Shown: positions 1-64,000 of the stretch, in pieces
How positions within the stretch are numbered: position 1 is the first letter of the stretch
How the letters are laid out: each line of letters begins with the position of its first letter
Notes under the pieces: generated by a model
What the model was told of the DNA's origin: nothing
What the model saw: only the letters and a program-made list of their open reading frames with translations
The model's database searches: none
Origin: Paragordius varius
Taxonomy: Eukaryota; Animalia; Nematomorpha
Assembly (NCBI GenBank): GCA_964247055.1
Contig: OZ176052.1
Span: 682,001-746,000, forward strand
DNA: 64,000 nucleotides
Direction of reading: 5' to 3'
Made by a program: the position numbers and the translations under genes

Positions 1-54
1 AACCTTCAGAACTTCTAAAACTTTAAACAACTTTCTAAAAAATCAAAGAAAAAC

Positions 55-600
55 CTTGGAATCTAAGAGCTCTTCAAGCAAGGGCATATTTTCTTTATCA
101 ACGTTCCAAATTTAGTTTAATAAAATAATGATGATTAAATTAAATTAACTCTCTTTACAATACTTTGTTATCAAAACAACTTACAAAACTTAACAACTTT
201 TAAACAACATTCTAAACCAAAAAAATCATAGAATCTAATCAAGCTCTTCAAGCCAAGGCATATTTTCTTTATCAGCGTTGGGGATTGTTTTTATTTATTT
301 CAAAAAATTACAAAAAAGTCATGAAAGTTACATTATTACTCTAATTTTTGGTTATTTAATCGAGAATTTATTGTTTTTTGCAATAACTTCAATACAATTA
401 AAAAGATAACTCGCTTTACTAAATTTCTTTATCAAAACAACATTCTAAACTTCAAAACTCTCTAAAATTTAAACAACATTCTAAACAATTTAAACTTTAT
501 AAAATTTTCTAAAAAATCAAAATCAAACCAAAAAACAGATTAAAAAAACCTTGGAATCCAAGAGTTCTTCAAGCAAAGGCATATTTTCTTTAGCAGCGTT
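55..600 (-). repeat. Three intronic copies of the 3' end of the ZC3H15 708-905 exon plus donor region
   Basis: Copies at 55-105, 227-280 and 550-600 match 708-760 (encodes [16 protein letters not shown]); GT kept in two copies; period about 160-170 bp. Confidence 0.9.
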
Positions 601-707
601 TCAAATTTAGGTTAAATAACCAAAAATTAAAGTAATAAAGTAAACACTTTTTTATCAAAACAACTTTCAAAACTTGCCAACTTTCTAAAAAAACCAAAAA
701 AAAGTAC

Positions 708-2923
708 CTTAGAATCCAGGAGCTCTTCAAGCAAAGGCATATTTTCTTTATCAGCGCCGTTGGGGTTTTTTTGGCCCCTGCGATTAAGAAGGGTGAACCC
801 TGGGGGTAAGGCATGCCTATAAATGCATTTATCCCCGCCATCAGGACATTCCCAAAACCAACCATACTTGTTTTCTTCCACGGCTTTAAGGAAGTGTTTA
901 CAAATCTAACAAACAATTAGAAAATTTTAAAATTTTAAATTATTAATTATATTTTTAGTTTAGAGAGTAAAATTTTAAATTATTGATTGATTAATTTATA
1001 ACTTTTTTAATAACTTTTTAGTTTAATAAGATTTGAAAATTTTTAACATGATAATCTAGTATTAATACAGTAGTATGGATAGATATTTTTTTCATAAAAT
1101 TTTAAATTGATTTATTAATAACTAAAAAATGTAGAATAGAATAAATTGATTAATAATATTTTACAGTTTAGAGAATTTTAAAATCTCAAAAGGATGATCT
1201 ATTATTACATAAAAATTAATTTTTAAAACAACAAACAAAGAACTAGTTAATTAGGCATTTTTTAGATAATTATTTTTAGAGCATTTTTAAATTTTTAATT
1301 GATTGATTAATTAATAACTAAAAAAGGTAGAATAGTTAGATTATTTATAATTATTTTTAAAGCATCTATAAATTTTAAAATGATAATTCAGTATAATACA
1401 GTAGGAATTAATTTTTAAAACAACAAACAAAGAACAGTATGTTTTTTTGAATAGATATTTTTTTTATAAAATTTTAAATTATTGATTGATTAATTAATGA
1501 CTAAAAAATATAGAATAGATAGTTTAATTAATAATAATTCATTTATAAATTTTAAAAATTTTTAACATGATAATCTAATATTATTACATAAAAATTAATT
1601 TTTAAAACAACAAAGATTAGTTAGTTAGTTAGTTTATTTTTTTTTTGGAATCAGATTTAAGATTAAAAAAGTATGGCGTTGTCTTTTTATAAAAAAAATA
1701 TTTGTCTTTATATTACTACGTTTTGTCCATAGTATAATTCAATTTTTACTGTATATTCATCCATGAATAATAAATTTAAAACTTTTAAAAAAAATTTTAA
1801 TCAGATATTCTTGACGACAAATGAAAAATTAAAGCGCAAGTTTATTCTTAATTTTTTGTGAGATTTTTCTAGTTTCAAATTAATTTTTCAAAAAAGACAC
1901 ATAAATATATCATAAGTTTTTTATAATTGTTCATATATCCAGTTAATTATCCATTTCAATTTACCATTATACAAAACTAAAAATTAGACACCATTTACAA
2001 TTCAAATTCACCCTTGAACAATTCAAATTCACCCTAAAAATAAATTATGTGTTTTCGGGCAGCTAATATAACTCATTATTATTAATATCCTATATATCTT
2101 TATGGCGCAGTATAATTTTAATTTAAACAAAATTTCATTTTATGCAAAATACTTAAAAAATACAGGTATTTTTAATCTTATAATTTATTATTTTAGGGTG
2201 AATTTGAAGTGTAAATGGTATACAAATTTTTAAAAAAAAATTATATACTATATCAGTTTTATTGGATCTTTTATTTTCTTCGCTATGCTTTTTGTTGACC
2301 ACCTCTTCAAGCTTATTTTCATCCCAATTTTCCATGGTTTCATCTAATAATAAAAGAAGAATTTATTTTAAAATAAAGAATATTATAAAATTTTTATATT
2401 CGAAAATTCTATATATTGTTATTAAATTATTATTTATAAATATCTTATAAAATTCGCATAATAATAACGACTAGAAAAATCAAGAGTTACAGTAAAAATT
2501 GAAATTATACTATGGACAATACGTAGTAATATTTAAAAATAATTAAGGTTTTAAAAGAGTATGGGGTTGTCTTTTAGAGAAAAATATTTGTCTTTATGTT
2601 TTACGTTTTGTCCGTATAATTTCAATTTTTACTGTATTTCAATATTTGAACAATTTATATCTTATTGTTTAATATTTATAAAAATGTAATCTTTTAATTT
2701 AGAACTATTTAACCCCTAAAAAAATAATTTTTCCCTCTACTTTATACAATACAGAAAACACCAATAAAACAAATAAAGAGTATAGTTTAAAAAACTTTTA
2801 AAAAAGCAATTTAATATACGTAAGACATTCATACTTTTCTTTAGCTTACTTGATTTTTATATATAATAACCTAATTGTTTATTATTGCGATGAAATATAT
2901 AATATATTAAAATATATATATTC

Positions 2924-2962
<39 letters not shown>

Positions 2963-5233
2963 AACTGTTTGTTATCAATTTAGAAATCTAAAACATTATA
3001 GATAATAATGAAAAAATCAGGAATTATGATATAATTTTTAATTTTTTACTGAAAAAATAAATGAATGATTAAATAAAATTTAAATAAAAAAAACCAATTG
3101 CCTACCAATAAATTTAAATAAATATATTAAATTTCAATATATATATATATAAATTAAACTATATTTTTTTTAAAAAAAGTTTTAAACAAAAAAAAGGGGG
3201 ACAAACTTTCACGTAAATCGACATAAAGACTTCGTTTTTCAACTTTCCTTTCGACGGCTAAATCATGTGAGAATTTGCATTTATCGCCTTTGGTGCAGAG
3301 GCCTTGCTTGAAAAAGGCACAAAGAGTGAATTTGGGATCAACACCTATAAATATCAAAAATATCCCATTTACAATTCAAATTCACCCCCTTGAACAATTC
3401 AAATTCACCCTTGAACGATTCAAATTCACCCCCTTGAACAATTCAAATTCACCCTTGAACAATTCAAATTCACACCCTTGAACAATTCAAATTCACCCCC
3501 AAACAATTCAAATTCACACTTTTGAACAATACAAATTCACCCTTGAACAATACAAATTCACCCTTGAACGATTCAAATTCACCCCCTTGAACAATTCAAA
3601 TTCACCCTTGAACAATTCAAATTCACCCCCAAACAATTCAAATTCACACCCTTGAACAATACAAATTCACCCTTGAACAATACAAATTCACCCTTGAACG
3701 ATTCAAATTCACCCCCTTGAACAATTCAAATTCACCCTTGAACAATTCAAATTCACACCCTTGAACAATACAAATTCACCCTTGAACAATTCAAATTCAC
3801 CCCCAAACAATTCAAATTCACACTTTTGAACAATACAAATTCACCCTTGAACGATTCAAATTCACCCCCTTGAACAATTCAAATTCACCCCCGAATAATT
3901 CAAATTCACACCCTTGAACAATACAAATTCACCCTTGAACAATACAAAATCACCCTTGAACGATTCAAATTCACCCCCTTGAACAATTCAAATTCACCCT
4001 TGAACAATTCAAATTCACACCCTTGAACAATTCAAATTCACCCTTGAACAATTCAAATTCACTCTCGAACAATTCAGAATCACCTTTGGATAATTCAAAT
4101 TCACCCTCGAACCACTCAAATTCACCCTTGAACAATTGAAATTCACCCTTAAACAATTCAAATTAACACCCTTGAACACTTCAAATACACCCTTGAACAA
4201 TTGCCTTTGAACAATTCAAATTTCCCCTTAGACAATTCATATTCACCCCCTTGAAAAATTCAAATTAACCCCCCGAACAATTCAAATACACCTTCGAACA
4301 ATTCAAATTCACACCCTTGAACAATCAAATTCACCCCCAAACAATTCAAATTCACACTTTTGAACAATTCAAATTCCCCTTACAATTCAAATTCACCCTC
4401 GAACAATTCAAATTTACCCTCAATTCTAATTCACCCTTAAACAATTCAAATTTACCCTCGAAATTCTAATTCACCCTTGAACAATTCGAATTCAGCCTTG
4501 AACAATTCAAATTCCCCTTACAATTCAAATTCACCCTCGAACAATTCAAATTTACCCTCAATTCTAATTCACCCTTAAACAATTCAAATTTACCCTCGAA
4601 ATTCTAATTCACCCTTAAACAATTCGAATTCAGCCTTGAACAATTCAAATTCCCCCTCGAACAATTCAAATTCAGACTTTTGAACAATTCAAATTCACCC
4701 CCTTGAACAATTTACCCTTAAACAATTCAAATTCACCCTTGAACAATTTAAATTCACCCCCTTTGACAATTCAAATTCACCCTTGAACAATTCGAATTAA
4801 CCCTTGAACAAATCAAATTCACCCTCGAACAATTTAAATTCACCCTCGAACAATTTAAATTCACTCTAATAATAAATTATCTGTTTTTTCGCTAATATAA
4901 CTCATCATTAATATAAAATATATTTTTATGGCACATAGTTTATTATTTTTTCAGTATTATCATATTAATTTTAAAAAAAATTTATATTTTAAGATATAAT
5001 AAATATAGGTAATATTTAACTTTAAAAACACATAATTTATTTTAGGATGAATTTGTATTGTTCGATTCAAGGATGATTTGAATTTGAACTGTAAATAATA
5101 CAGTAAATATTGAGATTAGTTATATATGGACCAAATGCGAAAATATAAAGACAATTTTTTTCAAAAAAGAGACAACCCAACCATACTTTTTTAAACCTCA
5201 ATTATTTTCTATAAAAATTATTTAATTACAACG

Positions 5234-5268
<35 letters not shown>

Positions 5269-6533
5269 ATTGTGTTGCTACCAATATACATCTCTTCATA
5301 TATTTTACAGTTAAAGTTAGAAAAATGAGTTATTGTGTTTAAAAAAATCAAGATTAAAAAGGTATGGGGTTGTGTTTTAGAAAAAAATATTTATATATTC
5401 TTAAGTTTTGTCCGTATAATTTTACTTTTTACTGTAGTATATTATATATGAGAATTATTAATAAATATTAAAAATTCAGCAATAAATGTAAATTATTTTA
5501 ATAAATAATAATTATTTATAAAAAGGCAGCAAGGGTAAATTTGGGGCTAATTCTCTAAAAGTATAATAGTTTAGAGTTAAATGTTAACGATTACGCATTT
5601 TTTGTATAAATTAATTAACTTAAATATAAAATAGAGAAATATATATCTAAATATAGTTTTTAATGCTAAAACTGTAAATAATTTAAATTTAAATATATTT
5701 TTAAATATTATATAGCGCTTAATAATATTCATGCAAATCTCTTAATTCAATATTTAATACCCGCCCCCTATGTATTTTTAAGCTGATGGGTGGGCAAATA
5801 TTTAAATATTTTTTTGAACGCGCTAATAATTTAAAACACAATAAAGAATATATAGATAAAATTAAGACATTACCTTTGGGGTAATATCTATTCCAGATAA
5901 ATTCCAAATTATAATATCTTAGGAAATAACTGTCATTTTGAGTTAAATTTAAAATATGATTCATATGGCCCGTTGACCGGATTTTTAAAATAATGCAAGA
6001 TTTAAAACGGTTCGTCCTAAAAATTTTGTTGTTAACAAATATATTTTAGGGAATATAAATATATGAAAAAAATTAACCATTTTTTAGTGCTAGATAAAAA
6101 GTTAAGAGTTCTTATGGTAAATTTTATAAATTAAAAAGATATAAATTCCGATCATTTCATATCACTCTAAATAACATTTTATTTCAAATAAACGTAGCCA
6201 TTAAACAAAATAATTAAAACCTTGAGTAACTTTTTGCTCTTGAACCACCGGTTTAAAGATTTTGTTGAATTCGTCCAATTTATCATCTTTCGTTTCTTTA
6301 GTTGCTTTCTATATCATGATTTAAAAATATGTAACAATACTTTTGTCCGAGTATTCGGATCATTTGCTAACTGATTTGTGACATTTTTGATGAATTTTTG
6401 TTGTTTTGAGCCCTTTTTATTTTTTAGCCCAAATGTTTTATCCTAAAATAACTTAAAAAATCTTTACTTCAATAATCTTTTCCTTTTTCTTTTGAATAGT
6501 TTTGCTAGACTCTTTTTTCGCCTTCGAAGACAT
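708..6533 (-). CDS. ZC3H15: Zinc finger CCCH domain-containing protein 15 (DFRP1), 3' exons lie off-window
   Basis: Exons 6468-6533 ([16 protein letters not shown]), 6341-6442 ([18 protein letters not shown]), 6221-6308, 3207-3344 ([19 protein letters not shown]), 2249-2343, 708-905 ([35 protein letters not shown]); all GT-AG and phase-consistent, 229 codons in window. Confidence 0.95.
960..1640. repeat. Degenerate intronic tandem repeat, about 180-190 bp unit, 3-4 copies
   Basis: Recurrent blocks aaattttaaattattgattgattaatt, taactaaaaa-gtagaatag, ttaatttttaaaacaacaaacaaag. Confidence 0.7.
1991..2218. mobile_element. Foldback MITE family B (core copy)
   Basis: TIR ccatttacaattcaaattcaccc ... 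gggtgaatttgaagtgtaaatgg followed by TA. Confidence 0.85.
2490..2634. mobile_element. MITE family A (Tc1/mariner-like), internally deleted
   Basis: TA-cagtaaaaattgaaattatac ... gtataatttcaatttttactg-TA. Confidence 0.85.
3365..5098. mobile_element. Foldback MITE family B with about 1.5 kb satellite array in left arm
   Basis: Starts ccatttacaattcaaattcac, array to about 4867, then family B core and right TIR. Confidence 0.9.
3370..4867. repeat. Minisatellite, 20-22 bp unit CCTTGAACAATTCAAATTCAC
   Basis: Dozens of tandem units; variant gaacgattc recurs at 3417, 3570, 3700, 3853, 3962. Confidence 0.95.
5101..5434. mobile_element. MITE family A with central (TA)n
   Basis: TA-cagtaaatattgag ... 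gtataattttactttttactg-TA. Confidence 0.85.
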
Positions 6534-6844
6534 ACGGGAAAATCAAGAGCATCAACTAGTATTATGAATGAAAAATATTTATAAAATTTAACATGCTTTA
6601 GTAAAATTTTACACAAAATCTTTTAAATTATTATATAAAATTAAAATATATAATAATTATAAAACATAATTAAATTTTAATTTTTTAAAATTATACTTTT
6701 CATTTAATTTTTATGCGTGTAACCCAACCTGGTCGGGCATCATATTGCTTAGCGTGAAAAAAATACCTTTTTACAAATTTTATCTTTAGGTAACATTTTA
6801 TACCTCTAAAAACTAGATTCGGACACGTTTTTAAAGCCTTTCAA
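6534..6844. promoter_or_regulatory. Probable bidirectional promoter between ZC3H15 and Rab5
   Basis: Divergent ATGs only 311 bp apart; no motif assigned. Confidence 0.6.
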
Positions 6845-9800
6845 ATGTCATCGTCCAGAGGAGGCAGTAACACCAATCAAAATGTAACCACCAATAAAAT
6901 TTATCAGTATAAATTAGTTTTGTTGGGTGAATCTGCCGTTGGGAAAAGTAGCCTGGTTTTACGGTTCGTCAAAGGACAATTCCATGAATATCAGGAAAGT
7001 ACGATAGGGGCTGCTTTTCTGACTCAAACCATCTGCCTAGATGACACGACTGTTAAATTCGAGATTTGGGACACAGCTGGTCAGGAACGATATCACAGTT
7101 TAGCACCCATGTATTATCGAGGTGCTCAAGCCGCTATCATAGTTTACGACATTACGAGTTATGACAGTTTTGTCCGAGCCCAAAAATGGGTCCTTGAACT
7201 CCAACGCCAAGCCAGTCCCAAAATTGTTATCGCACTAGCTGGTATATTTATTTAAATTTGAGAAAATGTTAAAATGGTTTTAAATTTGAGAAATACAACA
7301 AAAGACTGAAAAACATTTTTTGTTTAAAAAATTTTCTTTGATCTAACTTTTCCATGCTAATTAAATGATGAATTAATTTATATATATATATTATAGTTAT
7401 CTGATTAATTTGAGAATTTTAAAATGGTTTTTATGGAAATTTTCATGTTTTTTTATAATTATTTTATTCTATTAATGTGGGTCCTTGAACTCCAACGCCA
7501 AGCCAGTCCCAAAATTTTCATCGCACTAGCTGGTATATTTGACAAATTGTTTAAATGGTTTTTAAATTTATGGCAGACAATTAATTAAAATGGCTGATAA
7601 AAAGTCGTTTTTCTATGATTCTCATATTTTCTTTGCTTTAACTTTTTCAATATCATGTTTTGAGTTAATATACCATTTACAGTTCATATTCACCCTTGAA
7701 CAATTAAAATTTACCCTAATTATAAATTATGTGTTTTCCAACTAATATAAATCATTATTAATATAAAATACATCTTTATGACAAAGTTTATTATTTTTTC
7801 AGTATTATTTTGATTTAAAACATAATTTTTTTAAAAAAAATATATAAAAATAAAGGTAATTTTTAATCTTAAAAAACATTTACTTTATTTGAGGGTAAAT
7901 TTGAATCGTTTGAGGGTGAATTTGTAATATAAATGCTATATATATAATATAGGCAAAAATTGAAATTATTCGGACAAAGACAAATATTTTTTTCTAAAAG
8001 ACACAACCATACTTTTTCAAACCTTAATTTTTCCCATATAAGCTATTTAATTACAAATTTGAAACAATCAGTTAAATTTTATAAAATTGAGTTTTAAAAG
8101 GTATGTTCTTTTAGAAAAAAATACTTGTCTTTGAATTTTTACATTTTGTCCGTATAATTCCAATTTTTACTATATATAAATATAGATATATATATCTAAC
8201 TGTGATAATTTTTAGAAGTTCAAAATGGTTTTTATGGAATTGGTGTGAAAATCTTTTTTTAAATTTTCTTTGTCCATTAAAGTTATTTTATTATAATAAA
8301 TTGGTTTCTTAAGCCTAACGTCAAGCCAGTAACATTGTCCACATACTAGCTGGTATGATTAAAATTATTGTGGTTTAAATTTAAAAAAATTATTTTTAAA
8401 AATATTTTTCACCGTAATTAATTTTTAATAGATTTAATTTGACTTCAGAATATCTAAACACAAAAAGATTACAGTTCAAATTCACCATTGAATAACCAAG
8501 GCTAATATAACTCACCATAAATAGATAATATATCTTTAAGGCTTAGTTCATTATTTTATCAATATTAGTGTAATTTTAAACAGAATTCATTTAAAAAAAA
8601 AATAGCTTTTAATCGTTAAATACACATAATTACTTTTTAGGGTGATTTTTATTGTTCAAGAGTGAAGTTGAACTTTAAATGGTATAATTAGTTTTTATTG
8701 TTAAAATAATATCTAGTTTTGCTTTTCAAAAACCCTTCAATTAATTAATTAATAGAGTAAATTTTTTCACAGTATCTACTTTATTATAACTAATTAATTA
8801 GGTATAATGTTAACACTTTTTTTGAAATTTTTTTGAAAAAATTTTATTATTATTATGTTTTAATCTTATTTATTTTTTTAAATATAATAATCTTTAAACA
8901 CCATATTTTTGCTATCATAGCTTCATATTTTTGATTTTTTCTAAAAAAACTTTTATATTTTAATTATGTATTCTTATAATTTGTTTAAATTCTATTTTTC
9001 AAAACCCTTTTTCGTTTCATATTTAAAAATAAGTTTTATCATCCTGTCCAAAAAATGCGCCCACAATTAAATTAATTTGAAGAATCGCTTTAAGTTGTTT
9101 GATTATTTATTTTAATATATTTTGGACAAAAAATTATAAATTCCATATTATAAAGGTGAATATTTTTTTATTAAAATGTATAACAGAAAATTAAATTAAA
9201 AATTATATTATATAATTAGCCTTCGAAACAATTGAATATTATGTAAAAACCATATTTTTCCATCTTATAAATAATTCACAATTATTTTTGTTGTTATTTG
9301 TTGTTTCAAATATGATGATTTTTGTCTTATGATTCCTAAATATAATATAATTTTATTTGGTTATAATTGCAAAAATAATTATAATATATACTATTTACAG
9401 TTCAAATTTACCCTAAAATAAATTAAGGTGTTTTTTTAAGATTAAAAATTACCTTTATTTTAAAATATTTTTAATATATGAAATTCTGTTTAATATAAAT
9501 GTAATGCTGAAAAAAGAATAAACTATGTTAGTAAAAATATATTTCATATTAATGATGTGAGTTCTATTATCCTGAAAACACATAATTTCATCATTTTAGG
9601 GTGATTTTGAATTGTTCAGGGGGGAATTTGAGTTGTTTAAGGGTATTAAATTGTTTGAGGTTGAATTTGAATTGTTCAAGGGTGAATTTGAATTGTTTAA
9701 GGGTGAATTTGAATTGTTTAAGGGTGAATTTGAATTGTTAGAGGGTGAATTTGAATTTCAGGGGTGAATTTGAATTGTTCAGGGATGAATTTGAATTGTT

Positions 9801-10630
9801 GTTCAAGGGTGAATTTTTATCGTTCAAGGGTGAATTTGAATTGTTCAAGGGTACTTTTGAATTGTTTGAGGGTGAATTTGAATTGTTTGAGGGTGAATTT
9901 GAATTGTTTAAGGGTAAATTTTAATTTGTTCGTGGGTAAATTTGAATTGTTCAAGAGTGAATTCGAATTGTTCAAGGGTAAATTTGAATTGTTCAAGAGT
10001 AAATTTGAATTGTTCAAGGGTGAATTTGAATTGTTCAAGAGTGAATTTGAATTGTTTAAGGGTAAATTTGAATAGTTCAAGGTTTTATTTGAATTGTTCA
10101 AAGGTGAATTTGAATAGTTCAAGGGTGAATTTGAATTGTTCATGGGGGAATTTGAATTGTTGGAGGGTACTTTAGAATTGTTCGTGGGTAAATTTCAATT
10201 GTTCAAGGGAGAATTCGAAATTTTTAAGCGAAAATTTGAAGAGTTCAAGGGTACTTTTGAATTGCAAATGGTATAATAATTTATTTTTTCTATTTTAAGT
10301 TAATTGTGAAAACAACTTATACAAATTTAATACTTTTTTATTTTATTTTCCTCCTTAGGTAACAAATTAGATTTGGCCGATAAACGTATGGTTGAAACGG
10401 AACAAGCTCAATCGTATGCTGATGAGAATGGCCTTCTGTTCATGGAAACATCGGCAAAAACTGCCATTAATGTTAATGAAATTTTTATGGCCATAGCTAA
10501 GAAATTGCCTAAAGCTGACCCAAATACCCAGGCCGGTAAGCGTGGAACAGGCGGAGTTGATTTATCAAACAGTGCCGCATCATCAAACACGAATAATAGC
10601 TCACCTCTATTCTCATGTTGTGCTAAATAG
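6845..10630 (+). CDS. RAB5: Rab5 small GTPase
   Basis: Exons 6845-7241 and 10359-10630; [18 protein letters not shown] effector loop, [20 protein letters not shown]-terminal CCAK; 222 aa. Confidence 0.97.
7673..7937. mobile_element. Foldback MITE family B
   Basis: TA-ccatttacagttcatattcaccc ... gggtgaatttg. Confidence 0.8.
7951..8171. mobile_element. MITE family A, degenerate
   Basis: aaaaattgaaattattcggacaaa ... ttttgtccgtataattccaatttttacta. Confidence 0.75.
8467..8682. mobile_element. Foldback MITE family B, degenerate
   Basis: ttacagttcaaattcacc ... gtgaagttgaactttaaatgg-TA. Confidence 0.7.
9391..10271. mobile_element. Foldback MITE family B with about 660 bp satellite array in right arm
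   Basis: ctatttacagttcaaatttaccc ... array gtgaatttgaattgttcaagg 9605-10265 ... gcaaatgg-TA. Confidence 0.9.
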
Positions 10631-13029
10631 ATGGAGCATTAAAAAAAGAATTTTGACTTAAAAACTCTCTTTTGGAAATTTTCTGGCAAAAAATTTACTT
10701 TTACGGATTAATTTTTACTTATTTTGGAAATTAACATCAGAAAAGGATTTTAAATCATCAAACAATAATAATATGAGCAGTTTGCCTCTATTCCCCTGAT
10801 GTGCTAATTTAACCGACTTAAAACATTTTTTTGAATCTTTTCTTGCAAAAAATTACATTAAACTTTTTTAAGGGTTGAATAATAATTTTACACTTTTTAA
10901 TTTTATTTAGAAAGGTTAAAACCACTTAAAAATTATAAATAAATATTATTGGATGAAATTCCTTAAAATCTTGTAAATAAAATGTATTGAGATTAAACAT
11001 AATCTTTTAAAATATATACCATTTTTGTTGGTCCAATTTTTTACTTAGAAAGTATGTGATATTATGACTAATTGTACGGTTTTATTTTGATTTTTTAATA
11101 TTTTATTTTGATTTTTTGTAAAAAAATACCCACAATATTGTATATGTTAAAAATGGTTTTTGCAGTAGTTTATAACATGCTTTTTGCTCCCTTTTGTGTT
11201 AATTATATAAATAACGAAAAGCATTTTATTCTTTGTAATTAGATTTTTTATTATTATATAATTCGAAATAATGCGCATATTATATTATAAATTTTATTAT
11301 TATTATATTTTATTATATTATTTTAATTATCTTTTATTCACACTTACTTATATATAAACACAACATCATCAAAAACTAAAAAAATAAATATTAATAAATT
11401 AATTTCGATATAATACCTTTAAAATTTTAAGTTCATTTAAAAACTATTTTAAATGGTAAAATAAAAATATTTAAATATGATATCCAGACACTACAGTAAT
11501 GATCAAAGGTTTAATAATGTATTAAATATTTCTGCGGTTAAAACTATACATTTAATTCAAACACTTGGTTTTCTACATAGGCTCCTTAACATTTATTTAA
11601 AACAGATTGGGCATTGTGGAAAAATAAATGAATTTTCTCCATAAATTAAATTATAACAAAAAAGAAACATTTACGCTTTATATTGTATAATAATAAGCTT
11701 TATAAAATTAACCAAGTAGGCTGTGTAAGTTTATAAAGCATACATGTTTTACGTCTCAGGTAACGACCGGGTTAATCACATGTTTTTGTTTAAAAAGTTA
11801 ATAATGTTTATAAAAACTATGTTTTCACACACGGATACGATCTAAAGTTGTCACATTTATTCTATAAATAAACAAATTATTGTAAATATTTGAGAAATAC
11901 TTTTGTAAAAAATCTGTTTTTCCATTTTAGACGCTTTCTTTTAATGTCTAAGGTTATTGAATAAGTCGCATTTTGCCTCATACGAGTAATATAAATTTAT
12001 CAAATGCTTATGACAAACTAGAAGGATTATAAATTTTTGAGATTGTTGCAGAAAAAGAAATTATGTATTGAACGCAAATTCCAAAATTACATAATACAAT
12101 CTTAATTGGTTTCTATTTTTTAAGTATTCGTATAGGGATCAAAATTGATAACTTTGTATGTTCTGCACATAATAATATAATAAGTTAATAAAAACATTGA
12201 ACATAGGCTTGTCGAAATGTGACCGATAACACCATAGAGTCAAAACCTATTTTACTGTCCGAAATGTAAATTTCCAGGGAATATGACGGCTTCCTAGTGT
12301 TTCTTTTATTCACCTACTCTGCTAATATATTTCAGGTAACATATAAAAACACTGGCGTTTTATCATCTATATTATTGGTAAAATAATTTACTTTTTTCTA
12401 ATATAAAAAACTAAACTGCATTTTTTAAATAAATATCAATTGTGTCTGCATTTACAATACTTTAATTATTTTAAATGTTACCCGCAGCCATAATTAACAT
12501 TAATATATGAAATTGTAATCTTCTTTATTGATATAGCCTCCTTAAAATCGCAAAAAACCGTAAATTGAATTGTTAATATACGTTTTTATTATCTTAATTA
12601 ATTGTTAATAATAGGTATTTGTTTTTCAAATAGTTTTAGACATAGTTTTGATTAACCGAAGATTTGTAGCATTTCAGGCAGGGGACTTTATTAATTTTTT
12701 ATGAATAAATTCCGTTTCGCTTTTCTATCAACTAACTCAAGATTAAAAAGTTAAGGTTTAACAATGGTCTTTTCAATTTTTTCAGTAAAATGGTAAAATA
12801 TGGCTTTAATATTATGCTGAAACATATTTGGAACAGGAAAACCTTCTGTCCTGTTGGAACCAAAATAACAAATTGTTCCATTAACTAAAAGTAGCTAAAT
12901 TATAAAACAAATTCAATTAATATTAAGAAATATGTGTATTTTATTGTATTAACTTTTCAAATAGTATTCCTTTTATAGCATTTATTAAAATCTAAATTGT
13001 TTTATATTGACAAACAAAAATCAATTAAA

Positions 13030-13268
13030 TTATTGGCCGCCCGTTATTCGTTTTCTAGCGGTTTCTTGGTATTCGTGGATGTGAGCTAGCACCCAGCATG
13101 GATAAGCTAAAATCCCACCCGTCATAAAAACAAACATTAAATTTTTTTCCTAAAATTAATTAAAAATAGTAATTATACCCATTGATGAATAACTCTCTTG
13201 GGCGGAATTATAGTGTAAAATCCACTAGCACATCGTTTAGGGATAAGGTTGAGCGATCTCGCAAACAT
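13030..13268 (-). CDS. COX8: Cytochrome c oxidase subunit VIII precursor
   Basis: Exons 13179-13268 and 13030-13149, 29 nt GT-AG intron; MFARSLNLIPKRCASGFYTIIPPKRVIHQWEKNLMFVFMTGGILAYPCWVLAHIHEYQETARKRITGGQ; basic presequence, PP..EK, single TM with P-x-WVL-x-H-x-x-x-Y. Confidence 0.8.
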
Positions 13269-13699
13269 GTGTTCTTCAATGAATAAAGTAATACTACTGA
13301 TATTTTGAGGGAAAAAACATGAAAAATATATTGTTCATGTTAAATCTATTGTATATTATTTCCATGTAAATATTCTTTTTATTATTATATACTATCAGAA
13401 TCTTTAGTATTTTCTATCCTAAATTACTTCCACATCCCCTATAAGGGCCTTATAAATTGTGTTTTTGAGGGCATTTATAAGACTTTATTTAAAGTCATGT
13501 ATCCTTTCTTTTATCAAATATTTGTGGGTATAGAAAAACATAAAGATACATGACTAAAATTTTAAGACGATTACATTTGGAAGAAGTTTCGTACACCATA
13601 ACATAAATTGGTTGTTATATCAGTTTTTAAATGTTTTTTGGGTTATAATTTATATGGCACTGTATCATCAAAAAAATAACTTTATGAATTATATATTTG

Positions 13700-15420
13700 A
13701 TAGGAAAATGTATCAGGATTATTAAAGACCCTTGGTTTTGAATCTATAGAGTTATGTAAGAAAGTCATCTACACTTTTGTGGCAAGTGCATGAGCACATT
13801 TTTTGTATTCTTTTGATGCCTTGCTTTCCAAAAAATATCACTATAATATATGATAATATTCTATGAAAAAAATATAATTTTTGGTTGTGGGCTCCAGAAA
13901 TTATAATATTGATCTTCCAAAATTGGCTACTTTTAAAAAAAGCGAAAATATACTAAGATTGCGCGAATAAATCTAAATATATGCTAAAAAGGAAAATATT
14001 TAAAAATAAACTTTTTACAGAAATTTAACTTTTAACAAAGTTTTGTTGATGCGTACTTTATACTATTTTAAGGCAAGATGGAAACGGTATAACTAATTAT
14101 TACACTTTTTCAATATAACATGCTGAACATTTTTATCATCTATTTTAGATATTTGTTTGTCCTTAAAATGATGCAATCAAATTTGTGTTTTTTACAAAAA
14201 TTTATCTAAGTTTTAAAGCAAAAGAATCTCAAAATTTCTGAAGCGAGAAATGTTTATTGTCAAATTATATAGAAAGGGTGTGTTAATATATAAAAGCGTT
14301 TCTACATCGTTTCCATTATCCCGGATAGTAAAAACGCTTCAGAAACATTTTGCTAAGAATTTTTTATACATTTCTTAAAATTTTCTTATGTCAAAATTTA
14401 GAATATATTTAAAATTATCACGCAATCTAACATATTTGCATGAACACTTGAATACAACACATTCATTTTAATCCTTCGATTCAAATAGGTGGAGTTAAAT
14501 ACCCCAGGCCTCTTTAAATTTTTTGAAAAATATGAAAGGAATCGAAACCATGAATTCATTATATAACATAAATAAACTGTTATTATAATTTTTTTCAGCT
14601 TAAACCGAAAGTAGAAAATTAATCAACGGGACACGTATTCTCTTTCTATCAATTTAAATGTATTTTAAGTAAAATATTACCTTTATTTTAACCCTTATAA
14701 CACTTGGATACAAGACTTTCATTTCAGTTCTTCGATTCAAATTGGGGTAGTTGGATACCACAGGCCTGTTTAAAATTAAATAATTTAAAAAATTATAGAA
14801 GGAATTGTAGCAAAATATTGCACCTATATAACATTGATAAACCGAAATATATAAAAAAAATTATTCAAAAATACTTGATATTTCTTTTTCAATGTAAAAC
14901 CCCAAAGGTAAAAATTTGGTTAGCATATGTGCTTTGGGTAAATTGAATTTTACAAAATAAACCACTTTTAATTTCTATCAATGTTAGATATAATTTAAAT
15001 AGAAATTTTTCTGTAATTTTAGCTTAGAATCAAATAAACACGATATTTTGCAAATTTTTTGAAAATATAATTAGCATCCAAGTAGTTTGACATGGAACTT
15101 TTTTTTAAAACAAAATTTATTTTGGTTTTTTTATTTAATTTTTATTAGGATAGAAGCATAAATTTTGGGACTGTTTCCTTAAGTAGTATTGTAGAAATAT
15201 TTAAATTTAGTCTGTGGTATTTAGATACCCTAATTTATATCATCTTTATTTAAAATAAACTACCAAATTTGGGTTCGGAGCCCATATCTAAACGACATAT
15301 TTAGAAGATAATGTTTTGCTTTTTATAAGCAATTTATGATATATTTTAGTTGTTTTTTGAAATAAAACGTTTGGTTTTCACAAAAAAAACCTTTTTAAAA
15401 ATTATATGGATTATTTACCA
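13700..15420. mobile_element. Older repeat, also at about 30090-30790, interrupted here by family C MITEs
   Basis: Collinear shared blocks gataggaaaatgtatcaggattat, aaattta-c-aa-ttttaaagcaaa, ttcggagccca-atctaaa. Confidence 0.55.
14701..15236. mobile_element. MITE family C (TTAA-type, piggyBac-like)
   Basis: cacttggatacaa ... ggggtagttggatacc ... gtatttagataccc; partial copy just upstream at 14447-14690. Confidence 0.75.
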
Positions 15421-16556
15421 CAAAAGTCCTGGGGTAGTTTTAATCCCGAACCATTTGTTTAAATCTTAAAAAATAAAAGGTATTAAGATAAATTAGGTAT
15501 ATGCTTTATTTAGCCTTTTAGGCACATTTAAAAAAAAACTTTTTCAATAAATTTAAAATTGTATAATCCTTATCTTCTTTTTTGTCCCATTTCTTCTTAT
15601 AACTTTATTATAGCCAATACAACAGGCATATATTATGGTTTATATATTTAATTGACCTCAAAATGTTTTCAAGCTAGATTTTACAAGCAAATAGATATAC
15701 TTTAAATAGAAGATTAAATTTTAATTGAAATTATCAAAACAGTAGTTTATTTACATGAGCTCTGATACATAAAACTATCCCTAGTAAAATACAAAAAGTC
15801 AAAAGATAAGGAAGTATTAAATACATAGTGCGTGACAGATTTCTCCTCTTATCATACAAAACTTATTTTACCAATCAACAAATCAATCCAATTAAACTCT
15901 ATTTTAATATAAAACAACATTTTATAATTATCTAAATCATCTTTAAATTTTTTAAACATTGAATGTTTAACACTTTGATGCTAATCATAATATTTCTATC
16001 TAGGGATAGTTGACCACTATTGGCCTGTTTAAGATTTAAATCTTATAATATATAATATGTAAACTATAAAAATTTTACAAAGTTAATATTATATAACATT
16101 GGTGCCGGGTGTTTCAAGATGATTTAATATAACTTTTTTTATGGATGAACCTAAAACAAACATTTAGACAACATTTAACGAGTATTTTTGTTGAATGCGC
16201 ATCAAACCATTTTTTGTCAATAACGGATTTACTTAATTTGAGTGGTGGAATCTAAAAAACACGATTATTTGCCTAAAATGTGTAAATTAATATAGCATCA
16301 AAATAGTTTGAGGTAGAATATTTTTGACCAAATACTTTTTATTTATATTATTCTCATTTAGAAGAGCGAAAAATTGAGACCCTTTGAGTAGCAATTTATA
16401 AGCTGGGGGCTAAACAAATTTGTAAAAAATATTCTAACGTAATTCCTTCATTTATTTTTATACTATATGGCACTACTTAAAAAGTGAATATATATTTTTT
16501 GCATTTGCCTTTATTATACATTGAAAAGTAAGAAAACACCTTACATTACTCATTAA

Positions 16557-16661
16557 CACTTCCATTCAAAATAGGGTATCTAAATATCCCAGACTAAATT
16601 TAAGTTAATATTTTAAAACTACCGAAGGAAACAGTATCAATTTAAAATTATGCTTCTATCC

Positions 16662-16692
<31 letters not shown>

Positions 16693-17093
16693 GCTAAAAA
16701 TCTAAATACAATTTCGTTTTGAATAAAAAGTTCCATGTCAAACTACATCGACGCAATTTTTTATTACAATTTGCAAAAAAATTAAAGTTAATTTTTAAAT
16801 CACATGTAACATATACAAATTGAAAAATGGTTTATTTTGAATCAATTTTCAATTCAGCCAATGCACACATGTCAAGTTGACTAAATTTTTACCCTTATTT
16901 ATCTTAAAATAAGCAATATCAAGTATTTTAGAATTCGTTTTTTATACAATCCGATTTATCATTGTATAAATGCAAAATTTTGCAATGGTTTCAATTCCTT
17001 CCATATTTTATAGAGTATTTAATTTTAAATAGGTTTGGGGTATCAATCTGCCCCAATATAAATAAAAGGACTAAATTGAATGTGTTCCAAGTG
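16557..17093. mobile_element. MITE family C with intact TTAA flanks
   Basis: TTAA-cacttcca ... ttccaagtg-TTAA; subterminal gggtatctaaatatccc. Confidence 0.85.
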
Positions 17094-17608
17094 TTAAACT
17101 TAGGGATTAAAAAATCACAGCGGTGTGTAAACAAAAAACATCGAACAATTTTGTCTCGTTTGATTACAAAACTTCTAAGTTAATAAGCCCAAACCAATAC
17201 TCCGCATGAATAAATACAGGTATTATTCATGAGCTTGTAATGATTTATTCTTCCGCAAAATGCTAATAACCATAACGATATCCCTTCGAGTCAAAATTTA
17301 ATTTTTTGAAATTTGTTGTAATATAATTGGTTTTTCTTTCATTGTCCATATATTAATGTGGTATACAATCTTCGAGCGTTTGTGACATCTGAGGCATTAA
17401 TCCTGTATGTCGTGCCCTATTTGTTGCTAAGTGTCAAACTTTTCATCATGAAGAATGATTAAAAAAGCTTAATTTGGCACCCGATTTATGACGCTCGTAT
17501 CCTTCTCCTTTAAACCCCATTTGTTTGCCCAATAATATTATTTACTTTATACATAGGATATATGATATGTTGCTTTTTAAAACTTTTTTGGTTTTATGTT
17601 ATATTTAA

Positions 17609-18113
17609 CACTTCCATTTAAATTGGGGTATCTAAATACCCCAGGCTATATTTAAGTTGAAATTTTAATAAACTACTAAAAGAAACGGTCCTAATTTAAA
17701 TTTATACTAATATCTAAATAAAATATTGTTTTGAAAAAAAAAGTTTCATGTCGATGCCATTTTTATTTTGCAACATTTTTGCAAAATATCGTGTTTATTT
17801 GATTTTAAAGCTAAAATAAAAGCTTAATTTTTAATTATCACATCCAACATTGATAGAAACAAAAAGACTGTATTTTGTATTGTTTTTAAATTAAGCTAAG
17901 GCACACATGTCATGTTAAATTTTTATTTTGAGGTTTTACCTTAAAATGAGTTATATCAAGTATTTTTGAATAAAATTTTTCATTTCGGTTCATTAATGTT
18001 ATAAATGTGCAAATTTTTTGGTTTAAATTCATTACATTCTTTTTGAATCAGTTAATTTTAAACATGGGGTATCCAACTACCCCGATTTGAATTAAAGGAC
18101 TGAAATGAACGTG
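17609..18113. mobile_element. MITE family C
   Basis: TTAA-cacttccattt, ggggtatctaaatacccc and ggggtatccaactacccc. Confidence 0.8.
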
Positions 18114-18524
18114 TTGCATCCAATAAAAAAATTTAAGCATTTATGGTGGAATGTTATAAATACATCTTCGTAAAAAAATATGTTATAGTTTGATTTTAAT
18201 TTGTTCTTAAAAAATTTATTTTAAATTTGAAAACACAAAACTCTTTTCTCTAATTAAAATTAATGATTGACCATCGATTTAAAAGTGTTCGAAGGTAATA
18301 AGAGCTGACTTGCGCAATTACGATAGGTTTGTTAAAAAGCCAGTACTTATATATAATTATCACAAGTTAATTTACATAAAATAATTCAATGAAACTTGGA
18401 TACCTGGATATTTCTGACAATTATGTATCAAGAAAAGAGTGTAGCAGACCCACGTTGCTAATGTCTGCGCATCCCTTGCTCCATATAGTGTTATATAAAA
18501 GCCATTTAAATTCTAGCAATTCAT

Positions 18525-18646
18525 ATTACGACCATATCACGTTGAAAGCACCGGTTCCCTTCCGAACACCGAAGTTAAGCAAAGTTGAGCCCGGTTAGTA
18601 CTTGGATGGGTGACCGCCTGGGATTCCCGGGTGTCGTAATTTTTTT
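18525..18646 (+). rRNA. 5S rRNA gene, single copy
   Basis: ATTACGAC/GTCGTAAT terminal helix, conserved AGTACTTGGATGGGTGACCGCCTGGGA internal control region, T-run terminator, TATAAAA near -30. Confidence 0.9.
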
Positions 18647-19175
18647 ATAAATTTATATTTAAATTTAATTTTCAAAAAATTTAAATTTACTTGTTCATTT
18701 TTTCTTTTATAACCGATTAAAAGATTCATATAATTAATAAAAGTAAGTTAACAGTATTTTTCATTTGCTTTTATGTCCTAATGTTAAAGTTCAAATTTTA
18801 ATATTTATTATAAATTATTTGTGAAAAATTTATTTTTTGATCGGCTGATGTCGCCATAATTTTTTTGGGGTAACCCAGGTTATTTAGTTAAGATCATAAC
18901 ATGTGGCCTCAAAGGCAGACTAATGCATATTCTATCAAAATATATATATTTATAAATAATTATCCATAATTCTCAAAAGGTTTTAGATTTTTTTGGTTAT
19001 TAATCATTTTAAAAATATTGACTTTACCCATAAACTGAAAATCGCAAACTTAGCGCACTTATGTAAAATACAGAATGCGTTTTAATGGTTAGTAGGGCAT
19101 TAATTAACACAGGAGTGTATGTAAAAAAGAAAGGAAACAAATTTATTTAACATTTAGTTGTTTTTTTATTTTATA

Positions 19176-19351
19176 CAGTATGATTTTAATGGTTGCTTAT
19201 TTCACACTATAGTAGGGCAATTTTAACAGAGGAGTGTATGTAAAAAATAAAGGAAATAATTGTTTATCAACATTTTGTCGTTTTTTTTTCAATATACTAC
19301 TGTGTGATTGTCCAAGTATAGTGTGAAATAGGACCATTAAAATGCATACTA
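19176..19351. mobile_element. MITE family D (TA-CAGTATGCATTTTAATGG)
   Basis: TIR cagtatgattttaatggttgcttatttcacactata / tatagtgtgaaataggaccattaaaatgcatact; partial copy at 19071-19170. Confidence 0.8.
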
Positions 19352-19907
19352 TAATTGTTTGGTAAAATATAAAAGTTTATATCAAATTATATCAAAACGC
19401 TTCTTTTAGCATAAAGTGAGTGTCCCTAATACAAACTCAAACCAATACTAATATAAAATATTTGGAAATACGAAATGTTCAACTTTAATATTAAAGTCAA
19501 AAGATATATTTTATGATATAAAAAAACAGACTCTCCGAGATAAAATGTAAAATATAAAATAAATTATATAATTTATTTTATATAAGATATATTATTTTAT
19601 CAATAAAATTTCAGCTATTATATCACAGAACAAATATTTCAATCATCATCAACTGAATAAAAATAAATTTTTTTAATGAATTAAATAAAATAAATATGAT
19701 ATTAAGATTATTGCACATATCTGACTAGAGGATGTTGATAACTTTGCGAAGGTAAGTAGTTATAAGAGATATTCTCCGGTAGTTGGCTTTACATTAAGGG
19801 TATTTTTTTATAATAATAAAGTCCATAAAAATTGAATAATTGGTAAAAATTCCATATTTTATACCATTTTTATCAGGATAATTTATGATATTTTAGTCAT
19901 GAATTAA

Positions 19908-22900
19908 CTATCTAGTGGGTGAAGCTTTATTGTTTGGCTCTTCAGCTTTTCGTTTAGGTGTTAAACTATATTTTTCGGGCAAGAATAGATTTGAATCTGA
20001 CAATTCTTCAATATTCTTGTCATGTTCCACATCGTTTCTTTCATTAAAGATTAACCATTTATTATTGGAGTTTGCATTCGTAATATCAGACGTGTTTTTT
20101 GAAATGTTTTTATTTAAGGCAGAGTTCTTTTCATTAAACATGATATTTGAGCCATATATGAGGTCCGTTGTTAAGTAATTTGTGGATTTGCTATCATTGT
20201 TTAAAGGCGAATTCGCGTTTTCTTTTCCCTCATTTTCGGGAAAAATTAAATGTCCATTAGATGAGATTTTATTGTTGTTTCGATATCTAAATGTATATAA
20301 AAACTATAAAAGTGAATTAATATGGCTATCCATCGGTTTAAATTACAGTGAATAAGCATACATTGAAAGTTTGCATATTGCCAGAAACCATATTCGATCA
20401 AGGAGATTAAAGTTATTTTTTACTAACTTTTTAATGCCATTATTAGTCAATACTTAGCTGTATATTCTATCTAGCAATATTTAATACAAAAACACTATCA
20501 ATATATTATTCATACTGTATTTATGTTAAATTAAATTTTAAATTAAAATTTTACGCATATGGTATATGGCTTTCTTCTTTGTGAGAATGCCCATGTTCAC
20601 CATCAACCAAAATATCCAACAGGTCATCCGTTTGTCGATTAAATGCATTACACTGATGATGGTTAGCATTGAATCGGGAAGGCGGTATTTCACGGCTAAA
20701 TACCTTATGAGGACTGTTTGATAGTAAACTTTGTCTTAGGGCTAAGACCTGTTGTTGTTGTAACATCATCTGAACATTTATGTCTTTGGATATGTTTGAT
20801 GAACTATTAACATGTGCCCCTAAATTATTATCAGGGTTGCTTTCATTAGCGTATAAGCATGTTAAGCTTCCAGTTTGCCGGGCTCGCTCAAGGGCTTCGC
20901 GTCTTTTTAACGCCTTTTCCCTCCTCAGTTGATTCTTGTAAAATTCGGCAAAATTGTTAACTATGATGGGTATGGGTAGGGCTATAACCAGCACACCACA
21001 TATACAACAAATGCTTCCAACAATTTTTCCCAGCACGGTTTCTGGATAAATGTCACCATAGCCCACGGTTGTCATGGTAATGCTGGCCCACCAAAATGTT
21101 TCAGGGATACTTCTAAACTTTGTCCCCGGTTCATCTTTCTCAGCAAAGTAAGCCAGAGAACTAAACACTAGTATCCCGATGGCTAAGAAAAGCATAAGTA
21201 AACCTAACTCTTTGTAACTGTTTTTGAGTGTAAAACCTAGAGATTGAAGGCCAGTCGAATGTCGCGCTAGCTTAAGGATCCTAAGTATTCGCATTATACG
21301 AAAGATTTGAACGACGCGTCTAACATCTTGAAACTGTTCCACACTTTTATTCGACTCGATCAGGAATAAACTAACGTAGTAGGGTAGGATAGCCAACAAG
21401 TCTATAATATTGAGTCCAGACTTAAAAAATTTCCATTTGTTAGGTGAGGCCCAAAACCTTAGGACATATTCCAACGTGAACCAAGCAATACAAATAGCTT
21501 CGACAATAGCTAACGCCCGGTTATCTTTAACGTGGCCTTTGGCGTCGTGTTCTTGCAAACCGGGTAGCGTGTTGAGCGTCAAAGCGATCGTTGACAAAGC
21601 GATAAATGCGATTGAGATAATGACTAGAATCTAATTGATACAGTGTGGATTAAATAAAAGAGTATTTGTAGTAAAGAAATTTATATTAGGAGGTAAAAAA
21701 ATGAATATTATATTGAAAATAAAAAAGAAACAAAGGGCCATGGTGCACGAGTAAGCACAACCATCCCCCATAAAATAATAATTATTTTTTACTATTATTT
21801 AATAATTAAGGGAAAGAATATTACGTAGTAGTATGATATTATATACACAATAAATGCCCTTCCTTTCCTTTTTTTCTTTCACTAAAGTAAAAAAATAATT
21901 ATTTGATGGGCATGGTAATGCTTACTCGTGCACCATGGCCCTTTTCTTATTTATTTTCATTAATATTCATTTTTTTACTCCTAATATTAATTTCTTTACT
22001 ACAAATATTCTTTTAAGTAATAAATATCAAATATTGATAAATATGTTTAAAAAATCGGCTTGTTCTTGCCCGGTTATCTCCCAGGTTTTTAAATGTTTTG
22101 TTTTTTTACCTAACATTCTGGGAAGAAATAAAAAATAACAATGTTTAAATCGTGGATCGTATACCATGAGGCGTTTAATTATCAGTGCTGAATCTTATTT
22201 AAAGCTTTCATATTGGATGTTTAAAGTCAATAATAAAATTTACTTATAGAGTATCCATATAAGCCATTCAACTCTTTTAATAAGGTCTTATCAAAACAAA
22301 ACCTAAATTGGGCACCGTTAAATATGTTATCAATCAAAATTGGTAGTTATATTAAAAAAGAAATAAACACAACCTTTTTAAAAATTTTAATTTTACATCT
22401 GACACATTCTCAACCAGCCTCATATATTGTAAGTTTTAAAATTGTTATAAAAAGATAAAAAAAATATATTGACAATAATTTAATCATATATATATATATA
22501 TACAGTCATGTATCCTTAATTTTATCAAAAATTTATTTTCTTTCGTTAAATGGGTATAAATATTTATTAAAGAATGGAAAAAAACAAGCTATGGTATTAA
22601 CAATATCATATTCATCAAAAAAATATAAAAATTACCATAGAGCTTTTGTGTTTTCCATTCTTTACCAAATATTTATACCCATTTAACGAAAAAAATAAAT
22701 TTTTGATAAAATAAAAAATACACGACTTATACATATAATATACGTTGGCAGCTTTTGATGTTTCAGGTTTTTCCAACAAATCCCACATCCATTTCTGATA
22801 TGCCGAACACCAACTTTTCTTATGGAATGTTTCATCTTGGCGTTCTTTAAGGCTTTCCGTTTCCTTACGAATTTCATCAAATACATGCTCTTTCTTTTGA

Positions 22901-25900
22901 TGATATCTAATTTATATATATATATATATATATATAAACAGTAAGTAGAAACATAAAGACAAATATTTTAAAAAAACCATACACTTATTTAAACCTTGAT
23001 TTTTCCAACATAAACTACAGTATGAGTAAGTATATATTGCTAGAAAGTTATTAATTTTGACAAATAGAATATACAATAAAGGGCAGTGTTATTGGCTTAT
23101 AGTTATTTTTTTCATTTATACCATTATTAGGCAATAATCCTCTTTGCTTAATATGCTATTTGGCAATAAACAATAACTTTCTTATACTTACATATACTAT
23201 ATTTATTGACAAATTTAAAATACATTTATAAGAGTGTATACATGTCTAACATGTCTGACTCTCATTTGGCAGCCAAACGATAAGTTAAATTAAAAAATAG
23301 GGTTGAAAAGGATGGGAATCTTTTTTAACATATAAAATATTTGTCTTTTACGTTTTTACGGTTTAGTCTATAATTTAAATTTTTACTGTAAGATATTTAT
23401 TTATTGGTTGAAAAAAAAACTTTAAATAAAACCAAGTTTTATAAAAAATTAATTTGTTATAAATATGAAGACGACCTATGCTGACAGCAAGATTCCAAAT
23501 ATAATTCATATTTATTGGTTAAAAAAATAACTTTAAATAAAACAAAATTTTATAAAAATGATACTTATTGGTTGAAAAAAAAACTAGAAATAAACCAAGT
23601 TTTATGAAAAATTAATTTGTTATAAATATGTGGAAGACCTATGTTGACAGCAAGATTTCAAATATAATTCATATTTATTGGTTGAAAAAAAAAACTTTTA
23701 TATAAAACAAAGTTTTGTGAAAAATTAATTTTTTATAAATATTTAGGAGACCTATGTTGACAGCAAGATTCCAAATATAATTCATCTAATCCCCAGTATT
23801 CCAGGTCATCACTGAAAGCTAGGACGCACATCTCATCTACCAGATGAAGTTTTCCTAATTTACATAAATATTAATAAATTTTCGTTTTCTTTTATGAGTG
23901 CCAAAATAGAGAGTGATAAATTTATGATAATTATGATGTTAAAGAAATTGCTGAAAAATGTAATCAATATATGTATATTTAATATATATGATGAATGTTT
24001 CATATCATAAATGCTTCGGAATGTTATTGACCTGCACAAATTTTTTATAAGTTAACAAAAAATATTTAAGATCAATTTGTTGATTAAAAATATTGGAAGA
24101 TAATGTGAAATTCATTTTAAAAGCTGAGAAGGAAATTCATATCTGTAATAATGTAGTTTTGACAATTCAATAAAACCTGTCATTTTATCATTATAATTTT
24201 CATATGTCATGTGTCATAAGATAGTGTTAAATTCTCCTTTAGTTTCCTGTTTTTTATATTTTGTCAATACGATTTTAATTTAAATTATTTTTCTTAACTT
24301 TTTAAAGTTTTACATATTCAATTTGAAATATAGGGCTTACTTACTATATGAAAACATTAGTATACAGTTAAACCTATGATTTTAAACTGAAAATATAAAT
24401 GATGTATGAAACCGTTGGTCAATAGTAATCGCAAACGAGTTTCGTGCTTGTTAGCTTGACTTGGGATATTCATATAATTCGTATATAAACCAACTCTGCA
24501 ATTTTGGTAAAAAAGCAATGAATTTTAAATGAAACTTAATTGACATTTATGAAATCTAACTAAAAATTAATAGTTAATTAACACAAGCTTACCCTAGATT
24601 TTGAGTATATTTCATACATTTCAATTAAGTTTAATTTCAAATTCGTATAACCGACTGCATTTATAGCAAAATTGCAAAGTTGTATAAATATATATATATA
24701 TATATATATATTACGAAATCAATATGTGAAAACTCAAGTCAAATAGTTGTGTCGTAACAAATGAATACCATTGACGAACGGTTTCACTTATCTATATTTT
24801 CAGTTTAATTTTCTATTTGATGTTCGATTTCACAGATTTAACCATCGATAATACAATAACATTATCAATCCGTCATTTACCCTTACATTATATATATACA
24901 GTGCCCTATTTATTTGGCCAATCGGTTATACAGTAACGTATACCAACATGAGTAAAAAAACGTGTTTTAAATTAAATAATAACCGTCATGTAAAATCTAT
25001 AATTGCTTAATAATAATTAGCTAAAAACAAAAATCTTATAAATTTTACATAGAGTTGTTATTAATTTAATACCTGTCCGATAAAAATTAAGAATGGAACC
25101 AAAACTTCGTGGGTGACGATCGAAAAAAAATTCATTCAATTCGAGATCATAATCGTCACAAATGTCCGATAAATTTTGCGCAAATTTTATTTTTTTAGTG
25201 GGAGTGTTTTCTTTGGAGTTGTATTTGGAATTATCATTATAGGGTGAATGGGTTAACTTATTATCATGTGGAGAAGATTTATAATAAGTGGTTTCATTTG
25301 CATCATTGTTTATATGGTGGTCATCTGTGCAAATTGTGTTAAATACAAGTGTTTTCAACCTTCCCAGTCTGGTTCGAGGCATATTTGCTAAAGTTTTCCA
25401 AAGTACTTCATGCCGTGTACCACCAACATTTATTATAACGCGGGTACGGTTTTTACCCAAGCTGAAACTATGCCTTTGATCACTGTAAAGATTATTATAA
25501 TTCGTTCTTATTTGCTTGTACATACCATTGAATGGTGAAATATTTTCCTCATTAGTATCTTTGGGGGCATATCTACACTTTTTCTTAAGTGGATTCTCAG
25601 GTGTGATGTCCTGAGTTAAATATGAGAACAAACTAGTACGTTTATATTGTTGTTTGTTCTTATTACGATTTCCGACGTTTGCCTGCAGAAAACTAAATTT
25701 GTTCCGACCATGATCTATGTTATTATTATAGAATAGGATAGGATATGTATTCCTATGATTATAATAATATTTGGGTTTTATAGGCCTACCATACAAATTT
25801 ACAAATTTGCATGTGGGTCCACTCTTTTTCCTCCTATGTTCAATGATAGAAAATGCATTTTGAATAAAATGCCTTCGCCACACTGCTTTTTTGCTGGAAG

Positions 25901-26171
25901 ATATGGGAATTTTGTTTTCATTCACATCTTGACATGTATAGGGATAATTAAAACCACTACCCCAATAATGTTTCTTGACCGCTGGTTTGAATGAAGCTTT
26001 TTTAGATGAGGGTGAAATCTTTTCAGAGCTAATTTCTTGATTATGTGCCACATTGTTAGTATTTTCTTGGATATTTGTTTTCGGTTCTAATCCATTCTCA
26101 AATATATCATCACTTATATCAATAAATTTGTCCGTTTTGACAACAGAAGGTGTCTTAATTAGCTTGGGCAT
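19908..26171 (-). CDS. Shab: Voltage-gated K+ channel Kv2/Shab
   Basis: Exons 25073-26171 (T1: INVGG, FFFDRHP), 23752-23854 ([21 protein letters not shown]), 22744-22906 (WDLLEKP), 20555-21630 (S4 [23 protein letters not shown]), probable last exon 19908-20286; unspliced form stops at 20551. Confidence 0.95.
23018..23198. mobile_element. MITE family E
   Basis: TA-cagtatgagtaagtatatattgctagaaag with inverted right arm; same family at 32047 and 58045. Confidence 0.7.
23395..23785 (-). repeat. Tandem repeat carrying two extra copies of Kv2 exon 2 3' end plus donor
   Basis: 34 nt copies at 23639-23672 and 23476-23509 of 23752-23785 ([11 protein letters not shown]), one mismatch each, GT intact; period 113 bp. 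Confidence 0.92.
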
Positions 26172-26698
26172 AAACTTAAATGCGTTTTAGTGATTTTTAA
26201 AATCCGTGCTGGATTTGACATCACATTGTAATTCTGGTTTCACATAATGAATACGTTCAATGAATCTATTTTATATTAGCCCAAAATGCTATTTGTTTTC
26301 AGAATAATAATTTATAAGAAAATAAGATAAGTTTAGAAAAAGCGATGATCCGATTTATATTGCAGAGGTAGAATTTTAGATCATCCATTTTTCCATTGGT
26401 TATAGTTGAACTTTAAACAGATTTCCAGAGATTTAAAGTTAAGAATTGATTAATAAACTATAATGAGCTGCCTGCATGGTTGCCTCAATTTTTTTATTGC
26501 GCGAGTCTTTTATATATTAATAAAAAAAGTAAAAAAAATATGTTTTTTTTTTCAGAGAAATAGCCATTCGTTTTTTCTCTCTTTCATGCTTTTATCTATG
26601 GTTGTGTATCCTAGATTTTTTTGTTTTATTGATTTTATACTTATTATTTTTTTATTACATAATGTTACGTTTTTATATTATAAATGTAACTGATAATA

Positions 26699-26986
26699 CA
26701 GTAAAAATTAAAAATTAAACGGACAAAACATGAAAATATAAAGACAAAATTTAAAGTCAAACCCATACTTTTTTAACCTATTTTTTTCTATATAAGCTAT
26801 TTAGTTACAATTGAAAATATAGAATTGATTGTGTTAGTATTATATTCTCTATTTCGTATTTTATCATTTTAAATAATGATTTTATATTGAAAAAAATCAA
26901 GATTTATAAAGTATGGTTGTCTTTTAGAAAAAAATATCTGTCTTTATATATTCACGTTTTTGTCCGTATAATTTCAGTTTTTTCTG
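26699..26986. mobile_element. MITE family A
   Basis: TA-cagtaaaaattaaaaattaaacggacaaaac ... tgtccgtataatttcagtttttt. Confidence 0.85.
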
Positions 26987-27298
26987 TGTTAATGGCCCTG
27001 AATATATATTACATTTTTCTAATATAGTATGCTTATTTGGATAAATACAAACGTCTGCAAATGTGTCTAACAACAATGTAATTTTAATGATATTATACTG
27101 TGCAGGGCCCTTAATATGATATATCTTTTTTTGCCCGCCCTTATAATTTTTTGGTGAGTACCACTGTTTTAAAAATTTATTTAAACAGTCCATTTGATTT
27201 TCTCTCCGGTGCAATCATTTTGTATATAATATGCGAGAAACTCTGGTCTTTACAAGTTGGTCTACCATTAACATTTCAAATTTACCTTTAAACAGTTA

Positions 27299-27475
27299 CA
27301 GTATGCATTTCAATGGGTGCTTATTTTACACTATCGTTGAACATTTGCAACACAGTATGTATGGAAAAAACAACAAAATGTTAAATAAACAATTTTTCCT
27401 TTCGTTTTTTTCATACACTCATATGTTGCAAATTGCTTAATAGTGTGAAATAAGCAACCATTAAAATGCATACTG
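27299..27475. mobile_element. MITE family D
   Basis: TA-cagtatgcatttcaatgg ... ccattaaaatgcatactg-TA. Confidence 0.88.
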
Positions 27476-27514
27476 TATTTGTCTCTAATCTGAAATTCAT
27501 ATTCACGTAAAATT

Positions 27515-27940
27515 ATGTCTGGATAAAACATTTCAGTTCTTCGATTCAATTTGGGGTAGTTCTATACCCCAGGGTTGTTTTAAATAATTAAAAAAAAATA
27601 TGTAATAAAGTGAAACAATGAGTTTGCACTTATGTAACATTAATGAACCGAACTATAAAAAAGGATCATTCAAAAAATTACTTGATATTTTTTATACATG
27701 GGTTAAACCCAAAGGTAAAAATTTAGTAACTATCTCATGTGTCTGAAAGTTAAATATAAAATAATACAAAATATACCACTTTTTTAATAGTGTTAAATGT
27801 GATTTTAATAAAGTAAACTAAATTTTAGGCTTATAATCAAATAAACACGATATTTTGCGAAAATGTTGTAAAATAAAAATGGTGTCCAAGTAGTTTGATA
27901 CGGAACTTTTTTTATAAAAATTTCGATACCCCAATTTGAA
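27515..27940. mobile_element. MITE family C
   Basis: catttcagttcttcgattcaatttggggtagttctatacccc, collinear with 14701 copy. Confidence 0.75.
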
Positions 27941-28298
27941 TTGAAGTTTAATAATGTTGACTCTATGTCAGGCATAACAATTGTTTTGTTTTATGCCTTT
28001 TTCTAATTTTTCAAATTTGAAATAGAAACAAGATTTTTATCTAAGGCCACTTGTAGTTTAAAATAATTTAAATAAAACAAACTCCTCTAATATTTATACT
28101 TTTAAAAATATTTTGATCTTAACATAATAGGGTATTAAAGCAAAAATGAAACTATGCAACAACAAAAGTTGAATCTAAATATGAATTAATTTAGCCCAGC
28201 GACAGTTTAAATTTTTTAATAAGGGTTCATTCGGAATACAAATGCTTTAAAATGGTTTATGCCGTTCACAAAAGGGGCAAATGACTAGTGGCCTTTTA

Positions 28299-28579
28299 CA
28301 GTAAATGTTGAAAATATACAGACAAAATGTAAAAATATAAAGACAAATTTATTTTCCATAGACAACCATACTTTTTTAAACCTTAATTTATCCAAAGCAT
28401 TAAATTACAATCGTAAAATACATAATTGATTGTGTTACCAATTTAAATATCAATACTTTGTAGTTATTAACAATGAGTTGTATTTAAAAAAATTAAGACT
28501 TAAAAAGTATGGTTATCTTTTTGAAAAAATATTTGTCTTTATAATTCACGTTTGGTCCGTATAATTTCAATTTTCACTG
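28299..28579. mobile_element. MITE family A
   Basis: TA-cagtaaatgttgaaaatatacagac ... gtccgtataatttcaattttcactg-TA. Confidence 0.88.
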
Positions 28580-31500
28580 TATAATAAAAATATAAGAAAA
28601 TATTGGGTAGAATAAGTTTAAATACAAGATAGAAGGCTTATGAAATTGCTGAAATTTTATTATATTATAGAAATTGGAGCGAAACCAAATTCGCAAAACT
28701 GGAATTACTATTAACTAAATAAAACTGACTAAGTTTAAAACCCAAATACCGGAAACTCTAAAATATTTAAAAGGTAAAATGGTTTTCAATAGTGGAACTA
28801 TTCATTTAAAACTTTCCATCCATCAAAACAGACATTAATAAAAATTTATTTTACAAAACCATATTGGTTACAGTATGAAATTATCAATTAAAATTTTAAA
28901 TTATAAATCAATATTTATGGATTTAATAATTTTAAAACGGATTATTTTATATTTTATCACAAATTTTTTTATTAAACTGTGGGTGGGAGGGCAATAGCAA
29001 AATTACCATATAAATTGTTTTTTATGAAATCAAGATAACTAAAATAATTTTAAGTCTTTGATAAAGTATCAGTGAATGCCCATAAGGGGTTCTAGGGAAT
29101 CAAGATTTTATTATATTTATCACTGTTTTCCTTAAAATTTTTTTGATATCGCCTTACTTTTCCAAAAAGATGAAATATAATATTTTTTTTCCTAAGAGGT
29201 TTATACTACAGAATAAGAGGAATTACTAAAAAATTTAATTTGTTTTAGATATTTCGTTAAAATATGAAAATCGTTTCCATAAACTTCAAAATTATATTTT
29301 ACTAAAAATTTTTTTTCTTAATGAATTGATCAGTTTATATAACGAGGGTTATCAAATTTTAGTAATTTAAGGCTTATCAACCTAGCATATATTACATTTA
29401 GGCAGAACATCATATATATCATTATTATTTCTATCCTTATGAAGAAGGTTACCATAAACCTCTAGTCTGGTTTGATAAAAAAATGTCAAAGGCCAATTTT
29501 TGTCGATTAAAATTTCAAAATAAGAGATAATAATTATTATTATTAGTATGTCAGCGGCTTAATTATATTATTCGACATATATTGTAGATTCTTTGATGTT
29601 TTTTTCATTGAGTCATCGATTTTTTTCCTAATATAGAATTTGGATGATGTTTTAACTTTAAATTTTTTTAACTCTTAAAAATTATTTTTTTTGAAAAAGT
29701 TGAAATATATTTTTTGTTCAAAAATATAAAAATTAATTCTCAGAAGTTAGCTAAAGGATTTTTAATCCCTGGAGGAGAGAGTTAGAAATGATATATCATC
29801 TATGTAATAACCTTGCATAAAAATTTCTCACTAATAAATATATTAAAAATAAATATGTCCGCAAAAAAATGGTTTTGTCATAATTTATAAATTATGCATT
29901 TTTTTATATGAGAGAAAATCACTTAAGCTAGATAAAAGTTATAAAAATGGTAATTTTGCTGTGAGCTTTTATAGTAAAGCGTAAGCTATATATAGTTAAT
30001 CAATAAATACAGTTTATATAGCTTTATTAAAAAAGAGTAAAAAAAGGTTTAATTAATACAATGTCCACAGATAAAATTTATATATTCTGATAGGAAAATG
30101 TATCAGGATTATCTTACAAGTGTTTTAAGAGAGTTATCATAGTTATACTCCTCTATAACAAAAAATGGCAAATTTTGGCTGAAATTGAGGTCAATTAAAA
30201 ATATTTTTAAAAATGCATACTTTGTTTCAAAAACTTTGTTTTTTGTAAAATTTTAAAGTAGATGTAAACAGTATAAAAAGCTCTAAGATATGTAGAACCT
30301 CTCTATAATTCTATGCAAAACATTTCTATCATCTGTTCCTTCAAATTTATGTATATAAATTTTGTTTTTACAAAAATTTACCCAATTTTAAAGCAAACGA
30401 ACGTTTAAATTAAAATTCAGGGAGAGATGTGTTTAGTATTATCGTGTTATGTGGAAGAAGTGTTTTTATAATATCTTAAAGTTTAAACCGTTTCCATCAT
30501 TCATCATAATAGTGAGAAATACTCAACAAAATTTTGTTAAAAATTAAATTTTTGTAAAAAGTGTGCGTTTTTAAAAATATTTTTAGTGGATATCAGAATT
30601 TAGCAGATATTTAAAAATTATATTGCGCAATCCATTTTTGCGTATTTTTGGAATTGCTAAAAAACTAGGCATTTTCGGAGCCCACATCTAAAATTGTTTT
30701 GCTTTTTATATGTGTAGTTTATAATATAGTTTAAAGATATTTTTTTAAATGAAGCCACTAGCTTTCACCAAAAAAATTTTATTAGAAAAATGTTTGCAAA
30801 TTTTGTCATTTTCTGATATAGAGCAATTGCTGAAATTATACTTTCTTTTATCACTGGTAATAAGGGCCTAAACCAAAAGCAACATAAAAATTTTAATACA
30901 TTTACTTATCATAATACGTATTTTAATGGGGTTTGTTTTATACCACCCGATTCTGAACGCAGATATATAATTATTATTGAGAATAAATACATGATAGATA
31001 TTGGTAAACATTGTCAGTTTAAAATATATTTCGAATTAGGAAAACAAAATTATTTGTCCAGAAATCCTAACGAAAAAAAATGGCCTTTGTTTAACATTAT
31101 TTTAAATCTTCAAACAATAACTAGCTAAACCGTTTTTAAATTTATGAAAATATAAATAGGGTCAAATATTTAAGAACCAACTTAGTTTTGGTTATATTTT
31201 TTAAAATAGGTGGTTTCTATAAGATTTTTCTCTAAAAAAAATTCATAAACTAATTGTTTAATACCATAAATATATATTTTACAGTAAATTTCAAAATAAA
31301 TAGATTAATATATATTATTTTCATCAATAATCATGTTAAATATTTTTTTTCGATCGCCACGGTAAAATTAAATATTTAACAACAAAACAGAAATTATTTT
31401 TGTTAAATATTAATATACAGTATAAGTATGGGGACTTAAAGGGCACATTCTTCATTCGTAGACCTTAATCTACCAAAGATAAAAGTTTCCGTTGTCTCTT

Positions 31501-31854
31501 TATACATTCTCAAATATAAGAAGAGTAATGCGAAAAAGTTCAACCATCCTTTAAAACATTTTATAAATATAAATACAAATAATTTAAATGCTTGAAAATA
31601 ACACACATATATTTGCAGCCCTACTAAAAATTATTTGTAAATTTATTAAGTACTTTTATCACCAATATTATATTATCTATAATATACATATAGATTAATA
31701 TATACAATTATAACCCATATTGCATTTTGTATAATAATCACTATTCATGTTCCATAAAAAATTGATATATAATATATATTATATACTCCCAAATCTGTAA
31801 TAAATAATTATTTGTCTTTGGTTATATTTATATTTAATATATATTCTAATTTTT

Positions 31855-31901
<47 letters not shown>

Positions 31902-32046
31902 CCCTTAATATTTTTTGATTCTTATTACATTGAATATATATATATATATATATATATAATGTAAAAACATATAAACAAATATTTTTTTTTGAAAAGACAA
32001 CTAACCTTACTTTTTTAAACTTTAATTTTTTCTACATGAATTACTT

Positions 32047-32237
32047 ACATTATGAGTAAGGATACATTGCATTTTTTAATTATTGCCAAATAGTCTATAC
32101 AACAAAGGGGGCAGTATTATTGGCTTATAGTTAATTTTTTCACTTTTTACTTACATTGTTAGCCAATAATAATTCTCTTTGCACGTGCTATTTGGCAATA
32201 ATTAATAACTTTCTAGCAATATATACTTATTCATACT
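32047..32237. mobile_element. MITE family E
   Basis: atgagtaaggatacattgc ... gcaatatatacttattcatac. Confidence 0.65.
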
Positions 32238-32431
32238 TTAATTCCAATTTGGAAATATATAATTGAGTGTGTAAACCATTTACACTTTGTATTTTTTAAC
32301 CCAAAACAAAGAGTTATATAGATAAAATAAGGGATTAAAAAAGAAAGTATGCGGTTATCTTTTAGGGAAAAAAATATTTTTAACAACATTTTGTCCATAG
32401 TAAAATTTCATTTTCAAAAAATCTATCCTTT

Positions 32432-34278
32432 TTAAAAACGGTGTTGAATAGGTGCTCTCGCTATAAGACCAGTCTTAAGTAAAACTTCAAACGGAGAGTT
32501 TTTTTCCTCGTTTGAATTTTCATTTTTATGATTAATCGTCTCAGGTCCGTAATATTCAATTCTTTGTCCATTGATGTCCGTTAAAGTGCCCCCCAAGGTA
32601 TCTAGCAAGGCATTTCCTGCACAAATGTCCCATTTCTTAATGTAAGTCGTATGTAAGTAGTATTGAGCATGTCCATTAAGTAATTCCAAAACTTTGTAAC
32701 CTAAAATATTCAATTATAAAATAAGGTTTATATGTGCAATGAGGGAAAACAAAAAGCTTTGGGGTTTTATTATAAAAAGTAAACATACACACACAATTTA
32801 CTAAAAAATGTAATTTAAAAGTATTTATAACATAAATTACTTAAAATATATGTAAATTATAGATTAATAAGATAATTTACTTAAAATATATGTAAATTTA
32901 ATTAGATTTATAACATAAATATACATTAAATATGTAATTATATATTACAATCGTTGGGGTAATAAAAACAAACAAACAAAAAAATAATTTAAAATTTTAA
33001 TTTTTAGCCAATACCACACATGAAATCAATCAATTATAAAGTAGTGCTTTTTAATTTTGAGTTGTACCAGCATTCAAGTTATAATAAACGATAATCATTT
33101 TTTTTGTTTAGACAATAGTAAACTAAACTAATTTTTAAACTTGAAGCCAAATTTAGTACTAAATTACACTTTTTGGAATTTTTAAAACCCATTTTTTATC
33201 CCAAAAATGCTAAAACATCTATATATATCATTTATATTTTAAATTCACCCTTGAACATTCACCCTTCACCCTCGAACAATTCAAATTCACCCTTCACCCT
33301 CGAACAATTCAAATTCACCCTTGAACATTTCAAAATCACCCTAAAAGAAATTATGAGTTTTTTAAGATGAAAAATTACATATATTTCTTTATTAGGAAAT
33401 GAAATCATGTTAAAAATTAATATAATGCTGAAAAATATATTTCTTATAAATGATTATTTATATTAGCCCAAAAACACATAATTTATTTTTAGGATGAATT
33501 TGAATTGTTCAAGGGTGTGAATTTGAATTGTTTAAGGGTAAATTTGAATTGTTCAAGGGGGTAAATTTGAATTGTTTAAGGGTGAATTTGAATTAAATTT
33601 GAACTGTTTAAGGGTGAATTTGAATTGTTTAAGGTTAAATTTAAATTGTTTAAGGGTGAATTTGAATTGTTCAAGGGCGTGAATTTGAATTGTTTAAGGG
33701 TGAATTTGAATTAAATTTGAACTGTTTAAAGGTGAATTTAAATTGTTCAAGGGTGTGAATTTAAATTGTTCAAGGGTGAATTTAAATTGTTTAAGGGTGA
33801 ATTTGAACTATAAATAGTATACATCCCTAAATTTTTAAGGCATACCTGCACCCCCGGCTGGAATTATACGCATATTTGAATTTTCATTATTTTCTTCTGC
33901 CGCTGCTTGATTAGTCAAGTCAACCAATTTATTTGATTTAGATTTCGAGTTAAAGTTTGAGTTTAACAATTCCTTCGTTAAAATTTGTTGAGCGACGGAA
34001 TTTATATTGCCAGGGTGTGAACGTGAGACTAGAACTTTTATACTTGGTTCATTTCGTTGACTAAAAATTAAAAAGTAAAAAGTCAATTATTTTCAGTATA
34101 AAAACAGATAAAGACAAAAAAAAAGAATAAAGAAAATATTAATTTTATAAATTTAATCTAGAGTAAAAATTGAAATTATACGTGAGGACAAAACGTAAAA
34201 ATATAAAGACAAAAATTTTTTTCCCTAAAAAACAATTAACCATACTTTTTAAATCTTCGTTCATTTTTTTAAATCTAT

Positions 34279-34344
<66 letters not shown>

Positions 34345-36556
34345 AAAACAATCTATATGATATTTTACCATCCTTTATTGAATAGCTCATATAGGAAAAT
34401 TTAAGGTAAAAAGTATGGTTGTGTTTTGGAAAAAAATATTTATTATATTATTACGTTTTGTCCATAGTATAATTTTAATTTTTACTGTAATTATTCCAAA
34501 TACCACATATCTGTGATTTAAGTGAGTAATTAATTAGATTTAAATTTCCCTATTTCACAATTGGTTCATAAAAGTATGGCTGTTCTTTTAATGTAAATAT
34601 TTGTCTTTTAATAGTTTTTGCGTTTTTTGGTTAAATTTTAAAATTTTTACTGTAATTCCTTTTCACTATCCGTATTTATATCGCTTGGAGTAAATTGATT
34701 GTTGTTTGATTTCAAATCATCCAAATTGGGTGAATATGTATGATTAACCCAACCCCAATCTATATAGCATAGTATAAAAATAAAAAATTTAATTTTTAAG
34801 TAAAAAACGTAATATTTTTGTTAAATTCAGCCAGATTTTTAAAAGTTTTAAAAAAAATTATAAATTTTGGGACTTAATTTTTTCCATAACCGTCAGTTTT
34901 TTGTGAATTGCTTTATCAAAACGCAAAATTAATTAAAATCATAATTTAGGTTTATCTTTTTGTGTATTTATAATGAGATTAAAATTGAAAATAAATGATT
35001 TTTTACCCACATATGGCCCTATTAATAATACAATGCTAGAAATATTTTTTATTTCCTTGGCTTACTTATACTGACTTAAAAAGTTTTCGGAAGCTTATAT
35101 AAAAGGATTCATTATTAACATGAATAAATCTTTTATAAATTTGGAAAAGTACATACTATAATCAACACGAGGTAAGTAATTTTGAGGCGTTTATTATAAA
35201 TAATTGTAGATATATAATTTAATATTTTTTTCAAATTCTGAGATATTACAAAATCAATTACATGTATTTTCTTCAAGGTCTGGCGTTTGAAATGGTTTAT
35301 AGATTACACCCATAATAGGTCGACCTTTAACCGCAACACATACCATAGTTGTAACATATTCCAATAAGTCTTCTGTAAGAAATATATATATATATATATA
35401 TTAGTTAAAAAACATAAAGACAAAACGTAAAAACTAGAGACGAGATATAGATATTTTTGGAAAAAAAGACAACCATATATTCGAGAACCTTAATTTTTTA
35501 TAAAGTTATCGCTTTCGGTTGCTAATAAAGCAATCTAAATTGGTATCACACCATAAAAACCATTTTACAATTATATTTATACTGTATTTTATTAAGAAAA
35601 AATCAAGGTTTAAGAAAAATTATAGTTAGTAAATGAATAAAAATTTTTTTATCTTTTACTTTTTATGTTTTGTCTATTTTATACTGTAAAACAATAAGCT
35701 TTTTATATAAAAATTTGTCCTGAATCAATTAAAGGTAAAACTACCATGATTATAGATTAATATTAAAATAAGAGGGGTAACTATAAATACAAATGGTATA
35801 TTTAATTAAAAATTATTGATGTCATAAAATGATAAAGACCATACATAATAAATAAACGAATAATGTTTTATTTGTAACGAAAACTATATTTTTTAATCCT
35901 TAATTTTTGCTTGATAACTATATCCATATTTCGCAACCCAAAAACGTTAGATATTTATAAAAAAAAATTAATATATTTGAAGATTGATGTTTTATTCTCT
36001 TTATAATTTTTTATTAAACAATATATAAAAACCCGTATATTCCTGCGTTGCATCTAACGGATCAATCCATATGGCAATATCGGATTGAGAAACAAATTCT
36101 TTGGATATTTTTGGTATTTGAGGTAATTTTAAATCAATTTTAACATCTTTTGCACTGTATTGTTCTTCTGATACAATCTATTATATGATTAATGGTTAAA
36201 AGCATATATACTGGTATATTGGGGAAAAAATTCCGAATAGTTTTTATCATTGCAATATTAGAGTATAAATCTCCATCAGTCAAGGGATCATTCGCACCTT
36301 CTTTCGTCTTTCCTTTACTTTTTTGATGTAATTTGTGTTGCTCTTTGATACTTTTGACGTAGGCGCCACCATTTCTTGCAGATAAAATGCAAACTGAAAG
36401 TAAATCATTTAAATCAATTTTTTCATTGAGATAAAGATTTGTTTGATAAATACTGTTTTTATATTTAATTAAAAATATAAATAAAACGAGAAAAACTATA
36501 AGAACTAAAACCACATTTTTTCGTAACATACCGTGCCTAGCTTTATGTAGTGGCAT
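32432..36556 (-). CDS. IMPAD1: Golgi 3'-phosphoadenosine 5'-phosphate phosphatase (inositol monophosphatase family)
   Basis: Exons 36212-36556 (signal anchor, [14 protein letters not shown]), 36033-36177 ([14 protein letters not shown]), 35262-35372, 34651-34759, 33846-34060 (VSRSH, PAGGAG), 32432-32700 ([12 protein letters not shown]); 397 aa. Confidence 0.95.
33229..33817. mobile_element. Foldback MITE family B with short arrays in both arms
   Basis: Left array 33241-33343, right array 33494-33810. Confidence 0.85.
34094..34652. mobile_element. Nested MITE family A: old outer copy with younger copy at 34161-34487
   Basis: Outer ends cagtataaaaacagataaagacaaaa (degenerate) and aaatttttactg-TA; inner copy has central (TA)n. 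Confidence 0.75.
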
Positions 36557-38781
36557 ATGTATAATTTTATGTAAAAATTTTGGGATAATTTATTAACTTT
36601 ATATTTATTTATTAAACATTATTTGAATGTAGAACTTTAAATAGCATTATTATTTATTAACTAAAGGATCAATTAATAAATCATTATACCAAATTATAAT
36701 CTATAGTTAGTTGTTTTAATTGTGTAACGAAATATTGGGTTTTTGGAGAAACTATAAAATATCTTTTACCAAAATATAATTACCATATACTTATTATACT
36801 GTAAGAACTTTATATAATTTCTTGTCTTCCAAGAACTGTTTGATAGCGCTTAAAATTAATCGCATACTATGGTAAGCAAAAATTTTGTTCAAATTTTATC
36901 AAAATTACTGAATATAATTTATTTTAACCATAATATATTAATGTTTTGTTGTTTGGCAATGTAACGTCTAACTGCTAAAATGAGAATTTATACAATTTGA
37001 TTTAATTTTTCTAAAGTAACAAAATATTTAATACATATAAAATGTGCTTAAATATCATAATATTTTTAAGCATTATTTTTATAATAGCTTTTTTGAGTTA
37101 CGACTTAGGCTATAATAATTTCTTGAAATTTTATACAAGGAAATGAGGGGTGACCCAAACAATATGGCGAATGAGCCCGATCCAATAGCTAAAATAATTA
37201 ATATTAAATTGCTAAAATATTCTATGGCTCAAAGTTGAGATTGGAAACATTTGAGTTTGATGCAAGAAAATTTGAAAACCTTAATCAAAAAAAGAAAGAA
37301 AATGTGAGCTAATTAAATAGTCTTATTCACACGTCTTATTTATTTAACATGGCCCAACGACCCCATTTATAGTATGGCACTCAGTACATCTAATCCAAAC
37401 TGGCCAAAATTCGACAACTTTAATAAACTAATCCATAATTTTTTCAAAAAAAAACAGACACCTTCCAGAAATAAATAATAACTTGAATCCAGGTTCTTGC
37501 CTCTAAATGATTCTCTATAAGCCATAGCAAATTCTTGATTACTTAAAATACAACTTTCCTCTAAAATATTCCCCGTGTATTCAAAGCATATGACTAGCTC
37601 TAACAATCGTATACAGGTGTTAAGCATTGAATTTTATTCTAACATCAAAACCATTGTGAATTTATTATAGGCAAATAAATAACTATTATTAATCAAATGC
37701 AATTATTTACCATTTTTCAATCGATTTCCCGTTTTTAAATCATTCCTTTGTTTAAGTTTTAATAAAAATTCTAACTCTCACACTTTATTAAAAACTATGT
37801 AGTATACTTTTGATTCAGCTATGTTTTAAACCCACTCCGGTCTCTAATGCGTTAATTAGCCCTATTGGTACTATAATGTGGACCAAATCAATTTTTGATT
37901 AGACATCTGTAAATACCATATTTTCAGGATAAGTATATTCAACACTATGTAATTAAGATTTCCCAATAGGGAAGTTTGGATGTGCTAAAAATACTTAAAG
38001 AATTCGAAATAGTTAAATTTATAATAGTCTAAAAATTAAGCTAGTCTTATTTGTCAGCCTGATACTTCTAATATTTGGGGATTTAAAACAAATATTTTTG
38101 AAACTCTTGTTAATCACCAATAATGATGTAGATGTATAAATAAATTTTTTTATCAAACATTGAAACAAAACTTTTCAAAATAATTCCTAATAAAAATCTA
38201 ACATTTTTTTTCAGTTCGATGATATAACCTTATATACGCTCAATCTTACATTTTTGATTGGACTTATAAAATTAGGGTTAATATCTATAATTTAATCTAT
38301 TTAATAAAAATAATAAAAATTTTCTTTGACTAATTAGTTTGTGGATATGTGTGCAAGTTTTGTCTGGTTTCATAGGAAAATGTTTGATCTTTACTTTTTA
38401 TTATTATCGTGATATTTTTTTATATTATCATGAAATGTAATAAATCTTCTCTTGGTTAACCAAAAATTTGTTCTATCCTTAATAATTTATGTAATTTGAA
38501 AGGTGGTTCAATCTCCATTTTTATAACATCTAATATTTAATTTTTTGTTCAAAATATTGGTTTTAATCTTTTTTTTGTGAATTTGTTAGAATGCGGTTGT
38601 CATTTTAGTTTTAGCGATATAAAAATACTTTCATTATTTCTATGAGCATTTCATAGTTGGTCCAAAATTTAAAGTTTTATAACTTTACGCTTTTTTGTAG
38701 ATTCATCGATTTTTTCGATTCTATAATAGAATATATCAAATTCTCTGTTGATACGTTTCCACCACTTTAAGTGTTATTCGC

Positions 38782-41700
38782 ATGAATAAACCTAATAGCC
38801 TTTACACGAAAAAAACTGTATTTTTCTTAACAATTTTTGCAACGAATTGTTTTGACCTTTGTCTCACTCATATAGCACATATATATCATTCCTTCAAACA
38901 AAAATTATTCACAATATATATCAGATCAAAATGTAGCGAGGACCCAAAGATCTTCAAAGTTAACCCAAAAATCGATGTTGACTACCGAAAAAATTTATTA
39001 AATTCAATATTGCAAAAATTAACGTTTGCAATTTTAGTTTTTTCCTTCTATAACTGCACAACAGTCTTGACTGAAGCTAAAATAGGCGGAAAAGGTAGTA
39101 CTAAAAATATATCAATAGACCCATTTCGGATTCTTATAGTAAATCTGGACGAAAAATTTGAAAAAAGTAATAATTTAACTTTTTTAACGGATAAAATTTG
39201 GGCAAATATGTTTTATCCCGATAAACTCCGTTCAAAAATCCCTCAAAATAATTTGAAGCAAATCCTAAATATTACAGCCCTTACATTAACTCAAATCGAA
39301 AATAAATATATGAATATGATTAGAAATATCGAGAAAACAAGAGTTGAAAAAAACATAAGCTATTTCCATCATTTTTTACGCTTACAATACCCTGAAAGGC
39401 GGCACATTATATTTTTCTTGTTAACACAATCGGATTTGACAAAAATTATTGAGCTGACACCATCATTATTCAATCAAGACAAAAATGATAAAAATGAAAA
39501 TTTTCTTGATGATACAATAAAAGTTGCAAAGAATTTTCATGTAAATTGGAATTTCATACCAGAAGGCACAGTGTCGAAAAATATAAACTATTTGGCCAGC
39601 TTGCGGAATAACACTATTGCTCCTTCATGGTCGTCGTTAAAAATCAATAATAACCAACAAATTAATCATAAACATAATGGCAAAAATAAAAAATCTTTAT
39701 TGACAGTAAAGACATCAATTTTACATTACTTAGCAGAGCAAAATTTATATAAGCTTGATAGGAGGGATAATTATTCCATGAATGAAATTGTTAGTAATAT
39801 AAGTGATATGCCACCTCTCAATATTATCATACCATTAATTCATAATGATGAGATTGATGATAACTTATTTGCTAACAATAAATATTGGAAACAACCAAGT
39901 TTAACACATGGCAAAAATTTCAAGCAACATAATAAAAAGGTAATTATGAAAAATTTCAAAGATTTTTGCAAATTAGTGTGTTATATTTGTGTTATATATC
40001 ATTTTTTCAGTGAGAGCATACAATTTTAAACTTATTCACTAGTTAGGGGGGGGGGGGCTGATTAGAAGTAATTTTTGACGGCTTAGCCAGTTAATTTAAG
40101 AATCAAGATTTCAGACAAAAATTTTGTACCACAAAATATTTTTTTATAGCTAATATAATTAATAAAATATAATAACCTATTTTATCATAATTATATTTTT
40201 TTCGAATAATAGTTCCAACCAAAAACCAAAATCTTTAATGGCGATGCCCAAACTCGTGCTAAGTACTGCAGCAATACTCTTATTATAAATGGCAATGTAA
40301 GGGATTCAATGGAAAGATTTGCCCCGAACAACCTTGAAATGGACCTGATGGTAAAACTTATCAAAAGATTTAATTGGAAAAGTGTCATCCTTGTCGTTAG
40401 CGATAATCTCCAAGGTAGCAAAATAATGCAAATGTTTAGAGAATCCGTTCAACACACAAATATTCAAGTAAAATGATAACCACATTTCATATCTTTTGTA
40501 TATAATATCATTGATTAATTCCGAGATTATATGGATGAAATACTAATTGGGTATTTTAGGCAATTTACAAATGTACCATAACAAATTTTAAAAAAGTAAA
40601 ATCAATTATATATATATATATATAAGGCTATATTGTAAATTCATTAGTAAATGCCATCCATCATTTATGATAAACGGATGTTTCAAACATTATTGTAAAT
40701 AATGAAATTTTTTAAAGTAAAATGTTTTATTTATCTCTGTCATATGTAGATTAGCGTATAAAACTTACTATCGTTAAACCTTAAAGGATTACAAAATAAT
40801 TGATTCCCAAACTTACTTTGTCTAATCTCTTTATTTGTTCTCTATGCCAGCATTTTGTAGCCCGCCTGTATCAATTCTTAATCCCAAATAATCATACACT
40901 GGAAATTGCAAACTGACTTTAATTACAACTTTTTAGCAGCGTAAATCCTTTATGTTTTACTTTTGATACTAGGAAAAAGTAAGTTAACGGTATATTCTTC
41001 AAAATTTTGCCCATTAACTGAATATTTCAGGTGTGCTTCTATATGTTAGTCCTTATCGAATATATTCATATGAGCATATTTTGTGGCAAGACGCCCAGTG
41101 TCTTTATCATATATAATAGGCTACCAGAATTTTTCCGAATTTCTCTGTCATTGACATACTATAACTATATGTCGTCAACACGGAGTTTAGCGTTTTTTAC
41201 TTACACATACATGCATATAATACGCATTAGCCCAAATAATGTTTTTCTAAATTACTTAACTATGTAAAAATCTCTCCTAAAGTCGATAATCAGATCTTGG
41301 ATATTTTTTTCTTATTATAGCGTGGTGTTGCATCTGAATCGATTCGAAGCTGAATAAGGTTTTTGATATAAATTGGAATAGCGTATATACACTTTGATGT
41401 TTCAAAAATTGACATCTTTTACCAGTTAATCCCCATGTCAAACTTGGTCGTACAAATAGTGGACTAGGGTTAGCATTCAAAACTTAATAACTTTTGCTTT
41501 GTGTCAGAACACCCAAAAATGTTCACTAATCAAACGCTTCGTTGAAAATAAAAACAAGATCTTTCTTTACCTTAAGTTATTAGAGGAATCTTCGTTTTCT
41601 AATATCTAGCACGAAAGTTGCTGAAATAGCTTGACACGCTTTAAATGTGCCCAGTCCTTATTCCTACATTCGTTATTTGAGTGATTTTCGCAGCGGCTAT

Positions 41701-44700
41701 ATTTATATATTGTTAAATTATTATCGGTCGCATTCATGTTTCTTTTGGGGTTTTGTCAAATTAGTTTACCCATATTCCTTATAGATGCTTAATTCAATGT
41801 AAGTGTTAATTTGTTTAATTTATATAAATTTAGATTATTTAAAAATCCCAAATTATTTTACTTATGTGATAAATGTTTTTTTTAATGTTAATCTTTACCT
41901 GAAATATGGGAAAATACCGATTTAATAAGGTAAAAATTTATTTAAGTCATAAAGATTGAACCGATATATTAAATTTTTTAAAAAATGCTCAAACACAACT
42001 TAATTTGTTTGGATGGATTAGATAGAAGATGTATTACAAATCCCTATCCTAAATCCTAAGCCTTTAAATCCACAATCCGATTTTATCAGCTTAAATGGAC
42101 AAAAATTATCTCAGATTCATGGCAGACATAGTCGCATACTAGTTATTTGTCTCAAGTATTTATTAATATATTGATATTAAATCAGATAACTATAAATCTA
42201 TTTAAAGAATAGCAAAATATTAAGAAAAAGTAAGTTAAACACCGTGCTTTTTAGGACTTATCTAAGATCAATATGATCAATTTATTTGCTTTTATAATTT
42301 TAACATTAGTGATAGATTTCTAATATATATACCTGAAAAACTATACCCAAAATATTTTAAAATCGCGCCTTAGAAACATGGCCGAAACAAATGCTTTTTC
42401 CACCATTTTATCAACGTATGAAAGTGCAAAACGGGACCATTTTATTTGGCTTCTAGGCAGTCAATCCACTCTTGTGCAAGATACCGACTCTAATTTAAAC
42501 AGCAATAATTATGAAATTCATCCAATTAAACCTGCCCGATTGGATAGAAACGGATATTTACTGGTAAAACCCCAACAAAAACAACCGTTAGACTATTGCG
42601 CTCAAGTCATATCAAACATTTTATCTAAAATATTATCGAATCTAAATTCCCAATTTAATGAACACGAATCGTATATGCATTGGATAAGAAGGTAAGATTT
42701 CAAAAACACGTAAGAAAAATAAGAATCGTAATTGTGACCGTTTTAAAAATAACCGAATCATATTGTGTGTCCATATGTTAAAATATTAATTATCATTCCC
42801 TGGCAAAATATATTATTTTCTCGTTAATTTCATCTTTTAGCGATCAATAATAATTAAAAAATAGTAAAATAGATATTATTCAAACATACTTATCACATTA
42901 AATATCTTCTCATATAGCACAAAATTAAAAGTTTAGTATGCAACGGTATCATAAGCATATAAAAAGATATTTACTAAACAAACAAGCTCATTCCAATTAA
43001 TTTGTAATATAATAACCGGTCAAAAATTATTAAAACAATTTGTTTTGTCATCCATTTAATATATCGATACTCTTTTTGATTTTATATAATATTTGTATAT
43101 CGCCGATAAAAATTGGAATATTTTATCATGCTCCCCCTCCCTCCCCCTAGACAAATTCATAAATTGTTTGATGAAACGAATGGCGAGATGGTTTCAAGTT
43201 ACGATTATGATATTTGGAACCAACAAACAGATGACATAAAACTTGTTGGAACATATAGTAAAGTAAAATAAATTGTTTTATTCAAAACAAAAGTTACAGT
43301 TTAAAATTTCTTTGTTAAGATGCATATAATAATTATTAAGGGTTCAAAAAAACTTCAGCATTAAAATAAATACAATGTTTGTTAAAATTTATTTAAGTTA
43401 TCATATATTCTTACACCTACCCTGCCCACAAAAATAGAGAAATGTAATAGTACAATATAAAATGGAATTATACGGACAACGTAAAAATTAAAGATAAATA
43501 TTATTTTCTAAAAGACAACCATACTTTTTTTAAACCTTAACTTTCCTATATAAGCGACTTAATTATAATTGTAATCTATAGTTTGATTGTATTACCAATT
43601 TACATCTCAATTACACACACTTTGTCATTTCAAATAATGAGTTATATTTTAAAATGGTTTTCTTTTGGAAAAAAATATTTGTCTTTATATTTTTAATAAG
43701 TTTTATCCGTATAATTCCAATTTTTACTGTGTTTCCGTAGTTTATATAACCTTAATTTTTGTTAATCATCATCATGATTAGAATAACCTAAAAGAAGATG
43801 GCATAGAACAACGCTTGACCATCAATGAAAGTTTAATTCAATGGCCTGATTCCGGGACAGATGGAAATCCAATTCCAAAAGGCTTCTCTCTTCCCATGCA
43901 TTTAAAGGTATTTCATTTTATCGGGGGAAAAATTTATATTATATATAATATTTATAATAGTAAAAACTGATATTATATAGACAAAACGTAAAATATAAAT
44001 ATTTTTTAGAAAACAACCATATCTTTTTTAAACCTTAATTTTTCATACATATAAATTATCAAATTACGAATACATAATTGATTGTGTCACCAATATACAT
44101 TTCTTTTTCATACTTTAAATTTAAAACGATGAGTTATATATATTAAAAAATCAAATTTGAAAAGGTACAGCGGTTGAAAAAAATTTGTACTTATATTTGT
44201 ACGTTTTGTCCGTAGTATTTGTTTTTTTACTGCATATAAATTTGTGATATTGTTTTACAGTTCAAATTCCCCCTTAAATAAATTATATGTTTTCGAACTA
44301 ATATAACTCATTATTAATATGAAATATATCTTTATGGCATAATTTATTATTTTTTCGGTATTATTTTATTTTAAAACAAAAAATTTTATTTTTTAGAAAT
44401 ATATAAAAATATAGGTAATTTATGATCTTACAAAACATATATTATTTTTTGAGGGTGAATTTCAATTATTCGAGGGTCAATTTGAATTTTAAATGGTATA
44501 TTATTGTTTTACAGGTAATTACGTTTGTGGAAACGCCTTTTGTCTATTCAATTCCTATGCAACAACTTAACGCAAAAGCTTACGGGGGGAAGAAAAGAAG
44601 AAAGAAAGATACAGCAAATCCACCAATTATCTATTTAAACATTCAACAGCAGGTGGGACAAAATTCAAGTTTGTTTGATTTGCACGAAAAATATGGCTAT

Positions 44701-47700
44701 AATACAATTATGCACTTACAGCCTGGTAGAAATGGTGAGTTAGATTCAAACGCAATTTGTCAAAAGGAGGGTGGTCTAACCTGTACCATTTCAAATCATT
44801 ATGGTAATATTTGAGATATTTTAGCCAAGTTATATGCTAACTAATGATTTATTTACGGGTTTACTCATTGAGAGTCGATGAAAATGTTAATTATCCTGAT
44901 TTTATGCTAAATTACACCCAATAAATTTTTCTTATAAATAAATTTATATTTGTTAAAATGTTATTTTAATGGATTATTTGCATCACACTTAATTTTTATA
45001 ATTTTTTGATTTATAATAATGTAACTCATGCATGACTGGACATTTACAGTACAATTGAAATTATACGGACAAAAAGTAAAAATATAAAGGCAAATTATCT
45101 TTTCTAAAAGACAACCAACCATACTTTGAAAACCTTAATTATTTCAAATATAACTCATTGTTTTAAACTGTAAGCTATAGAATAGAGACGTATATTGGTA
45201 ACACAATCATTGATAAATTTTAAGATTTTTATTGAATGGTTTAAATAAGATATGTTAAGGTTTGAAAAAGAATGGTTGTTGTCTTTTGGAAAAAAATTCT
45301 TTATATTTTTACGTTTTGTCCGTTTAATATCAATATTTACTGTAACCGATTATAGTCTGAAAAGAAGCATTTTTATCTCAGTTAAAAATGACCACCTTTG
45401 ACCAAGGTAAACTCTTAAGTAGAAACTGCTTATTTTATAATTATTATTATATACCTCAGATTATGTGGATGAAATCCATTGCTGTTTTGGCTTCTGTATG
45501 GATTTACTACGTGAATTGGCTCAAAAATTACATTTTACTTTCACGTTGTCTCTTCTGAACCAACAAAATACACCTTATGCCGTAAAAATTTTTAAATCTC
45601 ATTCTCTTGGAATTTATATTTAAAGATAAATATTTTGCTTACATTAAATTTAGTATCAAGCCCAACAAAAGCAACGTGCAGCGATAAATGCGATTTTAGC
45701 CGGGCAAGCTGATATGATAATTGCTCCACTCATTATAACGGCTGAACGAACAAAAATTTTGGAGTTTTCACAACCGTATCGATACCAGGGCATTTCTATT
45801 TTACAAAAACGAGTAGTACTTAACATAGTATTTCGAGTTTCATTAGTATCTTAATCATAGAATAATACTCCATATTAAGTTATTCAGTTTTTGATTGGCT
45901 ATAATCTTAAAATATTTTAATGAATATATCACTGTAAAGTCCTAGATTTTATGATTGCCCATATGAAAATTGTTAAAATTGTCCACTATGTCTCCATTAT
46001 TACCATCAGCTCTGGGCAGGTTAGATATTATAAAGTATTCATAGATCATATATCTAAATAGATCATACCCTTTTCTAACGAAAAGGGAAAAATGACTTTT
46101 TACTGTAAATTTAAGGTCTAAATTATACAGGGGATGTTCCATTTCAAATTATCATATACCTAATAAATTTAATCTATGATTTCTCAACTAAAAAATCATA
46201 GCACACCACAAAATCAAATCTCCATTCATTTCTTCAACCGTTTCACACCAATCTATGGCTAACGATTTTTGGGGCTGTCAATTTTGTTGGATTTCTTATT
46301 TTCTGGCTTGACAGGGTAAGTCCAATCGGAGGACATCATTTGGCACAGGTGACAGAACAGTTAACGCAAACCCGGAGGGATAAATTGTTGAAACGATATA
46401 GTGAGAGGTAGGTATTATTTACTAGTTTTTGGATTTTATCTTATAAAACTTTTTTCCATTTTAAAAATAATTTAATAATTAAACTTTTACGATGGTGAAC
46501 ATAAAGTTTTTTGTCAAATGGATTAAGAATTGCATGCACATATCTTACACCTCAAATAAAAGAAATAAAAATAACAGTAATGGTGATATTTTACCTGTTA
46601 TAAATATAATTATAAAAATGAATTCAATATATCATACATATTCACTTTCAGCGAAAACATTGTCAAAGAATCTAGGAGGAACAGTAAAAATGCTCAAACG
46701 TGTTCGAATAACTTTGTAACCAGCTCAGATTTAGCCGTTCAAGAAATAATTGTGTCAAGCACTGCTGCAGAAAATGATAAGAATAATCACATACTACATT
46801 TACCGAAAGCTCTTTGGTTTGCTTGGGGTATCCTACTAAATACGGGAATCGGTGAAGGTTTTTAAATGTTTTACTGTTGAATTTATGTTAGTTAATTGAA
46901 CTTACAGTAAAATCTGGAATTATACGGATAAAACGTTAAAACATCATGACAAATATTTTTTAAACGGTATATTTTTTAAATTTGATTTGACTCACTGTCT
47001 AAACTACAAAGTATTAAATAAAGATGTGAATAGGTAACACAATCAATTATATATTTTACAAAATTATATATTTTATATAAGAAATATTAAGGATCAAAGT
47101 ATGGTAGGCTGTCTTTTGAAAAAAAGATTTGTGTTTATTATTTATATTTATATGCATAATTTCAATTTTTGGTATATATTAAAAAATTTGTTAATTTATA
47201 TAATTTGGCAATAAAAACTATAAACATAGGGACTCCCAAAAGTTTTAGCGCTCGAGTAATGAGTATGTTTTGGTCAGGATTCACAATGATAATCGCCACC
47301 TCGTATACGGCTAACCTTGCTGCCTTCCTAGTTTTGGATCGTCCGGAATTAATTATAACAGAAATAAATGATCCCAGGGTACGCATTTTTACCATATATA
47401 AAATTTTGGTGACCCATTTGTACTTTTTTGGAAGAGATGCAATTTATATACATTTTGAATTTGAATATTTTTGAGACTTAAACGCCATATGACGAAATGA
47501 TACAAAATTAAATGAACCCAACAGCTGATAATTTGTGTTTTAGCCATGACTTTAAAATTTGGATAGGTAAAAAAAGAGCAACTCAAAAATTTTATTTTAA
47601 AGCTTTAAAATAAAAACGTTTTGCTGATTTTGACACAAGTTGGATTTTCATTATTTGACATATAACATTTATATGTAAAAGATATATATTGGTGTAATGT

Positions 47701-50083
47701 AATTTTGAATTTAACTTGTATAAGAAGTTTTTGGCAATCCTTTCCTACTTTAATAAAAATGTTTTTGTTGATTTATAATTAAACAGCTCAAAAATCCTAA
47801 TGAGAATTTTAGCTTAGCAACTATAAAAGGATCTGACGTGGATCTTTTTTTCCGACGTCAAGTTGATCTCGTCAATGTTTATCGGAAAATGCAACAGAGT
47901 AAAACGTATTACAGTGTAGCTCAAGCTATTGATGACATACATAAAGGGTATTTTTAATTTGATTTATTAGACTTTCGATTTGAGCAAAAAATTGATTTTA
48001 ATAATGTTTAGAGGTGTTTTTAGTTGGCTCAAAATCTAAATTAAAGCATTCCAACTATTTATTTATGTACATTTTAACAATAAATTTTATCAATTTTTTA
48101 ACCATTAATTTACTTTTTGTAAAATTTAATACCGTACCTCTGCATTCTAAAACAATGTTCCAGTCTTCTTTTTAATAATTATACAATCTCAATTTTGTAA
48201 TAAAGGATATTGAATGCTTTCGTTTGGGAACACTCTCGACTTCAATACGAAGCGGGACAGGATTGTAATGTTGTTTTGTCACCTCAACTGTTTGGTCTTT
48301 CGGGCTATGGCGTCGCAATGAGCAAAGGCAATCTCTGGCTTCCATTTATTTCAAATGCAATCCTGCGATTTCATGAAAGTATAGATTTAATCCAATTTTT
48401 TTTTATAAGTTCTATAATCTTTAAAAAATACATAAATTAGCTTTTAAACGCTAATTTTAAATAAATATAATAAGTTTCTTTGGAAAATATTTATTTATTG
48501 TTTTATACTAGCAGGAATAATGGAACGAATCGATACAAAATGGATTAGCAATAAATCCAACTTGGGAAGCGATTGTAAACCCAAAGAAAATCAACGAGCC
48601 ACTCTTGGAGTTTCTAACATGCTAAGTAATTTTTGTAAATAATCAAAATTTTATTGAAAACTAAACAATATTTTAAATTATTACAATGTTAAGTACTATA
48701 TTATTGGGGTTTTGCCCTATAGATTCATCATCGTCTGTACCCACTTTTAAAAATAACCGCTAAAAACTTAAAATTGTTACGTAATAAATACACATAAAAT
48801 GGTATGCCGTTAGTTTTTAGGGAAAAAAAGATTTATTCCCCTCTTATTAATATCGGTCGATTTGGGATTTTTATTTAACGATTTTGCTGCTCGCATATTG
48901 GTTCAAAAGCCAGCACCATATATATTATATTCTATCTAAATTTTTAAATTTAGTCATTTACAGTAAAATTGAAATTATACGGACAAAATGTAAAAATATA
49001 AAGACAAATTGTTTTTTCAAAAGACAGCCATATTTAACCATGATTTATCCTACAAAAAACATTTAATTACAATCGTAAAATACAAAATTGATTGTGTTAC
49101 CAATTTAAATTTCTATATTAACCTTCGTTTTTTAAAAAAACGAGTTATATATAATAAAATCAAGATTAAAAAAGTATGGTTGTCTTTTTGAAAAAAAAAT
49201 TTGTCTTTATATTTTCACGTTTTGTCCTATAATTTCAATTTTTACTGTGTGTATATATATTTTGTATGTATAGGTGTGTTTATTTTAATTTTTGGGGGTA
49301 TTGGCATCGGATACTTAATTTTAGTCGTGGAGTGGTTTTGGAAAAAACATAAATCTAACAAGAAACATCAAGAGCTCATTGCACATTCATACTTTGAGCG
49401 TTGGAAAGTTAAAACTTTCGTAAGTGTTTTAAAACGTAAAAATTCAGAAATTATAAAGACAAAACGCAAAAACTAAAAGACAAATTTTTTGTAGAAAAAT
49501 AGCCATGCTTTTTAAAACCTTGATATTTATTGTAATTGACACATGTGAAATTACAATTTCGGTTTGGCCAATTTATTTCTCTCTTCCTTATTTTTTTGCC
49601 ATAAATTATATATTAAATTAAAACAAGGGGATAAAATATATGGATGTTTTATTGATTTTTAGTTTGAATTTTGGCATAAATTTAATTTTTACCGCATTGA
49701 TACATTTATGAATATTTTATTTGCCTGTGTTTACTAAAATTATTAGCAAAAATTCAATTTGAGCCATAAAACTTTTCCATCTATTTTTTCGGTATTAACC
49801 CGAATCAAAGAAAATATTTTCAGATTTTGATAATTTTTTGGAATTTTTTTGAAAATTTGGATAATATAAGCGCTAGTATTAAATCACTAAGTTTTTTAAA
49901 TCAGATCGAATATAAAATCAATAATTCTATTTTGAATCCAGATATATATTTTTGAATGAATTTCATCATGTTAAAAATAATATCTTTTTTATTGTATAGA
50001 GAAATAAACATTTGCGTCAAACTATGGAATCAACATCAATCCAAATGAAACGGATAACTGGAAATAAATTCGATTATATATAA
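38782..50083 (+). CDS. Nmdar1: NMDA receptor subunit 1 (GluN1-type), divergent
   Basis: 17 exons: 38782-39939, 40213-40467, 42022-42155, 42374-42691, 43151-43262, 43782-43907, 44515-44803, 45460-45581, 45654-45812, 46202-46407, 46652-46857, 47230-47378, 47787-47947, 48206-48378, 48512-48625, 49274-49419, 50000-50083; [50 protein letters not shown]; about 1303 aa; start codon and 5' exons less certain. Confidence 0.9.
43453..43729. mobile_element. MITE family A
   Basis: aatggaattatacggacaac ... tccgtataattccaatttttactg. Confidence 0.8.
43957..44233. mobile_element. MITE family A
   Basis: agtaaaaactgatattatatagacaaaacg ... cgttttgtccgtagtatttgtttttttactg. Confidence 0.75.
44255..44496. mobile_element. 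Foldback MITE family B
   Basis: ttacagttcaaattccccc ... gggtcaatttgaattttaaatgg-TA. Confidence 0.8.
45047..45342. mobile_element. MITE family A
   Basis: TA-cagtacaattgaaattatacggacaaaa ... ttttgtccgtttaatatcaatatttactg-TA. Confidence 0.88.
46905..47170. mobile_element. MITE family A, degenerate right end
   Basis: TA-cagtaaaatctggaattatacggataaaacg. Confidence 0.7.
48961..49247. mobile_element. MITE family A
   Basis: TA-cagtaaaattgaaattatacggacaaaa ... ttttgtcctataatttcaatttttactg. Confidence 0.88.
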
Positions 50084-50689
50084 AATTTTTAGAGCTTTTG
50101 ATATATCTAATAAAATATGCACAATTATATATAAATATATATATATTAGTTTCTTTACATTGGCTTAATAATTGATTTTAAAACTAAACCAAAACCAATA
50201 TCTGTTTTATGGAGCACTGGGATCTTAAAACTTTGTAGATAGAACAGCTCCATTTCCCCTCAAATTCTGAGAATCATAGCTTAAACAGCAATATTTCTAT
50301 ATTTTTAAATTTTAAGTCAGTCCACGGTCGCATTTGATATATTGGCATTAATAAATATTTTTATAAGATTTCAAACATAAGACTGTAAAATGCAAATACT
50401 TTTTTTTAAGTTCGTGGCCAATTGGACAGACTTTTAACCAATATCAATCTTATTGGGATTTTGTAAGCACTATTGATCCTAAGACCAAGTTTAATGTAAA
50501 ATTGCTAAAAGCAATGCCGAAGGAAATGGTGCATTATTTTTGAAGCTCATACATTTTTATATTGTCTAAATTTTTGAGAAAATAGAGTTAACATCATATT
50601 TTTCAAATTAAATTGATTGCATCAATCTTATACAAGTACAAATTTTTGTAATCTATATATTTTTATAATGGAAAATCCTGGCTTTGTGA

Positions 50690-52990
50690 TCTGTTTCCGG
50701 CGGTAGACCCATTCAAATCCAAATATCGAAAAAATATAATCATAAATGAATGCCCCGACAATTGCTTCGCCTTTTTTTGATTTAGGCCCCCAGTTCGGGC
50801 CCACCAGTATCAAAGGGATCAAAGCAAGCGCTCTAGCCTATTTCTACAAGTAACTCTACGACACAAGGCCAGCCAAGACGATTGGCAACGCCTTCACCCC
50901 GGAAGAACTGCCGGAGCTAGACGGAGCACCCACAAAAGAAGAAATCAGGGCTTCTTTGGCTACTGTGCCAACAGGTAAGGCATGCGAACCTGACAATGTT
51001 CCGACTCTATAGGTAGGCTGGAGAAGGGTTAATAGGGGCTCTAAAGATGATTTTTTCGAAAGTGTGGGAGATCAGCCAGATTCCTCCAGCTTGAAAGGAG
51101 GCGAATGTTTGCGCATATACAAAGGAAAAGGAGTTGGAAAGGACCTAAAATCTTACCGACCCATATCCCTATTGAATATGGAGGGTAAAATTTTTGCGGG
51201 TGTAATCTACGATAGATTAAGGAAACTGGCCATGCTTGGGGATATCCAGTGTGGGTTTAGGAGAGAGAGGAGCACTATTGACCTTATCCACGTACTTAGA
51301 CGGCTTCAAGAGGAATGCAGAGTAACCAAGAGTGAGACGCATGCGCTATTCATCGACTTAGAGAAAGCTTTTGACAGCGTTCCACATACGATTATGCCTA
51401 ATAGTCTTTCCCAGACAGGCGAACAGACTAATGAGAGCAATAAGCGGCCTCACCATTGGGAACAAGGCGAGAGTTAAATCTGGGAATGTTCATCGGATTG
51501 GTTTTTGCTAAACAGGGGGGTCCGACAGGGCTGCAGAGTATCGCCACTTCTTTTTAATATCTTTTTAGAAGCGTGTCTGAGACAGACAAATATAAGTAAC
51601 TTTGTTAAAGGGGTTAAGTTAGGGCAAAGAGAGGGTAGTCTAATACAACTTATATCGACGCCTAAAAACGAGTGTTCTATTCACACACTCGCTTTTGCGG
51701 ACGACATAGTGATTTCAGATCATTCTCTCAGCCAAATCAAAGCAGCCCTGGTGGCACTTGAAAAGGTCTTTACCCAACAGGGAGTAAGAATATCGTAGGA
51801 AAAATCCAAGAACCTTGAATTGTCCGGTGTCAAAACGAGCAATAAAACGTTAACACTAGGCAATGGTAAAAGTGAATTTGTTAACTCATTCGTTTATCTA
51901 GGGTCTAAAATCAGCCATGCTGGGGGAGTTGGTGCCGAAGTTTCTAACCGTATACAAAAAGCGCGGGGGTTAGCCATAAAACTAAAACCGGTTCTTTCTT
52001 GTAAAAAGTTGGCAAACCCGATTAAAAAGAGACTGCTGATGAGTTATGTTGTGCCACCTCTGATGTACGGAGCTGAGACATGGAACACCACAGAACGCGA
52101 CGTTTCAAGAATAGACAGTTTTGCCAACAGATGAATCATATGTGAAAACGTTTTCCTTAAGGATCATAAAGCGATAGAGGATCTTGGAAAAAAATTAAAG
52201 TCCTTTATACAAACGAGATGTTTGTTACAAACGATTGAGCTGGGCTGGTCGACTATCTCAGAAACGCACATCAGGGTGGCATAGCACTCACTAGCTGCAC
52301 ATTGGGTAAGGGAAAGGCTAATGCCAGAGTTAGACAACGTTGGGATAACATAATCAAGGATTGGAACTGGCTTATCTATAATAGATCGGAAGGTGTGGTT
52401 ATATTCGGGGAAATGTCAGGAACTTAGTGATCTCCAGAAAGCTATCCAAACAGCCCCACCGATGAAACAAGTTTTCTTGCGACAGAAGGAGGCGAAGAGA
52501 AAAAGGGACCCAGATCCAATCCCCACAAATGTAAAGAGGATCAATGTTAGTGGGCCAGTTAAGTGCCAAGAAGGAACATGCCAAATAGTATTCTCTGATA
52601 ATAAAAATGGACACGTTTCTCTCTACCATAACTCAAACACCTCCCAAAGTCTAAACCCCCTTGCATGCAACATCATGGGGTGTGCAAAGGTATTTAAAAC
52701 TAAGGGCTGGCTTACCCGCCACCGAAAGGTGTGCCATGGAATGGTAACAACAGTCAGGCATCTGCCTATCCTTCTTCACCGAAGTCGATCACTATCTCAC
52801 ATCCAAAAACGGCATTATGGAAACTCCAATTTCTTGAAGGTGACAAATACTGTTGTCCTGTTACAAATTGCATCAGACAATTTGGCACCTACAAGGGATT
52901 GGAAAACCATGGTTACCGATTTCACCAAATCTCCATCAGAGCTATCAAAGGGGTGGTTGCGATACGGGCGGAGACGGCAACAGAATAAAA
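50690..52990 (+). mobile_element. 5'-truncated non-LTR retrotransposon (RTE-like): RT plus three C2H2 fingers, pseudogenised
   Basis: YRPISLL, QCGFRRERST, FIDLEKAFDSV, GVRQGCRVSPLLF, LAFADD, FVYLGS, LMYGAETW across stops and frameshifts; C-x4-C..H-x4-H motifs at 52560-52930; ends approximate. Confidence 0.92.
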
Positions 52991-53330
52991 AGCTAATATA
53001 TATTACTAACCCATGTGCATCTCTTGTTTTTTCTCCTTCTTCTCATATACGCATGAACATTGCACACAATAATACACTATTGATATAATACGCATGCACC
53101 CTGTTTACACACACAAATATATATGCATTTTTCTCTCTCTCTCTTTCGCTTTTGTTAGATAACTTACAGCAATGGAACTCAATGATCTTGTTTGTTGCCA
53201 TTACTGCTTTAAGTTGTATCTTATGATTATCCTGATGGTTGACAGGCTCTATAACCCTGCGCTCTCAAATGTTTGCATATGCTCTTGAAGTCTGGTCGGA
53301 GTCTAATTTCTCTCCTTAATTGTTCAGAAC

Positions 53331-55060
53331 GTACTGGGTCGAAGTCCACCCCCTACCTGAAAAGGGTGACCCAGAGCTCGAAACAGGGAGGCAAATATTG
53401 TGCCTAGTGCAAAAATAGCATATATTAAACCTCGTACTTTTTTTGTGAGGAATAATATTGTTTGTATGGGCAAAAAGGTTTCGGTTATTTTTGGCGTCTA
53501 TTTCTAATTTTTCACACAGTTGGTCATAATACTTATTTTTGTCCTCTCTTGCACTTTTTTGAAATTCACTGTTTAGTTGTTTATATTCATCCCATTTGCA
53601 TTTGATTTTGGATTCTCTACGTTTTTCTGCGATCTCGAGACTTTTTGTTGACAATTTTATTTTTTGTTTAGTACGTTTGAGAGGCTGTATAAATTCGTCG
53701 GGAGTATCTCTGCAGATTGTGTGTATAGCGCTCCAAAAAGAATTTATATTCTGATAGTTTTCTGAATTATGATCAAGACACTCGAAATGATTTGATAAAG
53801 CGGTGCTAAACTTGTCGTCGATTTATCATAATCTAATCTTGTTCTGGTTGGTTTGGATATTTTGTGGAATTGTAATTTAATGCAGAGTTTGGCGTCAAAA
53901 ATTGTGGTCGCTGTAGCAATCCGATCCTGGTAGGCATTTGACATTATGAAATGAAATTTTATAATTTACCATACCTAATATGAAGTCAATTTGGTTACGG
54001 TATCTTTGACACGGGGAACTCCATGTGTATAGACGTCGTTTGGGCTGTTTAAAAAAAGGTGTTTGCGACGAAGAAACGATGGTTAGCACAAAATTCAATC
54101 AATCTATCTCCTCTCTCGTTTTTTATGCCCAAGCCCATGCCGCCCGTCATAGGAGGTGTTTTGTCTTTTTCTATGATTGAATTGAAATCGCCTAGGATAA
54201 ATATGATATCTTTTTTTTATGTTTGGGAAATCGCCAAGTCGAGATCACTGTAAAATTTTTCACAGTCGTCATTGCTGTAAGATGAGATAGGGGGTAAATT
54301 TGAAAGATTGTATTGGGTTGAGGGGTTGTTTGTATGCGGATTGCAATTATACGTTCATTGATTGGATTAAAAATGTCCGAGATAAATTAGCTAGCTTTTT
54401 GTTCATTATTATAACGACACCGTTGTATTTTAACGAATCATGGCCGAAGTAATACGGAATATGATTGTCAAATTCTATTTCGGTAGAGGGAATATGTGAT
54501 TCTGAAATTCCTAGTGTCAATTTTATGCTTCGTCATTTCGTTAACCTCTATATCTAATTTGTTGTTGTAAGCTCCACGTAAATTCCATGTTGCGATACGG
54601 ATGCTGAGATTACATGATTTCAACATTAGCAGAATGTGATGAGAAATATGTTAAGGATATGTAAGTAATATAATATAACTATTTATTATGTTCGGTGAAG
54701 GTATAAAATCAATGTTTTTGGTAAAAAGGTCGATAAGAGATGGGTAGGTATACCGTACCTTTCCCACTCGATTAAAAGCATGTGTTTACATGCGTGAAAC
54801 GATCCAGGGCTCGAAAGAGCTAACAGAGAGGAGAATTTGTGCCTCGTGCAATTGTGTGCCTAGTGAAAACTTACCCTAAATTACTCGTACTGGGTCGAAG
54901 TCCACCCCCTCCTGAAAAGGGTGACCCAGAGCTCGAAAGAGCTAACAGGGAGGCAAAAATTGTGCCGAGTGCAAACCTATCTTAAATCTTGTACTGGGTC
55001 GAAGTCCAATTCCTACCGAAAATAAGGTGGTCCGGAGCTCGAGGAGCTAATGGGGAGGCA
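53331..55060 (+). repeat. Structured 104 nt repeat: copies at 53331-53437, 54802-54886 (partial), 54887-54990, 54991-55060
   Basis: gtactgggtcgaagtcca ... gacccagagctcgaaagagctaacagggaggca. Confidence 0.85.
53430..54626 (-). mobile_element. RTE-clade LINE 5' half: AP endonuclease and linker, pseudogenised
   Basis: MLKSCNLSIRIATWNLRG, GISESH, RRLYTWSSP..NQIDFIL, SDCYSDH, EYKQLNSEFQKSAREDK. Confidence 0.9.
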
Positions 55061-55539
55061 TTTGAATGGTCCGATTTTTGGCACTTGATTGTTACATACA
55101 CTTTTATTCTACTTTTAATTTACTTTTATCCGATGTATCTCTGATTTTGCGTGAGTCTCAGGAGGTTGGAATCATACATCTGGTTTTTTTTCTTCTGTCG
55201 GTTTTAATGTGGTTCCGACGGGTGGTATTGTTCGACAAGGGTGTGTTGCATAGCGTAGGAGGATGAAATTATTTACCATTATTTTCACACTCTGCCAAGA
55301 GAGTGTGCAGGAGCCAGAAAGATCTTTATAGTTACGGCAGTCTATGGACAACTTGGCACACAGCTGAAGAAAACAGGATGTGAATATATGTGTGCACAAC
55401 CTATCACGCCAAGTAGGTACCTAGACCGTATAGGCAAATAGCTAGTACAGCTCTATGGCCTTTCAAACCATTTAGTGGGCAATCAGCTCTCCGTGTCTTC
55501 TGCACGGATGATAAGGTTTTCCTACGAAGATCACACCGC

Positions 55540-56070
55540 ACACTTATGTGCCTGTAAATGGCAAAAATTTAGGTCGTGATTTTTAAAATAGCCGTTAATA
55601 TGCCCTGGCCCTGAAAAATAGGCCACCATAGAATGATTATTCATTTTGGAGGCAATTTTTCCAAAAACTAATGAGAGCATATGGAGACAATCGTGATTCC
55701 AGGTATTCTCCGTAAAAAGGCAAAAAAAAATATTGAGCACTTTTTTGTATCAGGCTCTGGGTAGGGAGCTATCCGCCTAAAACTGCGCCACTATATCGAA
55801 ATAGCGTTGTTTAGGAGTTAATTTCAAAAACGTATCAGGCCATATAAGTTTAATAAGGGCCTGTACCCGTAAATAGGCAAAAATTTTAGTAGAGTGGTTT
55901 TATTAAATTACTCCTTAATTAGGCCCTTGCCCTGAAATATGCACCACCATAGAATGACTTTTTGATTTTGAGGCATTTTTCAAAACTCCCACGAGAGCAT
56001 ATCAATCATAATTCCAGATATTAACTAACTTAAGGCAAAAATTTTAATCGGGTGTTTTTTGTTTCACCCT
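55540..56070. repeat. Diverged tandem duplication, about 315 bp period
   Basis: ccctgaaa..ccaccatagaatga..gaggca..gagagcata..attccag..aaggcaaaaa at about 55605 and 55930. Confidence 0.7.
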
Positions 56071-57405
56071 CCTCAAATTTTAGTCGCATTTATCAGCTTA
56101 GTTGAAGTAATAGGATTCTTGGATTTTTGGTTTTTCCTAACCTTGGCCACTTCATTCTGTAGGAAACGTTTGCAAACACGTTCACGATAAGGAATACTGT
56201 TGTATGTAAAACAATTTTCTGCTAAATAGATGCTCTTAACAATTTGGTATATCTTTTGTACCTGTAATAGCATAGTCGGATCGTTAAATGTATTGCAACG
56301 TTCATGTGTATTATATCAAATATCAGTATAATTTTGCCATACTGCCTTAATGATATGAACTCGTAATGATGTTATTTGTAGCTAGGAATCATTCTTCTAT
56401 TGATATCTAAAAACTATTTGGAATCAGCGTTAGGTCTTAGCAAATTATTTAATATCAGGATTGGTGAGATAGGCACTTTACATATGACAACGCAGGGTTA
56501 TTTTATAATTCTACGGCATTACAAAATGGACAAATTACACCTATTTAAGCTATCAACTGCATCACAGGTTATGCATTAATATACAATATATAGGAATTTT
56601 ACAAATGTGTAAGTCAAACTTCTTTACTCCATAAGGACAAAATTATACATGTTTTTTTTATTATTTATATACTCGATAAATAATTTTTTTACCCTTAAAC
56701 CCGCTTGACAATATGTTTTTGAGACTATTTTTTGCCATAATCATGAGACCCTAATAAATTAATTAGGAGTGCAGATCGTTTATAAAGGCTTGCCCCTTAC
56801 CCCCCCCCCCCCCCAGAATCCGAAGGACTTCCTTGGGCTGCGTAGAGCCCGAGATTTAAATTAGTATCTTTAATATATTCCATATATTAACTTTGTTTTA
56901 CACACCAGGGATCGTCAAGTACCCTAATTTAAACAAAGGGCGTGAGAACATGATTTATTTTTAAAATAGATTTTCTTCAAACTAAATATTAATCAAAAGA
57001 AAATGGATATTTATTTTAATTGGAGCTATTGCATGATTTTAATTTATTCTCATTGAATGTTTTACTAATTGCAAAATAATATCCTTATTTCTTTTTAACA
57101 TTTATGGATATTTGTGTTTTTTTGCACGATTAATTTTGCATTTCATCGCTTTTAATCAAAATTTTTTTAATATGGTTATAACGGTGTTAATTGCAAAATC
57201 ATACTTTGTCACAATTGATAAGCCATTATGTATCTATATAAATTTATTTTTTAATTTAAATTTATCATTCTTACCCAACATAAAAATTTAATTTTAAATT
57301 TCGCCGATAGGCATAGCGGGCAATAATTAGCAATCATAATTATATAACCTTTTTGATTTTGTATATCAATTTTCTCTTCTCTTCTATTTTCATCCTATAA
57401 AATCA

Positions 57406-60400
57406 ATGCAAAAATTAAACAATTCCCTTGTGATTGTATTGGGTTTTCTGGTCATTGGATGTCTCATTGTAGGAAATGAAAGCCAAACTCAAATAACTAT
57501 AACGGTTCAAAGATCAAGAACTGTAAGACCTCCCCCTCCTCCTAGACCACCACACGGTATATCACTTATTTAATTTTGATTATATACATGCAGTCAGTAA
57601 AAATTTATTAAATTATCCTCAGGCAAAACGTAAAACTAAATGACAAATATTTTCGGTTCAAAAAAATAACCACCATACTTTTTTCTCAATTTTATATATA
57701 TACCATTTACAATTCATATTCACTATTGAACAATTGAAAAGCACTCTCGAACAATTCGAATTCACCCTAAAAATAAATTGTGTTTCGGAGCTAATAAAAC
57801 TCATTATTATTATTAATATGAAATATATCTTAATGTCAGTTTATTATTTTTGTAATACTATTTTAATTTTAAATAAAATTTCATTTTTACAATATATATG
57901 CAATTTTAAATCTTAGAAAACACTCAATTTATTTTAGGGTGAATTTGAATTTAAGGGTGTAAATGGTATATATGTATATGTATTCTACTATTTAATTACG
58001 ATTGTAAAATATATAATTCATTGTGTTATACCAATTTGAATATACAGTGTGAGTAAGTATACATTGCTAGAAAGTTATGAATTATTGCCAAATAGTAAAT
58101 ACAACAACAAAGGGCAGTATTATTGTCTAATATTAGTAATAAAAGAAAAAAATAACTATGAGACAATAACACTGCCCTTTGTTGTATTTACTATTTGGCA
58201 ATAATTAATATCTAGCAATGTGTACTTTACTCATACTGCATCTATTACATACTTTGCAGTTTAAAACAATGATTTATCTATCTTTAAAAAAACAATTTTC
58301 GATTAATATATATACAGTAAAAATTGTAATTATACGGACAAAACGTTATAATATAAGACAAACATTTTGTTCTAAAAGACAAACATACTTTTCAAAACCT
58401 TAATTTTTCTCATATAAGCTATTTAGTAACAATAGCAAAATATAGAAGTGATTGTTTTAGTGTTGATATCTATTTCACACTTTGCCATTTAAAATAATAA
58501 GTTATATTGGTATAAATCCAGATTTAAAAAGTATGGTTGTCTTTTAGAAAAATATATTTGTCTTTATATTTTTACTTTTTGTCCGTATAATTTCATGTAT
58601 ATGATTTGGTTTAGGGTGTTCGTCAATATGTAGAATGTATTGTCCGAATGGATTTGTTAAAGACGCCCGTGGTTGTGATATTTGCGAATGCCGAGGAGGT
58701 AAAAAAAATAGCAAAAAATATTTTATGTCTTAATCTCAAAAATCATCAATCATAACCCACAAATTAGAAATGGGTTTTTAATTACCGCAAGCTTCTAAAA
58801 ATGTGTCCTTTGCTCTCAATACTTATACAGTCATGTCGGTTCATAAATGTCAAACATACGTTTTTAATTGTAGGCTATTATTATTTTAAGGCTTAATGAT
58901 GTTGAAAGTTGACATATCAGACATCATAACAATTAAAAACAAAGTAAAATCAATTAAAAACGTATGTTTGACAATTCTAAACATGCATAACTGTAAAGAG
59001 CATTATCATTTTGATTGGTTTGTTATTCCTAAGTTGTAAACTCTTTGGATATAATTACCGCTATAGATTTCCATTTTTTTCTATCTTTTACCACTACATT
59101 GAGATCGTTCTATATCATCTTAGTCTCATATTTTATCATATCCAACCACCTCATCGGTGGTCGGCTTCGATTCCTTTGTTTTACTACCATCCTAAACATT
59201 GTACCTTTCTCTAGAGAATTCGATCGCATGACATGACCAAAATAAGTTAACGTTCTTTTTAGAATTATTTCCAGGGTATTTGTTTTAGGAATTATTTCTG
59301 TAGTTAGGTTTCCATTTTTAATTTCATTGTTTCAGGTGTATCCTAGCATCTAACGTCAAAGCTTCTTTCAAAAGCCATGAGCCTTTCTTTGTCTCTTTTT
59401 CTGAGAGTCCAACTCTCACATCCATATGTGGTGACCGGGAGAACGAAACAGTAGAGTAATCTTTTTTTGGTTTCAACTCCTACGCTTTTGTTTTTCCAAA
59501 TCTTTATTAATTTGGTCATCGTTTCTCTACCCAATCCTATTATCTTTCTGATGTCAGGAGTTGAAGAGCTATCCTCAGGAATTATAGCACCCTAAAACGT
59601 TAATTAATTAACTTCTTCTATTTTCCCTATAATGGTTGTTTAAAATGTTCAATTATAGTAAAAAATGGTTTGAGAGATACAAAATATATTATGCAGTATG
59701 CATTTTAATGGTTGCTTATTTCACATACTATATAGTAGGAGGGCATTTGCAGCGCAAGAGTGTACGGAAAAGTAAGGATAATTGTTTATTCAACAATTTG
59801 TTTTATTTTCCCATCATTACTGTTGTGTTGCAAATTGCCCATCTATAGTGTAAAATGAGCAACCATCAAAATGCATACTGTAAATTGTCACCATAGTCAA
59901 AAATCTCTTTTTTGTAAAGTGGTGGATAATCTCATTTTTACCATGCTTGTAATTGCTATAGGTATGTCCCTCTACCATTATTTCACTGTAAATTACACTC
60001 CTTTGCCCTACTATAGTGTGAAATGAGCAACCATTAAAATGCATACTGTATAATTTTACTTTACGTTTTTACGCGTTATCAAACAATTGTAGACCTTTGC
60101 TCATTATGCGAGTATGACACTCATTGATAGTTTTTTTCAATGATATTTTTATGGATCGTAAGACTAAACAAAAAAGAGTTACGTTTATGTTTGTGAAATG
60201 CTAACAAGATATTTAAAAAACTGCTTAACAATTATTGATATAAATAATTTTTAGAAAAACTTATCACAGGGATGCCAAAAAATTAATATAATATAACTAT
60301 GATCGGCACGGCCAATAAATAAATCATAAGGAGCCATTTTAAATTTTGAATGGGCCTTAAAGTTTTCCAAAAAATTGTTTGATTGATACAAATCTACTTT

Positions 60401-61200
60401 TGTAGTATTTAGCCATTATAATACAATTTACACATGGCTAATTAATATTATTTTTAAAATTCCAACATCTCCCTATATTAGCTATGCTATTCTATTTCAT
60501 ATTGACCAAAATATAACGTAAATTAATGAACTGAATTTTTCATATGTAAAAAATAGGCTTAAAAATAATTTTAAATAAACCACCCAATTGTGTGTTAGAT
60601 ACGTGTTTGATTGTTTAACACCTTTTGGGGTAGTTTTATACCCCAGAGTATTTTATTCAAAAATCTCTTAAAAACTATTTAGGGTTTTAAGCTTTATGCA
60701 AAAAATATGCATTCTTTAGCCTTTTAGGTGCATTATGTGGTAAAATTGTCAAAAAATCATCATCTCAAACATCGGCGGCATTTTTATAAAATTTTTCATT
60801 AATCCTTAATGCAACACGCTTATAAATGTATTATGGAAACAAGTAAATAAATCAACTTAAAAAAAGGTTTCAGATTACATTTAACCACAAATTCTTGATA
60901 TATTTTAATATAAGCTGTTCGTTTTGATCGTGTTTTGGAGGTGTCTAAATCTTAGATACTAAACACAAATCTGTAAAAATATAAGCTTTTTTATCTAATA
61001 CATGAGGAAAATGTTTGATAATTAAATTTAAACTGAAATAACTTACAAAACAGTCGTTTTTCTAAATCGAGGTCTGGGATATAAAACTACCCCAATATTT
61101 CATCGCGGAATAATAGGTGAAAAGGTCATGAAGTGGTAAAAGAGACAAACTAGCTAACCATATTATTTAAACCATAATTTTTCTATTAAACTTTTGTTAA

Positions 61201-61249
<49 letters not shown>

Positions 61250-61556
61250 CATTGTTTCACCAATTTATTTTACACACTCTACTTTTATTTTAATGAGTTT
61301 GTAACATTTTAAAAAAAAGCTTAAAAAGCGGTCTTTAACATAAAAAATTGTTATGTTATTACATTATTTCTTTGGAATTTAAATATTTACCCCATATTTT
61401 TTTTCCATAGGAGGAGGAGGTGGTGGTGGAAGGCCTGGGGGTCGACCAAATCCTGGCCCTAATCGCCAATGTCCCGTAATAAGAAACTGTCCTGGGAATT
61501 GTGTTCAGAATCGTGGCAATGAATGCCCTATTTGCAGATGTCCACCCAGAGGATAA
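57406..61556 (+). CDS. Small secreted antistasin-domain protein with Pro-rich and Gly-rich segments
   Basis: Exons 57406-57556, 58615-58698, 61411-61556; signal peptide, RPPPPPRPPH, CSSICRMYCPNGFVKDARGCDICEC, poly-G linker, CPVIRNCPGNCVQNRGNECPICRC, ends PRG; 126 aa. Confidence 0.85.
57703..57966. mobile_element. Foldback MITE family B
   Basis: TA-ccatttacaattc ... gtgtaaatgg-TA. Confidence 0.88.
58045..58238. mobile_element. MITE family E
   Basis: TA-cagtgtgagtaagtatacattgctaga ... tctagcaatgtgtactttactcatactg. Confidence 0.8.
58315..58595. mobile_element. MITE family A, right tip truncated
   Basis: TA-cagtaaaaattgtaattatacggacaaaacg ... tttgtccgtataatttca. Confidence 0.85.
59030..59590 (-). 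mobile_element. RTE-clade LINE 3' fragment
   Basis: KRLLYCFVLPVTTYGCESWTL; HVMRSNSLEK..RSRPPMRWLD..KDRKKW. Confidence 0.85.
59694..60048. mobile_element. MITE family D with duplicated right arm
   Basis: cagtatgcattttaatgg ... aaaatgcatactg-TA at 59880 and again at 60048. Confidence 0.85.
60625..61097. mobile_element. Family C-related element
   Basis: ggggtagttttatacccc and inverted gggatataaaactacccc; left part also at about 15428-15530. Confidence 0.6.
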
Positions 61557-62911
61557 ACTTTGAAAAAAAAATAAAAAATAAAACTACCGGGTTTTAAGAC
61601 GACCTACAAATTGCATATTTTTACATATATATATATATATACATAGTACATAAAATATTACTAAAATTACTTTACCATTTTTTATTTGTCAAATATAGAT
61701 GTAGGTCAAAACAAGCGTTTTTAAATCATAACTATTATTACAATATTTGGTATTGATAGACATTGTAACTATTAGAAATAAAAATCTCAATTAAAAAATA
61801 AATATATACAAATATTTAAGCAATATTTATTGATGAGAGCATCGGCCAAAATTAAAAATAAACATAATTTACAATTTTCCATTTTTGCAGTTTTAATTAT
61901 TGCTTAACGTAATAAAGATTAAAGTATTTTTAGCCGTAGGAATTAATTAAATTGATTTTTTAATGTTAGGAGCTAACCAAAAATATTGATATGACACTTT
62001 TATCCAAAACTAACACTTTAAAATTACTTGGATTTTTTTTAAATTATTTATTCGCATTTTTGTAATTGAAATTTATTTCAATAAATGTTTTTTCGATAAC
62101 CAGTAACCCAGTAGGCCTCACCAAATTGAAAACAAAAATTCTTGCGTCCCCCTCATAAAAATCCAAATTAAAAATGGTTATATTATAAAATTTTAAAAAT
62201 CCCAGTCAATGAGATCCTTACATCTGCATTTTAAGAAATTTTTCCCATATATGACAAATCTTAATGATATTCTCACCGGAAATTCTTGAATTCGTATCTA
62301 TTAATATTTAATAAAATTTTCTGAATTTTTCGCGCCCTTATATTTTCCTAAGACCCCGTTAACTTATTCCGGGAGCCACTGAAGTAATTATTGCGAAGTG
62401 TCAAAGTTGATTTAGTAAAATATTCGAAAACACTATACATAAAATTATTTTCATACAGTTATCATCCTTCTTATTAAATTTATAAAAATCTTTAGATCAA
62501 AATATAATCAAAAGCTAAATATAAAAATATCCATAAAATATTTCTACTTTTGGCATGATAAAAATTTTAAATAAAATTTTAGGGGCTAAAAACATATTTT
62601 TTGCGATTCTTCAGCTATTTATTCTTAATGAACTGAAAAGGCAATTTATGATTTTATTGGTTAAAATTACAGATACTTTTGAAGTTATTATTTGATGTAG
62701 CTTCGGTTTCGAATTTTCGCAAACGTGGTAATATAATTAAGAGAAACATTTCACCTTTTCAATTATTTAAATGAAGATATTTTGGGGTAAGTTTACTGAA
62801 ATTTTAAGTTGTTTTGGTTAGGTTATTTATTAGACATTCTTCTCTTTTATTAATAAACTAAAATATTAATAGTTTTTAAATATTAAATGGATAGCTTCGA
62901 ATTCCGTTTAA

Positions 62912-63418
62912 CACTTCGAAATTAAGGTATCTAAACGCCCCAGGCATTATTTAATTTCTATAAAACTATTGAAAGAAACGGTTCCAATTTAAATTGCTTC
63001 TAATAAAAATAATATTAAGACAAAATTTAAAAAAAAATTTCGTATTAAACTACTTGGACGCCCATTTTTATTTACAACATTTTTGCAAAATATCGTGTTT
63101 ATTTGATTCTAAGACTAAAATTTAGTTTAATTTTATATAATCAGATTTAACATTGCTATAAAAATGGTATATTTTGTATTATTTTTTTATTTACCTATCA
63201 CACACATGAGATGTTTGCTAAATTTTTCCCTTTGGGTTTTACCCTTGAAAAAGAAATATCAAGTTTTGAACGAATCTTTTTTTAGATTTCGGTTCATTAA
63301 TCTTATATAAGTGCAAAATTTTGCCATGGTTTCCCATATTTTTTGAAATATTTAATTTTAAACAAGCCTGGTAATATAACTACCCCGAACCAGGACCGAA
63401 ATGAATTGTATCCAACTG
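62912..63418. mobile_element. MITE family C with TTAA flanks
   Basis: TTAA-cacttcg ... gtatccaactg-TTAA. Confidence 0.82.
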
Positions 63419-63488
63419 TTAATTGAAACAAATAGCTGGTTTTAAAATTAATAATAAAATATTTTTATGATTTTTCTAGTTAATTTAA

Positions 63489-64000
63489 CACTTGAATACA
63501 ACACATTTATTTTATCCTTCAAATATTGGGATCGTTGGATACCCCAAGCCTGTTTAAAATTAAATTTTTAAATAAATATGGAAGGAATTGAAACCATGGC
63601 AAAATTTTGCACTTATATAACATTAATAAACCGAAATATAATATTTTTAATTCCAGAATACTTGTTATAAAGGTAAAAATTTAGTCAACGTGACATGTGT
63701 GCAATGATAAAAAACAAAATAAAGCCCTTTTGCTATTTCTATCAGTGTTAGATGTATTTCTAAAACCCAAAGGTAAAATTTAGTTAACGTGACAAGTGTC
63801 CAATGGTAAAATTATACAAAATAAACCCCTTTTTCTATTTCTATCAATGTTAAATGTATTTCTAATAAAAAAAGCTTCAATTTTACGGTAAAAATTAAGT
63901 GAAGACGATATTTTGCAAAATTTTAAATTAAAAAGACCTTTAGGTAGTTTGACATGGAACTTTTTTTCAAAACGAAATTTTATTTAGAAATATTGGTTTA
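63489..64000. mobile_element. MITE family C, opposite orientation, runs off-window
   Basis: TTAA-cacttgaatacaacac; internal about 100 bp tandem duplication at 63670-63860. Confidence 0.8.

What the first reader, a model, noticed from the sequence alone, without database searches (positions are those of the whole stretch)
34061..34654. IMPAD1 intron 4 takes its 5' splice site from a MITE terminus: candidate transposon-made intron
Seen: the exon 34651-34759 must end in phase 2 to join the only nearby acceptor (34061). The only phase-2 GT before an in-frame stop is TA-CA|GTAAAAATT, the family A terminus, so the last two coding bases and the donor are MITE-derived. A degenerate opposite end at about 34094 means the outer MITE (with a nested younger copy) fills all but about 33 nt of the intron. 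From memory, human BPNT2 has five exons with introns matching introns 1, 2, 3 and 5 here but not this one (needs checking). Inference: either introner-like intron gain by a palindromic MITE that occurs at least a dozen times in this window, or takeover of the donor of a tiny pre-existing intron.
Basis: partly seen in the sequence, partly recalled or inferred. Interest (0 to 1): 0.8.

Follow-up and report, generated by a model that had tools for sequence, protein, structure and literature searches.

The report
Transposon-made extra intron in IMPAD1
In this very AT-rich worm genome, the Golgi phosphatase gene IMPAD1/BPNT2 has one intron that a priapulid, a crinoid and several arthropods lack; it consists almost wholly of a small jumping-gene copy whose own end supplies the splice start, so it is very probably a transposon-made intron in an animal, though no RNA could be reached to show the splicing.

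Summary
The minus-strand gene is a six-exon IMPAD1/BPNT2 orthologue. Homology fixes the frames of exon 4 (WGWVNH) and exon 5 (IKVLVSRSH). The only phase-2 GT before the stop is at 34650, bases 3-4 of a Tc1/mariner-type MITE (TA duplication, CAGTAAAAATTG...ACTG ends, about 294 bp, at least 2,327 first-look matches in the genome). The only AG between the upstream stop and exon 5 is TTTTTAG at 34061.

New here:
- Introns 1, 2, 3 and 5 sit at the same position and phase as in Priapulus, and in the crinoid Anneissia (its intron 3 on the acceptor side only). Intron 4 is found in none of ten orthologue loci, so it is a lineage-specific gain.
- The MITE, with a younger nested copy, probably reaches within 0-12 nt of the acceptor rather than 33.
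- One rival junction avoids the MITE donor (GT 34666 with AG 34035). Its acceptor is poor and it drops the conserved IKV.

Best reading (about 0.68): the MITE landed in a continuous exon and is spliced out from its own terminus. The micro-intron-first rival gets about 0.15. No RNA or second hairworm genome was reachable. The scan has flagged similar cases elsewhere in this genome; I did not test them. This is a known kind of event (introner-like), new for this lineage.

The parts
32432..36556 (-). IMPAD1/BPNT2 orthologue with six exons: E1 36556-36212, E2 36177-36033, E3 35372-35262, E4 34759-34651, E5 34060-33846, E6 32700-32432 including the stop
   Evidence: Exon 1 hits named Golgi-resident PAP phosphatase / inositol monophosphatase 3 proteins at E about 1e-12. 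Exons 1, 2, 3 and 6 hit PF00459 in colinear order. All exons align to orthologues.
34651..34759 (-). Exon 4 (109 nt, enters in phase 1, leaves in phase 2). It encodes (Y)WGWVNH...SEKEL plus CA. Its last two bases, CA, are MITE bases 1-2, and the TA before them is the target-site duplication.
   Evidence: WGWVNH aligns with Priapulus WGWVDH and with W[AGS]W[VAI] in all orthologues.
34061..34650 (-). Intron 4, 590 nt, GTAAAAAT...TTTTTAG, phase 2. It is absent from all orthologues examined.
   Evidence: The RNA folds into one long hairpin, MFE -140.9 against -77.8 +/- 5.3 for shuffles.
34490..34654 (-). Outer family-A MITE: TA duplication (34654-53), 5' terminus CAGTAAAAATT (34652-42) and 5' arm plus inner part up to the nested insertion. 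The donor GT is MITE bases 3-4 (34650-49).
   Evidence: 39 other genomic copies match at 75-83%, nearly all from query base 1 to 6. Identity to the family consensus is 87% over 83 columns. nhmmer is marginal on its own, E = 0.01-0.03.
34159..34489 (-). Nested, younger family-A MITE (34487-34161, 327 nt) with TA on both sides and a (TA)n run inside
   Evidence: Its arms are 95-96% identical to the consensus. nhmmer E = 3.9e-46.
34073..34158 (-). Degenerate 3' part of the outer MITE. The end is uncertain: 34073-75 is best, with 34094 or 34061 as alternatives.
   Evidence: TTTGTCTTT at 34118-34110 is the exact partner of AAAGACAAA at 34606-34598, and spacing predicts an end at 34066-34070. A local alignment for the other register gives p of about 0.012. 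Arm identity is not above shuffles.
34061..34072 (-). Pyrimidine run and acceptor, TTTAATTTTTAG, at or just beyond the MITE 3' end
   Evidence: This is the only AG between the in-frame stop at 34089 and the exon 5 coding start.
33846..34060 (-). Exon 5 (215 nt): (H)[15 protein letters not shown]...IIPAGGA(G)
   Evidence: IKVLVSRSH and PAGGAG align with the orthologues.

Best explanation
A family-A Tc1/mariner-type MITE of about 294 bp inserted at a TA inside what was one continuous exon, today's exons 4 and 5. That exon encodes the variable linker between the WGWV strand and the IKVLVSRSH strand of IMPAD1/BPNT2.

The element is not read through. It is removed as a spliceosomal intron. U1 uses the GT at bases 3-4 of the element's own terminus (TA-CA|GTAAAAAT). 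The T-rich 3' terminus of the element serves as the pyrimidine tract, and the first AG at or just beyond it (TTTTTAG, 34061) is the acceptor. A few linker codons were exchanged for one His codon (CA|T).

A second family-A copy later landed inside the new intron. The palindromic copies fold into a long hairpin that brings the two splice sites close together.

Shown here: the gene model, the phases, the family termini with their TA duplication, the nested copy, and the absence of this intron in outgroups. Inferred: the actual splicing, the exon-insertion order of events, and any role for the hairpin.
For: (1) Frames fixed by homology leave GT 34650 as the only phase-2 donor and AG 34061 as the first and best acceptor.
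(2) That GT is bases 3-4 of a genuine MITE terminus: TA plus CAGTAAAAATT, with 39 other genomic copies matching nearly all from query base 1 to 6, and the family defined.
(3) Priapulus has introns at exactly the position and phase of hairworm introns 1, 2, 3 and 5 and none at intron 4. The crinoid agrees, with its intron 3 resolved on the acceptor side only. A barnacle, a beetle, a mite, contig L045 and four intronless loci also lack it.
(4) Introns 2, 3 and 5 sit at ancestral positions and their donors do not read as a family-A terminus, although intron 2 holds a family-A copy. Only the extra intron starts at a MITE end.
(5) MITE sequence fills 94-100% of the intron.
(6) With the 3' end at 34074 or 34071, both within the modal range, the reconstructed empty site is an open, in-frame exon (ELLIFSQR or ELIFSQR). 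This is my own reading of the sequence.
(7) The gene is single-copy, and its conserved motifs are intact in every exon.
Against: No RNA evidence for the junction could be reached, and there is no retrocopy that would show it. No second hairworm or nematode gene structure was reachable, so the gain is dated only as 'after the split from the priapulid lineage'.

The 3' arm of the outer MITE is not statistically demonstrable and its end is uncertain. The in-frame reconstruction therefore works for only some of the plausible ends, roughly a one-in-three chance. Ends at 34094, 34073 or 34061 give out-of-frame or stopped empty sites unless small indels followed.

A rival junction, GT 34666 with AG 34035, keeps the frame without the MITE donor. 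The linker is unalignable, and a beetle and a barnacle have their own phase-0 introns nearby, so the region may be prone to intron turnover.

My small screen of 65 family termini found no excess of open frames abutting them. I therefore have no independent evidence that the family does this repeatedly.
Confidence: 0.68

Rival explanations
1. Micro-intron first, donor takeover second. A tiny intron of 22-35 nt, of the kind common in this genome, already existed here. The MITE then landed in the exon just upstream of it or at its 5' edge, and the MITE's terminal GT replaced the old donor. The old exon tail and the old intron are now the 3' end of intron 4.
For: The genome does hold micro-introns; intron 1 of this same gene is 34 nt. 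If the MITE ends at 34094, the remainder is 33 nt, which is micro-intron size. That register has some support (local alignment p of about 0.012). Earlier notes of the scan describe 'micro-intron plus one MITE' introns, which I did not test.
Against: None of ten orthologue loci has an intron at this position and phase. The micro-intron I could check, intron 1, sits at an ancestral position, so it is a shrunken old intron and not a new one. The remainder, whether 33 nt or 12 nt, contains no GT. Anchored alignments and palindrome spacing favour an end at 34066-34075, which leaves 12 nt or less, too little for an intron. The scenario also needs two events where one suffices.
Confidence: 0.15
2. 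The MITE donor is not used. The intron runs from GT 34666 (phase 1, ATA|GTGAAA) to AG 34035 (AAAAG|TT), giving ...INTD-I-LVSRSH. The MITE is then only cargo inside an intron bounded by flanking cryptic sites. This would still most likely be an intron created by the insertion, but not one bounded by the element.
For: The pair keeps the reading frame. It gives a linker of about 24 residues, nearer to the 17-31 seen in orthologues.
Against: The acceptor is AAG with no pyrimidine run. It lies downstream of two other AGs, including the strong TTTTTAATTTTTAG. All four ancestral introns of this gene end in TAG or CAG. This junction would also delete IKV, which matches GIKII in Priapulus and NIKVI in Diabrotica.
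Confidence: 0.1
3. The gene model or the assembly is wrong at this point: either the MITE insertion has disabled the gene, or the region is misassembled and there is no functional junction.
For: No transcript evidence exists. The linker and the low-complexity inserts are unusual.
Against: All six exons keep open frames and the catalytic and structural motifs ([38 protein letters not shown]). Four introns keep ancestral positions with GT-AG ends. The gene is single-copy, so no other copy could cover for it. The outer MITE is old, 87% identical to the consensus and carrying a nested copy, yet the frames remain open.
Confidence: 0.05

Closest known systems
Introners / introner elements (Micromonas, Aureococcus and many other eukaryotes; in animals reported from copepods, tunicates and a sea urchin). 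Sources: PMC9860276, PMC12130899, review PMC11282704.
   Same: Both involve a short non-autonomous DNA transposon with terminal inverted repeats and a target-site duplication. It lands in an exon and is removed by the spliceosome, with one splice site carried in the element's own end and the other taken at or beside the insertion site. The intron position is lineage-specific.
   Different: Here I can show one intron of one gene, not a family of near-identical introns across many genes. The copies are old and diverged (about 70-87%). Most copies I saw are not obviously in exons. Because of the TA / CAGT...ACTG geometry, precise removal of element plus duplication is impossible, so a few codons had to change. 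No RNA evidence is available.
MITE-derived introns of the tunicate Fritillaria borealis (Henriet et al. 2019, as summarised in PMC11282704)
   Same: This is an animal case in which MITE insertions are thought to have become introns, and in which base-pairing within the intron brings its ends together.
   Different: The Fritillaria introns have non-canonical ends (AG-AC, AG-AT) and need an altered spliceosome. The intron here is a plain GT-AG intron.
Stowaway-like MITEs of the Tc1/mariner/pogo superfamily (from my own knowledge of the superfamily: TA target duplication, CAGT-type termini)
   Same: TA duplication, CAGT...ACTG termini, long inverted arms, about 300 bp, no coding capacity, thousands of copies.
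   Different: No autonomous partner element was looked for, so the assignment to the superfamily rests on end structure only.
'Micro-intron plus MITE' long introns of this same genome (earlier notes of the scan, unchecked)
   Same: Introns 2, 3 and 5 of this gene may be of that kind: ancestral positions, with MITE cargo at least in introns 2 and 5.
   Different: Intron 4 is at a non-ancestral position, and its donor is inside the MITE terminus rather than upstream of it.

Membership tests
Tc1/mariner-type (Stowaway-like) MITE, 'family A' | TA target-site duplication | tested here: met
   25 of 28 copies have TA next to the 5' end, 15 have it next to the 3' end, and 14 have both. The outer copy has TA at 34654-53. 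The nested copy has TA on both sides.
Tc1/mariner-type (Stowaway-like) MITE, 'family A' | Terminal inverted repeats with conserved termini | tested here: met
   The consensus runs CAGTAAAAATTGAAATTATACGGACAAAACG...CGTTTTGTCCGTATAATTTCAATTTTTACTG. Copies match in both orientations.
Tc1/mariner-type (Stowaway-like) MITE, 'family A' | Short, non-coding, high copy number | tested here: met
   The consensus is about 294 bp. There are 2,327 first-look candidates in the 110.6 Mb genome (a lower bound) and about 21 loci in this 64 kb window.
Tc1/mariner-type (Stowaway-like) MITE, 'family A' | A related autonomous element with a DDE/D transposase sharing the termini | not tested
   Not searched.
Introner (intron-generating transposon family) | The element carries or creates functional splice sites and is spliced out of mRNA | not testable with these tools
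   No RNA data or retrocopy was reachable. Splicing is inferred from frames and conservation only.
Introner (intron-generating transposon family) | The intron position is absent from orthologues, so it is a recent or lineage-specific gain | tested here: met
   It is absent from Priapulus, Anneissia, Amphibalanus, Nicrophorus, Varroa, L045 and four intronless loci, while Priapulus and Anneissia share the other four introns. No close relative was available.
Introner (intron-generating transposon family) | Many similar introns of the same family in unrelated genes | tested here: inconclusive
   A screen of 65 termini in the window and fetched loci showed no excess of abutting open frames, and the top five did not look coding. 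Earlier notes of the scan list several further candidates in this genome, which I did not check.
IMPAD1/BPNT2 (Golgi-resident PAP phosphatase, inositol monophosphatase 3) | Inositol_P fold (PF00459) with the DPxD...WD motifs | tested here: met
   Exons 1, 2, 3 and 6 hit PF00459 colinearly at profile positions 5-63, 66-99, 103-128 and 199-242. The summed score is about 95 bits; only exon 6 alone passes the 27-bit cut-off. [22 protein letters not shown](Y)K and IKKWDICAG are all present.
IMPAD1/BPNT2 (Golgi-resident PAP phosphatase, inositol monophosphatase 3) | N-terminal membrane anchor (type II) and best hits to named IMPAD1/BPNT2 proteins rather than to IMPA1/BPNT1 | tested here: met
Exon 1 has a hydrophobic stretch, [16 protein letters not shown]. 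Its best named hits are axolotl Golgi-resident PAP phosphatase and arthropod inositol monophosphatase 3.
IMPAD1/BPNT2 (Golgi-resident PAP phosphatase, inositol monophosphatase 3) | Ancestral five-exon structure | tested here: met
   Four of the five hairworm introns coincide in position and phase with those of Priapulus, and with those of Anneissia (its intron 3 on the acceptor side only). The human gene was not fetched.

The most novel reading that the evidence does not exclude
Family A is a working introner of a horsehair worm. Its palindromic ends carry a ready-made donor (TA-CA|GTAAAA) in either orientation and a T-rich tract at the other end. Insertions into exons are therefore tolerated again and again, and they have added introns to many genes of an animal whose old introns had shrunk to 22-35 nt. 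The element's hairpin would let a spliceosome tuned to micro-introns handle a 300-600 nt insert. That would make Nematomorpha a further animal lineage, and to my knowledge the first parasitic one, with ongoing transposon-driven intron gain.
Probability: 0.3. Interest if true: 0.8.

Novelty: new member of a known kind. Interest (0 to 1): 0.6.

Why it matters
How new spliceosomal introns arise in animals is still argued, and well-supported animal cases of transposon-made introns are few. In the papers read here they come from copepods, tunicates and a sea urchin.

This case has an unusually clear before-and-after. A five-exon gene structure conserved from a crinoid to a priapulid carries exactly one added intron, that intron is nearly all MITE, and its splice start is the MITE's own terminus.

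If RNA data confirm the junction, and if the other candidates flagged in this genome hold up, this small (110 Mb), micro-intron-rich genome would be a good system for two questions: how a DNA transposon becomes an intron, and how intron size classes coexist.

Tried and rejected
- **Transcript evidence.** I looked for a processed retrocopy or second copy of IMPAD1 that would show the spliced junction. There is none; only a 39% paralogue on another contig.
- **A close relative.** Exon 1 against 1.84 billion representatives gave at best 49% identity. A profile search that included the hairworm exons as separate rows listed no hairworm among its best 120 hits. No second nematomorph structure could be had.
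- **Vertebrate structure.** The axolotl gene spans 236 kb and no DNA was returned. Hyalella had no gene on record. The human gene was deliberately not fetched.
- **The 3' end of the outer MITE.** nhmmer does not see the 3' arm. The last 109 nt have no other match in the genome. Arm identity for ends at 34094, 34073 or 34061 is not above shuffles. Local and anchored alignments disagree. I therefore give a range, not a point.
- **Reconstructing the empty site as a test.** It is in frame and open for ends at 34074 and 34071. It is out of frame or stopped for 34094, 34073 and 34061. I rejected this as decisive evidence.
- **A small screen for other exon-abutting termini.** 65 termini gave nothing above background.
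- **The joined (spliced) protein** was never assembled, searched or folded. All protein work was done exon by exon, by reference.
- **One Pfam call failed** on wrong coordinates and was repeated correctly.
Full report
**What is there.** The window is about 25% G+C and belongs to a 110.6 Mb genome. Earlier notes of the scan take it for a horsehair worm; I did not test that identity.

On the minus strand, between 36556 and 32432, lies a six-exon gene:

| Part | Coordinates | Note |
|---|---|---|
| Exon 1 | 36556-36212 | |
| Intron 1 | | 34 nt, phase 0 |
| Exon 2 | 36177-36033 | |
| Intron 2 | | 661 nt, phase 1 |
| Exon 3 | 35372-35262 | |
| Intron 3 | | 502 nt, phase 1 |
| Exon 4 | 34759-34651 | |
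| Intron 4 | 34650-34061 | 590 nt, phase 2 |
| Exon 5 | 34060-33846 | |
| Intron 5 | | 1145 nt, phase 1 |
| Exon 6 | 32700-32432 | includes the stop |

Exon 1 alone finds named Golgi-resident adenosine 3',5'-bisphosphate 3'-phosphatase / inositol monophosphatase 3 proteins (axolotl, beetles, crustaceans, a crinoid) at E of about 1e-12. Exons 1, 2, 3 and 6 hit Pfam Inositol_P in colinear order. Every exon aligns to the orthologues, with the family motifs intact.

**The junction.** Homology fixes the frame of exon 4 (WGWVNH; Priapulus has WGWVDH) and of exon 5 (IKVLVSRSH).
- Read through, exon 4 stops at 34649-34647.
- Its four GTs have phases 1, 0, 1 and 2, and the phase-2 one is at 34650.
- Upstream of exon 5 the frame is closed by TAA at 34089. 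The only AG between that stop and the coding start is TTTTTAATTTTTAG at 34061, which needs a phase-2 donor.

I add two alternatives.
- AG 34043 also takes the phase-2 donor, so it does not change the point.
- The phase-1 pair GT 34666 / AG 34035 would keep the frame without the MITE donor. I rate that pair at about 0.1. Its acceptor is AAG without a pyrimidine run and lies behind two other AGs, whereas all four ancestral introns of this gene end in TAG or CAG. It would also delete IKV, which is conserved (GIKII in Priapulus, NIKVI in Diabrotica).

**The element.** The donor sits in TA-CA|GTAAAAATT.
- The 11-mer CAGTAAAAATT (one mismatch allowed) occurs 25 times in the window, against 10.6 +/- 3.4 in shuffles.
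- The flanks show one family: about 294 bp, ends CAGTAAAAATTGAAATTATACGGACAAAACG...ACTG, long inverted arms, and TA on the outside.
- These are the hallmarks of Tc1/mariner-type MITEs (my knowledge of the superfamily). I did not look for an autonomous partner.
- The genome search gave 2,327 first-look candidates, a lower bound. nhmmer finds about 21 loci in this window.
- The copy at the exon boundary is old but real. Starting at its TA, the first 85-92 nt match 39 other copies elsewhere at 75-83% identity, with a best E of 2.7e-12. On its own against the family profile it is only marginal (E = 0.01-0.03).
- A younger copy (34487-34161, arms 95-96% identical to the consensus, TA on both sides) is nested inside it.

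**Where the outer copy ends.** This is the weak point.
- The 3' arm is too decayed to stand out from shuffles, and it has no other match in the genome.
- Anchored full-length alignments of 28 copies in both orientations end at 34073-75 in 28 of 56 cases and at 34094-95 in 3.
- The exact partner of the 5' arm's AAAGACAAA is TTTGTCTTT at 34118-34110, as paired in the predicted fold. By palindrome spacing this puts the expected end at 34066-34070.
- I conclude that the MITE fills the intron to within 0-12 nt of the acceptor (best estimate) or 33 nt (alternative). The acceptor's T-run is therefore probably the element's own T-rich terminus.

**Is the intron old or new?** I mapped intron positions and phases in orthologues for which genomic DNA could be fetched.

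| Orthologue | Introns |
|---|---|
| Priapulus caudatus | Five exons. Phase 0 at FPDLV\|VISEE; phase 1 in the codon after EYT; phase 1 in the codon just before WGWV; phase 1 at AGGA\|GY. No intron in the linker. |
| Anneissia (crinoid) | The same four. For intron 3 only the acceptor side is resolved; the donor side is in an assembly gap. |
| Barnacle | Shares introns 1, 2 and 5. Has its own phase-0 intron at K\|VLVS. |
| Beetle | Shares introns 2 and 5. Has its own phase-0 intron elsewhere in the unalignable linker. |
| Varroa | No intron in this region. |
| Chelicerate-like contig L045 | Has introns 1, 2 and 5. None in this region. |
| Four further loci | Intronless. |

The four Priapulus introns are hairworm introns 1, 2, 3 and 5. 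No orthologue has a phase-2 intron nine codons before KVLVSRSH. The same ancestral structure is shown here for a priapulid and a crinoid.

Intron 4 is therefore an addition on the lineage of this worm. It is also the only one of the five introns whose donor lies in a MITE terminus, although intron 2 also carries a family-A copy.

**How it most likely came about and works.** The simplest history is one event: the MITE landed at the TA of a Leu codon in the linker-coding part of a single exon, and has since been removed as an intron.
- The donor is its terminal CA|GTAAAA.
- Its T-rich far end is the pyrimidine tract.
- The acceptor is the first AG at or just past its end.

The geometry TA[CAGT...ACTG]TA cannot restore the original sequence, so a few codons had to change. 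If the element ends at 34074 or 34071, the reconstructed empty site reads as an open, in-frame exon (ELLIFSQR or ELIFSQR in place of today's ELHQR). Other plausible ends do not, so this is consistent with the history but not evidence for it.

The intron RNA is predicted to fold into one long hairpin (-140.9 kcal/mol against -77.8 +/- 5.3 for shuffles). This would bring the splice sites within a few dozen unpaired bases of each other. Whether that matters for a spliceosome that also handles 34-nt introns is speculation.

**Rivals.**
- Micro-intron first, then donor takeover (0.15). It fits the genome's habits and a 33-nt remainder. But it needs an earlier, separate gain at a non-ancestral site, the remainder has no GT, and the better-supported MITE end leaves too little room.
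- The non-MITE junction (0.1). See above. Even then the intron would most likely have been caused by the insertion.
- A dead gene or misassembly (0.05). This is unlikely for a single-copy gene with six open, motif-bearing exons around an old insertion.

**Comparison with what is known.** Transposon-made introns (introners) are established in many eukaryotes. They are mostly MITE-like DNA elements with inverted repeats and target duplications, each giving one splice site. In animals they are reported from copepods, tunicates and a sea urchin (PMC9860276, PMC12130899, PMC11282704). Fritillaria has MITE-derived introns with non-canonical ends (PMC11282704).

This case works like an introner, but I cannot file the family as one. 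I have one intron, no RNA, and a small screen of 65 termini showed no excess of coding flanks. The scan's earlier notes list several similar candidates in this genome. They are unchecked by me and count only as leads. None of the papers I searched mentions such introns in Nematomorpha, which is weak negative evidence.

**Verdict.**
- The donor-takeover rival is weakened but alive.
- Splicing itself is unproven.
- This is a new member of a known kind of event.
- Interest is 0.6, rising if RNA data and a genome-wide count show that the family does this often.

Noticed in passing
window 36178-36211 (minus strand): Intron 1 of IMPAD1 is only 34 nt. It sits at the ancestral phase-0 FPxx|VISEE position, where Priapulus has 1,947 nt, the crinoid 799 nt and the barnacle 566 nt. 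It is a shrunken old intron, not a new one.
   Followed up: partly
window about 33250-33810 (intron 5); also L034 and L040: A large palindromic element built from about 21-nt units (TTCAAATTCACCCTTAAACAA and its complement) fills much of intron 5. The same unit array sits inside family-A MITE copies at two other genomic loci, so it is a composite or second MITE family.
   Followed up: no
window 35418-35677 (intron 2): A family-A MITE copy (nhmmer E = 5e-11) lies inside the ancestral intron 2. The donor of intron 2 does not read as a family-A terminus, which makes it a useful internal contrast to intron 4.
   Followed up: partly
window 34061-34082: The last 22 nt of intron 4 read as three 7-nt units (CTTTTTA CTTTTTA ATTTTTA) plus G. 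This may be a small tandem duplication of the MITE's T-rich end, and it may be why the 3' end cannot be fixed.
   Followed up: no
window 33846-34060 and 32432-32700: Compared with all orthologues, exons 5 and 6 carry lineage-specific low-complexity inserts rich in Asn, Ser, Lys and Glu, about 25 and about 17 residues long. The linker around intron 4 is about 18 residues longer than in Priapulus.
   Followed up: no
G000:C6:8032732-8032911 (L054): This is the only other match in the genome to IMPAD1 exon 6 (39% identity, open frame of 90 aa). It is presumably a BPNT1- or IMPA-type paralogue.
   Followed up: no
window 34285-34340: A (TA)n microsatellite of about 28 units lies at the centre of the nested MITE copy. 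Similar (TA)n runs matched the centre of the family query at several other places in the window.
   Followed up: no
L045 (Logan SRR21069281, 1,160 nt contig): An unidentified invertebrate, whose nearest named proteins are from spiders, has IMPAD1 introns 1, 2 and 5 at the ancestral sites but lacks intron 3 as well as intron 4. Introns there are 53-72 nt.
   Followed up: partly

What the first reader, a model, noticed from the sequence alone, without database searches (positions are those of the whole stretch)
45654..48378. GluN1 with an intact pore but a remodelled glycine-binding pocket
Seen versus rat GluN1 numbering (alignment by eye): APLT->APLI (T518I), KQSSV->KGSDV (S688D), IWDS->VWEH (D732E, S733H), HQEP->VETP (Q405E), and loss of the DGKFG/EWNG motifs. 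R523, P516, W731, the N-site (LLNTG) and SYTANLAAF are kept. Established: T518, S688, D732 and R523 contact glycine. The codons (ATT, GAC, GAA) cannot be restored by A-to-I editing. Inference: the co-agonist may differ or be dispensable, giving an NMDA receptor with novel pharmacology.
Basis: partly seen in the sequence, partly recalled or inferred. Interest (0 to 1): 0.7.

Follow-up and report, generated by a model that had tools for sequence, protein, structure and literature searches.

The report
Hairworm GluN1 with altered glycine pocket
This is the single, intact and selectively maintained GluN1 (NMDA receptor) gene of a horsehair worm; its channel pore is normal, but several of the residues that hold the co-agonist glycine in other animals are replaced, so it probably no longer depends on glycine in the usual way.

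Summary
Exon-by-exon phmmer alignments to solved GluN1 structures confirm T518I, S688D, D732E and S733H. R523, P516, W731, the N-site Asn and SYTANLAAF are kept, and the DGKFG and EWNG motifs are absent.

The gene has at least 10 phase-consistent GT-AG exons across S1 to M4 with no stops. It is the only GluN1-type locus in the 110.5 Mb genome. Its closest relative is GluN1 of the hairworm Gordionus (68% identity; 38-47% to other GluN1).

Against Gordionus, synonymous sites are saturated (pS 0.83) while pN is 0.20, and 0-0.04 in the pore exons. It is therefore not a pseudogene.

In about 160 GluN1 sequences:
- Ile518 and His733 occur only here.
- Asp688 occurs only in the two hairworms.
- Glu732 also occurs in Lingula and Trichobilharzia.
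- Q405E is the protostome norm, and position 688 is usually Ala or Ser.

Published mutagenesis (D732E, T518L, F484A) predicts a very large loss of glycine potency. A sequence rule based on Arg523, an acidic 732, Ser687 and Val689 would still call the subunit glycine-type.

The same genome's only GluN2 lacks the agonist-clamping arginine. I saw this independently, and the scan had already noted it on other DNA (s1-253002).

Verdict: a new variant of a known kind. The altered pharmacology is plausible but untested.

The parts
40213..40473 (+). Amino-terminal domain exon (boundaries not fixed).
   Evidence: Pfam ANF_receptor, E 6e-8. Weak match to Gordionus GluN1 residues 203-277.
43782..43919 (+). 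End of the amino-terminal domain and linker to S1 (..[16 protein letters not shown]..). Boundaries not fixed.
   Evidence: tblastn with Gordionus GluN1 residues 309-341; open frame.
44515..44803 (+). S1a exon: [11 protein letters not shown] plus loop 1. Two phase-1 donors are possible, at 44735 (GTGAGT) and 44804 (GTAATA). The longer form keeps two loop-1 cysteines.
   Evidence: Sequence read; alignment. The choice of donor is an inference from the conserved cysteines.
45460..45581 (+). S1b exon: ..[27 protein letters not shown]. It carries the shortened lid loop without DGK[FY]G (the F484 region).
   Evidence: Lig_chan-Glu_bd; Gordionus genomic counterpart.
45654..45812 (+). S1c exon: ..[38 protein letters not shown]. 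Contains P516, Ile518 (45732-45734) and R523.
   Evidence: best PDB hits are GluN1, E 2e-10; Pfam PF10613, E 1e-10.
46202..46407 (+). M1 exon.
   Evidence: 65% identical to Gordionus.
46652..46857 (+). Exon for the M1-M2 loop and the M2 pore loop, with the N-site Asn ([14 protein letters not shown]).
   Evidence: 22 of 22 residues identical to Gordionus, with pS 0.76.
47230..47378 (+). M3 exon with SYTANLAAF and the GluN1-type M3-S2 linker.
   Evidence: Pfam Lig_chan; best hits in 1.84 billion proteins are GluN1; pN 0.04.
47787..47947 (+). S2a exon: [25 protein letters not shown]... Contains Ser687, Asp688 (47835-47837) and Val689.
   Evidence: all 60 PDB sequences shown (62 matched at E<0.01) are GluN1.
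48206..48378 (+). S2b exon: [20 protein letters not shown]... Contains W731, Glu732, His733 and C744.
   Evidence: best PDB hits are GluN1, E 1.4e-9.
48512..48625 (+). S2c exon: [22 protein letters not shown]. Contains C798.
   Evidence: 73% identical to Gordionus.
49274..49476 (+). M4 exon and start of the C-terminal tail. There is a possible donor at 49423; otherwise the frame stops at 49474-49476.
   Evidence: Gordionus has an intron at the matching place.

Best explanation
This is the single GluN1 orthologue of a horsehair worm (Nematomorpha). It is a working, selectively maintained NMDA-receptor subunit with a normal pore and a folded clamshell ligand-binding domain.

The hairworm lineage rebuilt the orthosteric site:
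- The aromatic lid (DGK[FY]G, F484) and W498 were lost.
- Position 688 at the top of helix F became Asp.
- Position 732 became Glu.
- This species then also replaced the otherwise invariant Thr518 by Ile and Ser733 by His.

Shown here: gene identity, intactness, single copy, purifying selection, and which substitutions are private, lineage-wide or common.

Inferred from published rat mutagenesis: classical high-affinity glycine/D-serine binding is lost or weakened by orders of magnitude. The subunit then acts as a largely ligand-independent, or very low-affinity, partner of the equally aberrant GluN2.

My own structural inference, not tested: the Asp688 carboxylate on the lower lobe lies where the agonist's alpha-carboxylate normally bridges to Arg523 on the upper lobe. 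It could pair with Arg523 as a built-in pseudo-ligand while Ile518 fills the glycine cavity. This would explain why Arg523 is still conserved.
For: Identity:
- Every ligand-binding exon has GluN1 chains as its best PDB hits.
- The M3 exon search of 1.84 billion proteins returns GluN1.
- All 120 listed hits of the Gordionus ligand-binding region that carry a name are named GluN1 or NMDA receptor subunit 1.
- Closest relative: Gordionus GluN1 at 68% identity, against 38-47% for other phyla.

Single copy: the genome has 7 iGluR loci and only one is GluN1-type.

Intact: 10 exons with GT-AG borders and matching phases, and no stops.

Selection against the Gordionus locus L002: pS 0.83 (saturated), pN 0.20 overall, 0 in M2, 0.04 in M3 and 0.20-0.21 in the S1c, S2a and S2b exons.

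Pocket survey of about 160 GluN1 sequences:
- Thr or Ser518 in every true GluN1 except this one.
- Asp688 only in the two hairworms.
- His733 only here.
- R523, P516, W731, S687 and V689 are kept.

Literature:
- D732E lowers glycine potency 1,000-10,000-fold, and D732L/F make GluN1 ligand-independent (10.1101/2023.08.03.551817).
- T518L, F484A and D732A each lower affinity about 100-fold, and F484A+T518L is insensitive to 30 mM glycine (PMC6707325).

Partner: the genome's GluN2-like gene has His in place of the agonist-binding Arg, and Gly-Ala in place of the pore Asn-Asn.
Against: - No functional or expression data. The small runs guessed to be RNA showed nothing on this stretch.
- Mutational effects measured in rat GluN1 need not transfer to a protein only about 45% identical.
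- Glu at the 732-equivalent is the normal state in AMPA and kainate receptors, which bind amino acids. It also occurs in Lingula and Trichobilharzia GluN1.
- Non-polar residues at the Thr518-equivalent occur in working ligand-gated iGluRs of other clades (PMC13648236).
- Arg523, an acidic 732, Ser687 and Val689 fit the published rule for a glycine-type subunit (PMC6307864).
- Asp688 could simply be an alternative N-cap of helix F.
- The Arg523-Asp688 bridge could not be examined, because the structure tools return no coordinates.
Confidence: 0.5

Rival explanations
1. It is still a glycine-type (or other small amino acid) co-agonist subunit. The changed residues compensate for one another: Glu732 acts as in AMPA and kainate receptors, backbone amides at 518 and 688 still hold the carboxylate, and one of the nearby Tyr residues in ..TPYAYQ.. 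replaces F484. Pharmacology would then be shifted in potency but not in kind.
For: - Arg523, the acidic 732, Ser687, Val689, W731 and P516 are conserved. This matches the published rule for amino-acid binding and glycine selectivity (PMC6307864).
- Position 688 tolerates Ala, Ser, Pro, Gly and Asn in other GluN1.
- Working iGluRs exist with non-polar residues at the Thr518-equivalent (PMC13648236).
- The ligand-binding exons remain under purifying selection.
Against: - Three changes that each cost 100-fold to 10,000-fold potency in rat GluN1 coincide here.
- A new negative charge sits next to the carboxylate site.
- No other GluN1 of about 160 has Ile518 or Asp688.
- The partner GluN2 has also lost its key arginine, which suggests a change of the whole receptor.
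Confidence: 0.3
2. The pocket has been retuned to a different ligand. The new acidic and imidazole groups (Asp688, Glu732, His733) might bind a cationic amine or a metal ion, with or without Arg523 holding a carboxylate.
For: - Two carboxylates, plus a His in this species, line the cleft.
- The domain is still under selection.
- iGluRs gated by GABA, aspartate, alanine and other ligands are documented in other clades (PMC13648236).
Against: - His733 is not shared with Gordionus, which has Ser, so a His-based site cannot be the lineage's solution.
- No candidate ligand is indicated by any data here.
- Ile518 shrinks the cavity rather than enlarging it.
Confidence: 0.12
3. The gene is decaying or non-functional: relaxed constraint in a parasite with a reduced nervous system.
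For: - Hairworm GluN1 sits on a long branch (45-51% identity, where other phyla share 55-72%).
- The amino-terminal domain is barely recognisable.
- No RNA evidence was obtained.
Against: - All exons are open, with canonical splice sites and matching phases.
- Synonymous sites are saturated while pN is 0.20 overall and 0-0.04 in the pore exons.
- Asp688, Glu732, Arg523 and W731 are conserved between two hairworms that differ at 32% of residues.
Confidence: 0.03

Closest known systems
Canonical GluN1 (rat, human or Xenopus GRIN1; Drosophila Nmdar1)
   Same: - Same domain order and same pore: N-site Asn and SYTANLAAF.
- GluN1-type M3-S2 linker and S2 signature (..ATxKGSxVDxxFRRQ..).
- The C744-C798 pair, and P516, R523, S687, V689 and W731.
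- A GluN2-type partner is present in the genome.
   Different: - Ile for Thr518, Asp for Ser/Ala688, Glu for Asp732 and His for Ser733.
- Lid loop without DGK[FY]G (F484), and no W498.
- A very divergent amino-terminal domain.
- Only 38-47% identity over S1 to M4.
Gordionus sp. m RMFG-2023 GluN1 (XP_065321168.1 / CAK9301985.1)
   Same: - 68% identical over S1 to M4.
- Shares Asp688, Glu732, the lost lid motif, the lost W498 and the N-site ..LLNTG..
- The M2 pore loop is identical.
- AT-rich locus (26.5% GC).
   Different: Gordionus keeps Thr518 and Ser733. This genome has Ile518 and His733.
Engineered rat GluN1 F484A+T518L and GluN1 D732 mutants
   Same: The natural protein combines a hydrophobic residue at 518, loss of the F484 lid and a changed 732. 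These are the changes used in the laboratory to abolish or bypass glycine binding.
   Different: - Ile rather than Leu at 518, and Glu rather than Ala, Leu or Phe at 732.
- An extra Asp688, in a very different sequence background.
- No functional data.
Trichoplax AKDF-19383 (constitutively active iGluR with Tyr at the D732 position) and cnidarian NMDA-like subunits with altered binding residues
   Same: Natural iGluRs in which changed orthosteric residues, conserved within a lineage, go with non-classical gating.
   Different: - They belong to other clades: a homomeric AKDF receptor, and non-GluN1/2/3 cnidarian NMDA-like subunits.
- Their residue changes are different.
- Here the subunit is a true GluN1 orthologue of a bilaterian.

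Membership tests
GluN1 orthology group (NMDA receptor subunit 1) | iGluR architecture: amino-terminal domain, S1, M1, M2 pore loop, M3, S2, M4. | tested here: met
   Pfam ANF_receptor, Lig_chan-Glu_bd and Lig_chan hits on the exons. Exon order established.
GluN1 orthology group (NMDA receptor subunit 1) | Closest to GluN1 rather than to GluN2, GluN3 or AMPA/kainate subunits. | tested here: met
   - Best PDB hits of the three ligand-binding exons are GluN1; for the S2a exon all 60 sequences shown (62 matched) are GluN1.
- Named hits are GluN1.
- No formal tree was built, because a joined model was not made.
GluN1 orthology group (NMDA receptor subunit 1) | Pore signature: N-site Asn in M2 and SYTANLAAF in M3. 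| tested here: met
   [12 protein letters not shown] and SYTANLAAF are present. Against Gordionus, pN is 0 in M2 and 0.04 in M3.
GluN1 orthology group (NMDA receptor subunit 1) | A GluN2-type partner gene in the same genome (obligate heteromer). | tested here: met
   G000:C4, about 6.4455-6.4479 Mb, minus strand (L001). Best PDB hits are GluN2A-D. Its own agonist-binding arginine is replaced by His.
Glycine-binding GluN1 (functional class) | Arg523 and an acidic residue at 732 to fix the amino-acid backbone. | tested here: met
   Arg523 is kept. Position 732 is Glu, which is acidic but not the Asp found in about 150 of the roughly 160 surveyed sequences.
Glycine-binding GluN1 (functional class) | Thr or Ser at 518 contacting the agonist. 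| tested here: not met
   Ile518. Thr or Ser is found in all true GluN1 surveyed.
Glycine-binding GluN1 (functional class) | Aromatic lid residue (F484 in DGK[FY]G). | tested here: not met
   The motif is absent from the S1b/S1c junction here and in Gordionus. Nearby Tyr residues might substitute for F484; this was not tested.
Glycine-binding GluN1 (functional class) | Helix-F motif Ser-(Ser/Ala)-Val, the selectivity signature of glycine-type subunits. | tested here: inconclusive
   Here the motif is Ser-Asp-Val. The first and third positions fit, and the middle position is Asp only in hairworms (PMC6307864; PMC13648236).
Glycine-binding GluN1 (functional class) | Channel opening requires glycine or D-serine. 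| not testable with these tools
   This needs electrophysiology or binding assays.

The most novel reading that the evidence does not exclude
Hairworm NMDA receptors have given up amino-acid agonist binding at both kinds of subunit. GluN1 would be self-liganded, with Asp688 pairing with Arg523 and Ile518 filling the glycine cavity. GluN2 lacks its clamping arginine. The conserved pore would then be opened constitutively or by a still unknown signal. This would be a bilaterian NMDA receptor that is neither glutamate-gated nor glycine-gated.
Probability: 0.2. Interest if true: 0.8.

Novelty: new variant of a known kind. Interest (0 to 1): 0.55.

Why it matters
GluN1 is among the most conserved neurotransmitter receptor subunits, and its glycine site is a drug target and a textbook example of co-agonism.

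This is a natural GluN1 that keeps a perfect pore under strong selection. It also combines the kinds of changes used in the laboratory to kill or bypass glycine binding, and it is paired with a GluN2 that has lost its arginine.

It therefore gives a ready-made test of three questions:
- How much of NMDA receptor gating really needs the orthosteric sites?
- Can a tethered carboxylate replace the agonist?
- How do receptor pairs co-evolve in a fast-evolving parasite lineage?

Position 688 and Q405 vary widely among invertebrates.

Tried and rejected
- RNA support. The run search found no holder on record as RNA. Three small runs guessed to be RNA laid nothing on 44400-49500, so expression and splicing are unconfirmed. 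The one DNA run from another study (X3) covers the Ile518 codon in a 289-base contig with 2 differences whose positions were not listed, so it is not independent proof.
- Word search with the S1c exon alone found nothing. The tool only sees proteins of similar length.
- The look-up of encoding contigs failed for the truncated Gordionus protein and worked for the longer model.
- The 425-residue open frame at 38752-40026 could not be tied to the gene. It has no Pfam hit and no similarity to the Gordionus N-terminus.
- Pseudogene reading: rejected.
- Second, canonical GluN1 paralogue: rejected.
- Apparent Leu518 and Gln523 outliers in the survey were misaligned N-terminal fragments or non-GluN1 proteins.
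- Loss of the loop-1 cysteines: an artefact of choosing the upstream donor. The downstream donor at 44804 keeps two cysteines.
- Structure prediction was not run, because the tool returns no coordinates and so could not test the Arg523-Asp688 idea.
All searches were exon by exon, by reference. Substitution counts were summed per exon without joining sequences. For the same reason no formal phylogeny of the window's protein was made.
Full report
**What is there.** The window is AT-rich animal DNA (about 25% GC). On the + strand, from about 40.2 kb to 49.5 kb, lies a multi-exon gene for an NMDA-receptor subunit.

I fixed the exon borders from S1 to M4 by reading the DNA:
- S1a 44515-44734, or 44515-44803 with the downstream donor
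- S1b 45460-45581
- S1c 45654-45812
- M1 46202-46407
- M2 46652-46857
- M3 47230-47378
- S2a 47787-47947
- S2b 48206-48378
- S2c 48512-48625
- M4 49274-49422 or beyond

All introns are GT-AG, all phases match and there is no stop. Upstream exons of the amino-terminal domain exist: Pfam ANF_receptor matches 40213-40473. Their borders and the first exon were not resolved.

Every search used single exons by reference.

**Check of the observation.** phmmer of the three ligand-binding exons against all PDB chains gives GluN1 as the best hits (E about 1e-9 to 1e-10).
- APLT becomes APLI (T518I).
- KQSSV becomes KGSDV (S688D).
- IWDS becomes VWEH (D732E, S733H).
- R523 is kept.

The lid region between S1b and S1c lacks DGK[FY]G and EWNG and is about four residues shorter. 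The N-site Asn and SYTANLAAF are present. The codons are ATT, GAC and GAA as stated.

**Whose gene it is.** A search with the M3 exon of 1.84 billion representative proteins returned GluN1 sequences. This big search was used because exon-sized queries cannot find full-length kin in the word search.

The closest hit, 95% identical over 40 residues, is annotated GluN1 of the horsehair worm Gordionus sp. m RMFG-2023. A longer Gordionus model of 823 residues and its genomic locus were fetched. That locus has 26.5% GC.

Summed over exons S1b to M4, the window is 68% identical to Gordionus. It is only 38-47% identical to GluN1 of vertebrates, arthropods, a brachiopod, rotifers, flatworms, a nematode and an acoel. 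Hairworm GluN1 sits on a long branch, since other phyla share 55-72% identity.

**Copy number and partner.** Six-frame searches of the whole 110.5 Mb assembly with Pfam PF10613 and PF00060, and with two of the window's exons, find seven iGluR loci. Only this one is GluN1-type. The GluN1-specific S2a exon matches nothing else even at E 10. So there is no canonical paralogue.

One other locus (G000:C4, about 6.4455-6.4479 Mb, minus strand) is GluN2-type. Its best PDB hits are GluN2A-D. In place of the arginine that binds the agonist's carboxylate it has His (..GLTITSQHSQTIDFSIPF..). Its pore loop reads ..FGAS.. where GluN2 has ..FNNS... I found this before seeing the scan's earlier finding s1-253002, which reports the same loss on that other piece of DNA.

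**Is it alive?** I compared the window's exons codon by codon with the Gordionus locus, using Nei-Gojobori counts summed per exon without joining.
- Synonymous differences are saturated (pS 0.83).
- Non-synonymous differences are pN 0.20 overall.
- pN is 0 in the M2 exon, 0.04 in M3 and 0.20-0.21 in the S1c, S2a and S2b exons.

This is strong purifying selection on the pore and clear constraint on the ligand-binding domain. The pseudogene reading is rejected. Expression could not be shown, because the few small runs guessed to be RNA hold nothing of the stretch.

**How unusual is each substitution?** I aligned the exons as fragments to a panel of 33 GluN1 sequences.
- Position 405 is Glu or Asp in most protostomes, so Q405E is ordinary.
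- Position 688 is Ala in 95, Ser in 54, and also Pro, Gly and Asn. Asp occurs only in Gordionus and this genome.
- Position 732 is Asp, except for Glu in the two hairworms, Lingula and Trichobilharzia.
- Position 518 is Thr or Ser in every true GluN1, including Gordionus. Ile is found only here.
- Position 733 is Ser everywhere. His is found only here.
- The aromatic lid residue is Phe or Tyr (aliphatic in flatworms) and W498 is nearly universal. Both hairworms have lost them.
- R523, P516, S687, V689, W731 and N616 are kept.

So the remodelling has two layers. An older hairworm-wide layer covers the lost lid, Asp688 and Glu732. A private layer covers Ile518 and His733.

**What this should do.**
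- In rat GluN1, D732E lowers glycine potency 1,000-10,000-fold. Leu or Phe at 732 make the subunit active without glycine (10.1101/2023.08.03.551817).
- F484A, T518L and D732A each lower affinity by about two orders of magnitude. F484A+T518L is insensitive to 30 mM glycine, and these mutants are also delivered less well to the cell surface (PMC6707325).
- Across 204 iGluRs, the Thr518 position is Thr or Ser in 76%, Arg523 is conserved in 97%, and the 732 position is acidic in 92%.

The hairworm protein thus combines natural counterparts of the very changes used to disable the glycine site. The most likely reading is that classical high-affinity glycine/D-serine dependence is lost or greatly weakened.

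**A mechanistic idea of my own.** This is an inference that could not be tested here. Asp688 lies at the top of helix F, where the agonist's carboxylate normally bridges the lower lobe to Arg523 on the upper lobe. A tethered carboxylate there could pair with Arg523 and hold the cleft shut, with Ile518 filling the cavity. This would explain why Arg523 is retained.

**Counter-arguments.**
- The published sequence rule (Arg485 plus an acidic 705 for backbone binding; Ser653 plus a non-polar 655 for glycine selectivity; PMC6307864) would still class this subunit as glycine-type.
- Glu at the 732-equivalent is normal in AMPA and kainate receptors.
- Working iGluRs with non-polar residues at the Thr518-equivalent exist, and mutational effects are hard to transfer between clades (PMC13648236).
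- Asp is also a common helix N-cap.

I therefore give about 0.5 to strong loss of glycine dependence, 0.3 to a compensated glycine-type site, about 0.1 to a new ligand and about 0.03 to decay.

**Comparison with what is known.** By descent this is a GluN1 orthologue. By function it fails two tested hallmarks of the glycine-binding class, Thr/Ser518 and the aromatic lid. I therefore file it as a GluN1 orthologue but not as a demonstrated glycine-binding GluN1.

I found no paper on hairworm iGluRs in the held library. The nearest precedents are the engineered rat mutants, the Trichoplax leak channel with Tyr at the 732 position, and cnidarian NMDA-like subunits with altered binding residues.

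**Verdict.** This is a new variant of a known kind. Together with the GluN2 finding it makes hairworm NMDA receptors a worthwhile target for expression studies.

Noticed in passing
G000:C4, about 6445500-6447900, minus strand (locus L001:7400-9900): The genome's only GluN2-type gene has His where all solved GluN2 have the agonist-binding Arg (..GLTITSQHSQTIDF..). It also has ..FGAS.. for the pore ..FNNS.., and ..MFSPSA.. where GluN2 has ..PNGSTE.. It keeps the Asp of ..FIYD.. The scan's earlier finding s1-253002 already covers this.
   Followed up: partly
window 38752-40026 (+): A 425-residue stop-free frame in 25% GC DNA, just upstream of the recognisable amino-terminal domain exons. It has no Pfam hit and no similarity to the Gordionus GluN1 N-terminus. 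It may be a very divergent first exon of this gene or something else.
   Followed up: partly
window 44913-45425, 46794-47135 and 48846-49358 (also 44400-44570): Stretches inside the GluN1 introns are laid at depths of hundreds to thousands by contigs of a whole-genome run, with many joints between them. They are high-copy, probably MITE-like, repeats.
   Followed up: no
window about 50700-52000 (+): Reverse-transcriptase-like open frames in a block of higher GC (38-39%, against 25% around it). This is probably a retrotransposon just downstream of the gene.
   Followed up: no
L002:15464-15541 (Gordionus locus, OX940786.2): The Gordionus genome encodes ..NCCYGYCIDLFQKLAAQLHF.., but the deposited 823-residue model skips most of it. 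The RefSeq model XP_065321168.1 is only the last 254 residues. Both public models of the Gordionus GluN1 are incomplete.
   Followed up: partly
Proteins P0141 (Lingula anatina) and P0181 (Trichobilharzia regenti): These GluN1 orthologues also carry Glu at position 732 (..FIWES..), while Schistosoma rodhaini has Asp. D732E has therefore arisen several times in GluN1.
   Followed up: partly
G000:C7, about 5644100-5645800, 5876100-5877850 and 6073100-6074900, minus strand: Three nearly identical AMPA/kainate-type iGluR loci lie within 430 kb, with the same Pfam scores and the same identity to the query. This looks like a recent segmental triplication.
   Followed up: no
window 44735 and 44804: Two phase-1 donors could end the S1a exon. 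The strong-looking GTGAGT at 44735 would remove both loop-1 cysteines, and GTAATA at 44804 keeps them. This is a possible alternative splice or a decoy site.
   Followed up: partly
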